A DNA stretch of 64,000 nucleotides from Setoptus koraiensis (lineage: Eukaryota; Animalia; Arthropoda): the NCBI GenBank assembly GCA_048013815.1, contig CM106585.1, positions 6,448,001-6,512,000 on the forward strand, in the 5' to 3' direction. Positions 1-64,000 of the stretch are shown piece by piece. Position numbers and translations under genes: made by a program. Within the stretch, counting starts at the first letter, position 1. Every line of letters begins with the position of its first letter. The notes under the pieces are model-generated. The model saw only the letters and a program-made list of their open reading frames with translations, had not been told where the DNA came from and did not search any database.

Positions 1-1233
1 CATTTTAACTAACATTGTGATAGGCACCATAAACTTTTAACATGCAATTTAAGGACCCTCTTCTCACAAGAGAGGCACAGATATATTTCGCACAAAATCA
101 GGATGTTCGGATTCATGTATGTAAAACTCGTACTCCAGTCTGGAAGAGTTCTATAGAGTGGAATTCCGCGTAGCACTCAATCGATAGATAAAAAAACAAG
201 ATTCTTCGAGATGTTCTTGAATTATCCACCACATAGTGGTCACTATTCATATCCGGAATGGAAAATGCACTCTGTAGCTCTGCGATCATGAGCGATCCAC
301 TTGAAATATATCGACTGTAGAATGACGGCTCCGACAAATTGTCAGATATCTTATCAGACAGTAGTCATGCAGTCTTCTCTCTACTGCCTACAATCGAAGT
401 AATCTGCGATATCTTACGTCAGTGATAACGAGGATATCTGTACTTCCAATTGTTTCCTTACAAGTTGGTCTGGTTTTTCACCCCTTCTGGTTGATTCCCA
501 ACGGCCAAAGGTTTAAACTTTGCACTTTTATAGTTTAGCGCAATGATTGTTGCTCGTGGACTGTTCACAGATCGAGAGATGCTAATCTATAGTGGTACTC
601 AAACGACACTGACCACAATTGAAAAGATCATCGTTCAATGAGAATTCTATTTCATCAGTCTAAAAATCTGAAGCATAATCTATGTTCAACTCTCGGTCAA
701 GCTTGACATTCTGAAAGGCTGACAGAAAGACTCGTTGCAATCACTGTTTTAGTTGTCAGGCGGGAGACTTCTCCCGCCTTTCAGCTCCCTCTGGATTTCC
801 TGAGCTCCTCCGATCACTGCACTTTTTCGTTTCAAAGTTGGCGCGAACTCAATTTGACTCATTGCGCACGCGTATAGAATCGACCGGTGAGGAGGCGTGG
901 CAGTGTAGAGCATTCAAAAAGACTTCCGTCTTCCAAGCACAGCAAGCATGAGGTTTGCATAGAGTAACCACGTTGAGTGTTGGTCGTCTCATTTCTTTCG
1001 CCATCATTATATCACGACAATTTATCCAATTATTTAATGTTTCCTGGACATATTCGCATATATATATATATATTTGACCTCTCCATTTGAGATTCTCTGA
1101 TAGACCGATGAATATTAGCCTGCCTGGTGAAACTAGGAGATCAATAGAACACACCAAGACAACTAAGTAAAGAAGCGACAAATATCTATTGTGGTAATCG
1201 ACGTAAAAATTCACCACCTACACCAATCACAAT

Positions 1234-1824
1234 ATGCCTCGTGTTCCAACAGTACACAGTAAGACCTATGTTACCCCTAGACGTCCTTATGAAAAAGAAC
1301 GTCTCGATCAGGAATTGAAACTAATTGGTCAGTTCGGACTTCGTAACAAGAGAGAAGTATGGAGAGTCAAATACACTCTGGCAAAGATCCGTAAGGCTGC
1401 TCGTGAACTTCTTACATTGGAAGAGAAGGATACCAGACGTTTGTTTCAAGGTAACGCATTGTTGCGTCGTCTTGTCCGAATTGGTGTGTTAGACGAGAGC
1501 AGGATGAAATTGGATTACGTCCTTGGTCTGCGAATTGAGGACTTTCTAGAGCGCCGTCTACAAACTCAAGTGTTCAAACATGGTCTAGCTAAGAGTATAC
1601 ATCATGCCCGTGTTCTTATCAGGCAGAGACACATTCGCGTTAGGAAACAAGTTGTTAACGTACCATCGTTTGTTGTTCGATTAGATTCTGAGAAGCACAT
1701 AGACTTCTCATTGAACTCACCATTCGGTGGTGGTCGCCAGGGACGTGTAAAGAGGAAGAATTTACGTAAGGCGGCAAGTGGCGAGGGTGCCGGTGGGGAT
1801 AATGCTGATGATGAAGAAGAGTAA
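1234..1824 (+). CDS. RpS9: 40S ribosomal protein S9 (uS4), intronless
   Basis: 196-aa ORF with hallmark motifs [37 protein letters not shown] and [32 protein letters not shown]. Confidence 0.99.
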
Positions 1825-2386
1825 ACTAATGAAAGTGAAAATCATTTGATATGAATATACAATAATTAAAGCTGTAATAGACACTGGCAATGACTAGTTT
1901 GACCGTACGATTTATCATCGCGAACATCACATCCCCATGAGAAAATATGTGCACTATTTTGCTTATCTTTCCATGGTGTGTTGTCCGTCTGTAAATTGTA
2001 CGTAGGACATCATTGTGATTCTTTACAGATTAACATAATCGACTCCAACTATACGTTCATAGTTATTTTTGGTCCTCACTCAACCAAGAACTACATATTA
2101 CACAATTCCAAGATGGACTGTCAAATGAAATCGTCTGTGATAGTGGCATGCCACATTAATATGCTGAAGCAACAGTTTCGGGTGCTGCAAGACTCAATCA
2201 ATTTTAGTTTATCTGAAATATGAAACTTATTACAAGAAAGAATATAGATCCTATATGCCTCATGGGTATATAATAAGCCTTTGGCGCCTTTCAATTAATC
2301 TTCTTCGTGCTTACAATACTAATGGTTCGGTCGCTAAAGCATCGTTAGAGCTTATAAGAGCTTCTCTGATAGGCTACTAAACGCAA

Positions 2387-3333
2387 TTATAACTCATCTT
2401 TCTTGGCTTTCTTGGCTTTCTTCATACTTTTCACCATCTGTTGATCGACTAGATACTCTCCAAGCGAAGAACCGTCAGAGCTCTCTGCTCCTTGAAGAAT
2501 TGTCAACCAGGTATATAGCTCGTTGATGGATTCCACTTGTTCCGTGAAAAATTTGCCTTCAACGAAATCAATGAGATGCCAATCTTGACATTTCTGTTCG
2601 GCAACATTGTGCAGGTGATGGAGCTTAGCATATACGGTTTTTTCCAATTTAACTGCATCGTCCAATGCATGTTTAACATTGTCCCATGAGTTTGAAGGTG
2701 ATACCTGAGCGCCGACGGTGCCAACGGTACCATTACGTTGGTTGACATAATCGACTAGTAGTTGCGCGTGGCCATACTCCTCCTGCGATTGATGCCTAAA
2801 GAAATCGCCGAATCCTGGACGAGCTCTGCGCGGGTTGTTGAAATGGCCAGCCTAAGTTCGGTGTGATAGATCGGAGGAATTTTAGATTATATTGACAGGA
2901 TTCAAAATGTACCCAGAGAGTCTTAGAAATGCGACATACCATATTCATATAGACCATACTAGCGTGGAGTTCCTCATTGATTTGTTCGTTCAAAGCTTCC
3001 AGACATGAATCATGCAATTCATAGAAGTCTAGTATGGGCTTCTTTACACCTGAATTTATGAAGTTATCAATGATATCGCCACCATAGTGCGGCACATGTT
3101 TTAATATGGATATTGGACCAGAATTTTGAGAAGAGTCTGAACTGGTGTAAGATTACTGAGATGAAGCTTTAGACTGCGATGCTATCACACCAAAGTTGTG
3201 ACAGCGCGTTAAACAGATCAATCATGTCTACATCCCATCTGAATAGTATCAACTTACCCTCACTTGTCGTTAACATCACCAAAGCTAAAGCTATTGTGAT
3301 ATTCACCAATCCTTGCTTCAATAGAGAGGTCAT
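2387..3333 (-). CDS. Secreted-type ferritin, 3 exons (3333-3258, 3136-2940, 2851-2387), ~245 aa, C-terminal KDEL
   Basis: Exon 1 encodes a signal peptide (MTSLLKQGLVNITIALALVMLTTSE) followed by GTAAGT. GT/AG introns join it in frame to NEQINEELHASMVY, QSQEEYGHAQLLVDYVNKRNG, LEKTV and FTEQVESI, which carry all H-chain ferroxidase residues. Confidence 0.93.
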
Positions 3334-4018
3334 TTTGATTGCTTTTTGAAATATTATTAAGATATTTTCTCCTTTGGCACTGTTATAAGGTTCTCAAAAT
3401 TCGCAATCTGATAAATATAGGAACACTAAGGCAATGTATGGTGATCTAGACTCGGTGGATGAAATAGTGGATCTAGATTTATACTATTCAATAAAATAAA
3501 GTATCTACGATCTAGTTCTGATGCTATAGCGCGATACTTTTAACATGTCTGATGATACAATAATTGGATTTAAGACGAAAAGAAAAAGTGCTGATGACTC
3601 TAGTTTTGCCGATAGTAGAGCTATCTTGGCGGATCACGCAGTTGACACAAAGTAATTATCGATCAATTGGATACTTATAATAGTTGATAGCATTAGTACT
3701 AATCACTATCGATTTATGTGGTAAGTTCAATGAGGGAAATCAACACTATTTACAATTTGCTATAGTACTTGTGTATACAATACATGGGCGGTATCATGAT
3801 CTGCATGTGCGAGAAGACTCATTAAGACGTCAATTGATTGATTGATAGAACCTCATATCAACAGTCGTTAGCAGACATCTAGAACAGACTCGTTGTTGAT
3901 ACAAATTTGATTAAGATCACCAAGATAACAGATAAGTTCGTGAACGCAGAAAGTTTTAGTTGATCCTTTCAATCACAGTCAATGTTAAGTGAAGAGCAAA
4001 CAAGTTGGAAATATCAGT

Positions 4019-4441
4019 TTAGTCGGCGTCCATGGCTTCATCTTCAACTTGGCCTCCATCTGTTGTATCTACAGTTTGGTCACCAGACGCGTACTTTCGA
4101 AGATATTCATCATCCGCCCAAATAGGTTTGGTGGATCCTTCTTTGATTCGCATGGGTTTGGCAAGACTAACTCTCACTGTTTTACCTAAAATTTCACCAT
4201 TGTCCATATTGTCAATTGCATCTGAAGCGTCCTCAGGTGCCTGGAATTCAACAAACGCAAATCCACGATGCTTCTGGCTCGCATAATCTAGAGGTAAGCT
4301 AATATCTATTATGTCTCCAAAAGGTTCAAACGACGACTTGAGCATGCTGGCGTCCACATCTTCGGCCAGTCCTCCGACGTAAACAGTCTTCTTGGTACTT
4401 GAATGATGTGCATCGCCAATAAGACTGTTTGACATATTCAA
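4019..4441 (-). CDS. PPIE: PPIE/Cyp33-like protein, RRM only (no cyclophilin domain)
   Basis: [14 protein letters not shown]...[27 protein letters not shown]...NLAKP-equivalent [23 protein letters not shown] matches the PPIE N-terminal RRM; the ORF stops after an acidic tail. Confidence 0.9.
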
Positions 4442-5855
4442 ATGTTTAAATATTGTGTGTCAACTATGAATATTAAATATCGTTAAAAATAGTATCAACA
4501 ATAGCACTTTAGAGTGGTTGTGGGAATGTTGAAGCAACAATAAATTCGACTGGCGAAGCGATTTTCTGTACGCGCACAATTAGTTGAGGCCAAATCTAAA
4601 TGAACATCATGTTTTGAAATCGACCAACTCACATGACACACAAACAATATGAGCGATATTTTACGCAAAGCAGAAAATTTATAACTGAACACCTTGTTGG
4701 TCACACTATTGATTGGCATGAGAAAAAAAAGTGTGAGTGTTCAAAGATAAGTGTGCCGTGCGTACCACAAACATCATGTGCAGATTCTTTGTTGTTGGAG
4801 CTGTTTAGTTCCACACATCCATCCCCCGCAATAGTTGTTCTAAAATCATGGAATGAGTGTTAGCGCAGCCATTATCTAATATTATTTCTTGAATGTTCCA
4901 CCAGGGATCACTTCAAGTTTGTCGTTAATGTTAGAATGCCTTGGCTTTGTTTGGCCTTCTTTTTCTCCATTGCCTCGAATTTTCAGTTGACTCAAGTTTG
5001 TAGCTTTACTACGCAAGCAAGTAAGGCATCGCTAGGATGCACACAGAAGTTTTACTGGGATGAATGTTGTATCGATAGCCACAGTAAGTGCTAGTATAAT
5101 GTAAGTCACAATCGACCACTCTGAGTTGAGGCTGGTTCCCATTCAGAGTATGTTTCTTGAAATCGAATAGCGCCTCGGGCGGAATTGCTCACAACTGAAA
5201 AGAATACGTTATTGGTGGTGTGGCTCATACTCGGTGCTATAGAGTCTGAGGTCCAGAGAAGAAAGCAGACGAGCATTTGCAGTGTTGCAGGCTATCCGAA
5301 TTGAGCACACAAGTACATTGTACATGATATAACTTACGAGGCACAGCGAGCCGCCCTCAAACATGAATAATGTGCGCTGCGCTTTAGAACGTTACTCACT
5401 TCTGTCCTAGTTTGTGTGAAGATTGAATGCATGGAGATGAGCTGGCGATGCACATTTCGTAATCTCAAAGTTGAGTCTGTGCGCGCTTCCACGCAAAGAG
5501 AGTTGAATGTAGTCCCGAACGACGCCCAAAGGGAGCGTTATTGTGCTCAAACGATAAACTGTGTATCGAGTGGAAGCAATACGGACACTTCGAGCGCCGC
5601 CTTCAGAGGAATCGGCGAAACTCGGCAGCTCAACTAAAGCAAGAATGCAATGTGAAAGGTGTGTGTACGCTTGCTTGCTATTAACTGACACCCCATATAA
5701 CATTTTCCGCTACTCACACGCACAGAGTCAGATGAGAGAGTCCACATATGCTGTTGCAATCAACCGCATTTTGTCTATGGTGCGAAAGGTAAAACAGGCT
5801 CTATTATGTTCCACTGTGGCTGTGCCGCAACTCACAACGAGAGAAAGACTGTGAG

Positions 5856-5857
<2 letters not shown>

Positions 5858-5926
<69 letters not shown>
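5858..5926. repeat. Compound (TG)n(AG)n microsatellite
   Basis: Directly visible ~43-nt TG run followed by a ~26-nt GA run. Confidence 0.97.
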
Positions 5927-5927
<1 letters not shown>

Positions 5928-7622
5928 TATATAGGATGACACAGACATACACACGAACGCACAGACAGACGAGCTTGCACAAATAGCCAGAAACTAGAAC
6001 AGACATACATACACACACATATACAGACGGGGTCACACTCACACACTTATGCGAACGCAAGCAGTACAAACAACGGGAATGGTGATTGTGTTCGATAAAG
6101 CGAGCGAACATGAAGACGACGGCTTAATTTAAAGATTCTCTCTCACTCTACATTCTATACATCATCTTCACCTATTGATAGCTTATATGTGGCACGATAG
6201 AAACCATTGGATTTAGAATGCTCCAATTATTTATTTTTGTTTTTATATCCACAATTATACATACATTTACATTAGCATTATGAATGAATTGCTTATACAA
6301 TAGAAAACAACAACATTAACAACAACAACAATTGCGATAATAATAATAATATTTTTGCATGAGCAGCGCTGGCATCATTTGGATCATCTTATGGTCGCTC
6401 ACTATTATTGACATTATTTTATTAATGCCATCTCCCTTTTGGAGTAGTTGTATGGAACATAGAAGACAAACCTATCTAGATACTAAATCAAATTAATCGT
6501 CCATATCACTGCCGTCTTATATTCCTAGAAACAACTAACCAAAAAAAGCAATTTGGATCAATCACAACTACCAAAAAACAGCAATTCTTTCCTACCGATT
6601 AGCGTAAATTGAAGCACATCCGGATTAGCTTTTGAATTGCCAGATGTGCACGCGAATGTACCGAATTACTAATTAACAAATTTGATAACTATTATATTGC
6701 TATTTATTCGACTGTTCAAGATTCAACACATCCTAATACATATAGACTTCGATGCATTACTGTCTATGATTTCCTAACACTAGTTCCATCTTGATTGCTT
6801 TTGCATTGCAACACGGCACTATTGACTCACACACACATACACTGTTCGGCAAAATTCTATTTAAATCTATCATCTCATCTAGATAAAAGTTGGATGCATC
6901 AGATGATTTATGACTTGACCGACATTATCCAACCAAAGTTTCCGTCGCCCGTCACTGCCAACCAATCTCAGGATGACATCTAAACTATTGAGATTAGGTA
7001 CGCGCATACCAATTATGTCCATTAAGCATAATTTTACATAGTGGTTCGAACCACCAACTATCATGTATTGTGACCTAATCAAAAATTAAATACACAGCCA
7101 CTAGGACTTCCATCAAAGGTACTTCCATATTAGCAAAATCACCATCGTGAAAAACTTTTCTACAACAATTCAATGTTGCCATTTAACAACATTGATCATT
7201 GATACCTACCTATTATTGTAGTCTACACTATTATCAATTTCAACAGCAAATATCGATTAAGTTGTTTAATTTACACAACTTAACTATCTATATCGCTATA
7301 TACACAAACAGGCCAATATATCAAGCTGGTCATAGTTAATAATATATTAGATTGAATATTATCTGTCGATTTCATATGCAAACATACTACAATGATGATC
7401 TCAACGTAATCAATTCATCGAGCACGCCAACTTAGCCAACAATTATCATATTAGAGATCGATACAGATCAAGAAGCTCAATTTTGTCATGAACTTTTCTT
7501 TTTCAAACATTTTGCACTATTAGCACATCAAATTCGACTAGATATATTTACACTTATACACTACTAGCTCATGCTTTCATGGGCAATGATTTGATTTAGA
7601 TTTTAAATCAATTTATATTCAG

Positions 7623-9730
7623 GAAGTATATACCTCATCAAAATTACTAGGCTGCATTCTATGCGCCAAACAGGTACACTAAAGATAATTTGCAACTATT
7701 TACAAAAGTTTTGAAGGAGCCGATCCTTTAGATAACAGAACAAATTATGATTGACCAATTGAGCAAAATACCTATCGCCAACAGTAAACTGATTGATGTC
7801 GATCATCATCCTTTAGGATATCCGAGTATAGTTGCTGGGCAAACTATACCGACTTCATATCCGTCCGCCCCAAAACCAGCGCTTAGCCCAGATAGACTGA
7901 ACCCACCAACACCCAGCATTCTTGTAAGTGAAAGGAGAACATTTTTCCACAACATCCCGCGGTCTCTCTGAATATCTTACTAAAATATCTTTTTTTACGC
8001 ATTTCTCACATATTAGGTTGAAAACCAGGCCGAAGCATTCTCCCTTAAACTGCAACAATTCTGTATTGACAACCCGATTGCTGTCATAAGAAATATATCA
8101 CGAGTCCTAAACCTTGATCTCAGTTTATTCTCCACTAAAACTCTTGTTGAGGCGAATGCAGATCATGACATCGAGGTTAGAACTCAACTTCAGCAACCTT
8201 CGGATGAGAACTGGGATGCAGAAAAGACAAAAATGATCTGGCGATGCGAGAGTCATCGATCCCACACAACAATAGCAAAGTATGCTAATTATCAGGCAAC
8301 CTCCTTTCAAGAATCTCTACTGAAAAGCGACCCAGCAACCGACAACAAAACTTCCTTCAATGGAAAACATTGCAAGAAAGAATCATCTACTCAGAAAGAC
8401 AAAAACAAACCTCCTCCCTCGCTAATGTCTCCTAGAGAAAATTCGGACACCGATTCTAATGGGTCTGGTCCAGGTACTTCTCAATCATCTACATCGTCCA
8501 AGATCCTGAGAAGATTCAAGAAAAACACCCATTTCAATGTAGTTAAATTTGGTACTAACGTTGACTTGTCAGACGAGAAAAAATGGAAAGCTCAATTACA
8601 AGAGCTAGAAAAGTTACCAGCTTTCGCCAGAGTCGTCTCAGCATCTAATATGCTAAGTCATGTTGGTCACTCTATATTTGGTATGAATACAGTGCAATTA
8701 TACATGAAAGTACCCGGTTGTCGCACTCCAGGTCATCAAGAAAACAACAACTTTTGCTCGGTGAATGTAAACATTGGGCCAGGGGACTGTGAATGGTTCG
8801 GCGTACCGGAGGAGTATTGGGGTGAAATGGCAAAGCTGTGTGTAGAAAACGGTACGAACTTTGTTCATGGATCATGGTGGCCTAATCTCGTAGATCTTAA
8901 GAAAAATAGAATCCCTGTATACAGATTTATACAGAAACCAGGCGATTTCGTCTGGGTCAATACAGGAACAGTTCATTGGGTGCAAGCTATTGGCTGGTGT
9001 AATAATATAGCCTGGAATGTCGGACCACTTACCAGCAAACAATATAGTCTCGCCATAGATCGTTACGAGTGGAATAAAGTAGAAAAGTTCAAATCTATCG
9101 TACCTATGGTTCATCTTACGTGGAACTTGGCTCAGAACATCAAAGTGCATGACGAGGCTTTATTCCGATGGCTAAAGTGAGTAGAATGCAACCGGATTTT
9201 TTCATGTTTTGATTTTTCTCAATTGAGATCTAAAAGTAGAATGTTTTTCTTTATCGTTTTTTTTCGCAGGGATTATATGATGCGAACGCTGGTTTACTGC
9301 CAAAAAGTTGTGGACTTTGTACGAAAATGTGATCATGAGATTAAGTGGCGCGGAAGAGCAAAAGATGACCTCTCACATTATTGTGCGACTTGCGAGGTAA
9401 GCATTTCAGAGTTTCTTTTCAATTCAACATAACCATTTCTTTTTCATTAATTTTAATCAACTATGAACTTTTTTCTACCTAAATTTATTTCCCGATATAT
9501 GTGTCGATCATCATTTCCCGCCACAGTTTGAAGTATTCAATATTCTTTTCGTTAAAAGTTACGACAAAAAGTTCGTAGTTCACTGTGCCGAGTGCGCCTT
9601 CAAAATGAGTCCAACACTGGACAACTTTATCATATTACAGGAATACGATCTCAATCAGTTGTTCGAGATCTACGACAACTTCAGGGTCATTGAAACAAAA
9701 CCGAGAATCACTGGAAGCCATCCTTGCTAG
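7623..9730 (+). CDS. KDM6A: KDM6/UTX-family H3K27 demethylase (JmjC plus C-terminal Zn-binding domain); exons ~7623-7673, 7732-7923, 8017-9176, 9270-9396, 9527-9730; 5' end unresolved
   Basis: LNPPTPSI|VENQAEAF...[39 protein letters not shown] and [21 protein letters not shown] (HxE...H Fe ligands), then YCATCE|FEVFNILFV...HCAECA. All introns are GT-AG and in phase; the first small exon is tentative. Confidence 0.93.
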
Positions 9731-10049
9731 TCTCTACACAATCGACTTAATAATCGCGACCCACTGTCGGGCTGATAACACAAAATCACTTATAGCAATG
9801 TCAACTATATAATAAAGTGGGCATTAACAAGTCTAAACGGGTATATGTAACGTAAATTTATACATTTGTACATAAATTTGTACGAAGATTTATATGTAAA
9901 ATGTTTTGGCACATGATTGTTGGCGCACGTGTGTGACCGTATGAAAATCTTGTATAAATTTTATCTAGAACTCATATAATCAGTTTCATGAACGCCTAAA
10001 ATAAGAATCCTCTAGTTATCACCAATCAAGCGGACATTCGGTGAACTAT

Positions 10050-10294
10050 TGTCTCTGAATCGAAGAATAATATTTTTCTATCATGGAATCATATGAGTAT
10101 GGGTTTTGTAGGATCCAGATTCCAGCAGCGATTATCAACATTGTCTTCCACAGTTGATATTTGCTGTATGCATCGCTGTATGGCCTTGGAGCTAGTTGCG
10201 GACGTTAGTTGTGGTTCGTCAAATTCACGATTTTCCAATGAGTAGATTACAAATGGTGATTGGGAAACTGCGGAACTCTCTGGGCGTAGATTGT
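10050..10294 (-). pseudogene. Inverted partial duplicate of the APBB coding sequence (matches 11812-12056)
   Basis: The reverse complement aligns ungapped over 245 nt with 14 mismatches (~94%), including a CGA>TGA nonsense change. Confidence 0.93.
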
Positions 10295-11363
10295 ATAATA
10301 AATTAATATTATTTTAAAAAATTCGAGTCCCATCAGATAGTACGCTTTATAGATTTGGACGTGAAATCCCTGGTGGGAGGCGCAGTTTAGTCTCAAGCAC
10401 GTACGCACTAATCGCTGGTGAACAGCTCGTGTTTGGTTGACATTGTGTTCTCTGGTCGGTTCGACTTCGCTCGCATACTAGCAAATCAATGGAGGTGCGA
10501 CCGATCATCTGGTTATTGTGTATCTATAATAAACTGTGCAGACAGTTGAGAAATCATTCCAAACCCTATTGGTACAATTTCTATAGCTACAATAACGGAC
10601 TAAACAGTTATTTAGCACAAAAGCGAGTTTTCCTTGATTGATAGCTCTCGGTTACATATTGCAGCTACATTAGATATCCAACCCGAACAAACTAGTCTGA
10701 CGAGAAAGGCCACACAATTACAGTCACAGGTAGAAGTTCTGAATTCGACACCCACGCAACATCTTAACTGGGTACCTTATTAGGCATGTCATCTTCTTTG
10801 CAAGAAGATTAAGTAGTTCTGTTATATATACAAGTTTTAATGCATTTGTGTCCAGGCAACACCAGATGATAGGAAAATCTACTCAACTAGATCAATAGAT
10901 TATTAGTTAATGGTTATGATATACACAATGCTGATATTGCTGACACTAGAACGAAAAAATAACTGGCCTTCACATTAGAACGGATTCAGCATTTCATCTT
11001 TCCGAAGGATTGGCCCGTTAACTATTGATCCCCCAAATCATAGGCAAACTAAAATTCAGCGAATACTCACCATAGTGTCCGTCGTTCATTTGGACGAGTC
11101 AGATATAATTCACAACAAAAACAAGGAGGGGTGGTAGACTGGAAATTGAAAATAACTAAATTTGCACAGTTTCTTATCTGGTGACTGCTAATCAATAAGA
11201 CAATGTAAGATCTTGCATTAGATGCTCAGCATAGCAAATGTAATCAAGAGACTTTGAGAGATAGCTGCAGATTGAGACAATATCGAGATATATCTTACAT
11301 CTAATCTAATAACGCTCAGACTAGATTACACCACACAATAGCTCATAAAAACAACCGCCAATA

Positions 11364-12926
11364 ATGAAGTCCAACAAGCCATTTGGCAAACGCAAAAGCA
11401 AGTCTGCTAACAACAAGAATAAAAAGGAAATAGCGAGCAACACTGAACTATCCACTAATACCATGTCTTCTGCGGATCTTGATGACGAAACAAATCAGGA
11501 AACAGAAATGATCAAAATCCTTGAGAATGATAACGCCCCAAATGTATCCGTGGTGACTGAAGGCGAGGACAGACTTAGAGAATCCGGCGAAAATGATCGA
11601 CTCCTTGAAAATAACGACGATCTCACACCTTTACCTGATGGTTGGGAACAGCATGAGGACAATTCCGGTCCCTATTATTGGCATATAGCCACTGGAACCA
11701 TACAAAGAATTAGGCCATCATCTACTGTATCGCCGCGGCGCGAATCTTATGTTTTCTACCACGACGATGAAGAAATAAATCAATCTCACAAGATCGGATT
11801 GGACTACTTAGACAATTTACGCCCAGAGAGTTCCGCAGTTTCTCAATCATCATTTGTAATCTATCCATTGGGAAATTGTGAATTTGACGAAACACAACTA
11901 ACGTCTGCAACTAGCTCCAAGGCCATACAGCGATGCATACAGCAAATATCAACTGTGGATGACAATGTCGATAATCGCTGCTGGAATCTGGATCCTACAA
12001 AACCCATACTCATGCGATTCCATGATAGAAAAATATTATTCTTCGATTTAGAGACACAACAACTAATATATGGTCAATCTATAGCGGCAATAAGAGTTTG
12101 GGCAGTGAACGATGACAATGATTTTGCTTATGTTGTTGAGGTCTCCGATGAACATCTTCCTATTGGCAATTGCTCCAATGACGAACCAACTCATGAGGAT
12201 TCACTATTGGAGGGTTGCTCGCTGGCGCCCAATCTAAGATGTTATATCTTTCGTTCGTTGGATGACGATGAAATGGGCTCCAAGGTGGCAGATATTTTAA
12301 ATTATGAAATCATCAAAATAAAGGAGACCCAAAATAGTCGTCACAAAAACACTGAATCGCCAAATACAGGTGGGCCCACCGATGATGTAGAAGTGTATCC
12401 TTGCGAGCACGCTATGATCGCCAAATACCTTGGATGTGTCAATCTAAATCGTCCAAGTGGCATCGATATGTTGAACAATGCCATCGACAAGTGTGTTGCT
12501 GAAGCCGAAAAATTAGAGCAACAAATACCATTGAAGGACGACGATAAACAAGAGGAGAGTAACGTTAATATAGATTGTAAGATACATATATCACCATCTA
12601 GTGTGATAGTAGAGTCTTGTTCCAGTGGTAATATAATAGTTGAATGTCGTATAAGATTCTTAACTTTTATGGGCATCAGTAAAAGGGATGTCAAATGGTA
12701 CGGATTTATCATGCAAACGGAGGAAAATAAGTTTCAGGCTCATTGTTTTGAGTGCCTGCCATCGGCAGGACCAGTCTGTAATGCAATTCAATCAGCATGC
12801 ACAAATATGTACAAGAAAGTCATACAAAACTTGGAACCAGAAACGGTTGCACCTAGCAAAGTATCAATTACGAACGCACTGAGGAAGACATTCTCAAAGA
12901 TACGATTGGGCGCTGTATCCTTGTGA
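11364..12926 (+). CDS. APBB: Fe65/APBB-family adaptor (WW + two PTB domains), intronless
   Basis: WW domain LPDGWEQHEDNSGPYYWHIATGTIQ; PTB1 with IRVWAVN; PTB2 AKYLGCV...RPSGIDMLNNAID...ECRIRFLTFMGIS...FIMQ...FECLPSAGPVCNAIQSAC. Confidence 0.92.
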   Translation: MKSNKPFGKRKSKSANNKNKKEIASNTELSTNTMSSADLDDETNQETEMIKILENDNAPNVSVVTEGEDRLRESGENDRLLENNDDLTPLPDGWEQHEDNSGPYYWHIATGTIQRIRPSSTVSPRRESYVFYHDDEEINQSHKIGLDYLDNLRPESSAVSQSSFVIYPLGNCEFDETQLTSATSSKAIQRCIQQISTVDDNVDNRCWNLDPTKPILMRFHDRKILFFDLETQQLIYGQSIAAIRVWAVNDDNDFAYVVEVSDEHLPIGNCSNDEPTHEDSLLEGCSLAPNLRCYIFRSLDDDEMGSKVADILNYEIIKIKETQNSRHKNTESPNTGGPTDDVEVYPCEHAMIAKYLGCVNLNRPSGIDMLNNAIDKCVAEAEKLEQQIPLKDDDKQEESNVNIDCKIHISPSSVIVESCSSGNIIVECRIRFLTFMGISKRDVKWYGFIMQTEENKFQAHCFECLPSAGPVCNAIQSACTNMYKKVIQNLEPETVAPSKVSITNALRKTFSKIRLGAVSL

Positions 12927-15900
12927 TAAAACAATTTTGGGTTGAGAGGAAGAGACAATGCTGCACCTTTTCCGACCAAAACACTTGTTTCTTCAACAAT
13001 GTCTTGCGATTTCGGACATTAATGTATTTTAATTTATATAACTTGCTAAGTAGGTACTTAGTTCAGATAATACTGATTTATACCAACATTAATTGAACCG
13101 TTATCAAATGAATTGATTTTAGTTCTAATTAACAGTAAATGTAATCTTTACAGGCCAGTTTTGCTTTTAAAGATATCTGGCGTCAACCTGCATGAGCTTG
13201 CTCATTGAAAGCGAGACTACTGTAATATTTATGGCAATTCGATACAATAAATGATTTTTCTATCTTCTCCGGCATTCCACACAATATATCTGATCTAGCT
13301 TCTGAGCATACAAAAAGTCAAAAGGTTGATGAGCTTGACAGGCTTGTCATCTTACTTACTTGGATAGTCATGATCGAAGCTCTTCTGCTGTGGCCTGCAC
13401 ATAGAGCTGGTGCGACCTGAATCTTTTTGGGGTTTAGTTAGCCCGGTATTTGAGCCCAAGAAGTATTCTCTGATTTAGTAAGGTAGTAAAGCCTCGCTCA
13501 GTTAGATTTCTAACTAAACGTCAGGAAACTGAGAAGATTGGCCCTCGATCGACTGCTTCCATTCTACTCTGTTCGACAAGCCATGTCGATGGTGCAGAAC
13601 GGAATGATTTGTGACCATTAGCCAGCTTATCGTATATGAGCAAGTACGGCGAGGACTGAAGCTAACGAGTCTAAGTAGATGCACTCATTTTTATTTGAAC
13701 TGGAATTGAGTTTGTTCTCTCAAGAGCGCCCAAAAATGGTATTCTTTCATATAAGAGGAATACCATTCAGAGTAAACTTGTTAAGACCTTCAGGCTGAAG
13801 TAAAATAAATAAAGAGTGAACTTAGCTCTATATTGTTTCGCTAATAGAGAATTGACACGACTCCTGTCTAATCCAGCACAGCTTAGACAAACATACTGCT
13901 ACACGATAAAGGGGCCGAGCCAGGCATCTCAATGTAAACAGCAAACTATGTTGGTTTTACCTGCGGCTTTCTGCTAGAAGTACGTGTCTGTCATATTGGA
14001 CAACAAGATGATCTGTCAGAGTTTGTAGTCGTAAGAAATTGGTCAGTGAGGTGAGGAGCATTTATCATGTGTACGATTAATTTGATAAGCTACGAGCCGT
14101 GAAACGAGGTAATGTGTCTGTAGTTTGTTAGAGTAAGATTGACACGTTGAAGGTAGTAAATTGGTTGAAATATAATAACATTGGATGGAAGCGAACACTA
14201 ATAATGGTTCGGTAATCGCACTCCCTGACGTGACGAAACAGCATTGATGGACAAGATGTCTGCCCACGAATAACAAGAGTAATAGGGGACGAGGCTAGCC
14301 CTTATGTATATTTCTGATGTTATGTAATGTTTATAAATTGCATACTACTACTAATTTTACAAAACTAATCTATTTGCTTGCCATAACACCAATTGTGCCC
14401 CCGCATATTCGTGCCGCAGAATTCTGTTGATCTTTTCGAGCACCTATGTGTTGTTATTGCTGATAGGCAAATAAAGTAATGATCTCGATGCGTTGCAAAA
14501 TGCGAGCAAACATAATTTGTACAAATGGCGAAATTTTCAGTCTGATAACTCAATAAAGAGCCTCCTGTGTCAATTAGAGCTAGGCTAATGGAAAATAGAG
14601 CAGAGCAGACATTATACTGTGCTGCATCATATTCGTAACTTGATTTTCTAGACCAGACACACATCTTCACCGGAGGAAGAACGCCAACATGCAACATCGG
14701 CGAAATTGCTTGTCAATCATTGCTTTGCACATACCGGATCAAAGAATAAAGCTCGGAAGAATTGTAGAAATTCGCCTAGCGTGGCACTTTTACTCTCTAT
14801 ACCTACGATAACAGTCACATAAACGAGGCAATTCGAATTGATATGAGAAAACTGAGCATGGCGGCTGCTTGATGCAAATGATATCCGAACTTTTGTGAGG
14901 CCATGTACTTATTTACTGTTATTGAAGTTAGTAGTTATCAAATAAGCAATTCAGGCAATTATAACAGGTGTAGCTAAATTGAACCTGAACAGATGGAGCA
15001 ATTAGGGCTATAAATATAGGGCCAAGTTTGTAGGAGGATCATGAAAGATTGTTTGTTTAGTAACTGACAAACTCGTGAGTGAGTCTAGCTGGAAATTGAG
15101 CTAACATTGGACCCATTGAGTATCTAGATTTAGCTGGGCTCATTATTACAAATACGATTGGCTGATCAGCGAGTGCAACCAAATTGCATGAGCAAAACTC
15201 TAGATGTAATGGCCACGTTATTATGGAAAGGCATAATGGTTTGAGACATCTACCTGTTTCGGCTCAATTTAAGAGGGCGATATATTAATAGTTTATCGCT
15301 GTTCCGAACTATGACATCGTAAGAACGAAGAGACAGAAATAGCCTAATTTAGCATTCAATGTCAGTTCATTATGGTTACTATGGCTTAATACCTTGCAAC
15401 CGATGCAAACCAATCTACTGTGCGCTTCTATATATACATTTTATACACCTCGATCACTCGATTGTTGCCCTGTTAACGGTTATTTGATCCAAAACACGTG
15501 CAATGCTGCTAGTCTGAACAGAGAAATATCCAGTCTTGTTGTTCGTTCATTTGGTGCTGGTCTCGATATTGCTTATGACAGAATGCAACTTCTATTTATA
15601 GATGCGGCCAGGATGATGATTTGTGTGTGACCACGATATTGTGTGGCACGTGTTTAACACAACCAAATGGATAATGAATGATCGCCACATACATAGCTGA
15701 TCATTAATGATTTGAGAGCCATCACAGCATGCCTCGAATGTACCATGTCGCGGGAGGCTTCAGTCTGACTCAGTTTGAGTCAGTTCTATTGCTCTAAGTT
15801 GAGTCAGGTGTATGATATACCCCCATCAGCAATGCACCAGCTCGTGACTATTCGTTTACGGGCAACTATTTGCATTGAGCGTTTTGCACCAGAAACCTAG

Positions 15901-18447
15901 CTTCCGATTATGGGGCATAAAAGAAAGAGTTGTGATACAGATCGTTGTAGAAGTTAATTACGTAACAAAGTCATGCAGAGGGGCGACGAGCTTATTTGGA
16001 ACAAAAGGATTTGCTAATCGCCGGGTAAATGTTGAAGGCAACAATCGCAATATTGTTGTTGACAGTTCATCTCAGGGACAGTTTGGTTATCAACTCAAGG
16101 GACCTAGCCTAAAATTTTTCTTTTTTCAACTGGAAAATGTGGGCGCTCCACATTTTGGCAACTTTTAATGATGTTAACTACATGCGAGTTACGTAAACAA
16201 AATAGGGGACGATAGTTAGGTTTTAATGATTTCGAATGAATCGACTTTCGAAATTATTTGGTTTGGTGACTCGTTAAGAATTTGAGTGCTTTTTGATTAA
16301 CGTAATCACTCTTGCCTTCAAAAGACTTCCTTCTTGTAAATTACAAGTTGTAATCTAAGGCTCGTCTCTATCGTCAAACTTTCGTTTTTTCGTTTAATCT
16401 AACACCTCCGACATGCTTCCCATTCATCATCATCCATATTTTTGAAGATACTAACAATTCAAATTTGCTGTAATTATTATATTAAAAAGAGAGACATGGC
16501 CAATAAAAGATTCTGGACTCTCGTTTATTAGCACTATGCACGAGCTTCAGTAAGGATGACCGCTAATAGTTCAACCACCGAACAACCTGCGTCGCAAAGA
16601 AGCAAGATGGATATAGACTGCAGAGCATGACTACTATGAGTTAAAGAAAATGTTGTTCGAGACCTACCTGTTCGACCCCAATTGGGGCATAAAAGTTCTA
16701 GTTCGTGGTACTTCGGGATCGACCATTGCAGCTATGTTAATGCAACGGAAAGCTTGCAATTGCGTTTGAAAGAGATCACCTCTCTAAATAAAACATTGTT
16801 ACATAAGATATGCCCCATAGACTTGTGTATAGATTTTCATTGTGGTCTCTATTGCCTTAAGTCGACTCAATTCTACGACATACCACTCACACACAGAGGG
16901 ATATCTCGAATGCACGCGCTTTCTTTTAGCAGAAGAATTCCTCTCTACGCGTATTATATCCTTTTAATTATTATCATGGCGGCAATGCATGATTAATCAT
17001 GAGCTACTCCTCCGATAATGGCATACGCCAGTGGCGCAAGCTTTCTAATCTCGGCATGTCAAACTTCTTCTATTAATAACTGTGTGCTTTATAACGGTTT
17101 AACCAACTAGATTTAGCTGTTCCAGCTCTGAATAGTGGTAGCTCTAGGGGTTTTTTTCCACCATCGCTATGACAAATATCGCTATCAGCTAATATAACCT
17201 ACTTTCTATGTATTGGTTGAATATTATTATTCATTCCAAGTTAATCTGCAAGCTGGCTTGTGTAGGCCACCTACCATTCAATGGATGGGCCCAGAAATCT
17301 AGTTAGTGGTTGAATCAAGCAATGATGATACTCACACACACACTCACGCACTGTGAGTACGCACTCTCGGACTTTCTCATGTGATGGCTTAGTTTTGGGG
17401 CCCCGCTTTCAACAACTGGCTAAAACTGTTCATTTTGCCATCATACATCATTCTCACGAGCTTTCATGCAGCAATCGAATGTTATTAGATTATTGAATGG
17501 CTCAATAGTTTTCCAGCCTAATAGTTGGCTGAGGCAGTGCAACTATCCCGTGAGCATGCTGCTTGGTTGCATCGTTCAATTGTATCACTCGTGATACACA
17601 TACAACCACATTGGTTCTACTACGCGACACGTATGACATCATATTAGATAACTACTCATTTCAGCTTGTGCACCAAACCCAATGCTCATATATAATAACA
17701 CTATCCAATAATGGTTATGCACACAAGAATAGTCAAGATAGCTGATGGTCGTTATGAGCAACGATAAAGACGCCATAAAACGCCAGCAACCGAAGATTGT
17801 TTGTGGGTGTGTGTGTGTGCAAATAACAAGTTGTGTAAAGAACAAGTTTCGCATTGATGCCATCTAAATAATATCATACATTTTATCTCTAATTATCACG
17901 AAAGTTTATCGTAGATTCGCGCGATCACTTGCCATCATTGATTAAACTTTCAGAAAAGTTAAATAAAACAGTGACAGCATCCATCGGAGCGCAAGACAGC
18001 TTAACTTGTAATTCAGAGAGCGTATCGATTAACTGTAAAGTAGCTCTTTGCACCTCCTCATTCGAACCCCCTGTACCAATACTAACTTGAGCTAGCGTAT
18101 GACGTTCGACGTGCTTGTTTCAACATATCTCATTGAGGCCTACGATAGGTATATTCATTGGTTTAGGCACACATACACAGGTAATGACAGTTAAAAATAG
18201 AAATAAAATAAATTAAAAACGCGAACGACATGTTGAAGCTGCTCGTGCTCGTGTGTGTTGCATCAGGTAAAATCTAACCAGCAGAGTGCTCGAAATCATT
18301 AATTCAATGCAATGAAAAATACAAAGTTTCGAAAAGTTGTTCCAGCGATAGCTCAGTTTGCATACAAGAGCTCCGATGGAGGTTCATTATATTAAGTAGT
18401 GAGCAGTATCTACAGGGTTATCATTTGCCTATGATGTCAACAACAGA

Positions 18448-18482
<35 letters not shown>

Positions 18483-19034
18483 AAACAACTACTTGAGCAA
18501 TAGTTCAAATATCTTATTGTTGGTAGTTGCTGCTGTTAATTTGGTTCCTGTGAGCCTATGGCGCAGACCCGTTGAACTTGTATCTGGGCAGACTCGTATT
18601 GAGAGTGCTGTTGTGATGTGGTGCGTCTAGTTGCATGATACTGGCTGATCTGACTTAACTCAATAGAGAGAAAAAAGTTCACTATGGATTAGGTAACCAA
18701 TGCAATACACACACACACACACAAGTTGATTTCCCTTGGAAATGTACTGACTATCGGAGCTAACAAGAAAGCTGTAAGAGCTTGTCAGGGCTCGCTCTTT
18801 AGCTGGCGTCGTAATCATAACCAAGTTCACGGGATACAACAACCACAACAATGCTAAAATCAAACAGCTAACAGTGCACTAGAACGACGCGATTAATTCA
18901 CTCAAAACAAGCGGCAACGAACAATTATCACTACGATTATCGAGACAATCTTGGCAGTATAGTAGTCGGCTAACATTCAACAGTCTCTCATAATCACATA
19001 AAAAAGTTTCTATTTCCGTCAATAAGCTCGAAAC

Positions 19035-19036
<2 letters not shown>

Positions 19037-19078
<42 letters not shown>
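19037..19078. repeat. (AC)n microsatellite
   Basis: Perfect AC run of ~42 nt. Confidence 0.97.
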
Positions 19079-19080
<2 letters not shown>

Positions 19081-19770
19081 GTTCTCTCGCTGTTTATATT
19101 TACATATATATATTGTTCATTGAAAGTTGTTCACGAAGTCAAGTCAAGTATGATTAGGTGCTGCGCTAACTCTTAAACAACAGCAGCAGCGGCAGCATAA
19201 CTTCGAAATATTTATCTTTGGCTCGCTGATTGTTGCCAACATTAGACAGTGCCAAGACTCTAACAATACGTCGATCTAGCAAACACTTGTTTCAGTGCTC
19301 TATAGCTGAGAAAGAGATAGAAAACTTTCGTTTCGTACACTTTCTAAAGTGCTTTGCGCAAATTAAGCAAAAGTAAATTGAGAAAAAGGAGTAAAAAGAG
19401 CGACTCACAAGGGCGCCCTAAAACTCATTCAAGTGAATCAATTCTAATGCCCATTCAATTATCAACTGTCGGTTGGCCTTCTTAATCACAGTCGTCATAA
19501 CAATTGCATAGCACATAGAGGTCATCCATATAATGGTCACTGATTATCATAATAACAATCTATCATCTGCAACTAACAGCTAGCAACTAGTGCGGATTGG
19601 CAAACATCAAGACCGGTCAACATCCGACTGCGCATTCGTTATCATTGTTAGAACTTTTCGATCTTAGTAGATCTTGGTAGATATTCGTTAAAGCTGTTAC
19701 AGCAACATATAAACTCATGAGATATTTCATTGAAGACGATTGGTTAGTCGTTGGTACCCCATGTCACAAC

Positions 19771-20997
19771 ATGTCTCTCACCAAAGACGAAATAAATCTG
19801 ATCAAAGTATCGTGGCGCCCCGTTCTGGAGGACCCACGTGCCAGCGGTATACTATTATTTAAAGAGTAAGTATGATACTTCCATTAATAGTAATACCATC
19901 CGCATGCGTTATTATTATTACATTACATTATTACTTACCTATGTAATGAACTAATTGTTAATCACACCATCCTCTACCTATTCATTTCCGCTCACACACT
20001 CAATTTGAATCTACGTAGGCTCTTTACGAAATTTCCCGGATATTTGAAACTATTCCCAAAATTCAAAGATCTGGACTTGAACAATTTAGACAAAAACAAG
20101 AGACTCGTTGCTCATGCTACCAAAGTCATCGATACAGTCACAACAGTAGTCAATTTACTTGGAGACCAAAGCAAACAAGACATATTAAACGAGGCTCTTC
20201 AATCTACTGCCATTTCGCACATAAGACGTCACATTGGTTTGGATAAATTCAAGAACTTAGGCATAATATTGATTGATTTCATGTGCCAAATAAATCATCG
20301 TTATCAAGGTGAATTCAAACAACGAAGCCAACAGTGTTTAATTAAACGAAATTCATTAATCGAATTCAACAACAATGTCGACAGACAACACAAAGACGCT
20401 GGATTAAATGATTTGGCTTTTGTACGTGACGATGACCATCATGGCCAATCTGACTCAAGCAAAAATGAAATTGCTGACTGTTTGGATTTTTCAGGTGACG
20501 ATATCGATATTGTTGGCAACAACGAACATTCTGGTGGTAACAAGAAACCTAAAAACAGATTAAATGGTAGCTTGAAGAAAGACTTAAATGATCTGCAACA
20601 AAAAATGAAACAAACCTCTCTGGATGGACGCGGTGATGTTGCTCGTTCGAAACAAAATGGACAACAAGATAATCAAAGACAACAATGTATCAAGGCCAAC
20701 AATTACGACGATGATAATATTCTGATGACCAATGACGTCTTACACGGCGCACCGATGTGTGTGGGAGACATAACATTGTCACAATATTTCAAGTGTAATA
20801 TTGACACAAATCATTTAGTTGCAGCTTGGACTAAATTGTACTCTTCTATATTGGATATTGTGCAATCTGAAACAGATAAATACGATCAACTCCCCAAGAG
20901 CGACTCCAAAGAGGAAGAGGATATGAGTAATGCCAGTAGTCAGAATAATCCATCTTCCTCGTCGTCGCTAGACGACGACTCAATTAGACCATTCTAA
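19771..20997 (+). CDS. Globin, 2 exons (19771-19865, 20019-20997), large insertion between helices G and H; alternative upstream in-frame ATG at 19717
   Basis: MSLTKDEINLIKVSW (A helix), phase-2 intron at the typical B12 position, CD1 Phe (KLFPKF), distal His (LVAHATKV), proximal His (AISHIRR), and H helix AAWTKLYSSILDIV. Confidence 0.9.
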
Positions 20998-22004
20998 AGT
21001 TATATAACAGTACTTGACATTAAACCGTTTTTATGTAGCATCTATATATTATATATACCTAATAATAATTTATATTCACTGATAGTATCAATCAACACAA
21101 GTATGACTTTATTTATCGGCTACAAACAAACAAAAATCAACACATTGAAGTTTATAATTGAACTTTAGCATACTTAATCTAATCACTCAATTCGGAATAG
21201 TCATATTAGGAAGGCCATAGTGTGGAGGTTTGTAATTGAAGGAAAAAATCACCAGCACTTCTAATTTATAGCAACAATTAGACACAACTGCAAGCTGACC
21301 ACCACAACAACTAGACATCACTTTACAAAAGGAATTTCTCGCGGCAACACTGCTGCTTTCTTTCTCATCGGTTGTCATGTAATGAGTATTTGCATCATCA
21401 TGACACTTGTATAATAAAGAATATGATCTTGCACCTTATGTTTATCTGGACAGTAACACTTCGCGCTATGAAAAGTTTTAAATAAATCGAGCAACTCGGT
21501 ACTCATTTTGGCATTTATAAACTATATTTTTTTTAGCGTAGAATTTGTTAAGCTAGAGGCAGCCAGCTCGAGAAGTTTTGCATGATGTCGTAAGCAAAAT
21601 CAACTGTTTTTGTTCATACCTGGAAGTGATTGATAAGATTTCAATGATAACGAAGAAACGTTTGGCTCGGACACATTGTCGGCAGTGCCTCTCGCGGATT
21701 CTATTCGTACTAGGCGCACCTTATTGAAAGTGGCACACACTGTGTAGCAGCACTTGTTACATGGGCCATTTATCTTAATCAATCAATCGTGAACATGTAG
21801 CGAACGCGTCAGTTGGTCATGTCCAGGCCACTACGAGCTCGTTATCTGTGTGTGGCAGACAATTATGATAATAATAATAATGGCGAAAATGTCCTAGAGA
21901 ATCGCCTCTAATCATAGAAATTCCAAATATAATTGTAGTTGTTTAAATATCCTATTATTTGTGTCACATAAGTGAGCTTCGTGTACAAAGCCAGCAATAC
22001 AAAA

Positions 22005-23939
22005 ATGCAAAACCATGAGCGCCAATTGCTACAAAAGAATATCGAGAAACTCGCCAGGGCCATAGATTTCGATGGGGTGTCGACATTATTGCTGAGCCGC
22101 AAAACCTTCAACCAATCAAATATTGACCACATCAAGGTAATTACCAACAAAACAAGATACTTCACTCTGTAGCTAACAAGCTTTAATACTAATATTACTA
22201 ACTCTCGTCTAACTCTCGTCTAACATTCCAAACCGATCTGTCCAATTGAAGAGTTACAAAGATGAATACATTTGCAACCTCATGCTACTCACAGATCTGC
22301 AAACTCGCGGACCAAATGCCTTTCAGGATTTCGTTGATGTTTTAAAGGTGACTGAGTGCACTGAGGCCCTTAAAATTATTCCGACAAGCGACTTGGTAAA
22401 AACCGAGACTAAACACTCTCATTCTCGCCAAAGAGGTTATCCATTAGGTTTGCAAACGGGCACAAGTGATATGTTAGGATTAGAAGGCAAGTGGCAACGT
22501 TTCGATGATCACGACAGTGCTGAACGTCCAGACAGTCTGAAAATTCAACAAGATACACCAAACCAAGTTAAAATGCAGCCATCTCCTTTCAATTGGCAGC
22601 TAGTTTCTGATTCACTGGACAGAATGACAACAAAGTCTAAAGATTTCATCGTCAACACTGACAAATTCACTGATTCACTCGCAACACAAGATTCCTCATC
22701 CTCTCAATCATCGCAAAACTCAACTCAATCATCTGAGTTCATGGCTGCTGACTATTTTAGTTCATCACGAACCTTGAAGGTGAGAAAGGCTGAAACGTGC
22801 CACGATAATCCTAAGCAAGACTACAAGTTTACCTCAAGACCCAGAGGACCGTGCTTAATAATAAATAATGTTGACTTTGATTCGGAAATGCTCCCACGAC
22901 GTCATGGATCCGATGAGGACTCGAAAATACTGCAAGATGTCTTCAAACAGCTAGGATTTGAAGTTCATCATGAACGTAATCTAACTGCCAGTACCATGAG
23001 AAAAACATTCTTGAAATTAGTCGCAGCATGTAGACAAGAACATGATGCTTTGTTCTTGATTATTTTGTCACATGGCAGCGAAAGTGGCATATATGGTACA
23101 GATGCAATAGAGTTAGATTTGAATGATATCATGAGCTATTTTGACAATAGACGATGCAAAATAATGATAGGAAAACCAAAAGTATTTATCATACAATCTT
23201 GCAAAGGAAGTAAGTAATGAATAAGTCACAATTCGAATTCTTTTTGTTACCATTGAACCATTATCTATTCGCTGTGTTCAATACATTCAGACTAATAGTT
23301 ATACTTTTCATTGAATAGGGTTGTCTAACTATCTAAGCAGTGAGGACTCAACAGACTCGGCTGCTTGTTCACCAGATTCTCCACCCCAAGTGCTTTCCCA
23401 ACTATTATCTTCCGAAAGTCGCCTCATGGAATCAAGAAGCAGTGAACCATCCAAGAGCTATGGCATACATGCCATTCGAACCGACATGCTGCTATGTTTT
23501 TCATGCGTTCCAGGTGAGAATATATAAACACATCTCAAAGTGGAGTGTTGAAGCTTTGCGTCAAAACTTCTAATAATAAGTTTTCTTTTCCGTTTGAATT
23601 TATCCGCCAAAGGATACGCTTATGTACAAGATGAAGGCAACTCGGGGCCTGGATTAAGCAAAGTTTTGGCTTATTATATAGAAACAAGAGCCTGGGAAAA
23701 AGATTTCCAGCGCATCTTAGCTATGGTGAGTGATAGTTTTATTCAATTGACCATTCGAAAAAATATGTCTGTAAAATATCATTCTCTCTAATGATACGCC
23801 AACATCATTCGTCATATTTACATAGGTGTGCCGGAATATAGAGCGTATATCGTCCAGCGGTGGCTTCACGGAGGCGATTGAAATAAACTGTCTTGGTTGG
23901 AGTAAATGTTTATATCTGAATCCAGGTATTTACAGGTGA
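22005..23939 (+). CDS. CARD-containing initiator caspase (caspase-2/9/Dronc-like), 5 exons (22005-22136, 22252-23209, 23319-23513, 23613-23725, 23826-23939)
   Basis: CARD with TRGPNAF, p20 start RPRGPCLIINNVDF...RRHGSDED, catalytic LSHG and QSCKG, p10 DMLLCFSCVPG|Y...LYLNPG. Introns are GT-AG and in phase. Confidence 0.92.
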
Positions 23940-24052
23940 TATCACAAACGTGAGAGAATTTCGTAATAAACGCAAACAAAAAATCAACTATCGGGCCGGG
24001 ATAGATGTCCTGGTCTATAGGAGAATATTGAAAAAGCTCGCTGTTTCGTGAA

Positions 24053-24253
24053 TTATTTTTTCTTTGATGGGTCCTTAAGGCGGAACTTCTTCATTTGACC
24101 ACAATGAGGTTTGATCAATTTTAACGAATCGATGATGGCATCAGGGCTGACATTTGCCCTCAATAGGTTTAGAATAACGTCAAACACTTCATCATCCAGA
24201 TGTACATTAGTACACGTTAAAAATTGGCGCAACTTCTCCCTATCACTGTCCAT
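24053..24253 (-). CDS. MZT2: MOZART2-like gamma-tubulin complex microprotein (66 aa)
   Basis: LDDEVFDVILNLLRANVSPDAIIDSLK aligns by recall to the MZT2 core IDPDVFKILVDLLKLNVAPLAVFQMLK. Confidence 0.72.
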   Translation of the reverse strand: MDSDREKLRQFLTCTNVHLDDEVFDVILNLLRANVSPDAIIDSLKLIKPHCGQMKKFRLKDPSKKK

Positions 24254-24317
24254 CTTGATATGGGTAATCTAATAATAGAAATAAATATTTTATTATTTTA
24301 TTCCGGTACTTTAATAA

Positions 24318-24697
24318 CATGTACATGTAGTTGTGGGTTGTGGGTTGTGTGATGAAACCCGACGAAAACTGATGGATTTGCAAACTCCCAAACAGCTGTT
24401 TGATGTGTTGCGCAGTGTGCTCACGTTTATTTTGCACGGTCACCAGCGCCTTGTTGTGGCAAAATACATTAGCATATCACGAGATCGAGAAAATCAAGCA
24501 GATCGGTTTATCCGGGCACAAACTTGGGCCTCACCGGTTTTTCTGGCATAACAATGAACGCGTACCACAATCCAAGCTCACTCTCTCATCAGCCCTCTCA
24601 TCAACCAATTCAATTCTGAATCTGGATTTCTGAATCATTTCGATCTTGGCGAACTCTCTGTCGATGAAACTGCGTCTTCCGAAACCAGAAGGTAACG
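24318..24697 (-). pseudogene. Decayed duplicate of the P450 3' end and 3' UTR (matches ~34035-34402)
   Basis: Same-orientation copy. It translates to LPSGFGRRSFIDREFAKIEM versus intact LPFGFGRRSCIGREFAKLEM (heme Cys lost), has indels, and includes a 61-nt block identical to 34142-34202. Confidence 0.9.
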
Positions 24698-24701
24698 ATA
24701 G

Positions 24702-24725
24702 TTCATAGTTCACCCATCACCTATC
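24702..24725 (+). pseudogene. Short TBL3 relic fused to the P450 relic (matches 36551-36574)
   Basis: ttcatagttcacccatcacctatc versus ttcatagttcacctatcacctatc (23/24 identical), in the order expected from the P450-TBL3 arrangement. Confidence 0.6.
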
Positions 24726-24802
24726 AATGTTATCGACTTGAAATTGGTCCTTGGTCGGTTGGTGGGCTTGATGAAACAGGCGCTTCATATGTTGTCATTT
24801 GC

Positions 24803-25486
24803 TCACAATTTCCAGCAATTGAGTGTGATAGCCATCGAGAGAGCTACGCCTATTACCGACATCAACCATTCATTTGGGCCACGATAATGTAACTTGGAGG
24901 CACTGTTGCATAAGTCTGCATGACACCAACAAATGTCGTGACGAAAGTAAAACACCATGCTACTTTTACATATATGGCCAGCTCTTGGCGCTTCTTCGGT
25001 GGCACATTTTCGTCTCCAAAAAACAACCTTTCCTGGAGATACAAATCAAATCAAAATGTCGGACATAAAATTAATGAGCTGCATATTAGGAGAGTTGTCA
25101 TGATTTGAATTATGATCGGCCCATTTACCTGTTGCATCTGTTATTATGTATTGCTCGCAGCCGAATTCGCATTCTTCAAGTTGTGATAACAATGGACTAA
25201 AGTTGCTGTTGCTACATGTGTCTGGAGCATTGAAACATTTCAGTGGATTTGGACACGAGGCCAAGTCGAATTGACAATTGAAACATCTTGTTGCGTCCGC
25301 TTTCGTTTATGGATTTAAGCATATCGAATTGCATCGATTAGCATATAGAATGTCTGGTGAGTCTAGTGCGAAAGTAGCACTTGGTGATTATTGATCGGCT
25401 TCTGTAGTGATATACTTACCTAGTAATCGGCTCTTATCTATTAAATACAAGATGAAGACGATAATTAGAGCACAGTTTTTTTTCAT
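24803..25486 (-). CDS. Ly6/uPAR three-finger protein, probably GPI-anchored (quiver/sleepless-like), 3 exons (25486-25420, 25299-25129, 25032-24803), ~155 aa
   Basis: Signal peptide MKKNCALIIVFILYLIDKSRLL|GTAAGT; TRCFNCQ...CPNPLKC...DTC...CEFGC; RRKC...C...CWCHADLCN; hydrophobic tail LMSVIGVALSMAITLNCWKL. Both introns are phase 1 and in frame. Confidence 0.85.
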
Positions 25487-27633
25487 ATCTCGTTGATATC
25501 TTGCTGAACATGATATTTTTATTCACGTTTTGGTTGATCGGAGAGATCTTTTCAAGGAATAAAGTCACAAATGGCCACTCTTTGGTCTGCCTGAAAATCG
25601 CCATTTTTGCCATCCCGAAACACCGTCCAATATTGGCCAGATAGTGAAACGAAACGCTCCAAATGAGTCGACAGATTGCGGGTAATGGGAGTAGAACAAT
25701 GATTTGAGCCCATCCAAGCACACCACTAATTATGATGAGTCAGTCGCAAAATTGAATGATATTATTTTTTCCGATTGCGCAAGGCACCAAGTAGTCACTG
25801 AATTGAGCGACATCCTTGTTTCGAAGAGATCACGCAGCATGTGAGTTTCTATGAATTTAGTGACATTATTGGATAAGCCAGTCGCACTTGCTCAGCTTAC
25901 AATTGAATATGTTACAGTTAAATATGTCATCCCACTTGTTGTGATTCGTGATGATGATTCGATCGACTTTGGTCAGTTGGAAGCGATGCAAGTTTTTCCT
26001 ACAAAGAAACAGTTAGACTGAGACAGTATGTCGAAAATGCCGCCGGTATGCCAGAGCTAAAGTTTTCAGGGGGTTGACCTGAATACGTTTTGCTAGGCCA
26101 GATCGAAATTGAGAGTACCGGTCGGAGAGGTTTCCTTGTAAGTAAGATCACAGATGAAATATCATGCTTAGCGAGTAAAATAGCGAAATAAAATACTGGC
26201 AACTTTTTTAGAAACTTCCATCGAAAGTTTCAACTTGTTCTACAATCATTAATTTTGTCATCTTTGAACATTTCACCATGCCTGTGTCGAACACCATAAA
26301 CAGGCGGTCTACAATCGGAAGAAAGCTATCCTATGATCGATTGATAAGTCGCTATGATTGCTGTCTGTGTGATATATTTTAGCATTCGAAAAGCACTACG
26401 ATGCCATGGAGTGTGAATTTATTCGAGACATGCAAATTAATTATATGAAGATGTTAATTATATTCCCTTAGCGGGCATCTCCAATCATCCTCCAAATGCG
26501 AACTGTTGCATGTCCAAGCAAATCACTTGCTTTCACTCGGAATCAATTGAAATTTACAAATTGATCCAACACCCCGATTCTCATTGCACTCCGTAGGTGT
26601 TCTCTTTGATCTCATGGTGGCCCATCAAAGCAAAAATAACTAGCTCCATCAGCATATCCCTTTGTTTGCCATAATGACGCAACAGCGCCAAATGTTCTAA
26701 TTGTGTCGATCGACTTTGCAGCCACAGCGAACGCAGGAATCGCTGCAACGAAAAAGCTCTGTCAAATGAAAAGTGTTACTACAGGCGCAAATTGAACAAA
26801 TAAACAATTTCATTGTCTCGTGTGAGGGTTATTCTTCTGGATATAAAATGAAGCCCGTTTTTCGTGCCCACAAACGACAGAGTATTTTACTCTTACAATA
26901 TTATTATGAGCTATATCTACCTAGAGCTTTATGGTGTAGAGTTGCCATAATACTGCAACAAAATTCATTAGATTGCCGACTTGATACTGTGCCTGAGAAC
27001 ACTTGAGTTCGGGATTCGAACTTTGAGTCAATTATCATTAATTGAGGATAATCAATTGAGGATCACTGTTTTTGCACTGGTGCTGTGTATCGTAACGATT
27101 TATTAGTACGGTATTGCACAGTATCTCACAATACATGTATATATATTGTAAGATACTTGTCAGACATATGCATATATCAATAGTGCTGCGTCAAATAAAA
27201 TCTCAAAATTTCCACTTGATAAATTTATCTTGCCAGCAGTTTGTAGCATCATAACTAATCAATAAATTATTGTGATGATACAATTGCCACATGTGTGTGT
27301 GTGTGTTTGTAGTTAGTTTGTGGAGCATAACAGTAAAACCGTTACCGTATCAATTGTTGTGTCGATCGTTTGCCACCTGTTTGCGTTTGTTGTCATTTGT
27401 GCATTTGTGTTTTTATACACTTTGCTGTGAACGCTGTCCATGATCACGTCTACGAAATCAATCATTAATCAAGTGGGCATTGTTGGTGTTGTTATTGTTG
27501 CATTAATTACATTATGGCGCTGGCATACTGGTATATTAATATATATATATAACAATAATTAATATAGGGACAATTTGTGACAGTTTGTCGCCGCTCAAAA
27601 TAAGCGCGATTCTCCTTTTCTGCTGCTTTCCTT

Positions 27634-30600
27634 TCATTTAGCCTCTGGCTCCTTTGTTTCCTCGGCGGGTTTTGACAATTTCACCGTAAACGGCGAACCC
27701 GGCACCTCTTGGCCCGCATATCTCACATTGATGGTGTAGCTACCTGTTTGCGTGGCCGTATACGTGACCCTTATGATGCCATCCGGTGTGTTGTTGCACT
27801 TCACCTCGGCCTTGCTGGGTCCCTGCATGGCTAGACCGAGTTTGCCCACGCCCGCGTTCCGTGTGTCAACAAAGAACTCGTTGGTTATGTTGATTTTGCC
27901 CTCTTTCAATGCATCGCCGCTAGCCTTAACCTTGTTTGGGTCGCCAGGCACCACGGACGGCGCCACAACGTCAATCTTAAACGGACTTCCGGCAACGGGC
28001 TGATCGTTGCGTTTCACGTGCACCAAATGCTGGCCAGGTTCTGTGGCCAAGAAACTGACTATTGCGTTGCCCGAGTCTTCGGACTGCATTTTAAGGCTGC
28101 ACTCCTCTGTTTTGCCCGAGGGCGACTCGATGGTGGCGCTTATTTGGGCCAATTCAGCGCTATTGCTCACCTTGATCAATATGTCGCTCGGTTTACCCGC
28201 CACAATCGATTTGAATTGTTTCTTTTCGTCGCCGCTAACGCGCGCCACAAACGGCGAGCCCTCAATGTTGTTGTCGGCAAACTTCACCTGAACCCGATAA
28301 TCGCCCGATTTCACCGGATAATAGGTGACGCCAATGGTGCCGTCCTTGTTGTCCACGCACTCTATCTCGCACTTGGCCGGCCCGTCAACGGCCACGTTCA
28401 AGCCGCCCGGCCCGGCACCCTTGGAGAAGATGGTGAAATGGCATGGCTCGTTCTGGTTGCCGTGCGTCAGTCCCGGCCCGTAGGCGCTCACCTTGCCGCG
28501 CGTTATGAAGGTGGCGTACGAGTGGAAGGGCGACCCGGCCAACACTTTGTCCTTGTAGGATATCTGTAGCTCGTGCTGTCCCTCGACCTTTGGCTCGTAC
28601 CTCACACTCACGGTTCCGTCGCCGTTGTCTACCAACAGGCCCGATTTGCTTGTAACGGAAGTGGTGTCTATTTCGCCATTGGGCAGCTTCACGGCCACAA
28701 CAACCTGATCGAGATCGATTGGCTCTACGGGGGCGCTCGGGTCAGCGCCGGCCACTTTAGTTACGGGCACCTTGTTCACCTCAATCAGGTTGAAATGATC
28801 GGGCGAAGCGGCGCCGCTCGACGTGGTGACCGACGACGACGAACTGGACGACGTCTTAGTGGTGGTGCGCTTTGTCTTGGTCACCTGTTGCTCGTGATAG
28901 GTGGTGGTCTTGAGCGAGGAGCGCCGCTCGGAGGCGCTCTTGTTCCAGCTGACACTGTCACTTTGGAAGGTGTTGTTGTACCACGTGTCAAATTTTTCCT
29001 GATTGTACTCGCTCTTGGGCACTATCTGGGCACAATAGGGTGACTTGGGTATGTCTTCGCCGTTGGACATTACGTGTACGGCGTACTCGCCCGGCGCCGT
29101 CGGATAGTAAGCGACGTCGGCCGTTCCGTCGCCGTTGTCCTTGCACTCGATCTTGGCCTCGCTGGGGCCCTCAATGGTGAAGCCGAGCGTTCCCGTTTCG
29201 CCGTTTGTGTCCACACGAAACTTGGCCGCCTGATTGACGGCGCCCCCGTGCAAACCGGGCCCGTAGGCCACAACGCGCGAATTAGACTCCGGCCCGACGT
29301 GCACCTCAAAGGGCGAGCGCAAAATCTCTTGGCCGCCAAACGATATGGTGACCACGTAGCGGCCCTCGTTTTCCGGCTTGTAGTCGCACTCGAAAATGCG
29401 CGCATTGTCCTTGCTTTGCCTAATGTTGATCTTTTCCTGTTTTCCGTCGGGATTTATCAGTTTTATGTCGAGCTCGCCATCGCCGGCCCCATCTATGGAC
29501 ACCTTGAACTCGGCCAGCTCGTTCTTCCTGATGCCCGTCGACTGCAAACCGCGCCCGGTTGCCTTCACCTTGCGCGCATCCTGCACGGGCTCCACCTTTA
29601 CGCCGAACGGGCTCTTCGGTATGGGCTTGCCGGCGAAAAAGATATTTATGGAATGGAGGCCGGGCGCCTCGGCCACGTACTCGCATCTGTATTGGCCGTC
29701 GTTGGTCTGGCGCAAGCGGCACGGGCACGTGTTGGGCTTGCCCTCGGGGTCCAATATGATCACTTCCACTTGGCCGCCGCCGGCCCCGCTTGTGAATATG
29801 TCAATGTAGGTCTGTTGCCCGACGCGCACCTTGCCGCTCGGCTCAATGCCGGGACCCTTGGCGTACACCTTCTTGTGGTCGCCGGGCACGCCCTTGACGC
29901 TGACGGAGAACGGGCTCTTGGGCACCTCTTCGTTGTTGAATTTCACCGTGATCTGCTCGGATTGGCGTTGCGAATAACACAAAAGATAATAATGAAAATA
30001 AATAATAATGAGAGATTGATTAATTGACTGGTCGCTCACCATATTAATTAGTGTGATTAGATCAATATATCAATGGATCAATATATCAATAGATCAATAG
30101 TGTCACGAACCGTGTGATCGCCCTCCATGGTGGCCGTGTAGGTGCACGTGTAGGTCATGTTCTTGTCGTCGTTGTATTTCACTTGCACGGGCTCCTCGGA
30201 CTTTTTCGGGTTCTCTATGACCACCACAACGTCGCCCTTGCCCGCGCTGAACGTCTCTATTGTAAAGTGCGTCTCGGCGCCCACAACAACGCCCGTCGGT
30301 TGCAAACCGGGGCCGTAGCAGCGCACCCGTTGCGGGTTGCAACCGCTGGCGCGCAACGGTGCGTCCTGTTTCACTTTGGCCATCGGAAATTGCGACAAAT
30401 AGGTCATCATGGACAACTCGTCCACCTTGCGCATTGTCATCTCTTTGGCTGTTATCAATTGGGGCACCTCGAGCCACTCGTCGGCTAGCTTCAGGGCCTC
30501 GGCCACGTTCTTGACGTTGTCCTCGGGCTTCCAGTTCTTCCAGTCGGGACACAAACCTGGCGCCACCGAGTCAATGAGCGCACCAATGGCCTTGCCGTCG

Positions 30601-31844
30601 TTCCAGTCGGTTGTGAAATTGTTCACAGGCACGTCGGGCACCTTGTTCTGGATCCATTTCAGTAGGCGCTGCTTGGGCGTCAGCGACGGATCAAAATCGT
30701 CCTCGCCCTCCCAAACTGGCATAGAGATGGAATAGTGCAAAATAAGTGTCCACATGAGGCCCAAAATGAGCTTCAAGTTGCCCTCCACAATATCGGAGCT
30801 AGCTGCATTTTCGCGGCGAATCGTGTGTCGATAGCGTCGTTGGATTGGATTGGATCGGATTGGGCGTCAGTGAAGCATCAATCAATCAGTAATCAAGTTT
30901 AGATAAGTTTTCAATAATGACGAGCTAATATGAGCACAACTCACATATGTTAACCAACTTGATTTTTTCCTCCTCGGCGAGAAAACGCAGAGCCGTGTCC
31001 ACATTGTTGAGCTTCTGAGCCTTCATTGTGGGCCGCGTGTTGTACTTGGGCAATTTCTTTCCAGACAACACCTCCACTAGGGCAAGCAGACGGATTCCGT
31101 CCGAGAAGTCAGACTCTAAACAGGCCACGTACTTGTTGACAGTCTATCGGACGTTGGCGGCGTTTGTCGGGGGACATTCAGTCGATAAGATGTTCAAATT
31201 AATTTTGAGCCACTGAACAATCTCTAGTCATCAATCAACAAAGAGCTACCACTCACCTTCAGGTGCTCGTTGGCCCATCTGCACAGTTGATTCAAATTTT
31301 ATCCAAATGATATTCATGCAATGGCAAATAATCAATCGATAGAAAATGAAATTAACATCAGTGATTGATTCGGAGAACGGAAATTTGTTTCGAACAAATC
31401 GAAAGTGTTAAAAGTAAATAGAAAAACGTGTTCAGATTATGAATTTGATTGATCGATTCGTGGCCGAATCGAGGATCTCGAAACCTAGGCCAAGTGGCAA
31501 CAGCTCGTTCGCAAGCGGTTCTTTCCGCGACTCCAAATCATTGGTCAATAGTCAATTAGCTAGTGCCACAACTCGATAATTCATAGGATAGTTCACAGGT
31601 CAGTTTGAGCTTTTTAGCCAATCATTTGTTTTAAAATGATCCATTGAATTTTGAAGCGGCTGCTCAATATTGTCAGTATTGCCTCATTCCTTGCTCGATG
31701 GCACCCAACTCACCTGGTGAATGTGTTCTCCTGCATCCGTTTCCATGTGGCATCGTCTGCCAGATCTGCGTCCATCCAATTCTCATCATTTTCAGTGCCT
31801 GGCTTGCACGATGGCCTTCTGATTGATTTTTCACTGACAACCAT
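27634..31844 (-). CDS. cher: Short filamin (2 CH + 8 Ig repeats), 5 exons (31844-31714, 31278-31257, 31143-30945, 30802-30111, 29952-27634), ~1120 aa
   Basis: DLADDATWKRMQENTFTR|WANEHLK, DFSDGIRLLALVEVLSGK, IVEGNLKLILGLMWTLILHYSIS, CH2 NNFTTDWNDGKAIGAL, and repeated GPGL...SPF filamin units. Exon lengths sum to 3363 nt, in frame. Confidence 0.95.
30060..30099. repeat. 16-bp tandem repeat (GATCAATATATCAATR x2.5) in filamin intron 4
   Basis: gatcaatatatcaatg gatcaatatatcaata gatcaata. Confidence 0.85.
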
Positions 31845-33546
31845 TTTTGTTAACTGAATTTATATTGTTCACTTGAGTGCACTCTTGTATTTTTCGCGAC
31901 TAGCCAAAGTCGAAATATAATTGTTGCTCGAAATAATATAACAATTGCTGGTGGGCCTATCGGTATAGAAAAAAGAAGACAAACACAAAATTAATGCTTG
32001 CGCAATTATTAATTATTATCTTCGCTACAATATTGTTGGCTAAGTTTTGTTTTTTGTTGCCGTCGACTTATTATTGTGCAATTGTACAATACATTAATTG
32101 TTGAATGGATAAAGAGTTTGCACTAACGCAACAACTCTAAAACTGGCAAGCTTCGTATGTCTTCTCAAGCTCGATATCGTCACAAGCGTCGGCGGATGAT
32201 CTGCACCTAGTATCTAGTAGCTAGCTCTGTGGAAAACTACTTTTAAACTACTAGCAACTGGGAGAAGGAGCGAGCAAATTTGTGCGAATTGCTTGGCGAC
32301 CTTTGTTGAGTTTTTGAAGTTTAGAAACCCTCTCGACATGAGAGATGCTCACTTGGAACGAGTCAGCTGAGTGAGCTGCTTGTTAGTTACAAATTGGCGA
32401 GCCTACTCATGCAAATGCAACTAGCTCATTTCAGCTAGTTGTGCAATATAGCTGACTGACTGACTGACTGACTGGCTGGCTTATTTAGCAGCGAGTTCGC
32501 TCGCTAAACAAACTCAAATTGTAGGCTCGAGAAGTAACATAAACTTTGAATTATCCCTCTTCGAATCGCCAGCTCATTATATGGCCTGTTCCTATTCGCG
32601 AGGGCTCATCAGCGCTTCTCTGTCGGCAGGATCGCGCGTATCGAAAGTCGCTAGGCGCTCGCTGTCGCTCTGGCTGTTGCATGGCTTGAGCATGAGCTAG
32701 TCTAGACTCGTCTCGTCGAAGCAACGCGAATCTCGCCAACGTCTAGAAGAATTCTCGAGTCGCTCGAACAACTATGTATCATGATCAATGTGAATTCAAT
32801 CAGAATATAATAATACAAGCGCTCGGGATGCCATTGATAGAGAGCATGAAAGTGAAGAAAAATAGCTCGCTATCATTTGCCCATGATTGCGCCCCGATTG
32901 TCGTTTTACACCGTGCGCAAAAATTGATTTCTCATTCAATAGCTCGATATGTGTTCTCTAATTCATCTGCGTCTTGCGTGCAGCTTAATGGCTCGTCTTT
33001 GAGAAATGTCAACGAGAATCATTAAAACAAGACAGTATTCCTAACAAGTTTAGTGCATGCAGGCGACTTGGGGCACTCTCAGACACTGAGAGTGCATGTT
33101 ATAGTGCGTGATATATGAGTATGATATACTATTAGATGTTGTCAACTCAATATAGCCAATAACATAAAATAACATGGTGTTTAACATTTGTTTACCATGA
33201 GCGGCTCCAGTAGTAATGGATTAATGAATCATTTGCACAACGAATTCAACTGAAATTCAAAATTTAATTAATAGGATAGAATGACACACAATTGTGGCGC
33301 TTGTGCGCGAGAAGCGGTGGCCTTCAATGGGGCACTGGTGATTGATCAAGGTTGTCAAAACAATTCAAATGATAAATGAAAACATGCATCACCAAAACTT
33401 ACGACCTCTACATGGGGCAACATGTAGACAGACAAATAGTGTACTGTCCAACATGGCTGTCAGGTGATGCTGTTGCCACTGAAACATGCTTCCGTTTCTT
33501 GAGCCAAAAGTGGGCACTTCAATTCTTGTTGTTTGCGGGCACTGTT

Positions 33547-33990
33547 TGAGTGCGCTGAGGCCCCTAAAATCATTCCGACAAGCCACTGGGTAAGACACGA
33601 GATTACTCTGCCAATCTCGCCAAAGAGATAGAATCTATTCATCAGGTTTGCCAACGGGCACTAGTGATACAAGTGTATGCAAGGCTTGGAAGGCAAGTGG
33701 CAGAGTTTCGATGAGCATGGTGGCATTGAACGTGCAGACAATCTGAAAATTCAACAGGATGCACCGAATCAAGTTCCGGCAAGCCGTCTCCTTTCAATTG
33801 GCAGCTAGTTTCTGATTCGCTGAACAAAATGACAACAAAATCTAAAGGTTTCATTCCGACAAATTCACCGATATCATCCTCTCAATCATCGCGAGATTCA
33901 ACTCAATCCTCTGAGTTCACGGAACCTTGAAGGGGAGAGGGGCTGAAATGTGTCACGATAATCCTGGGCCAGTCTACCCCGAGACCCAGG
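33547..33990 (+). pseudogene. Decayed duplicate of caspase exon 2 (matches ~22353-22845)
   Basis: Colinear matches such as tctcctttcaattggcagctagtttctgattc (identical), gaaggcaagtggca, ctgaaaattcaaca and aaccttgaagg, with indels and no open frame. Confidence 0.9.
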
Positions 33991-34206
33991 GATAGAAATA
34001 GATGGAGATTTCATTCTGTGAAACATTCCGTTAGTAACATGTAGTTGTACGTTGTATCATGAAATTTCGATGAAAACTCGATGGATTTGCTGTTTGAAAC
34101 AGCTGTTTGTGAGTTTGCAACACGTTTATTTTGTACGGTCGCCAGCGCCTTGTTGTGGCAAAATACATTAGCATATCACGAGATCGAGAAAATCAAGCAG
34201 ATTGGT

Positions 34207-35862
34207 TCATCTGGGGGCAAACTTGAGCCTCACCGGTTTTTCTGGAATAACAATGAACGCGTACTTCAATCCAAGCTCGCTGTCCTTCTCATCGACCAGT
34301 TGAATTCTGAATTTGGATATTAGTTTGGCCACCGCTACATTCATTTCAAGCTTGGCGAACTCTCTGCCGATGCAACTACGTCTTCCGAAACCAAAAGGTA
34401 ACAACGCATATGGGTGTATCTCTTTTCTGCGTTTCTGCACGTTCATCCACCGATCTGGCGCATACCTATTGGGTTCAGAGAAATACTTTTCTAATCTGCA
34501 AGTGATCATTGAGTTGCAAAAGACCAGAGTACCTTTGGGTACATTGTAGTTGGATAGAATCAGGTCGTCAGCAATATTGCGTGCAATACCAGGCACAGTT
34601 GGTGCTAATCTAGACGATTCTTTGATGCATGATTTCAATAATTTGAGCTTCTCTAATTGAGCACAAGATATAAAGTTGTCATGTTGTTTTGCGTCTTTAA
34701 ACTGTCTTATTTCATCGAACAGCCTCTCTTGAATTTGCTGATTGCAAGCCAAGTGGTGTAGTATGATTGTCAGAGAATTGGCCGCTGTGAAAATACCACC
34801 ACCAATGAAATCTGTAATGGTGCTTTTGATCTCTAGGTCACTATAATAACTAGTATTGCACAATGTCTCTAATATGGAATCTTGATTTGACGATGTAGTT
34901 TTGGCTTGACGGCTCGAGTTGGACCTGACTTTCTCAAGCGCAGGATCTACATAGTTGGATATTATGTCATGTATTTTGTTTTGGGATTCTTTCAACTTTT
35001 TGTACGGCTCTGTTTCACCTGTCTTCCAGGTGGGCGCTCCATAGTAGAGCTCATGTTGGGCATCAAAGAACATTTTGACAGCCTCCACTAGTCTACTTCC
35101 ATCGTTGGTTGGATTCACGTTCTCACTATTGCTGAAGCAGCCTAATGTTTGACCCAAGCTCATTTGCATTATCGATTCAATGGTAAATCTATAAAATAAG
35201 TCTTGAACATCTTCCAACAATCTATAGTCTGAATTTGTTAAGTCGCTAGAGTTGCCGGCAGTTTTCGTGTCCATGATGTACTTTACCATGGAATCTCCGA
35301 CCACGTTTTGGCCATCTATCTGTTTCTCAGCCAGACCCATCCTCATGAATGTTGGCGTCAGTTTGGATCGATGTGCGGCCCATTCCTCACCCAGCATGTT
35401 AGCCAGACCAACATTAGGATATCTAGTCGGATCGGACTGTCGATGATTTCTTATAAATTCGCTCACTGGACGAACTGGGCAAGTGGTTTTTTTCTCCGCT
35501 AGGAAAACTCTTTCAAAATCCGCCGGGTCATACAAGTTAATGGTTGCCACACCTCGCTGATATTCTTCCTTAACTATTGGCCCATACCGATGGTACTTGT
35601 CGAGGTTGGCCTCATGAAGTTTGTCCAACTGATAGTTGCCCACCCATTTGAAATATATCCAACCAGTGCCTATGTAGGGCAAAGAAGGTCTTGGTCCGGG
35701 TATTTCTTCGAAGGCTCTCACTACATTCTTATTGGTAGCTGTAGATACAACCGATCTTGACACAATATTTTTTATTGTATCATGCAAGACCATTGAGGGC
35801 GCTTTCAATAAGTTACCACTCAAGACATCTGTTGCAAGGAAAGATAGACTTGTGGTTTTCAT
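34207..35862 (-). CDS. CYP314A1: Mitochondrial-clan cytochrome P450, shade/ecdysone 20-monooxygenase-like, intronless
   Basis: IPGP after a targeting peptide, KESSR (ExxR), APDRW, heme motif PFGFGRRSCIG. YGPIVKEE, PVRPVSEF...RQSDPTRYPNVGLAN and DFIGGGIFT resemble CYP314A1. The P450 call is firm; the subfamily is less certain. Confidence 0.8.
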   Translation of the reverse strand: MKTTSLSFLATDVLSGNLLKAPSMVLHDTIKNIVSRSVVSTATNKNVVRAFEEIPGPRPSLPYIGTGWIYFKWVGNYQLDKLHEANLDKYHRYGPIVKEEYQRGVATINLYDPADFERVFLAEKKTTCPVRPVSEFIRNHRQSDPTRYPNVGLANMLGEEWAAHRSKLTPTFMRMGLAEKQIDGQNVVGDSMVKYIMDTKTAGNSSDLTNSDYRLLEDVQDLFYRFTIESIMQMSLGQTLGCFSNSENVNPTNDGSRLVEAVKMFFDAQHELYYGAPTWKTGETEPYKKLKESQNKIHDIISNYVDPALEKVRSNSSRQAKTTSSNQDSILETLCNTSYYSDLEIKSTITDFIGGGIFTAANSLTIILHHLACNQQIQERLFDEIRQFKDAKQHDNFISCAQLEKLKLLKSCIKESSRLAPTVPGIARNIADDLILSNYNVPKGTLVFCNSMITCRLEKYFSEPNRYAPDRWMNVQKRRKEIHPYALLPFGFGRRSCIGREFAKLEMNVAVAKLISKFRIQLVDEKDSELGLKYAFIVIPEKPVRLKFAPR

Positions 35863-36249
35863 TCTATCCTCCTCCTATTCTAAGTCTACCTCAGTTCTCT
35901 ACATATGTCCCCAACTATCGGAAAAATTAAAATCAGTACTCAGATACACCAGATTTAAGATTTTTGATACTTTCAGCGTGCAAACTTCATTTTGCCATCT
36001 CCAACGCCTTTATCGCATTTTCGGACTTGACGGAAAATATTATCTCCGCCACACCATCTTCAACCACCAAGAGAGTCAACATATGATCGAGCAGCACGGC
36101 GTGCTGATGGCAAAATATTCATCGAATGCATGTGCTGGCGCACTGTCACGTGGTCCGCTCAAATGTCGTCGACTAATGATGAATATAAAAAAAAATAACA
36201 TTTTCGTTGATTGCAATTAATATCGTCCGTTAATAAATATAACAGTAAA

Positions 36250-38700
36250 ATGGCATCGCTAAAAGCAAATTTCGGAGAAGAAACAAAATTTGAATCGTTC
36301 TTCACGGGAAACCAAATCTTGATAGATTCTAAGGGAGAACACTTCTATTGTGCTCAGGGATCTCTTTTGAACGTGGTATCAATCAACGACGGACGCATCA
36401 AAAAACAGATAAAATCGGATAACGAAGAAGATGCTATTCTACGATTCACTATAACTAAAGATGATAAATTGCTCATAATTGCATACCATAGTCAGCTAGT
36501 GAAAAAGTATAACTTGCAGGAGGATAGATGCGATAGGATCTTCAAATCAATTCATAGTTCACCTATCACCTATCTAAAAACAAACGATTCTTGCACCCTT
36601 CTTGCTACCGGCGCCAGTGACTCAACTATAAAAATTTGGAATCTTAAGGATCACTACTGTACTCATAATCTTAAAGGACTAAGTGGGGTAGTATCCTGCA
36701 TATTGTTTCTTGATGATGATGAAACAAACAGGCATCAATTATATTGCTCTGGAGGAGACGACACCATTCATGTATTTGATCTCAGTGATGGTCGCCGCAT
36801 TGCCAAATTCAAGGCTCACAGTAGTACTATAACTGATATGCAGATCACTTCGGACAAAAAACACTTAGTCAGTGTTGGTCGTGATAAAGTTGCAGTTGTT
36901 TGGCAAATCAGCGCGTCAACTACAAAAGATGGACTTGGCTCTATAACCCGTACTATACCCCTCTTTGAATGTATTGAATCTTTTATTTTGCTAGATAAAG
37001 AGCTCATTATGAAATTCCCCCAATTTACAAAAATATCCGATCATACACTATTCGTCACAATAGGAGAGGAAGGAATTCTGAAAATATGGGATGCTCACCT
37101 AGGATCATTAGTCCTGAAACAAGGTGGCGACGATAGTCTTAGCGGTGATGAGAGCCCTGGATTACAGTGCCTTCAATTGCTCTTACGACCTGGTTCTGAC
37201 GAACTCAGTGTTGTGTCATATGAAAAAACTATATTCTTCTATAGATTACCTTCAATGGAGATAGTTCAACAGCTTCAAGGAAACATTGACGAAGTTTTAT
37301 CCTTTTGTTTTCTTGGGGCCAAGGAGAGCCACCTTGTTGTGGCCACTAATAGCCCCAATCTTCGTCTATATGATGTTGCAACTTCCAAATGTCGCCATAT
37401 CACTGGCCACAAAGACATTGTGATATCAGTGAAGACTTTTCCTAGCGATCCTTGGATGATCATAAGTGCTTCTAAAGATTCTGTTATACATGTTTGGACA
37501 TTTGATAGCAAATCTATGGTGGAGACTCTGATTTACAAGGCAATAGGACACACTCACTCGGTTACCTCAATCGCCTCATTCTCGACTTGCACCAAGTTCT
37601 TCAGCACAAGTGAAGACACAACACTCAAAAGTTGGGTTGTTCCCACGAAAAAAAATGAAAAGCTTAAGAAGAAAAACAGAAGAGATTCTGACGAATTGAC
37701 TGAGGGCGAAACAAATCAACCCAAACCACTTGTAGCTAGTTTTACCATCAGGGCACACGAAGAGCCTGTGGACTCTATTGCCATATCTCCGAACGATTTT
37801 TTGATGGCTACAGGATCTCGAGACAAATCCGTTAAAGTCTACAATGCTGAAAATCTTCAAAATCTTGCCACCTTAAAGGGGCACAGGAGAGGTATTTGGT
37901 GTGTGCAATTTTCACCAGTCGATCAAATAGTGGCAAGTTCATCCGGTGACGCAACTCTGAAATTGTGGAATCTCCAAGACTATACCTGCATTAAGACCTT
38001 TGAGGGACATGACTGTTCAGTTTTGAATTTCATCTTTCTATCTCACGGATTACAGATTTTGTCAGTCGGTTCTGATGGTAATATGAAGTTATGGGATTGC
38101 AAATCAAACGAATGTTCCAAAACTATTGATGCCCATGACGGCAAGATTTGGGCATTAACGGTTTCACTTGATGAGGAACACGTCTTGACAGGAGGAGCAG
38201 ATTCCAAGATTGTCATTTGGCGTGACATAACTAAAGAGGAGCAAGAACGAAAAATGCTTGAACAACAAGATCTGGTCGTGAAAGAGCAAAGTTTTATGAA
38301 TTATGTCATGAAGAAGAATTGGCATAAAGCCTTCAAGATGGCTATATTGATGGGTAGCGCGAGTAAATTGCTCTCTGTAATCAAGGAGATATTGCTTGAC
38401 GTCCAAGGTCAAGACTTGCTGATGAAGGAACTGAGAAAACAGAGAATTGACCAAATCGAATTCATTGTTGAATGTTGTGTTCAATGGAATTCGTATACTA
38501 AAAATAGTTATGTTGCACAATTGGTAATTAACATGATCATCGAGCTTCACTCCAACGAGGAATTGTCCAGAATCTCCAGCTTCAGGAATTCGATGAAACA
38601 GCTGAAAGAATCGACAGAAAAACATTATAGACGTTATGATAAGCTTGTACAGAACGCTACGTTTGTAGATTTCTTTTTTTCCTCATTCAAGATTCACTAA
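36250..38700 (+). CDS. TBL3: Transducin beta-like 3 / UTP13 (SSU processome WD40 protein), intronless
   Basis: Many WD repeats (LATGASDSTIKIWN, LKGHRRGIWCVQFSPVD, FEGHDCSVL, AHDGKIWAL) plus a UTP13-type C-terminus (EQSFMNY...CCVQWN...AQLV). ATG at 36250. Confidence 0.95.
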   Translation: MASLKANFGEETKFESFFTGNQILIDSKGEHFYCAQGSLLNVVSINDGRIKKQIKSDNEEDAILRFTITKDDKLLIIAYHSQLVKKYNLQEDRCDRIFKSIHSSPITYLKTNDSCTLLATGASDSTIKIWNLKDHYCTHNLKGLSGVVSCILFLDDDETNRHQLYCSGGDDTIHVFDLSDGRRIAKFKAHSSTITDMQITSDKKHLVSVGRDKVAVVWQISASTTKDGLGSITRTIPLFECIESFILLDKELIMKFPQFTKISDHTLFVTIGEEGILKIWDAHLGSLVLKQGGDDSLSGDESPGLQCLQLLLRPGSDELSVVSYEKTIFFYRLPSMEIVQQLQGNIDEVLSFCFLGAKESHLVVATNSPNLRLYDVATSKCRHITGHKDIVISVKTFPSDPWMIISASKDSVIHVWTFDSKSMVETLIYKAIGHTHSVTSIASFSTCTKFFSTSEDTTLKSWVVPTKKNEKLKKKNRRDSDELTEGETNQPKPLVASFTIRAHEEPVDSIAISPNDFLMATGSRDKSVKVYNAENLQNLATLKGHRRGIWCVQFSPVDQIVASSSGDATLKLWNLQDYTCIKTFEGHDCSVLNFIFLSHGLQILSVGSDGNMKLWDCKSNECSKTIDAHDGKIWALTVSLDEEHVLTGGADSKIVIWRDITKEEQERKMLEQQDLVVKEQSFMNYVMKKNWHKAFKMAILMGSASKLLSVIKEILLDVQGQDLLMKELRKQRIDQIEFIVECCVQWNSYTKNSYVAQLVINMIIELHSNEELSRISSFRNSMKQLKESTEKHYRRYDKLVQNATFVDFFFSSFKIH

Positions 38701-38930
38701 TAACATTAAATATAGAGAACCCATGCACTTGTTTTTCAAAAGAACAGTCTTTTTCATTTGATCATGCGAAGTTTTAGAGAGACCACAAGACAAAGTGAGA
38801 ACTTATCTTGTTTCAAATTTGGAACAATAATTGCTTTATTTACAACCTAATTTCAATGGTTGATATGGGCGGTATCAATACATTTAATTTACATAACCAA
38901 TCGACTTATATAATAACCAAATATGACCAC

Positions 38931-41294
38931 TCAGGATTTGCAATCATTCACAGGTATCGTATTGGCACCATCACCTGAATTGTCATGTACTACCCTCTGA
39001 GAAGTGATGCCATTCTTGATCTCGGCCTCTAATTCTTTCTTGTGTTCGATATCTGCATTTAGATGCTGCGTGTTAACGCCATTATTGATTTGAGGGCTGG
39101 GACTTGGGGACCGGAGGGGTGTCGGTGATGAATGTGTCACACCGAGTCTATGATCTAGCTCAGATTTTTCTTCTGAGTTTCTATTTGTTTCGGAGTCTGA
39201 GTTTATCGTAGCAGATACACAAGCAGATTCAACATGAGATGGAACATGTTTCTGATCTTCGTTAGAGTTGACTGTGTCAACTTGATCGTTACTATTGCTG
39301 GTGTTGTGAGAGGGGTCTTGATCCGCATGTTCATTCTGTCTGGAGTTAACATCACTGTTTTGATTTCCATCCTTGTTATCATGTTGTTGCCTAGAAAGTT
39401 GGTGCTGCTTAGATCTATATTGATATAGATTATCCTTGATTAAATTGCGGATTTGACGCTGCGCTATCTGTGAATTATGAAATTCTCCGGTGATATATAC
39501 AGGTGTCTCACTATCTTCTCCAGTTCCAGTAGTCCTTTCTTCTGGTAACCTGATAATAGTTCGAGTTTGCTTTTGAATGTGCTTCACAGTCAGTCCGGCT
39601 TTACCGATGATCTTTCCAACCATTGTAGAGGGAACGTGAATCTCAGCCATTAGGCTTAGATCGGCTGTACTACTTTCCATCGACACTTTTCTGTAGATAA
39701 GATATTGGGCTGTCCACTGTGATTCAGGGGTGCCCACGATAGAAACTCTTCGCGTCAGTACGTTACGCTCATTTATACTATTCGAGCCAAGATTAGCGTT
39801 GTAGGTTGTTTTAGGTTGCGATAAATTTTGTCCTGACTGATCATGTATCTCTACGTCAGTAGATTGTGTCGAAGATTCAATTTTTGATGCAGATGGATCA
39901 GCTGCCGCTACTTTGATTGTCGCTCCCGAGCTATTAATCATCTCTTTGATAGTACTACCGTATTTCCCTATAACCGCTCCGACTGTCTGATTTGGTATAT
40001 AGAGATAAACAGTTTCTCTCTCGTTTTCCATTCCAGACAAACCTGCGGAAAAGCCAAGCAGAGGACCACTGGTGCCACCATGTGCTGATGGACCACCAAT
40101 ATTAGGGTATATAGGAGGCAGATAGCCGGGTGGCCCAGTGTACATGTGACCACCAGAAAGATGTGTCGAGGCTTGATGAGGACCGGCAACTCGTGATGAA
40201 CTACTGTGACCAGCCTGAGAGTTGGCGATGGTTGACAACACAGGGTGCTGACTATATGGGCCTGTCATTAATGACATCGGATTCAAACCCAGGAACGTGA
40301 AGTGTTGCTGTTGATTCAACGCTTGCATAGTCACAGATAGATCGGAAACGTGAGCTGCCCGAAGCTTAGCACTTATAACTTGTTCTGCGTGGTAGATATT
40401 TTCAAGATTACCTTCAATGGTTATAACCCTCTCGTTGCTCCAATCACTAAAATTGTTTGCTGAAACATTGATTTTAGTATTAGTAGCCTCCATGATCTTC
40501 TTGATAGATGCACCACTTTTGCCAATAAGTCTTCCTATCAAATTATTGTATGCTAAGATCTTGAGAGGTATATCTGTGCTATGATTATTGTTATTACTCA
40601 TAGCCTCTTGAAGCATGACTTCGAGAATTTTTTGACAGGCTGTAGAACAAGCCTCAGGAAGTCCCCCAATTGTTATAATCTTCTCTTGTTGATCAGAGTT
40701 TTCTTCTCTGTGAACATCTATTCTAGCTTTCGATTGTTGTGTGATCTGTCTTATAGTTCCTCCAGATCGGCCAATTATAGCTCCAACCATATCATTTTGA
40801 ACTAGCATTCTCAGAGGAAAATCAGTTGGCGTTGCTGCCGTTACCTGGCGAAGATAATTGGGTGCATTAGGTGTCATTGTAGACGCACTATGAATGGCAT
40901 GAGTGTTTTGGTGTGGACGAAATGGTAGATTAGATATATTACGGCCTAGCGAGGATCGAGGATTGATAGGGCGATTCATTCTATGTTGTTGCTGATTTAA
41001 CGTAGATGCATTGTTAAGGTGAGATGCCTGTGCTTGTTGTTGCGATTGTTGTGTTTGTTGTTGTTGGTGGTGTGAAGATTGCTGTTGTTGTTGTTGGTGA
41101 TGAAGTTGGAGATGAGTATCATGTTGCTGCTGCTGTTGCTGCTGCTGATACATTTGTAATTGGTGATGCTGGTGCTGAATATGTTGATGCTGCTGTAATT
41201 GTTGCAGAGTCTCATGATGCTGTTGCTGCATGTGAGGCTCGCTAAGAGAAACAAACTGATCAGAATTTATACTAGTCTGTTGAATATGTTCCAT
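38931..41294 (-). CDS. Imp: IGF2BP/Imp RNA-binding protein (4 KH domains, polyQ N-terminus), single long ORF
   Basis: DFPLRMLVQNDMVGAIIGRSGGTIRQITQQSKARIDVHR, IPLKILAYNNLIGRLIGK, VGAVIGKYG and VGKIIGKAG. Confidence 0.93.
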   Translation of the reverse strand: MEHIQQTSINSDQFVSLSEPHMQQQHHETLQQLQQHQHIQHQHHQLQMYQQQQQQQQHDTHLQLHHQQQQQQSSHHQQQQTQQSQQQAQASHLNNASTLNQQQHRMNRPINPRSSLGRNISNLPFRPHQNTHAIHSASTMTPNAPNYLRQVTAATPTDFPLRMLVQNDMVGAIIGRSGGTIRQITQQSKARIDVHREENSDQQEKIITIGGLPEACSTACQKILEVMLQEAMSNNNNHSTDIPLKILAYNNLIGRLIGKSGASIKKIMEATNTKINVSANNFSDWSNERVITIEGNLENIYHAEQVISAKLRAAHVSDLSVTMQALNQQQHFTFLGLNPMSLMTGPYSQHPVLSTIANSQAGHSSSSRVAGPHQASTHLSGGHMYTGPPGYLPPIYPNIGGPSAHGGTSGPLLGFSAGLSGMENERETVYLYIPNQTVGAVIGKYGSTIKEMINSSGATIKVAAADPSASKIESSTQSTDVEIHDQSGQNLSQPKTTYNANLGSNSINERNVLTRRVSIVGTPESQWTAQYLIYRKVSMESSTADLSLMAEIHVPSTMVGKIIGKAGLTVKHIQKQTRTIIRLPEERTTGTGEDSETPVYITGEFHNSQIAQRQIRNLIKDNLYQYRSKQHQLSRQQHDNKDGNQNSDVNSRQNEHADQDPSHNTSNSNDQVDTVNSNEDQKHVPSHVESACVSATINSDSETNRNSEEKSELDHRLGVTHSSPTPLRSPSPSPQINNGVNTQHLNADIEHKKELEAEIKNGITSQRVVHDNSGDGANTIPVNDCKS

Positions 41295-44200
41295 GTTTTG
41301 GCCAGTTCCTGTGCTTCCCTGACGATTGATTTTAGATTGATATATATATATATATATATTATAGTCTGAAGATAGACAATTTGGTAGTAATAATAATATA
41401 TACTGAATACAATTGAAATATTTATCTATCGTGGGTGTCGTTGTAACATATAGTTATTCTAGATAAGTTATCATATCTATATAAATATGTGTGTACAAAT
41501 AAATATATTATAACAAATAAATAGTATAAGTCTATTTTTTAAAGAGAGAAAGAAAAACCGTACAAATGTACAATGTGTGTACTCTCCAATTATGTGCGAG
41601 AATATATCAAAGATGATACTATCGGCTTATAATACGTTTTGACGATGATATATATATGTAGATATATTGAGAATAATAATGATGAAATGATGATATCTAA
41701 ATAAATCTTAAATTTGAGTGCTTTAAGGATGATTAGGCACTTCTATCAATGGTGGTAATAACAGACAGGTAAATTCATCGGATAAGGATAAAGAATAATT
41801 CAACGATAATGACGATGGTGATATCGTTACCAAGACGAGGTCCAAGATTAAATCTCTCCTGTGTACTGCTTCAGTTAGAGTGTTTGTGTGTCTGTATATT
41901 TGTCTGTCTGTATGTGTGTCTGTTTGTCTGTGTATCTGTGTATGTATGTTGGTGTGTCTGTGTGTGTGCCCAAATTTAAGGATGTATGATTTCTCAAGTT
42001 GGCGTATATATATATATATAAAGATCTATATTGTATATATAGTTATCGTTGTTTCAATATGTATAACACAACATGAAGTGTAATAATGTGCTTGATTAGC
42101 TAGGTCGTAGTCGTCGTAGTCGTCGCCGTCTCACAGTCCTGCTGCCGGCGATAAGTATCAATGGTATGTTTTATATGTATGTATATCTATATAATTTTTT
42201 CTCTGTCTGCGTGCCTGTGTGTCCGACTACACATATAAATGCTGTTGTATGCTCAATAGTGATGGTTTTTTATTGGATTAATTATTCATAAATGGATAAC
42301 AACCATAAGATCGGTACATGTAATGATATTTCTATCGGGCCCAGTTATTACATTGTTGTATATTCTATATTGTATATGTGTGTTTTTGTGTAAGTGTGCT
42401 TTTTGTATGAATTTTCGTGTGTTTGTGTACAATTTTGAGGATTGTAATTTTGGCGAATGCGACGAAGGGAAACTGACGAAGGCGGCCGATAGACACATAA
42501 ACACACACACGGGGCACAAGCGAATAGGTGCATGTGTGCTGTACACACAAACACACGATGTCCGTTTGCGACGATCACATTCGATGATTCGAATGTTTAT
42601 TTCGAATCATCACCACACACAGCATATTACATGGAGTGAGCGAGCCAAATAAAACCAATTCCACTGATTACGCCGAGCGCCTTCCACTGTGTTCAATTCT
42701 GTATATAATGTACCGCCAAAGTCAAGCACAGATCGTGCAATGCACCGCACTCATGCAGTGCACCAGCAAGAACAGGCGCGCACACACACACAATTACACG
42801 CTATAGCAGACTCGGCACACAGAACTGTTGCGCGCATTCTGTGCTCATTGGTGCAGCAGCACAGCATCGTGCACCTCTGCGTTGAACAGGGCAACGGCAT
42901 TACGGTGCATACTCTGACAGCACTCGTCTACTGCTAGCAGGCTGTACTGTACAAGATGATGCACACGCTGTCATTTGGCGCGCCGATGAGCCAGCGAGCC
43001 AGTTGTCAGATGGTGCGAGCAATGAGCTCTAAAGTTTGCACCTTCAAACCAGGGTGCATGCACCAAAGAGGGCGCGAAAATAAGTTGTAAATACCTCTGA
43101 AAGCCTCCGACCAAAGGCAGCAAGTTGTTTCAACGAAATGTAAAAATGTTTTTATTTAGTTTGAATTTCGACGACATTTGGTTGACATTTTCGCTTTCTT
43201 TATCCGACTTGTTCTTCTATATTGCATCATTCTTTTTGTGACATATTGTGTTAGTTACCAACCAGTGCTTATTCGAAGGAAGTCGAATCAAATGTGTAAG
43301 GGATAGCGGAGTGGCATCCATGTCAAGAATTATGCAACCTTCTAAAAATTGCAACTCGACCAGAGTTGTAGCTTGTTGGTTCGGGGACTAGTCGAGGACG
43401 AATGATTCAGTTGGAGGGGCTTGTCAACTGGTTGATCGATCGATTGATCTCGAAATTGAAACAATATGATGCATAAGCTGAAAATTGGGATCGCTTGATT
43501 ATCTGATTTGGTGCCTCTGTCTATAGTTTTTCCAATTTAATATGATAAATCGACGCTTCAGATCAGATAATAGTTGGATGTAGTGAACTGAAAACTTATT
43601 TTTCTTATTTACGTCAGGCGCGCTTGCCGGACAATCGATTGAGCCAACTTTCAGAACTTTTTAACCATCCGATACGAAATAATGGCGAAACTCAATACTT
43701 CAACTGAGCAGTTTGATTTAGTAGTATATGCACCCATGCATGCATCTGAATCAATTATCAGGGGACGTCTTTCGAAACATTTACGTATTTTATCTATATA
43801 TCCGACCTGAAGGAAAAAAGTTTTGATGAGACAGTGTTGCTATTGTCCCAAGTAAAGCAAGCTATAGATTGAAATGCTTCAGCAACGAAAGTATCAGCTA
43901 ACAGTTTCACAAAGGAGAAAATGGATGATCGATAAACCTCAATACATCATTCACAATAGCTCACTCTTCTACGCTGACAACTAATCACGCTTCGATCATC
44001 TAACTGGAAATGTCAATGCTAAAGTCCAGGCCCAAAACACGTTTGTTTTTCTCATCATATATCAACTGGAATACTAAAAAAAATATGAAAAATAATTAGA
44101 CCAAGCTCTTATGATCTCATGGCTTTAATTTGATTAACAGACTGGCGTTGTCTAGTATAAACACATACAGTTACCATGTGTGTTTCATATGTGTCGTATG

Positions 44201-44430
44201 TCACTGTATCGACTACTCACAATCAACTTCATCAACAATTCATCATGTCTGATCAATTCCAACACGATATTTAGTCGAGATTTGGGATCTCGGAATCAAT
44301 CAGTACCAATTGGAATGTTTGCGCCAGCATTGGGCGAATCGTTGATAGCAAAAATTGTAATTTATATCGAGCATAGTAGCAGTATTTCACAATTAGTAAT
44401 TAGGTTTTTGCAACAAAATTAGCGACCACC

Positions 44431-46643
44431 ATGCGTCGAGTATTAGTGATTGCAACAGTGACACTGGTGGTTTGCTCCACTGCTACCCATCAATCAGCTA
44501 TAAATGAGTTCAGTGGAATTGTGCGAGATATAGTATCCTTAGGTGCGGAGGATGTCAAATGGTCGGATTATGGCGACTTTGGTTTGATGTTTGCTCCGGC
44601 GGTAAGTGTGCAATGGCGGTACAACCAGCTCGTTGCAATCAGACAACGACCTTATGACAACCTCTCAAAATTTGTTTTCTAATTGGAATGCTGCCAATCA
44701 TCTAATAGGAACATCTTGTAGAGAGAGCTGGCTTCAAGTACAAAATTTATCATCCTGTCACAGAAGACGGCTATGTTTTGGAGTTGATCCACATGATTAA
44801 TCCGCTTGCAGATTCAAGTAAATTAAAAAAATATCCCGTTATATTGAGTCATGGTTTCACCCAGGCCGGTTACAATTTCATTTGTCAGTCTATAATGGAG
44901 AGTAAGGCACTAAAGTGGCCAAGAAAACTATCAGAGAAATGGAACAGAGCAAGCGATCGTAATCTGGCCGTTCTATTGGCCAACAACGGTTACGATGTCT
45001 GGCTTGTCACTAGTCGGGGTAGTTTGAGTTCAACAAAAGGTCCTAAAATGAAACTACATAACACCCATTCCGTTCACGAGCCAGCATTTTGGCGCTTCAA
45101 CCTGGACGACCAGGCCAGATATGATATACCATGCGAAGTAGACACAGTTAGAGAGCTTTCAGGTGCCAGTAAGGTGATATTTGTTGGTTATTCACAGTCG
45201 ACATTTACCATGTTTGGTCAGTTATCTATTAATCCAGAATTTGCAAAAAAAGTACACACCTTTGTTGCCGTGGCCCCTATAACAACAATGATGCACAGCA
45301 CCGGACTATTGAGACCAATTGGAAGCCTGGTGAAAAACTTAGTACCTGAACCTTTTAGAGATTTCTCATTTCCGCCCATAGAGATGGGTCGAATGTGCAC
45401 AAAATTCTGCTTTCTACTCTATTCAATCATGCCTAAAATGACGCAAACGCTTGTGGCTTTCATTTTCAATTTGCTCTTCGGAGAGAATGGAAACAAAGCC
45501 TTCGACGTGAGTTAACAATCTCTCAATCGTTAGCTTGTGTTACTTCGGTCACGACTGTTACTGATCAATCAATCGTCATTATTTTGTTCTTCCATCTAGG
45601 GCATGATATTATTGGGCCGTCTTATGCGATATCCAACGAGCTTCCGCGGCTTTATACAGTTCATGCAATTGCAATTTATAGATCGTATGACTCATTACGA
45701 CTTTGGCACCTCGGGCAACATGAGGAAATATGGAACTGTGAGTAGACACCATTCGGAATTAGAATATGAATTCAATCACGATTTTAATTGCTTCTTATAA
45801 TCCGCTATGAATTGTCCCCAATGTAGCCCCTGCCTCCGCCGTACAACACATCGGCCATTGAGCTCGATGGAATTGTCGCTTACGTGGGTGAAAAGGATTG
45901 TTTATCCATGCCAGAGGATAACAAAGTGTGGGTCAATTCGCTCAAACGTAACGTATCCAGTCCAATGTAGTTGTGATGCTCAATTGAGGCAATTTTTTCT
46001 AGTTGGTGCCACCAAATAACACTACTCTTGTTGCAACATTTCATCACTCAAACACTCAGATCCACCCATCGAGTACAAAGTCATATCGGGCTGGAATCAT
46101 TTGGATTACGTTATTGGCAAGAACAACGATATTCTTATGAATAGACCCATACTTCGTATCTTGGACAAACGTGTGAAAGCGGAAGAATTGTCGCAAGCGA
46201 TGATCGGAACTGACGAGCCAACTGGGGCGACAAATGCACAATCGATTGGTTCGCAATTTGACAAGTCACCCTTGGCCAACTCACATTTGATCAAACCACA
46301 CTTGCTCGATCTACACTCGGCCAAGTCACACTTGTTCGATCCACACTCGGCCAAGTCACACTTGTTCGATCCACACTCGACCAAATCACACTTGCTCGAT
46401 CCACAATTGGCCAAATCACAATTGGTTGATCCACAATTGACCAAATCACAATTGGCCAACTCTTTGCTGGCCAATTCACAATTGGCCGACTCACAATTGG
46501 CCGATTCACCTTTGGCCAATTCACGTTTGGCCAATGCACAATTAGTCGATTCAAATTTCGTCAATCCACAATTGGCCGATTTACAATCGCATGGTTTTCG
46601 AGATGCCGGACAAACTTTGGACGCAGTGAATCAATCGCTGTGA
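44431..46643 (+). CDS. Secreted acid lipase (LIPA/gastric-lipase family), 5 exons (44431-44601, 44709-45506, 45600-45737, 45827-45947, 46060-46643), ~603 aa with a repetitive C-terminal tail
   Basis: Signal peptide MRRVLVIATVTLVVCSTA; TEDGYVL, LSHG, LANNGYDVWL, YDIPCEVD; nucleophile GYSQS, acid GEKD, and WNHLDY His. Introns are GT-AG and in phase. Confidence 0.9.
46254..46580. repeat. 15-nt-unit coding minisatellite (about ttggccaactcacaa / ttgctcgatccacac)
   Basis: About 20 degenerate 15-nt units encoding SHLFD/PHSAK and SQLAD-type pentapeptides. Confidence 0.9.
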
Positions 46644-46929
46644 TGAGCAGCACTGCAAAGCTCGATCGGTCGCCATCGCCAGCAAGGGGACTACCCCTGG
46701 GTGAGCTAATCAATGATGCATAACTAGTGGCATTTGGCACGAAATGCAAAGCGAATTAGAATTTAAATTTAGTTTAGTGTAACAACAATAGTGTCGGTGA
46801 CTAATTATAACGAGCAAACAAACATATTAAAATTACATGAGATCCCATTGATATGGACGTGCGTTGATATAAACAGTGTGTATTACTATGTGTTGCCAGA
46901 ATGATATAAAAAGAAAAACCTGATCAGTG

Positions 46930-48744
46930 TCACTTGATTTCTAGTTTGTGACCAGTTTCAGCTATCAGTGTCATTGTGTCTCTGGATTCATTATCGGATT
47001 TCAATCTCTCCTGTTGCACATAACGCCTCTGAGATTCGCTTAGATTATTGTATTCGTCTTGGGTCATTAGCTGATCGCGATCGATTAAATCCGGATGATT
47101 GCCTAAGTCGAGCATTTCACTAGCAAATTCTGCTTGTTGATTAGTGGGGTCAGCTTGCATCGGCGTAGTTTGTTTGTTGATGTTGCCCGACCATTGATGG
47201 TGGCACGGCGATCTAAAGTGATTTATATAATTGGACAACGAGTCCAATGGTCGATCGGGTCTAAATTGGGCCAAATCACTGTAATATTTGGAGCAATCAC
47301 TGGCGTTGTTTGCAAACCACGGCTGCCCATCACCGGCATCGGCAGCGCTAGCGTGTTTGTGTGGCATCAATAGGCCATTGGTGGACTCTTGATTAGATGG
47401 ATGACTATTCTTTCTTTGCGGTCGTTCTTTTGTTTGCTTATTGGCCGGCGTTTCATAATAAATGGTCTGATGGTCATGCATAGCCCCTTCGGCGGGGGCC
47501 ACAAGCGTGTTGTGCAAGCCTGTGGACAGCTCTTGATTGTGAATATCGTCGTTGATTGCTGATTCCTCATAAAGTTGATTGTTGTTGTTGTTGTTGCTGT
47601 TGTATTGATCGAACTGACGCATTCTATTCAGGTAATCGCGTATCCTTGTAGCCAATTCATTCTCTGCACCAGTTGACGGCATGCCCGTGCTCAACTGACC
47701 CGGGTTGCCCATCATTGTATCGATTGGCCTATTAGAATACTGGCTGTAGACGGGACCAAGCTGGGGAACTTTGTTGCCGGCTCGAAGAGCATCATAAAGA
47801 AGCTTACGTCTGCGCCAAATTTCCTTCTCTTGTCTTGGATCAGGTTGAGCCACCAGTTTCACTAGAGGCCCCAATAGGTAACCCATTGGTAGAGAGAGAT
47901 AGGCAATCTCTATGGCGTGGAATAACATTACCAATATGGCCGGATTTGAGAGGACGGCGCCAATGAATTTTGGATTTAGCATGGCCAGAGGCCATTTCAG
48001 GAATGGGTTCAATTTGTGAGTTATGGTGTGATAAAGTTTCGAATTGTACCACCTTTTAATGAGCGGTTGTCGTTTGATTGAGGCCATTTGTTTGCCGTTT
48101 ATCAGAAATATGGGCGGCTTAAAGGGTGGCGGCCCGTTGGGCAGATAGTGTATAACTTGGTGATCGTGGTCCATTTTGTTCAGTGCTCGCAATTGCTGGT
48201 CGGATAATTGAGTGTTTTGTCTTGAGTTGCCTGGTGGCCACGACGCTAATTGATTTGTGCTTGGCCATCGGCCTTTCGAGGACACTGATAGAAAATTTTT
48301 ATTGATGTGCCTTTCGGGCCCATTGGACAGTCGTGCCAGAAAGCGCGACCACTTTTCTGATGCTTTCGCTATCTTCTGATTAGAATGATGATCCAACTGG
48401 TGACTCGATGATGCCGAGCTTGCCAGAAGTTGATGATTTGAATGCGCCAAGCAGCAGCTAAGTAGCAACATGTTGAACACAACGGAGCTCACTAAGTTCA
48501 GCTTGATGTGGGCGATCTGTGGTCTGATTTTGAGACTGTCAATTGTCTCTGAATATGGTGAATTATTGGTGCATGTGACTTTGGAAGATTTGCAATGGAT
48601 TCTATTTGAGTGTGTCTTTGCTTCGTCCATGCTGACGCGATCGGCGTGATAGTTTGAGCATGATTCGTGTAGTGATTTGTCAAGTATTTGAGGCATATTA
48701 AACTGTTCGTGTTTTGTCGTTTTATTTTTGCTTACCGGCAACAT
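46930..48744 (-). CDS. Orphan 604-aa protein, probably secreted or membrane-associated
   Basis: Long stop-free ORF in AT-rich DNA with hydrophobic segments (LVSSVVFNMLLLSCCLA; AILVMLFHAIEIAYLSLPMGYLLGPLV). I recognise no family. Confidence 0.75.
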   Translation of the reverse strand: MLPVSKNKTTKHEQFNMPQILDKSLHESCSNYHADRVSMDEAKTHSNRIHCKSSKVTCTNNSPYSETIDSLKIRPQIAHIKLNLVSSVVFNMLLLSCCLAHSNHQLLASSASSSHQLDHHSNQKIAKASEKWSRFLARLSNGPERHINKNFLSVSSKGRWPSTNQLASWPPGNSRQNTQLSDQQLRALNKMDHDHQVIHYLPNGPPPFKPPIFLINGKQMASIKRQPLIKRWYNSKLYHTITHKLNPFLKWPLAMLNPKFIGAVLSNPAILVMLFHAIEIAYLSLPMGYLLGPLVKLVAQPDPRQEKEIWRRRKLLYDALRAGNKVPQLGPVYSQYSNRPIDTMMGNPGQLSTGMPSTGAENELATRIRDYLNRMRQFDQYNSNNNNNNQLYEESAINDDIHNQELSTGLHNTLVAPAEGAMHDHQTIYYETPANKQTKERPQRKNSHPSNQESTNGLLMPHKHASAADAGDGQPWFANNASDCSKYYSDLAQFRPDRPLDSLSNYINHFRSPCHHQWSGNINKQTTPMQADPTNQQAEFASEMLDLGNHPDLIDRDQLMTQDEYNNLSESQRRYVQQERLKSDNESRDTMTLIAETGHKLEIK

Positions 48745-51515
48745 TTCGTCTCATTATGGTCGCTGGTGTGTCTTGGCGCATTGCGTTGCACTCGGCCCGC
48801 TGGCTAAAATAATAATTCAACTCATCGCTCTAACATACATCCCAAGACATAAACGCAGAGACATGGATGATATCAGAAAGTTTGTAGCTCGCCGGGCTGA
48901 CCAACGGCTAGTTTAGGTGGCGCACATTGTTGTCTGGTGTACATAATGAGTGAAAGTATTCATTGGTTGTTGGCGCAATTTGCCGGCGCAACGATGCTGT
49001 CGTGATAGGCAGTAATTCATCATTTGCGAATTGCTTACATCACTGCTGTTGTAGCTGACTATACTAAGACTATACTACTGGCTTGATATACAAATAATGA
49101 TCCTTAAATTCCAGCTCGACCACCTGTTGACTCGGCCATTTGTTTGATACGGCTCTCACCAATGTATTGTTGTGTTTGTGTGATGGAAGCCACTCGATTA
49201 TGATACGGCCCGTTTATTGCTCACTGAACACTATTAGCTTGCCTGATTAAATTTATCCACGCTGCTCTGTTGGACTTTGGCTAACGCTTTAATAAAGAAG
49301 TTTTGCTGTTCGTGTGAATATAATAAGGGTATTTTAAGGCTTGCAACTTGCAATATCCAATATCTGCTCGGCCGGCGCTACTATCGCACACTACTGACCA
49401 ACGCTAATCTAATCAATCGACAACCGTTGGCAGTGGCCACAGCGGTGTTGCGAGAGCCACTTTCTTGCCGCTTGCTACTTCACAAATCACACATAAATGA
49501 TTTTTGTTGTTGATTATGGTTATGCCGTTTGTTTACAATTCTCAGCCATTAGGCTACACGCTACAAACATGTACAAATAGTAAGAGTGGTCAGAATCATA
49601 CAGAAGAACCCTTCTTTACTGTCGCTGGCGTGTTGCTACTCTTGTCGTCGCCGTTGTCGTTGCAGAATCACTTGTTGTGGCGTTCTTTGTTAGGATTCGC
49701 TGGAATTCATCTTGAAATAATAATAATAATTTCTCTCTACTCCTCTCTACATTAGCTGAAGCTTCACAACAATAAGTAAACTTCCCCCTGAAGTGCTAAT
49801 CCCACCGATTGAGCCATGGCGCTTTATGCCATGGTATTATTAATAGTTGTGTCTGTTATTTTAGTTTTCCTCTATGGTCACTATTGCGCAATTCTTTCAC
49901 AAGATAATTGGAGGTGGGCACTCTGATAATGAAGATGTGCGGCAGTGGCAGCAGCAGCGAATGGTGATCATGTTTTCCTTATATCAAATCTCTTTGTCTT
50001 TTCTGTCTGGACAAAATAGTTGTTATTATTATTACTATTGCAACTATGATAAACTCGCCTTTGTTTGCACGGCCGGCTTGATGCGCTGCCTTGATGTCTG
50101 CATAAAGTAAAGTTACTTTTTGTGTAATATTTGCATCGCTACACCTGACAACGTTATATCTGACCACTGTGACTGACTGTCTGACTGACTGACAAATGTA
50201 TAGTTTGATTAGCATGCTTCCTGAAAATGTATATCTAAAATTAAATTCTTGATTAAAGTGCCTACGAACACACTCTGGCCTACACTGGCCAGACTTCGAT
50301 GCGCGGACACAATCAACGGAAATCGAAATGAGATTTGCATCTTGTTCTCAGGTGAAATCCGTTTCGCTCGCAGCATCAGATTAAACTTCTGGTGGCGTAT
50401 CTCCCATCTGACTTGATGTCTGACGCAGTCACTCTCGCTGGTGGAAAGCCAGTGCTGATTCGTAAAAACTTATCAGTGGCTATTTGTAAACTTACCAGTT
50501 GAGTTTGTTTGCAGTTTAGGCGGTAGCTATTTGAGGTCATCACCATCGATGATGGAATTCGCTAATGCGAAACGGACAAATTTGACGGCGTATAAATGAA
50601 CGATAAAAAGGAGAGATGGAAAAGTAAAAATAAAACTATTTCGGCCACTTGTTGAGTTCTCTAATCAGTTACATCCGATCTATTAATGCTCTAGATAGTA
50701 CCTGTTCAGCGCGCTGCATTTGCACAAAGGTGCTGCCTATGAAAGCGTTAACAAGTGCTCGACAACAATGGACAACACTTTGACAGACCACGACTTGTGG
50801 CGATTAAAATCTATCATGACGATAGAAATTGGTGGTGCAAAACTATTCACAAATTGAATGTTACGCTGTCCATCGTCACTATAAGATAATAAGACGTCTA
50901 GGAAAGTCTATTTATTATGTCTAGTAGACGGCGGATCTATTCAAAATGCGAGACGCTCGAGAAGAATTTCGAAAGTAGAACTACTGCCAGAGTAGACATT
51001 CGGCTCCAGAGTTCAACGAGATTGAACAAAGGAGCCGAATGTCAAACTAAATAAACACTCGACGGTTCTCCAGAATTGACTTTGTTTAACTTTTTATTTT
51101 TAGACACGCCACCACTACTGTATTTTCTGCATAATCAGTAGCTCCTTTGTTACACACAACGTTAATGGGCATGATGAGAGCTTCAATTCATTTGTTTGTA
51201 CACAATGACACAAGATGAAAAAATGAAATTGTTTCCCTCTAAACGGTTCACAATCGATTTCAGCCGAGTTAACATTATGTTGGTGGATTCGCTATGAAGA
51301 CCGATGGCGCGAAGCAACTAGCATTTTTCGAGTCGATCGAGTTACGAAAATTGCTGGATACACGAGTGCATGCTTGGATGCTATGCAAGCCATAGTTGTG
51401 ACTTGTAATTTTTAATTCTCATGGAAAGTCATCTGGAAATTTTAATTGACTGAAAATGCAACAATTCAAAGGTGAACACTGCTTTTTAGGTGAGACAAGG
51501 GGAGATCAGAAAGTT

Positions 51516-52259
51516 TCAAATAATCATGCTAGGTATGTGTAATCCAGCGCCCATCATGCCTGCCTGGAGTTGTTCAGCAGTTACTGTTCCTGGGAGACGC
51601 TGACAATCTTTGTTGAAGACCGAATAGGCACTGAGGTCATTTTTTCTTCTACGTCTGTCGTTGAGATTGGTCAAAATGAGATAGAAGCATGCAAAAATGA
51701 AAAACACTGCCCCGAATTGAAGGCGGAAAAAGATATATTGAAATATCAAATATATCAGGAATTTAAATAGAATCCAGCGAACTTTTCTCGGGCGACAGCC
51801 CGTGCATAGGTTTGTGGCGTCTTCGAAATCTATATCGTTGGATGATATGTCCTTGTCAAGCTGGTCAATATTGTCTTCATCAGAGAATTTGTCACATAGT
51901 TCATCTTGCGATAGTAACAATCTTTCAACGTCGTCCTTATCGATGCTGTTTCTATTTGCACTAGATCTAGAAGTGATTTGCTTCTTATTATGAGATAAAA
52001 ACCCATGCTTGGCTTGGTTAAATAAAGCGCTGGTTTTGTTGCTATTTCCTGGCTTATCAAATTGCACGATATTATCCTTTTCCTTTTTGGTTTCATGATT
52101 ATTTTCTTCTGATGCTTTAGCATCGCCACCAATCATGGATTTAAAGTCTAGCCAACCTCTCACTGATTGCTTGAAATTGTCCACACGGCGTTGCTGTCGG
52201 AAACGTTTCAGTCTATCCTCATAATTGTGTAAATCGTGCAATTTGGGCAAGGAATTCAT
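51516..52259 (-). CDS. SAYSD1: SAYSvFN-domain protein
   Basis: N-terminal EDRLKRFRQQRR, transmembrane hairpin, then LQFGAVFF...LSAYSVFNKDCQRLPGTVTAEQL. ATG at 52259. Confidence 0.93.
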   Translation of the reverse strand: MNSLPKLHDLHNYEDRLKRFRQQRRVDNFKQSVRGWLDFKSMIGGDAKASEENNHETKKEKDNIVQFDKPGNSNKTSALFNQAKHGFLSHNKKQITSRSSANRNSIDKDDVERLLLSQDELCDKFSDEDNIDQLDKDISSNDIDFEDATNLCTGCRPRKVRWILFKFLIYLIFQYIFFRLQFGAVFFIFACFYLILTNLNDRRRRKNDLSAYSVFNKDCQRLPGTVTAEQLQAGMMGAGLHIPSMII

Positions 52260-52664
52260 TGGGGCTCCTGCACATAGTAAAAGGCTTATCAATAGTTACT
52301 TCAATTGTTCGTGTTGATTGGTATTTGGTCGCTAATTGAAGCATTTCTAAATTTATGTAATGTCACTAACGCTGTCTTCATCTCGCGAACAGAGCGAGAA
52401 AGAGAAAAAATAACATTACGGAAAATCAGCTGTTCTCTGTTCGCATTCCGCAAAACAATGCGGACCACTACACATGTTTCACCATGAATCCATCCAGAAC
52501 GAATTCGTTTATTGTGACTCTAGGTCTTACCGCCAATCATCCACTAGAACTTACGACTAGCTACAAATATAGACCATAACCTAAAGGATCTAGAGGATCT
52601 CGGCTTGGATCCAATCGTAATCGCTCCATATCCGACAAAGCTACAATCAGCTCAGTGGTGAGTT

Positions 52665-52925
52665 ATGCCTCGAGTTTACCCTGAGGACGCTGATGAGGAG
52701 GCGGTCAAACCAGCCAAAAGCAAACCATGCTCAGAGATTAGGAAGGATTTCAAGCTTTGCATGTTGAATACCGAATGTGTTTCAATTCACAAAAAATCCG
52801 TCAAGCAATGTTTCAAAGACCACGAGGTCCCTCTCGAATGCGAACAATTGCGAGTTCTACTGTTCGAATGTAAAAGAAGCCTGTTAGACAATAGATTGAG
52901 ATTTCGCGGCCGAAAGGACTATTAA
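52665..52925 (+). CDS. COA5: Cytochrome c oxidase assembly factor 5 (Pet191 family, twin CX9C)
   Basis: CSEIRKDFKLC...EC...KQC...EC...LFECKRSLLDNRLRFRGRKDY. Confidence 0.93.
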   Translation: MPRVYPEDADEEAVKPAKSKPCSEIRKDFKLCMLNTECVSIHKKSVKQCFKDHEVPLECEQLRVLLFECKRSLLDNRLRFRGRKDY

Positions 52926-53380
52926 ACAATTATAGAATGTGATCAGAGGAGTTACTAGTCAATTTATTTAGGATAGACGAAGAATTGTTACTTTGATGTC
53001 CACCAAACAGCCCCAAGGATCTGTAGTTTTTGCTTTAGACCGAACTAACACTGCAGTCTCGGCAGCTCCCGAATAGGCCATATCCGTGATCTAATCGACG
53101 ACAATGATTACGAGTTAGATAATATGTTTATCTAATCTCGAATATTCATCGTACCTGTTCCATGTTACCTGAAGAGTTACAGCATAAAATATCCCCGTCT
53201 CACGCTCATGGAATATACCTCGCTATATAAGTCACTGAATATCTCTAATTTGCTTCCTAATTTCTGTTCCAATATTCACAATATAGATGTTGCGAACCAG
53301 TCAAATATTAAATTTCATCATTTTTATTTGTTCTTTTTTCAAGCGTTTCGAATTTATTTAACAAATGGATTATATTTAAA

Positions 53381-55534
53381 ATGTATCCCGAAATAATAGT
53401 CACATACGTTGCACTCTTATTAGCTATACACATTAGAAGCGCAACTTTATCTATAGAATTAGACTCAGAAAGCACTGTTCTAGGTGACAGTTTAGATAAT
53501 TTTATAAACAACAACGAAAGCAACGACGTAGACGTTATGGGTGGCCAAATCACAGAGCATAGTTCCAGTATCAATGATCAACAACAGGTGAGCGTTTTGA
53601 AAAAGAGTGTTATAGAAGGCCTTGAAGGGATGCCCGAGTTTGAATTGGTTGCAATCAATAAGCGATTATCTCTGCCGGCCATACACAAATACCAAACAGA
53701 AGAGGGACTGAATAGAGGTTTGGTGATAAAAAGAGAAAATTATCAAAATTGTATAAAGCGTTGCGTCAATCTGATGACTCAATGCGATTATGTGTCATTC
53801 TGTATACAATCCAGACGATGTATTATTATGTCACTGAGTAAGGCTAAGTTACATTTCGGCAACAACAACAATGGAGATCAGATTCACAATACCGAATCAA
53901 CGCCAGGAAGTTCTTCGTCGAGAAGACTTTTGAACGACGACGAGCTTTCACTGATATCAAGCGAAAGCGACGATTGTTCTATATTAAATAGACAGTATCT
54001 TACGTTGTTTCAATTAAATAAGAGCGCGACTTACGTAAAGAATTCACATGATTTGAATTCTAGAGTTAGCGTTCCAAAACTGGAGCTTGGAAATGGTTCA
54101 AAACTGAAATTGGAAAAACTTGATGATTATTTGAGGGCCAAGATTTCTATTTGGACTCAGGATGCTAAAGATTGCTCTTTTGCTTGCATTCACGAAACAA
54201 AATTCAAATGTCTCTCATTTGACTATTGCCCGTCTCATAGTGCAAATCAAAATGACGATCAACTACAAGAAACAACTGAATTAAATACATCTATTGACAC
54301 CGATAACATCGGATTGGACGAATCAATCCAAGCAAGACGATTGAAATTATTGAAACAGATAAGAAACAAGCGACAGGCCAAATATACAAGAAATTGTTTC
54401 CTGTATAATTGGCGCAAGTCCGACCTAGACAAATTTTCTCGACTTCAGAATATAATAAACATTTATGTAGGCAAGAGATTGATAAGGAGTGTGGCCGAAG
54501 GGGAGGACAGCATCAAGGTGATTGAACCGATCGAGCCCGAAAGAAATGAAAACAAAGCGTCCATGGGAACCCAATTGACATGCTATCATTATTCTATGAA
54601 CCTCATAGGCGATTTTAAGCGAACCCAATCAAAGAGACTGAACGATAACTTAATTGATATTGTTGCAATCAATAATAATGATATAATCGATTTGACCACT
54701 AATGCGAGAAAAATTCAAACTAGCTTAGTGGGCACAGTTGTAGATGTGGAAAAGTGCGCCAAATTATGTTTGGAGACCAAGGGTTGCAAATACTTTCATT
54801 ATTGTCTAAATCATTCAATTGATGGCACAAATTCGGACGGCGACGATAGCTTAAAGGCAGAATGTGCCATGTCCTACTCAATCATCATGACGAACAATAA
54901 TAGTGATAATAACAGCGATAATGATAATGGCAATAAATTGACGGCGAAAAAAGATATGACTCTCAACAGCAACAACCAAGACGACAATGCCATTGAAAGG
55001 GAGAAATTAAAAAATTCCAGCAACAACAATAACAACAGCCTACTTGACGATGCCAATTGTTCATTATTTGAATTGCAAGAAAGCGGAACCCTGGCAAGAT
55101 TGCTCTATTTAGTGAGCGATGATTCAGGGGGCGAATTCAGCAAGTACGAGTATTCTTCTGGGCTAGATATAACTTCTTCTTCGTCTTTGTCCTCGTTGCA
55201 TGACGAAGCAAGTAGATTGACAATGAGAAAGGAGCATCACGGAATGCGAAGCGTCTCCACCATCATCGGCCAATGGGTCTTTTTAGTGATTGTAGTATCG
55301 TCGATATTTATAGTGGGCGCCACAGCTTGTGCCACATTGATTCATCATATTGTTGATTTGAAAAGATTTAAAATAAACCGAGTGGCACATCACCGCACCT
55401 GTAACAGCGTCCAAGGCAGCGGTAACGGTGGCGTGGATTCATTCGAACAGGGCGACCAAATGTCCGAGAGTTGCAGACGAGGCATAGATATTGCATCTGT
55501 TGGCAAGAGCACATCAATCACAGTTGCCACCTAA
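53381..55534 (+). CDS. Type I membrane protein with PAN/apple-like modules, intronless
   Basis: Signal peptide; three C-x3-C-x5/7-C-x2-F/V modules (CIKRC...CDYVSFC, CSFAC...CLSFDYC, CAKLC...CKYFHYC); TM segment WVFLVIVVSSIFIVGATACATLI; short cytoplasmic tail. Confidence 0.8.
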   Translation: MYPEIIVTYVALLLAIHIRSATLSIELDSESTVLGDSLDNFINNNESNDVDVMGGQITEHSSSINDQQQVSVLKKSVIEGLEGMPEFELVAINKRLSLPAIHKYQTEEGLNRGLVIKRENYQNCIKRCVNLMTQCDYVSFCIQSRRCIIMSLSKAKLHFGNNNNGDQIHNTESTPGSSSSRRLLNDDELSLISSESDDCSILNRQYLTLFQLNKSATYVKNSHDLNSRVSVPKLELGNGSKLKLEKLDDYLRAKISIWTQDAKDCSFACIHETKFKCLSFDYCPSHSANQNDDQLQETTELNTSIDTDNIGLDESIQARRLKLLKQIRNKRQAKYTRNCFLYNWRKSDLDKFSRLQNIINIYVGKRLIRSVAEGEDSIKVIEPIEPERNENKASMGTQLTCYHYSMNLIGDFKRTQSKRLNDNLIDIVAINNNDIIDLTTNARKIQTSLVGTVVDVEKCAKLCLETKGCKYFHYCLNHSIDGTNSDGDDSLKAECAMSYSIIMTNNNSDNNSDNDNGNKLTAKKDMTLNSNNQDDNAIEREKLKNSSNNNNNSLLDDANCSLFELQESGTLARLLYLVSDDSGGEFSKYEYSSGLDITSSSSLSSLHDEASRLTMRKEHHGMRSVSTIIGQWVFLVIVVSSIFIVGATACATLIHHIVDLKRFKINRVAHHRTCNSVQGSGNGGVDSFEQGDQMSESCRRGIDIASVGKSTSITVAT

Positions 55535-57873
55535 GGGCTGTCCCATTGCTGTCCGGCTTTAGAGCTTTCAAAAGCTGTAAAAGTTGTAATTGGCTTACTT
55601 ACACACACTTACATACATACATTTGATGTTATTGAGAAGGTGAAATATGTTATGTAACAGCAACAACGACAAGAGCGAAAAATGATTTAATGGGCGATCG
55701 TGCGTGAATAATTTTCATCAATGATATCCAGATAATAACTGTTGCTGGTGTTGCCTAATATCTGTTATAGTGACACAAACACAGACTTACAAAGATAATA
55801 CACACGAAACAATAATGATAAATAATAAAAAAAAATAGCCTTTCCATTATCCGTTCTCTATATTCTTTGTGCTTGCAGTGACCTGAAGATTTTTGTGTGA
55901 CTAATCAGGGCCGACCTAAGCTTGTCCAGCTTGCAACTAAAACAGGAAGAGCGTAGCGCCTCAAATATCGATCCAATTCGATTTGAGCTCGACGCAATCG
56001 ATTTGTTTGTCTGTTCACAATGCAACAGGTGTTGACTTTGGATCATTTAATGGCTCATTCGAGTGAGGGAGAGAGTGAGTGAAAGGCAAGTGAAAGGGAA
56101 CCAGACATAACGAAAAGAACAACAACGGCAAATTCAATCAGTGGAATTGGCGGAGAAAGAGAGATTTTCCCAATGAGCTAGTGATCAGCAGCACACAAAG
56201 GGCGGCGAGAAAACACCATTATACGGCACTTGAATTGGATGTTTGTGTTGCTCAATCTATTGTGTATTTGTTGTAACATGCATTACAGAATGGCAGCAAT
56301 ACTAGAGAGAGAGAGAATGTAATGAAATGCTCCAAATGATCTCTTTGTGTCCGTTCTTGTTGCGTTCCTCTCTAACAAACACTTCACCTGTTGCGCTTAT
56401 TGCGTCCAGACTAGCGCACATGAACCGATAGCGGCTCGCCACAGCAACGACAACGACAACGGCAACATCTACAACGAGACGAAGAAGAGAAAAAATAATA
56501 ACGACACACACAGTTCGTACCGTGTTCGTTCGTAGGTGCAATGAGTGGATGGATTTTCGCAACGGTAATCTGCTAACAACAACGACGACAATCGATCAAT
56601 CATGACGTTTATTTGTGACCAATTTTGATGTTGCCCTATCCATGCTATCTGCTGGCAAGCTCGCTAAAGAGACTCTTTGGCGAGCTAGCCTGGTAATAAT
56701 AAGCAACGATGAAGAAGTTGCGGTTGTCTCTCGTTCGTTTTTATTGGCGCCTTACGTAACATGGGCCGGCAACAGCAACAACAATGACAGCAACAACAAC
56801 AAATATCGACAGTAACGACATTCATAAATCCTCGATATTTCGACCACTTTTGTGAAGCGATTGGGCCCGGTGCCGCCGGTGCCGCCGCCGTCACTGCGCA
56901 CTGGACGTGACTAGCCCACTTCCTGATGACTGTTATGGAGCTCGCACTTATTTCGGGCTTCGAAATTCCAAGTTCCAATCGATCAGTCTCAAGCCAGTTG
57001 TGTGTTGTTTTGGCTGGATGCAACGAAAACAACAGCGCCGAGTTGCGCTAATCAATCAGTCACATTCTGTTTACCTGCTAATTGGTGTTAGCGGCCAGCC
57101 AGCCAGCTCTCGAGTTTAAAATATTATTGCTGGCTCTGTGGCGGTTGCCACAGGCCTGCGATCAATGCGAAAAGACGAGGGAATGGGGGTGAGGGAAATG
57201 GATCTACATTGATTGTTGTAAATGGCAAAAAAGTATTTCTTTCTTCATTCCATTTCAATATCTGCTGTTTCGGCGGCTGCTGCTGCCCGGCTCATATCTG
57301 AGTGACGCAATCTGACAGTTAGTGTTGAGTGGCTGACACACACACTTGCATTGGCCCCATAAAGATTCTCGTTCTGTTTGGACGAACGGGCAACAAGAAT
57401 AGGTAAACAAGATCAACGGCTAGCTTAGGGCTATTTAATGGTTGTTTGTTATGCCAATAATTGCCATACAACAAACCTGGGCCTGTGTGCCTATATGGGC
57501 AGCCTACACAAGCACACACACAACTACATTATCAAAGTTTGGAATTAACATTAAGTTTAACCGAAGCAACAAGCCGAGTCACCGATAACGACAGAAACAC
57601 GATTACCGTTATCTCGTTTGCCGTATTTGTGTGTATGTCCAGTCTGAACGGATACCGTACTGTTTGCAGCCATCGCAAGTATGCTTGCAGGGCAGCTTGT
57701 CATAAAAGCTACAACCGATGATGTGGATGATTATTCATAATTTATCATGAATACTGCCATTGCTGCCGCTGCTGCGTCGCTGGACAAATGCACACGAAAG
57801 AGATCATGATGATGGTTTCGTTGCTCTATTACTCTGACTCGGCATCGCGATCACTTTTATTGCTGTCATTATT

Positions 57874-58109
57874 GTGTGTGTGTGTGTGTGTGTGTTTATT
57901 TCGACAATTCTCTCTCGCCGGCCCTCGCTGCCTGCTTCCGTTGCATAACCTATTACAACTTTCTTGATAATGCCACTGCTGCCGTTTAGCGGCCGTATCT
58001 CGCTCGAACGTTCGTTTGATCACCATCAGCATCATCATCATGTTTTAAGTAGTGCAGCTGAATTAGAATTGAAATTGTGATGAATTAAATTGTGTTTGTC
58101 TGCACTCAC

Positions 58110-58145
<36 letters not shown>

Positions 58146-59864
58146 CAGCCCCGGCGGACGCCTCCATTTGTACGCTCACTAGTGACGTAATGACGGCGTG
58201 TGTGTGTGTGTGTGTGTTTTTGCCCACAACCATTTTAGATTAAAACCGGCGGATAAGATTTGCGCATTCAGAGGCTACAATGAGAGAGGCATCAGATAAC
58301 TAGATGACGGCCAGATAGACCGAGAGTGGCGCCACTGGAACGTATCAGCGGATCAATCGCGCAGTTAGCTTGCCATTCGAATGTATCAGTGGATCAATTG
58401 CATGGCTAGCTTGCCGCTTGGCGAACAAAAAGAGATGTCGTAAATAATACAATTGGAACAGAGCAATCTTACAAATCATCGTGGTGCACTATGGAGCGGG
58501 CCAGAATTCAAAGTTCACGAACAAACGAACGACTCATCATCATGCTCATCGTCAAGCGAACAAGATTGATGTTTGCGCTGTTGTGTGTGTCACGACGACT
58601 AACCGGCCAGGTAGTTGCCGGTTGCTGTCATTGGCGAGCCAGTTGAAACAGGGAGCAACCACTCAAATGTCAACTGGAGACTGTATTAAGATGATGCTCA
58701 CGGATTGTCTAACAACAGTAGAACAATTGGCCAGCGAGAGATGAGAATGTCAGACAACGGCCGGGCTATTTAGCTTGTTAGCAGCGGCAGCGGTGGTAGT
58801 GGCAGCGGCAGCGGTGATAGTGGCAGTGGTGGTGGTGGTGGTGGTAGCGGCGGTGGTAGCGGCGGTAGTGGTGGCAGCAGCAACAGTGCAACAACAACAA
58901 ATTCTCGCGCGTCCTAATGAGCATATGCCACGGTATAGTCAAATCGATGGTGCATTCTTTTCTATTCACAAAGAGCTTGCATTACGTGAATGAGCCTTCA
59001 GCGCTTGTGAGCATTAGCCCTCTCGACGCCAGCACACATCAAGGCAGGCACACGCATCAACAAAGCGCCTGTAGTCGCCTAAATACAAACAACAGTCGGC
59101 AATTGTTCGCCGACGACGACGACGACGACGACGACGAGTTTATCCATGAGAGAGATAATGCAAAAATGTGTGAAACTCATGCCGGGCTCATTACGCATTC
59201 AAGAATCGACGCTTGTGTGCTACTTAGGCTGGCCCGGCGGCACCACGGTCATTTGCCAAGCCGCCGAGATAGTTCAACAGGTTGCTGTTTGCATTCTCAC
59301 AAGCTGCGAGCTGCCGAGTTGCGCAAGAGTCGCTGGCGCTGGCTTAGGCGAGCAACTAATCGCGTGTGCGTGGCTCCCATAAAAGTTGCTGACTATATTA
59401 TCGGATGAATTGTACATACATGAGAGCATCGCTTTAGCTAAATCCACATCATCACAATGGCAAGGAGCAGGCTGGCTGGCTGGCTGGCTGGCTGGCGCTG
59501 CTGCGGTTGCACTTTGGCTGGCCAGCCACGACAAGTGCACCGCCGAGCGAAGCCACGACAAGTGCACCGACGAGCGGAGCCGCAACAAGTGCGCTGCCGC
59601 CGCTGCTGCTGCTGCATCATGCGCTGTATCAGGTTTCTGCCGCGCCGTGGAGCGTTCGCCGTTCGCTGTGGACTCCACAGTGTGGAGCGTTCGGCGGCGC
59701 TTCCCCCGCGTGTGCGCCCTCCTTATGCCCCCACCGTCCAATAATATATAAATATTTTGCTGCTGCTTGTTGAGCCAAACAATGTCCAAAAGCACCCGAT
59801 TGCCCGACTGCAACACATGAACCTGTGCGCCATTATAGGCTGCCGACTGTCGCTCGGGGCTCAC

Positions 59865-59903
<39 letters not shown>

Positions 59904-60428
59904 TGCGAGCCACAACGGCGCGCTGCGCTTAAAACAACTGACACACACAGGCGACGATTGAGCCCCTCTCAGAGAGTCTCTCTGCGAGACTCTCGCAATT
60001 GACCGTGAGCCAGTGTGTGTGTGCGTGCCGGTGCTTGTGTGGCTTCTTGCTGGCTGCTGGCGAACAACAAGTGGAGACGACACACACACACACACTCAGA
60101 CACACACACACACGCACACAGACACACACTCGCCAACGGCAGCGTCCGCAGCAACAAGTGATCGAATATAATCGAATTGATACTGGTGTCTCTTTTTCAG
60201 CAGCGAATGCGCAACACACACACACACACACAGAGTCCGCCGAGCGCAGAGTCAGTTGAACGCAGCCCGCCGAACGCAGTCAGTTGAGCCAGTTAGCAGA
60301 AGGTTCGCTGGTCGTTGCAGTGGTGAGTTGGGGAACGAATTTCGCCATTGGCCGCTTCCACAACACTACCGTGAATATTCTATCCGATGTGTGAATACTT
60401 GTGTGAATATTTACACACACACACACAC
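57874..60428. repeat. Dense cluster of microsatellites: (CA)n/(TG)n, (GAC)n, (GGCT)n, (GGT/GGC)n
   Basis: Multiple CA/TG runs (for example ~58113-58143, ~59868-59899), (GAC)n at ~59110-59136, and GGCT repeats at ~59469-59493. Confidence 0.9.
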
Positions 60429-60959
60429 ACAAGCGACACAACAACAACAATAATTCGATCAGCGGACGCAAGATTCGCAAATTCGCAGAAATACAACAAA
60501 CGCCAGCGAACACTAAATACAATACGTCCAATTTGTTTGTTCGGGTGTGTGTAAAATAATAATACAGTGGTAATCGTTTATTCCAACATAATATGTGTGC
60601 ATGTGATATTAAAATAAATCCACAGCAACAAGCAGCAAGATGCCCCCGACAACAACAGTGCCTCAAGCGACTCAATTGACACCGACCACAACGAACAATC
60701 ATGACACCGTACACGCGCATTCGGCCATCGTTGCACAATAGCCGACCAATCAGCTAATTATAGGACAGTTTACACCACATCACAACACATTTATACACAT
60801 CGTATCACATATCCCAAAATTACTAGTGATCGTCATCGTGTGCACTGCCATCTCAGTCTCGAGCGGCAAGCGACCAGTGACAACTACAACTGATACAACT
60901 ATTATTCAGATTGTTGTTACCATCATCAGCCGTTTGGTGGTTGATTGTTTGCCACAACC

Positions 60960-63900
60960 ATGCAACAAACAGCCATGCAACAAACAGGCCTGCACCATCA
61001 CCAGATGCAACAGCAGCAACAGCAACAACACACCCAGGGGGTGCCCATCATCCAGAGGGCGCCCCACTATAATTCAAATGGCAACCTGAGCACCAGGAGT
61101 GCTCAGGCTCAAAGACGAAACAGTAGTCAGACAGTGGCAACCAGCCAGCTCAACAACAACATGGACAATATGGATGACCACGGCAAAACAAATGCAACCA
61201 AACTCAAGAGCAATGATACCACCAACGGCGATTCTAGTGCGGCCACCAACAACAGCAACAATCCAGCTACCACGCCGATATGCCGCTGTCGAGTCATGTA
61301 TCTAGGCTCCTCGGTGCCGCATGTCACCAAAGACGGATTGCAGGGCATCCAAGAGCCACTGAAGGACCTCTATCCGGATCCTGCCACGCTCATGTCGGGC
61401 AACGCAGGCATAGACTCGTGGCTCAGTGTCTGGAGCAATGGCATCTTGTTGGAAAATATCGACGACAATGGAAGAGAAATGAAGAGATTCTTTCAAATAG
61501 ATTCGTTGCATTATTGTGCCGCAGTCAAATATGTTCTCATGAATAATAACAACAATTCTAATGGCAACGCTAATCAATCCAGATCAAAAACTCCAAACAA
61601 TTCTGGCAACAATACTACCAACAATGAAGTGCCAAGTAGTCAATTGTCTAACTGTCAAGAGGACATCAGAAGCGTGCAAGAGCAACAAAACATCTATTCC
61701 ACAGCCAATTCCATAAGTGGACATGATAATGATAATAATAATAATAATAATTATAAAAGTACCATGGCCAAACAAAACAGTAAATTCCTACCACTAGATT
61801 CGCCATATTCTAGAAATAATGAACTCAATTCGCCACCAATATTCGCTTGTATTCTCAGAAGAACAACAGGTATTAAAGTGCTCGAATGTCATGCCTTCAT
61901 ATGTAAAAGAGAGGCCGCTGCCAATGCTCTTGTGCGATGTTGCTTTCATGCTTACGCCGACACCATGTATGCCAAACAAATGGGAGCAGACATATCGGCC
62001 ATCGATAGTAATAACAATAATCTACAACAGAAGACGAAAAAGACACTTACGCGAAAGTCCAAATCAACACCAGGTCTAGCCGATACAGTTCAAATGGTAG
62101 AGGCTTGGCGATCGTCGAATAATGATGACGAAGAAGATGATGATGACGATCGTTTGACTACCAGTAGTCAAGTTACCACCGGACAAATACAAACAGATAC
62201 TGAGGACGCGAGTCGTTATGGTGTTAGAAATGGTAGTCGCACATCCAGCATAGTGCACCATCAAGAGTTCGATGACGACGATAACAACTCTGTTGGTGAT
62301 TGTAGCGTTAATGAATCTGCAATTTCAAATATGAATAGGCAGCATGCCCCACACCGGATGAGTAATCTGCAACAGAGTAGGCAACATAAAGATCGTAAAT
62401 TGCAAAACAAATTGTCCAAGAGTATGCATCATTTGAATTCTGGTGATTATCATGGCACAAACAATTCCAGAGCTTCGCCTTACAGCAACGGTTTTGATAT
62501 CTACAATGGCCAATCACTACATAGTACATCATGTGCCGATATTAACAATGCTACCACACACCCTAATAATTGGATACGCGATGAATCTCAAATCAGCACA
62601 CAAATTCCTGGGCCCATCAATGGACCCTATACAAGTAGGGTACCTTCATATCCTGCACAAAGTATGATAAATGGAGTCACTGGCCACAATGGAGGAACTT
62701 TGCGCAGCATCAAATCACTTGCAGCGAATTCTATTGCATCAACTTTATTAAAGAGTAAGCGTCATGCAAAGGCTATGTCAACTTCCTCTTCACACATAAG
62801 TCCAGAAATGTTGCCGAAACAGGTGCCTATGATGATGGGACCGCACGGACCGATTCCTATGCTATACCCGATGCCAATTCCACAAAATATACGCTCACAA
62901 ATAAATGGTTCTCAAACTTTAAGACCGCCATCCAGACACATGGTGCCTATTGTTGGAGGGCCACCGAGTATGCCCCCTCTTAGTTCTAAGGAAATAAAAA
63001 AACTGATAAAAAAAGGAGCCAAACTTGGTTTGGATCCCTCAAAGTTCGGCACTATAAATATGATTCCCCCGAGGCCTGGACCAATGCTTCCTCCTCAGCA
63101 GCAAGTCATGAGTCAGAATATATTTAATAACAGTACACCTATACCTGTCACTAATGGTTACGATACTAGAGGGGACACTTTACCTAATTTTCCGAGGAAT
63201 ATACCAGCACAATTTGATGATGTGGATTCTGGACAACCACGGGGCAGATTCCCTATTATGGCGCCTGTCAGACCCTCGCCAGAATTTCTTAAATCTAAAG
63301 AGGGGAAAAAATGGTTTAAGCAACAAAAAGAGTTGAAAAAACTACTTCCCCCACACCTAGGAAACTTACCAATAGTTTTGGGCGCCCCACCTCCTTTGGA
63401 TGGTGAACCTTTATTGACCCCAAACGTTGTTCACTTTCAGCCTTCTCCACTACCAAAGACAAACTACATGTCGCATGCCGGTCCACAGATGGGAATGCCA
63501 GATCAGTGCATACCTATACCCACGATGGATAGTTCCGGATACTATAACCCTCATCCTTTTTATGGTGCAAACACAAATGGAAATAGCACATCCAATACTA
63601 TGATGCGATACTCTCCTAATTCTGAGTATATTAAAAACGATTCAGGTCAGATAGCTCGACGAATTCCTACTCATATGGACAACTCTGTCGATCAAAATAG
63701 ATTTACGCATCAACAACAATTCTTCGATCAGAACGGAGGTCAAAACTTTTTAGGAGAAAGTTCTAGCGTAAATTTTAGCAATGTTGGCGATAGTGATTCA
63801 TACTATGGTGCAGACCAAACAAATAGATATCCTCCCAGGTACAGAGTGCCGATGCGACCGCCTGTAACGAATTATACGGACGAGGGAATGCCATTAGATC

Positions 63901-64000
63901 ATCATGAAAAACAATACTCACATATGAACGGTGGTCCGAACGGAGCCTCATCATCCAGATCCGTGCATTCCTACAGAACCTCAAAATCAAGATCAAGCTC
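60960..64000 (+). CDS. PTB/PID-domain protein of the arthropod CG12581 type; long ORF truncated by the window edge
   Basis: ATG at 60960 after an in-frame stop. CRCRVMYLGSSVPHVTKDGLQGIQEPLKDLYP...GIDSWLSVWSNGILLENID...LHYCAAV...FACILRRTTGIKVLECHAFICK...ANALVRCCFHAY. The frame is open in every stretch I translated, including the last line, and the ORF is absent from the track as expected if it has no stop. Confidence 0.9.
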   Translation, partial: MQQTAMQQTGLHHHQMQQQQQQQHTQGVPIIQRAPHYNSNGNLSTRSAQAQRRNSSQTVATSQLNNNMDNMDDHGKTNATKLKSNDTTNGDSSAATNNSNNPATTPICRCRVMYLGSSVPHVTKDGLQGIQEPLKDLYPDPATLMSGNAGIDSWLSVWSNGILLENIDDNGREMKRFFQIDSLHYCAAVKYVLMNNNNNSNGNANQSRSKTPNNSGNNTTNNEVPSSQLSNCQEDIRSVQEQQNIYSTANSISGHDNDNNNNNNYKSTMAKQNSKFLPLDSPYSRNNELNSPPIFACILRRTTGIKVLECHAFICKREAAANALVRCCFHAYADTMYAKQMGADISAIDSNNNNLQQKTKKTLTRKSKSTPGLADTVQMVEAWRSSNNDDEEDDDDDRLTTSSQVTTGQIQTDTEDASRYGVRNGSRTSSIVHHQEFDDDDNNSVGDCSVNESAISNMNRQHAPHRMSNLQQSRQHKDRKLQNKLSKSMHHLNSGDYHGTNNSRASPYSNGFDIYNGQSLHSTSCADINNATTHPNNWIRDESQISTQIPGPINGPYTSRVPSYPAQSMINGVTGHNGGTLRSIKSLAANSIASTLLKSKRHAKAMSTSSSHISPEMLPKQVPMMMGPHGPIPMLYPMPIPQNIRSQINGSQTLRPPSRHMVPIVGGPPSMPPLSSKEIKKLIKKGAKLGLDPSKFGTINMIPPRPGPMLPPQQQVMSQNIFNNSTPIPVTNGYDTRGDTLPNFPRNIPAQFDDVDSGQPRGRFPIMAPVRPSPEFLKSKEGKKWFKQQKELKKLLPPHLGNLPIVLGAPPPLDGEPLLTPNVVHFQPSPLPKTNYMSHAGPQMGMPDQCIPIPTMDSSGYYNPHPFYGANTNGNSTSNTMMRYSPNSEYIKNDSGQIARRIPTHMDNSVDQNRFTHQQQFFDQNGGQNFLGESSSVNFSNVGDSDSYYGADQTNRYPPRYRVPMRPPVTNYTDEGMPLDHHEKQYSHMNGGPNGASSSRSVHSYRTSKSRSS

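What the first reader, a model, noticed from the sequence alone, without database searches (positions are those of the whole stretch)
2387..3333. Secretory ferritin ending in KKAKKAKKDEL: a candidate ER-retained ferritin
The spliced protein has an N-terminal signal peptide, an intact ferroxidase centre (E27/Y34/E61/E62/H65/E107/Q141 equivalents) and a basic extension ending exactly in KDEL-stop. Known arthropod secretory ferritins (tick FER2, insect Fer1HCH) are exported, and KDEL is the canonical ER-retrieval signal. This suggests iron storage retained in the ER lumen, which I do not know of in animal ferritins. The Lys-rich tail might also bind polyanions.
Basis: partly seen in the sequence, partly recalled or inferred. 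Interest (0 to 1): 0.72.

Follow-up and report, generated by a model that had tools for sequence, protein, structure and literature searches.

The report
Mite secretory ferritin ending in KDEL
A mite gene encodes an iron-storage protein (ferritin) that is sent into the secretory pathway and ends in the classic "stay in the endoplasmic reticulum" tag KDEL; the tag is kept in dozens of related mite ferritins, so it is probably functional, though no localisation experiment exists.

Summary
A three-exon minus-strand gene (3333..2387) encodes a 245-aa H-type ferritin. It has a hydrophobic N-terminal signal sequence, all seven ferroxidase residues, one conserved cysteine pair, and the C-terminus KKAKKAKKDEL followed by a stop.

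The tail is not chance. A congener (about 85% identical, same exons, same RPS9 neighbour) keeps KDEL-stop through synonymous changes. In the clade that includes Aceria tosichella, 47 of 55 sequences end in basic-x-[E/D]-L, which matches the published specificity of KDEL receptors. KDEL-like ends also occur in:
- house-dust mites (LDEL)
- Halotydeus (TDEL)
- a scorpion (KLEL)

They are absent from spiders, mesostigmatid mites, horseshoe crabs and cytosolic ferritins.

- Iron storage by ferritin inside ER/Golgi is already known in insects, without KDEL.
- In canonical ferritin cages the C-terminus lies inside the shell. The tag may therefore act only on unassembled subunits.

I found no transcript evidence, because the RNA runs offered held none of this organism's reads. 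I found no paper describing a natural KDEL ferritin, and the scan had no earlier ferritin note. Verdict: a real and apparently undescribed variant of arthropod secretory ferritin, of moderate to good interest.

The parts
3258..3333 (-). Exon 1: start codon and signal sequence (aa 1-25 plus the first base of codon 26)
   Evidence: Hydrophobic core KD 2.94. Conserved exon in congener L003.
3137..3257 (-). Intron 1 (121 nt, GTAAGT...TTCAG, phase 1)
   Evidence: Same length in L003.
2940..3136 (-). Exon 2: mature N-terminal extension, Cys70, and start of helix A with ferroxidase E81 and Y88
   Evidence: Pfam Ferritin profile positions 2-21.
2852..2939 (-). Intron 2 (88 nt, GTATGT...CTTAG, phase 0)
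   Evidence: Absent in the intronless orthologue L001, which aligns through the junction.
2387..2851 (-). Exon 3: helices B-E, ferroxidase E115/E116/H119/E161/Q196, Cys179, the basic tail and the stop
   Evidence: Pfam PF00210 at 8.5e-20..
2390..2422 (-). C-terminal tail KKAKKAKKDEL. KDEL codons are 2401..2390. The 9-nt unit AAGAAAGCC occurs twice (2422..2414 and 2413..2405).
   Evidence: The congener has one repeat unit fewer and keeps KDEL with a TTA>TTG Leu codon and a TAA>TGA stop.
1234..1824 (+). Intronless ribosomal protein S9 gene, convergent with the ferritin. This is a conserved neighbour that marks positional orthology; it is not part of the ferritin function.
   Evidence: The same ferritin/RPS9 arrangement is in L001, L002 and L003.

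Best explanation
The gene is this mite's orthologue of the chelicerate signal-peptide (FER2-type), H-type ferritin. Shown: it has an N-terminal hydrophobic signal sequence, an intact di-iron ferroxidase site, a conserved cysteine pair typical of a lumenal or extracellular protein, no IRE, and a C-terminus basic-x-[E/D]-L that is under purifying selection across the mite clade. Inferred: after entry into the ER, the C-terminal KDEL is bound by the KDEL receptor (ERD2) in the acidic cis-Golgi, and the protein is returned to the ER in COPI vesicles. Ferritin is thereby concentrated in the early secretory pathway. There it oxidises and stores iron delivered into the lumen, in insects by a ZIP13-type transporter. 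In effect the mites would add a canonical retrieval tag to achieve what insect iron cells do without one. Weaker variants in relatives (KEDL, KSEL, KVEL, xxDL) would allow partial escape, so the protein may be both an ER store and, in part, an exported carrier.
For: Gene model and KDEL-stop. Ferritin domain. Ferroxidase residues and cysteine pair (both Cys present in 64 of 80 rows; the second never without the first). H-ferritin fold of the orthologue (pLDDT 87.5; TM 0.86-0.89 to human FTH1). Positional orthologues next to RPS9 that also end KDEL. Clade survey: 45 of 53 database members end [ED]L. Tail profile: -4 is K/R/H in 40 of 47, -3 is free, -2 is E in 32 and D in 15, -1 is L in 47 of 47. 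This profile matches the experimentally derived receptor code: -3 any residue but Pro, -2 E>D, -1 L (Raykhel et al. 2007, PMC2140024; KEDL, KVEL, KTEL, QEDL and RTDL proteins were ER-localised). Background: only 4 of 268 ferritins without a signal sequence end [ED]L, and 3 of those are N-truncated secretory forms. Window versus congener: 58 synonymous-only against 31 amino-acid-changing codons, with KDEL kept through a synonymous Leu change and a different stop codon. Precedent for lumenal ferritin storage and ER iron import in insects: PMC4783870.
Against: There are no localisation data for any of these proteins. There is no RNA evidence for the exon model. In native cages the E helices and C-termini are inside the shell (PMC8518560), and KDEL follows helix E directly in the model, so assembled 24-mers may hide the tag. 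Only 8 of 53 clade members fit the strict PROSITE pattern. Eight clade members lack the motif, including one sister pair, so it is dispensable in some lineages. Spiders, Mesostigmata and horseshoe crabs lack it. The receptor code was measured in mammalian cells, not mites.
Confidence: 0.55

Rival explanations
1. Assembly checkpoint. The KDEL-type tag is exposed only on unassembled monomers or dimers. These are retrieved to the ER until they enter a 24-mer. Closing the cage buries all 24 tags in the cavity (flip conformation), and the finished cage is then exported, like tick FER2.
For: The C-terminus lies inside native cages (PMC8518560). In most clade members the tail is only a median of 10 residues after the helix-E D motif, and KDEL abuts helix E in the model, which is too short to reach outside. 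The nearest characterised relatives are exported (tick FER2, PMC9885654). Masking of retention signals on assembly is well established for arginine-based signals of membrane proteins (general knowledge).
Against: I know of no precedent for a soluble KDEL cargo masked by self-assembly. A flop conformation that exposes helix E cannot be excluded. No data exist on the secretion of these mite ferritins.
Confidence: 0.25
2. The conserved basic/acidic tail serves ferritin chemistry, for example four-fold-axis packing, phosphate or iron-core nucleation, or polyanion binding inside the cavity. Its resemblance to KDEL is incidental, and the protein is simply secreted.
For: The tail would face the cavity in a canonical cage. 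Most variants fail strict PROSITE. The motif has been lost in some clade members. Ferritin helix E already carries a D-K-[EDQ]-L-like motif in many species; for example, one cytosolic ferritin ends FDKEL.
Against: Conservation is strongest exactly at the very C-terminal positions -1 (L, 47 of 47), -2 (E/D) and -4 (basic), with -3 free. That is the receptor code rather than a helix or nucleation pattern (PMC2140024). The motif is an extension beyond the helix-E D-x-x-L motif, not that motif itself. It appears almost only in signal-peptide ferritins.
Confidence: 0.15
3. Annotation artefact. The real transcript uses another terminal exon or start, so the KDEL end or the signal peptide is not part of the protein.
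For: No RNA reads could be laid on the locus.
Against: The congener has the same three exons, in frame, with the same ends. An intronless orthologue has one continuous ORF running from signal peptide to KDEL. Dozens of independently called proteins have the same architecture. One small contig, of a run only guessed to be RNA, runs unspliced from exon 3 through the stop to 2309.
Confidence: 0.04

Closest known systems
Tick secreted ferritin FER2, and the signal-peptide ferritins of other chelicerates
   Same: H-type subunit with a signal peptide, an intact ferroxidase site and no IRE. It groups with chelicerate signal-peptide ferritins and apart from cytosolic ones.
   Different: FER2 is described as an exported haemolymph iron carrier (PMC9885654). 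The Mesostigmata, spider and horseshoe-crab homologues retrieved here have no [ED]L end. No named tick FER2 sequence was retrieved, so the tick FER2 C-terminus was not inspected directly.
Insect Fer1HCH/Fer2LCH secretory ferritin
   Same: It is targeted to the ER by a signal peptide, is disulfide-bonded, is loaded with iron in the secretory pathway, and accumulates in ER/Golgi compartments of some cells (PMC4783870).
   Different: The insect system has two subunit types encoded by adjacent genes and no KDEL-type C-terminus (Gryllus ends PVLG). Here the window holds a single H-type gene and no second ferritin, and the protein carries a canonical retrieval tag.
Soluble ER residents with KDEL-type signals (PDI family, BiP; leaky cases such as MANF with RTDL)
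   Same: A signal peptide combined with a basic-x-[ED]-L carboxy-terminus. The variants seen in the clade (KEDL, KVEL, KTEL, xxDL) are among those shown to give ER localisation (PMC2140024). MANF and CDNF show that KDEL-like proteins can also be secreted (PMC4731063).
   Different: Those are monomeric or small chaperones and enzymes with free C-termini. Ferritin is a 24-mer whose C-termini normally point into the cavity.
Human/vertebrate cytosolic H ferritin (FTH1)
   Same: Same fold (TM 0.86-0.89), about 35% identity, and the same ferroxidase residues.
   Different: It is cytosolic, has no signal peptide, is IRE-regulated, and has an acidic C-terminal tail without a retrieval motif.

Membership tests
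Ferritin, H-type (Pfam PF00210) | Ferritin-like domain above the Pfam gathering score | tested here: met
   Exon 3 scores 71.6 bits against a cut-off of 24.5, E 8.5e-20.
Ferritin, H-type (Pfam PF00210) | Seven ferroxidase-centre residues (human E27, Y34, E61, E62, H65, E107, Q141) | tested here: met
   E81, Y88, E115, E116, H119, E161 and Q196 are present. They are invariant or nearly so in the 80 aligned relatives.
Ferritin, H-type (Pfam PF00210) | Four-helix bundle plus a short helix E | tested here: met
   The AF2 model of the intronless orthologue L001 has helices A-E and pLDDT 87.5. Foldseek top hits are human and mouse H ferritin, TM 0.86-0.89. The window protein itself was not folded, because a spliced sequence has no reference.
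Ferritin, H-type (Pfam PF00210) | Assembly into a 24-subunit cage that mineralises iron | not testable with these tools
   Needs recombinant protein.
Arthropod secretory ferritin (FER2 / Fer1HCH type) | Cleavable N-terminal signal peptide | tested here: inconclusive
   A hydrophobic core is present in the window protein and across the clade (KD 2.9, clade median 2.8, against 0.6-1.0 for cytosolic forms). No SignalP-type predictor was run and no cleavage was shown.
Arthropod secretory ferritin (FER2 / Fer1HCH type) | Groups with signal-peptide ferritins rather than cytosolic ones | tested here: met
   ML tree: it is nested among chelicerate signal-peptide ferritins, and cytosolic tick and Limulus ferritins fall as outgroup. 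This was a quick search with SH-aLRT support only.
Arthropod secretory ferritin (FER2 / Fer1HCH type) | Lumenal-type cysteines (disulfide) | tested here: inconclusive
   The protein has exactly two Cys (70 and 179), and they co-occur in 64 of 80 relatives. The bond itself was not shown.
Arthropod secretory ferritin (FER2 / Fer1HCH type) | Export to haemolymph | not testable with these tools
   No proteomic or localisation data.
Soluble ER-resident protein with a KDEL-type retrieval signal (PROSITE PS00014) | [KRHQSA]-[DENQ]-E-L at the extreme C-terminus of a protein that enters the ER | tested here: met
   KDEL is followed by TAA.
Soluble ER-resident protein with a KDEL-type retrieval signal (PROSITE PS00014) | Motif conserved in orthologues in the pattern the receptor reads | tested here: met
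   47 of 55 clade sequences: -1 is L in all 47, -2 is E or D, -4 is basic in 40 of 47, and -3 is free. The congener keeps KDEL through synonymous changes.
Soluble ER-resident protein with a KDEL-type retrieval signal (PROSITE PS00014) | C-terminus accessible to the KDEL receptor | not testable with these tools
   This is doubtful for assembled cages, because native E helices are buried (PMC8518560).
Soluble ER-resident protein with a KDEL-type retrieval signal (PROSITE PS00014) | ER localisation that depends on the motif | not testable with these tools
   Needs cell expression of the wild type against a tail deletion.

The most novel reading that the evidence does not exclude
The KDEL-type end is an assembly sensor. 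It retrieves only unassembled ferritin subunits. Closure of the 24-mer buries all the tags in the cavity and licenses export. This would be a soluble-cargo counterpart of the assembly-masked retention signals known for membrane-protein complexes, and an old feature of acariform, perhaps arachnid, secretory ferritins.
Probability: 0.25. Interest if true: 0.8.

Novelty: new variant of a known kind. Interest (0 to 1): 0.56.

Why it matters
Arthropods place ferritin in the secretory pathway, but how cells decide between keeping it as a store and exporting it as a carrier is poorly understood. A ferritin lineage that has carried a canonical, selected ER-retrieval tag across many mite species gives a direct experimental handle on that decision: delete four residues and watch the protein. 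It also poses a clean structural question, namely whether a KDEL tag at a C-terminus that normally points into a closed cage can be read. Some of the species involved are crop pests (eriophyoid mites) or allergen sources (Dermatophagoides), where iron handling and secreted ferritins are of applied interest.

Tried and rejected
- **RNA evidence.** The look-up of sequencing runs offered RNA runs only under a species label that seems to be a host or mislabel. Three runs of about 1.6 Gb each gave 0 reads. One 246-nt contig from a run only guessed to be RNA covers 2309..2554 unspliced, which is weak support for the terminal exon. Both tools are now at their caps.
- **IRE.** Rfam at E<=10 found no IRE in 2000..4200. 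The CAGUGC in the 5' UTR sits in a 12-nt loop with no C-bulge stem (z = -0.27). No IRE-like pattern lies upstream of the congener's start. IRE regulation is rejected.
- **Second (L-type) ferritin gene beside it, as in insects.** tblastn of the window found none.
- **Species identity.** Cluster look-ups returned no names for the window's or the congener's proteins. Only the placement is known: sister to the Aceria-type clade.
- **Literature.** Five full-text searches found no natural KDEL/HDEL ferritin. Subscription journals are not covered.
- **Chance or low-complexity artefact.** Rejected on conservation.
- **Folding the window protein itself.** Not done, because the spliced sequence has no reference and I did not type it in. 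The intronless orthologue was folded instead.

Full report
**What is there**

Reading the minus strand of 2300..3700 and translating the three open stretches gives the following gene:

| Part | Coordinates | Size / notes |
|---|---|---|
| Exon 1 | 3333..3258 | 76 nt |
| Intron 1 | 3257..3137 | 121 nt, GTAAGT...TTCAG |
| Exon 2 | 3136..2940 | 197 nt |
| Intron 2 | 2939..2852 | 88 nt, GTATGT...CTTAG |
| Exon 3 | 2851..2387 | includes stop TAA at 2389..2387 |

Joined in a script, the CDS is 738 nt, in frame, and gives 245 aa ending KKAKKAKKDEL.

- Exon 3 matches Pfam Ferritin at 8.5e-20, and the end of exon 2 matches the first 20 profile positions.
- All seven ferroxidase residues are present (E81, Y88, E115, E116, H119, E161, Q196). 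They are invariant or nearly so in 80 aligned relatives.
- The first 25 residues contain a hydrophobic core. The best 10-residue Kyte-Doolittle mean is 2.94, against 0.6-1.0 in cytosolic tick and Limulus ferritins. No dedicated signal-peptide predictor was available.
- The protein has exactly two cysteines (70 and 179). They sit at two columns that carry Cys together in 64 of 80 relatives, and the second never appears without the first. This suggests a lumenal disulfide.
- There is no IRE.
- There is no second ferritin gene in the window.

**Is the exon model real?**

I could not get transcript evidence. The RNA runs offered carry a species label that is apparently not the mite; three of them gave zero reads. 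Only one 246-nt contig, from a run merely guessed to be RNA, covers 2309..2554 without a splice.

The model rests instead on comparison:
- A Logan contig (L003) from a close relative has the same three exons, with the same exon lengths and the same intron 1 length. It starts with a related signal sequence and ends KKAKKDEL-stop.
- A much more distant orthologue on metagenome contigs (L001/L002, 49% identity) is a single uninterrupted 207-aa ORF running from a signal sequence to AKKDEL-stop. It aligns straight across the exon 2/3 junction.
- In all three loci the ferritin is convergent with an intronless RPS9 gene, so these are positional orthologues.
- The window's RPS9 protein is identical to that of L003.

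**Is the KDEL more than chance?**

Yes, on four lines of evidence.

*Congener comparison.* Window versus congener shows 58 codons with synonymous-only differences against 31 with amino-acid changes. In the tail, Ser and Ala codons change silently, Leu is TTA against TTG, and the stop is TAA against TGA at the same place. The only length change is one in-frame 9-nt AAGAAAGCC (KKA) unit.

*Clade survey.* A profile word search recovered a tight clade of 53 database proteins (E <= 1e-70). It includes Aceria tosichella, an eriophyoid mite, and one protein labelled Olea europaea that is probably mite contamination.
- Nearly all have signal sequences, and 45 of 53 end in [ED]L.
- With the window, L003 and the full-length L001 protein added, 47 of 55 sequences carry the motif.
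- Among those 47, position -1 is L in all, -2 is E (32) or D (15), -4 is K/R/H in 40, and -3 is free.
- This is the pattern measured for KDEL receptors. In a reporter system, -3 tolerated every residue except proline, -2 favoured E but accepted D, and -1 was L or F. Natural KEDL, KVEL, KTEL, QEDL and RTDL proteins were in the ER (Raykhel et al. 2007, PMC2140024).
- Only 8 of 53 fit the older strict PROSITE pattern.

*Wider distribution.* An exhaustive profile search of 1.84 billion representatives and a second word search extend the picture.

| KDEL-like end present | KDEL-like end absent |
|---|---|
| Dermatophagoides farinae and Euroglyphus maynei (…GKLSLDEL) | Spiders |
| Halotydeus destructor (TDEL) | Mesostigmatid mites (Dermanyssus, Tropilaelaps) |
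| Scorpion Centruroides (KLEL) | Horseshoe crabs |
| Several unlabelled signal-peptide ferritins (ISKDEL twice, EKDEL, FDEL, KIEL) | Dinothrombium |
| | A cricket (Gryllus) |

*Background rate*.

| Group | End in [ED]L |
|---|---|
| Clade | 45 of 53 |
| Other signal-peptide ferritins | 9 of 68 |
| Ferritins without a signal sequence | 4 of 268 (3 of these are N-truncated secretory forms) |

*Tree.* On a maximum-likelihood tree, window plus congener are sister to the 43-row Aceria-type clade, and the split uniting the 45 rows has SH-aLRT 99. This whole group sits among chelicerate signal-peptide ferritins, apart from cytosolic ones (quick search, so deep nodes are tentative). The motif is therefore ancestral to this mite clade. 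It is either old in arachnids with losses, or it was gained several times.

**Structure**

An AlphaFold2 model of the intronless orthologue (pLDDT 87.5) shows the signal helix, helices A-D and helix E (187-203). The last four residues, KDEL (204-207), form a coil directly after helix E. Foldseek places the model on human and mouse H ferritin at TM 0.86-0.89.

A profile search against PDB sequences aligns the family to a 170-residue ferritin chain (6kh0) up to that chain's penultimate residue. The tag is therefore an extension of about 7 residues in most clade members, and about 15 in this window.

**How it most likely works**

*Shown:* the sequence features above and their conservation.

*Inferred:*
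- The protein enters the ER.
- Its carboxy-terminal KDEL is bound by the KDEL receptor in the cis-Golgi.
- The protein is returned to the ER, so ferritin is enriched in the early secretory pathway. There it stores iron imported into the lumen.

Insects already keep iron-loaded ferritin in ER/Golgi compartments, with ZIP13-dependent loading, but without a KDEL (PMC4783870). The cell biology is therefore not new; the canonical tag is.

*The main complication.* In native cages the 24 E helices, and thus the C-termini, are buried inside the shell ("flip"). They turn outward ("flop") only when large C-terminal inserts force it (PMC8518560). With tails this short, assembled cages may hide the tag.

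That leads to the main rival. The tag may retrieve only unassembled subunits, and cage closure may license export. This would reconcile the tag with the exported, FER2-like role of the nearest characterised relatives (PMC9885654).

A third reading is that the basic/acidic tail serves cavity chemistry and only resembles KDEL. It fits poorly with conservation concentrated at -1, -2 and -4 of the very C-terminus.

| Reading | Probability |
|---|---|
| ER-enrichment | about 0.55 |
| Assembly checkpoint | about 0.25 |
| Incidental tail | about 0.15 |
| Annotation artefact | about 0.04 |

**Comparison with the known, and novelty**

Membership in H-type ferritin is met on domain, catalytic residues and fold. 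Membership in the arthropod secretory ferritin group is met on phylogeny and is likely on signal peptide and cysteines. The sequence-level criteria for a KDEL-type ER resident are met, but accessibility and motif-dependent localisation cannot be tested here.

Five full-text searches found no description of a natural ferritin with a KDEL or HDEL end. The only eriophyoid genome paper that mentions ferritin refers to a whitefly salivary ferritin. The searchable library omits most subscription journals. The scan's own notes contain no earlier ferritin finding. Earlier notes on this genome call it a small mite genome, which agrees with the relatives found here.

I class this as a new variant of a known kind.

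**Limits**

- The species is not identified.
- There are no RNA reads.
- The signal peptide was judged by hydrophobicity only.
- The tree was a quick search.
- The receptor code comes from mammalian cells.
- Many clade members are unnamed metagenome or SRA-assembly proteins.

Noticed in passing
window 1234-1824 (+); L001 4837-5409; L003 2585-3175: An intronless RPS9 gene lies tail-to-tail with the ferritin. The arrangement is conserved in a 49%-identical orthologous locus. The window's RPS9 protein is identical to that of the congener contig.
   Followed up: partly
window 2405-2422 (-): The extra length of the basic tail comes from a perfect tandem duplication of the 9-nt unit AAGAAAGCC (Lys-Lys-Ala). 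The congener has one copy.
   Followed up: yes
protein P0010: A mite-type signal-peptide ferritin ending KEDL is annotated as 'soma ferritin-like [Olea europaea]' on a 13.7-Mb record. It nests inside the Aceria-type clade, so it is probably mite (eriophyoid) contamination in a plant assembly.
   Followed up: partly
proteins P0289, P0268, P0306, P0059: KDEL-like ends occur outside the eriophyoid-type clade: the scorpion Centruroides vittatus (KLEL), the house-dust mites D. farinae and Euroglyphus (LDEL), and Halotydeus destructor (TDEL). Close astigmatid relatives end LDQL or LDSL, which suggests drift of the motif there.
   Followed up: partly
window 3355-3385 (-), 5' UTR: A CAGUGC hexamer, the IRE loop sequence, sits upstream of the start codon. 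It is not in an IRE-like stem, is not found by Rfam, and is not conserved in the congener.
   Followed up: yes
sequencing runs X11, X14, X15: Deep poly(A) RNA runs that share a species label with small DNA runs holding 54-78% of this locus contain no read of the ferritin. The shared label is therefore probably a host or sample label rather than the mite.
   Followed up: no
proteins P0028, P0032, P0003, P0023: A few clade members end KEEKN, KDKKD, KKDN or GKKD instead of [ED]L. P0028 and P0032 are sisters on the tree, so at least one real loss of the tag seems to have occurred. P0011 and P0013 carry KEDL/KEEL followed by 5-6 extra residues, which may reflect stop-codon loss or an assembly error.
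   Followed up: no
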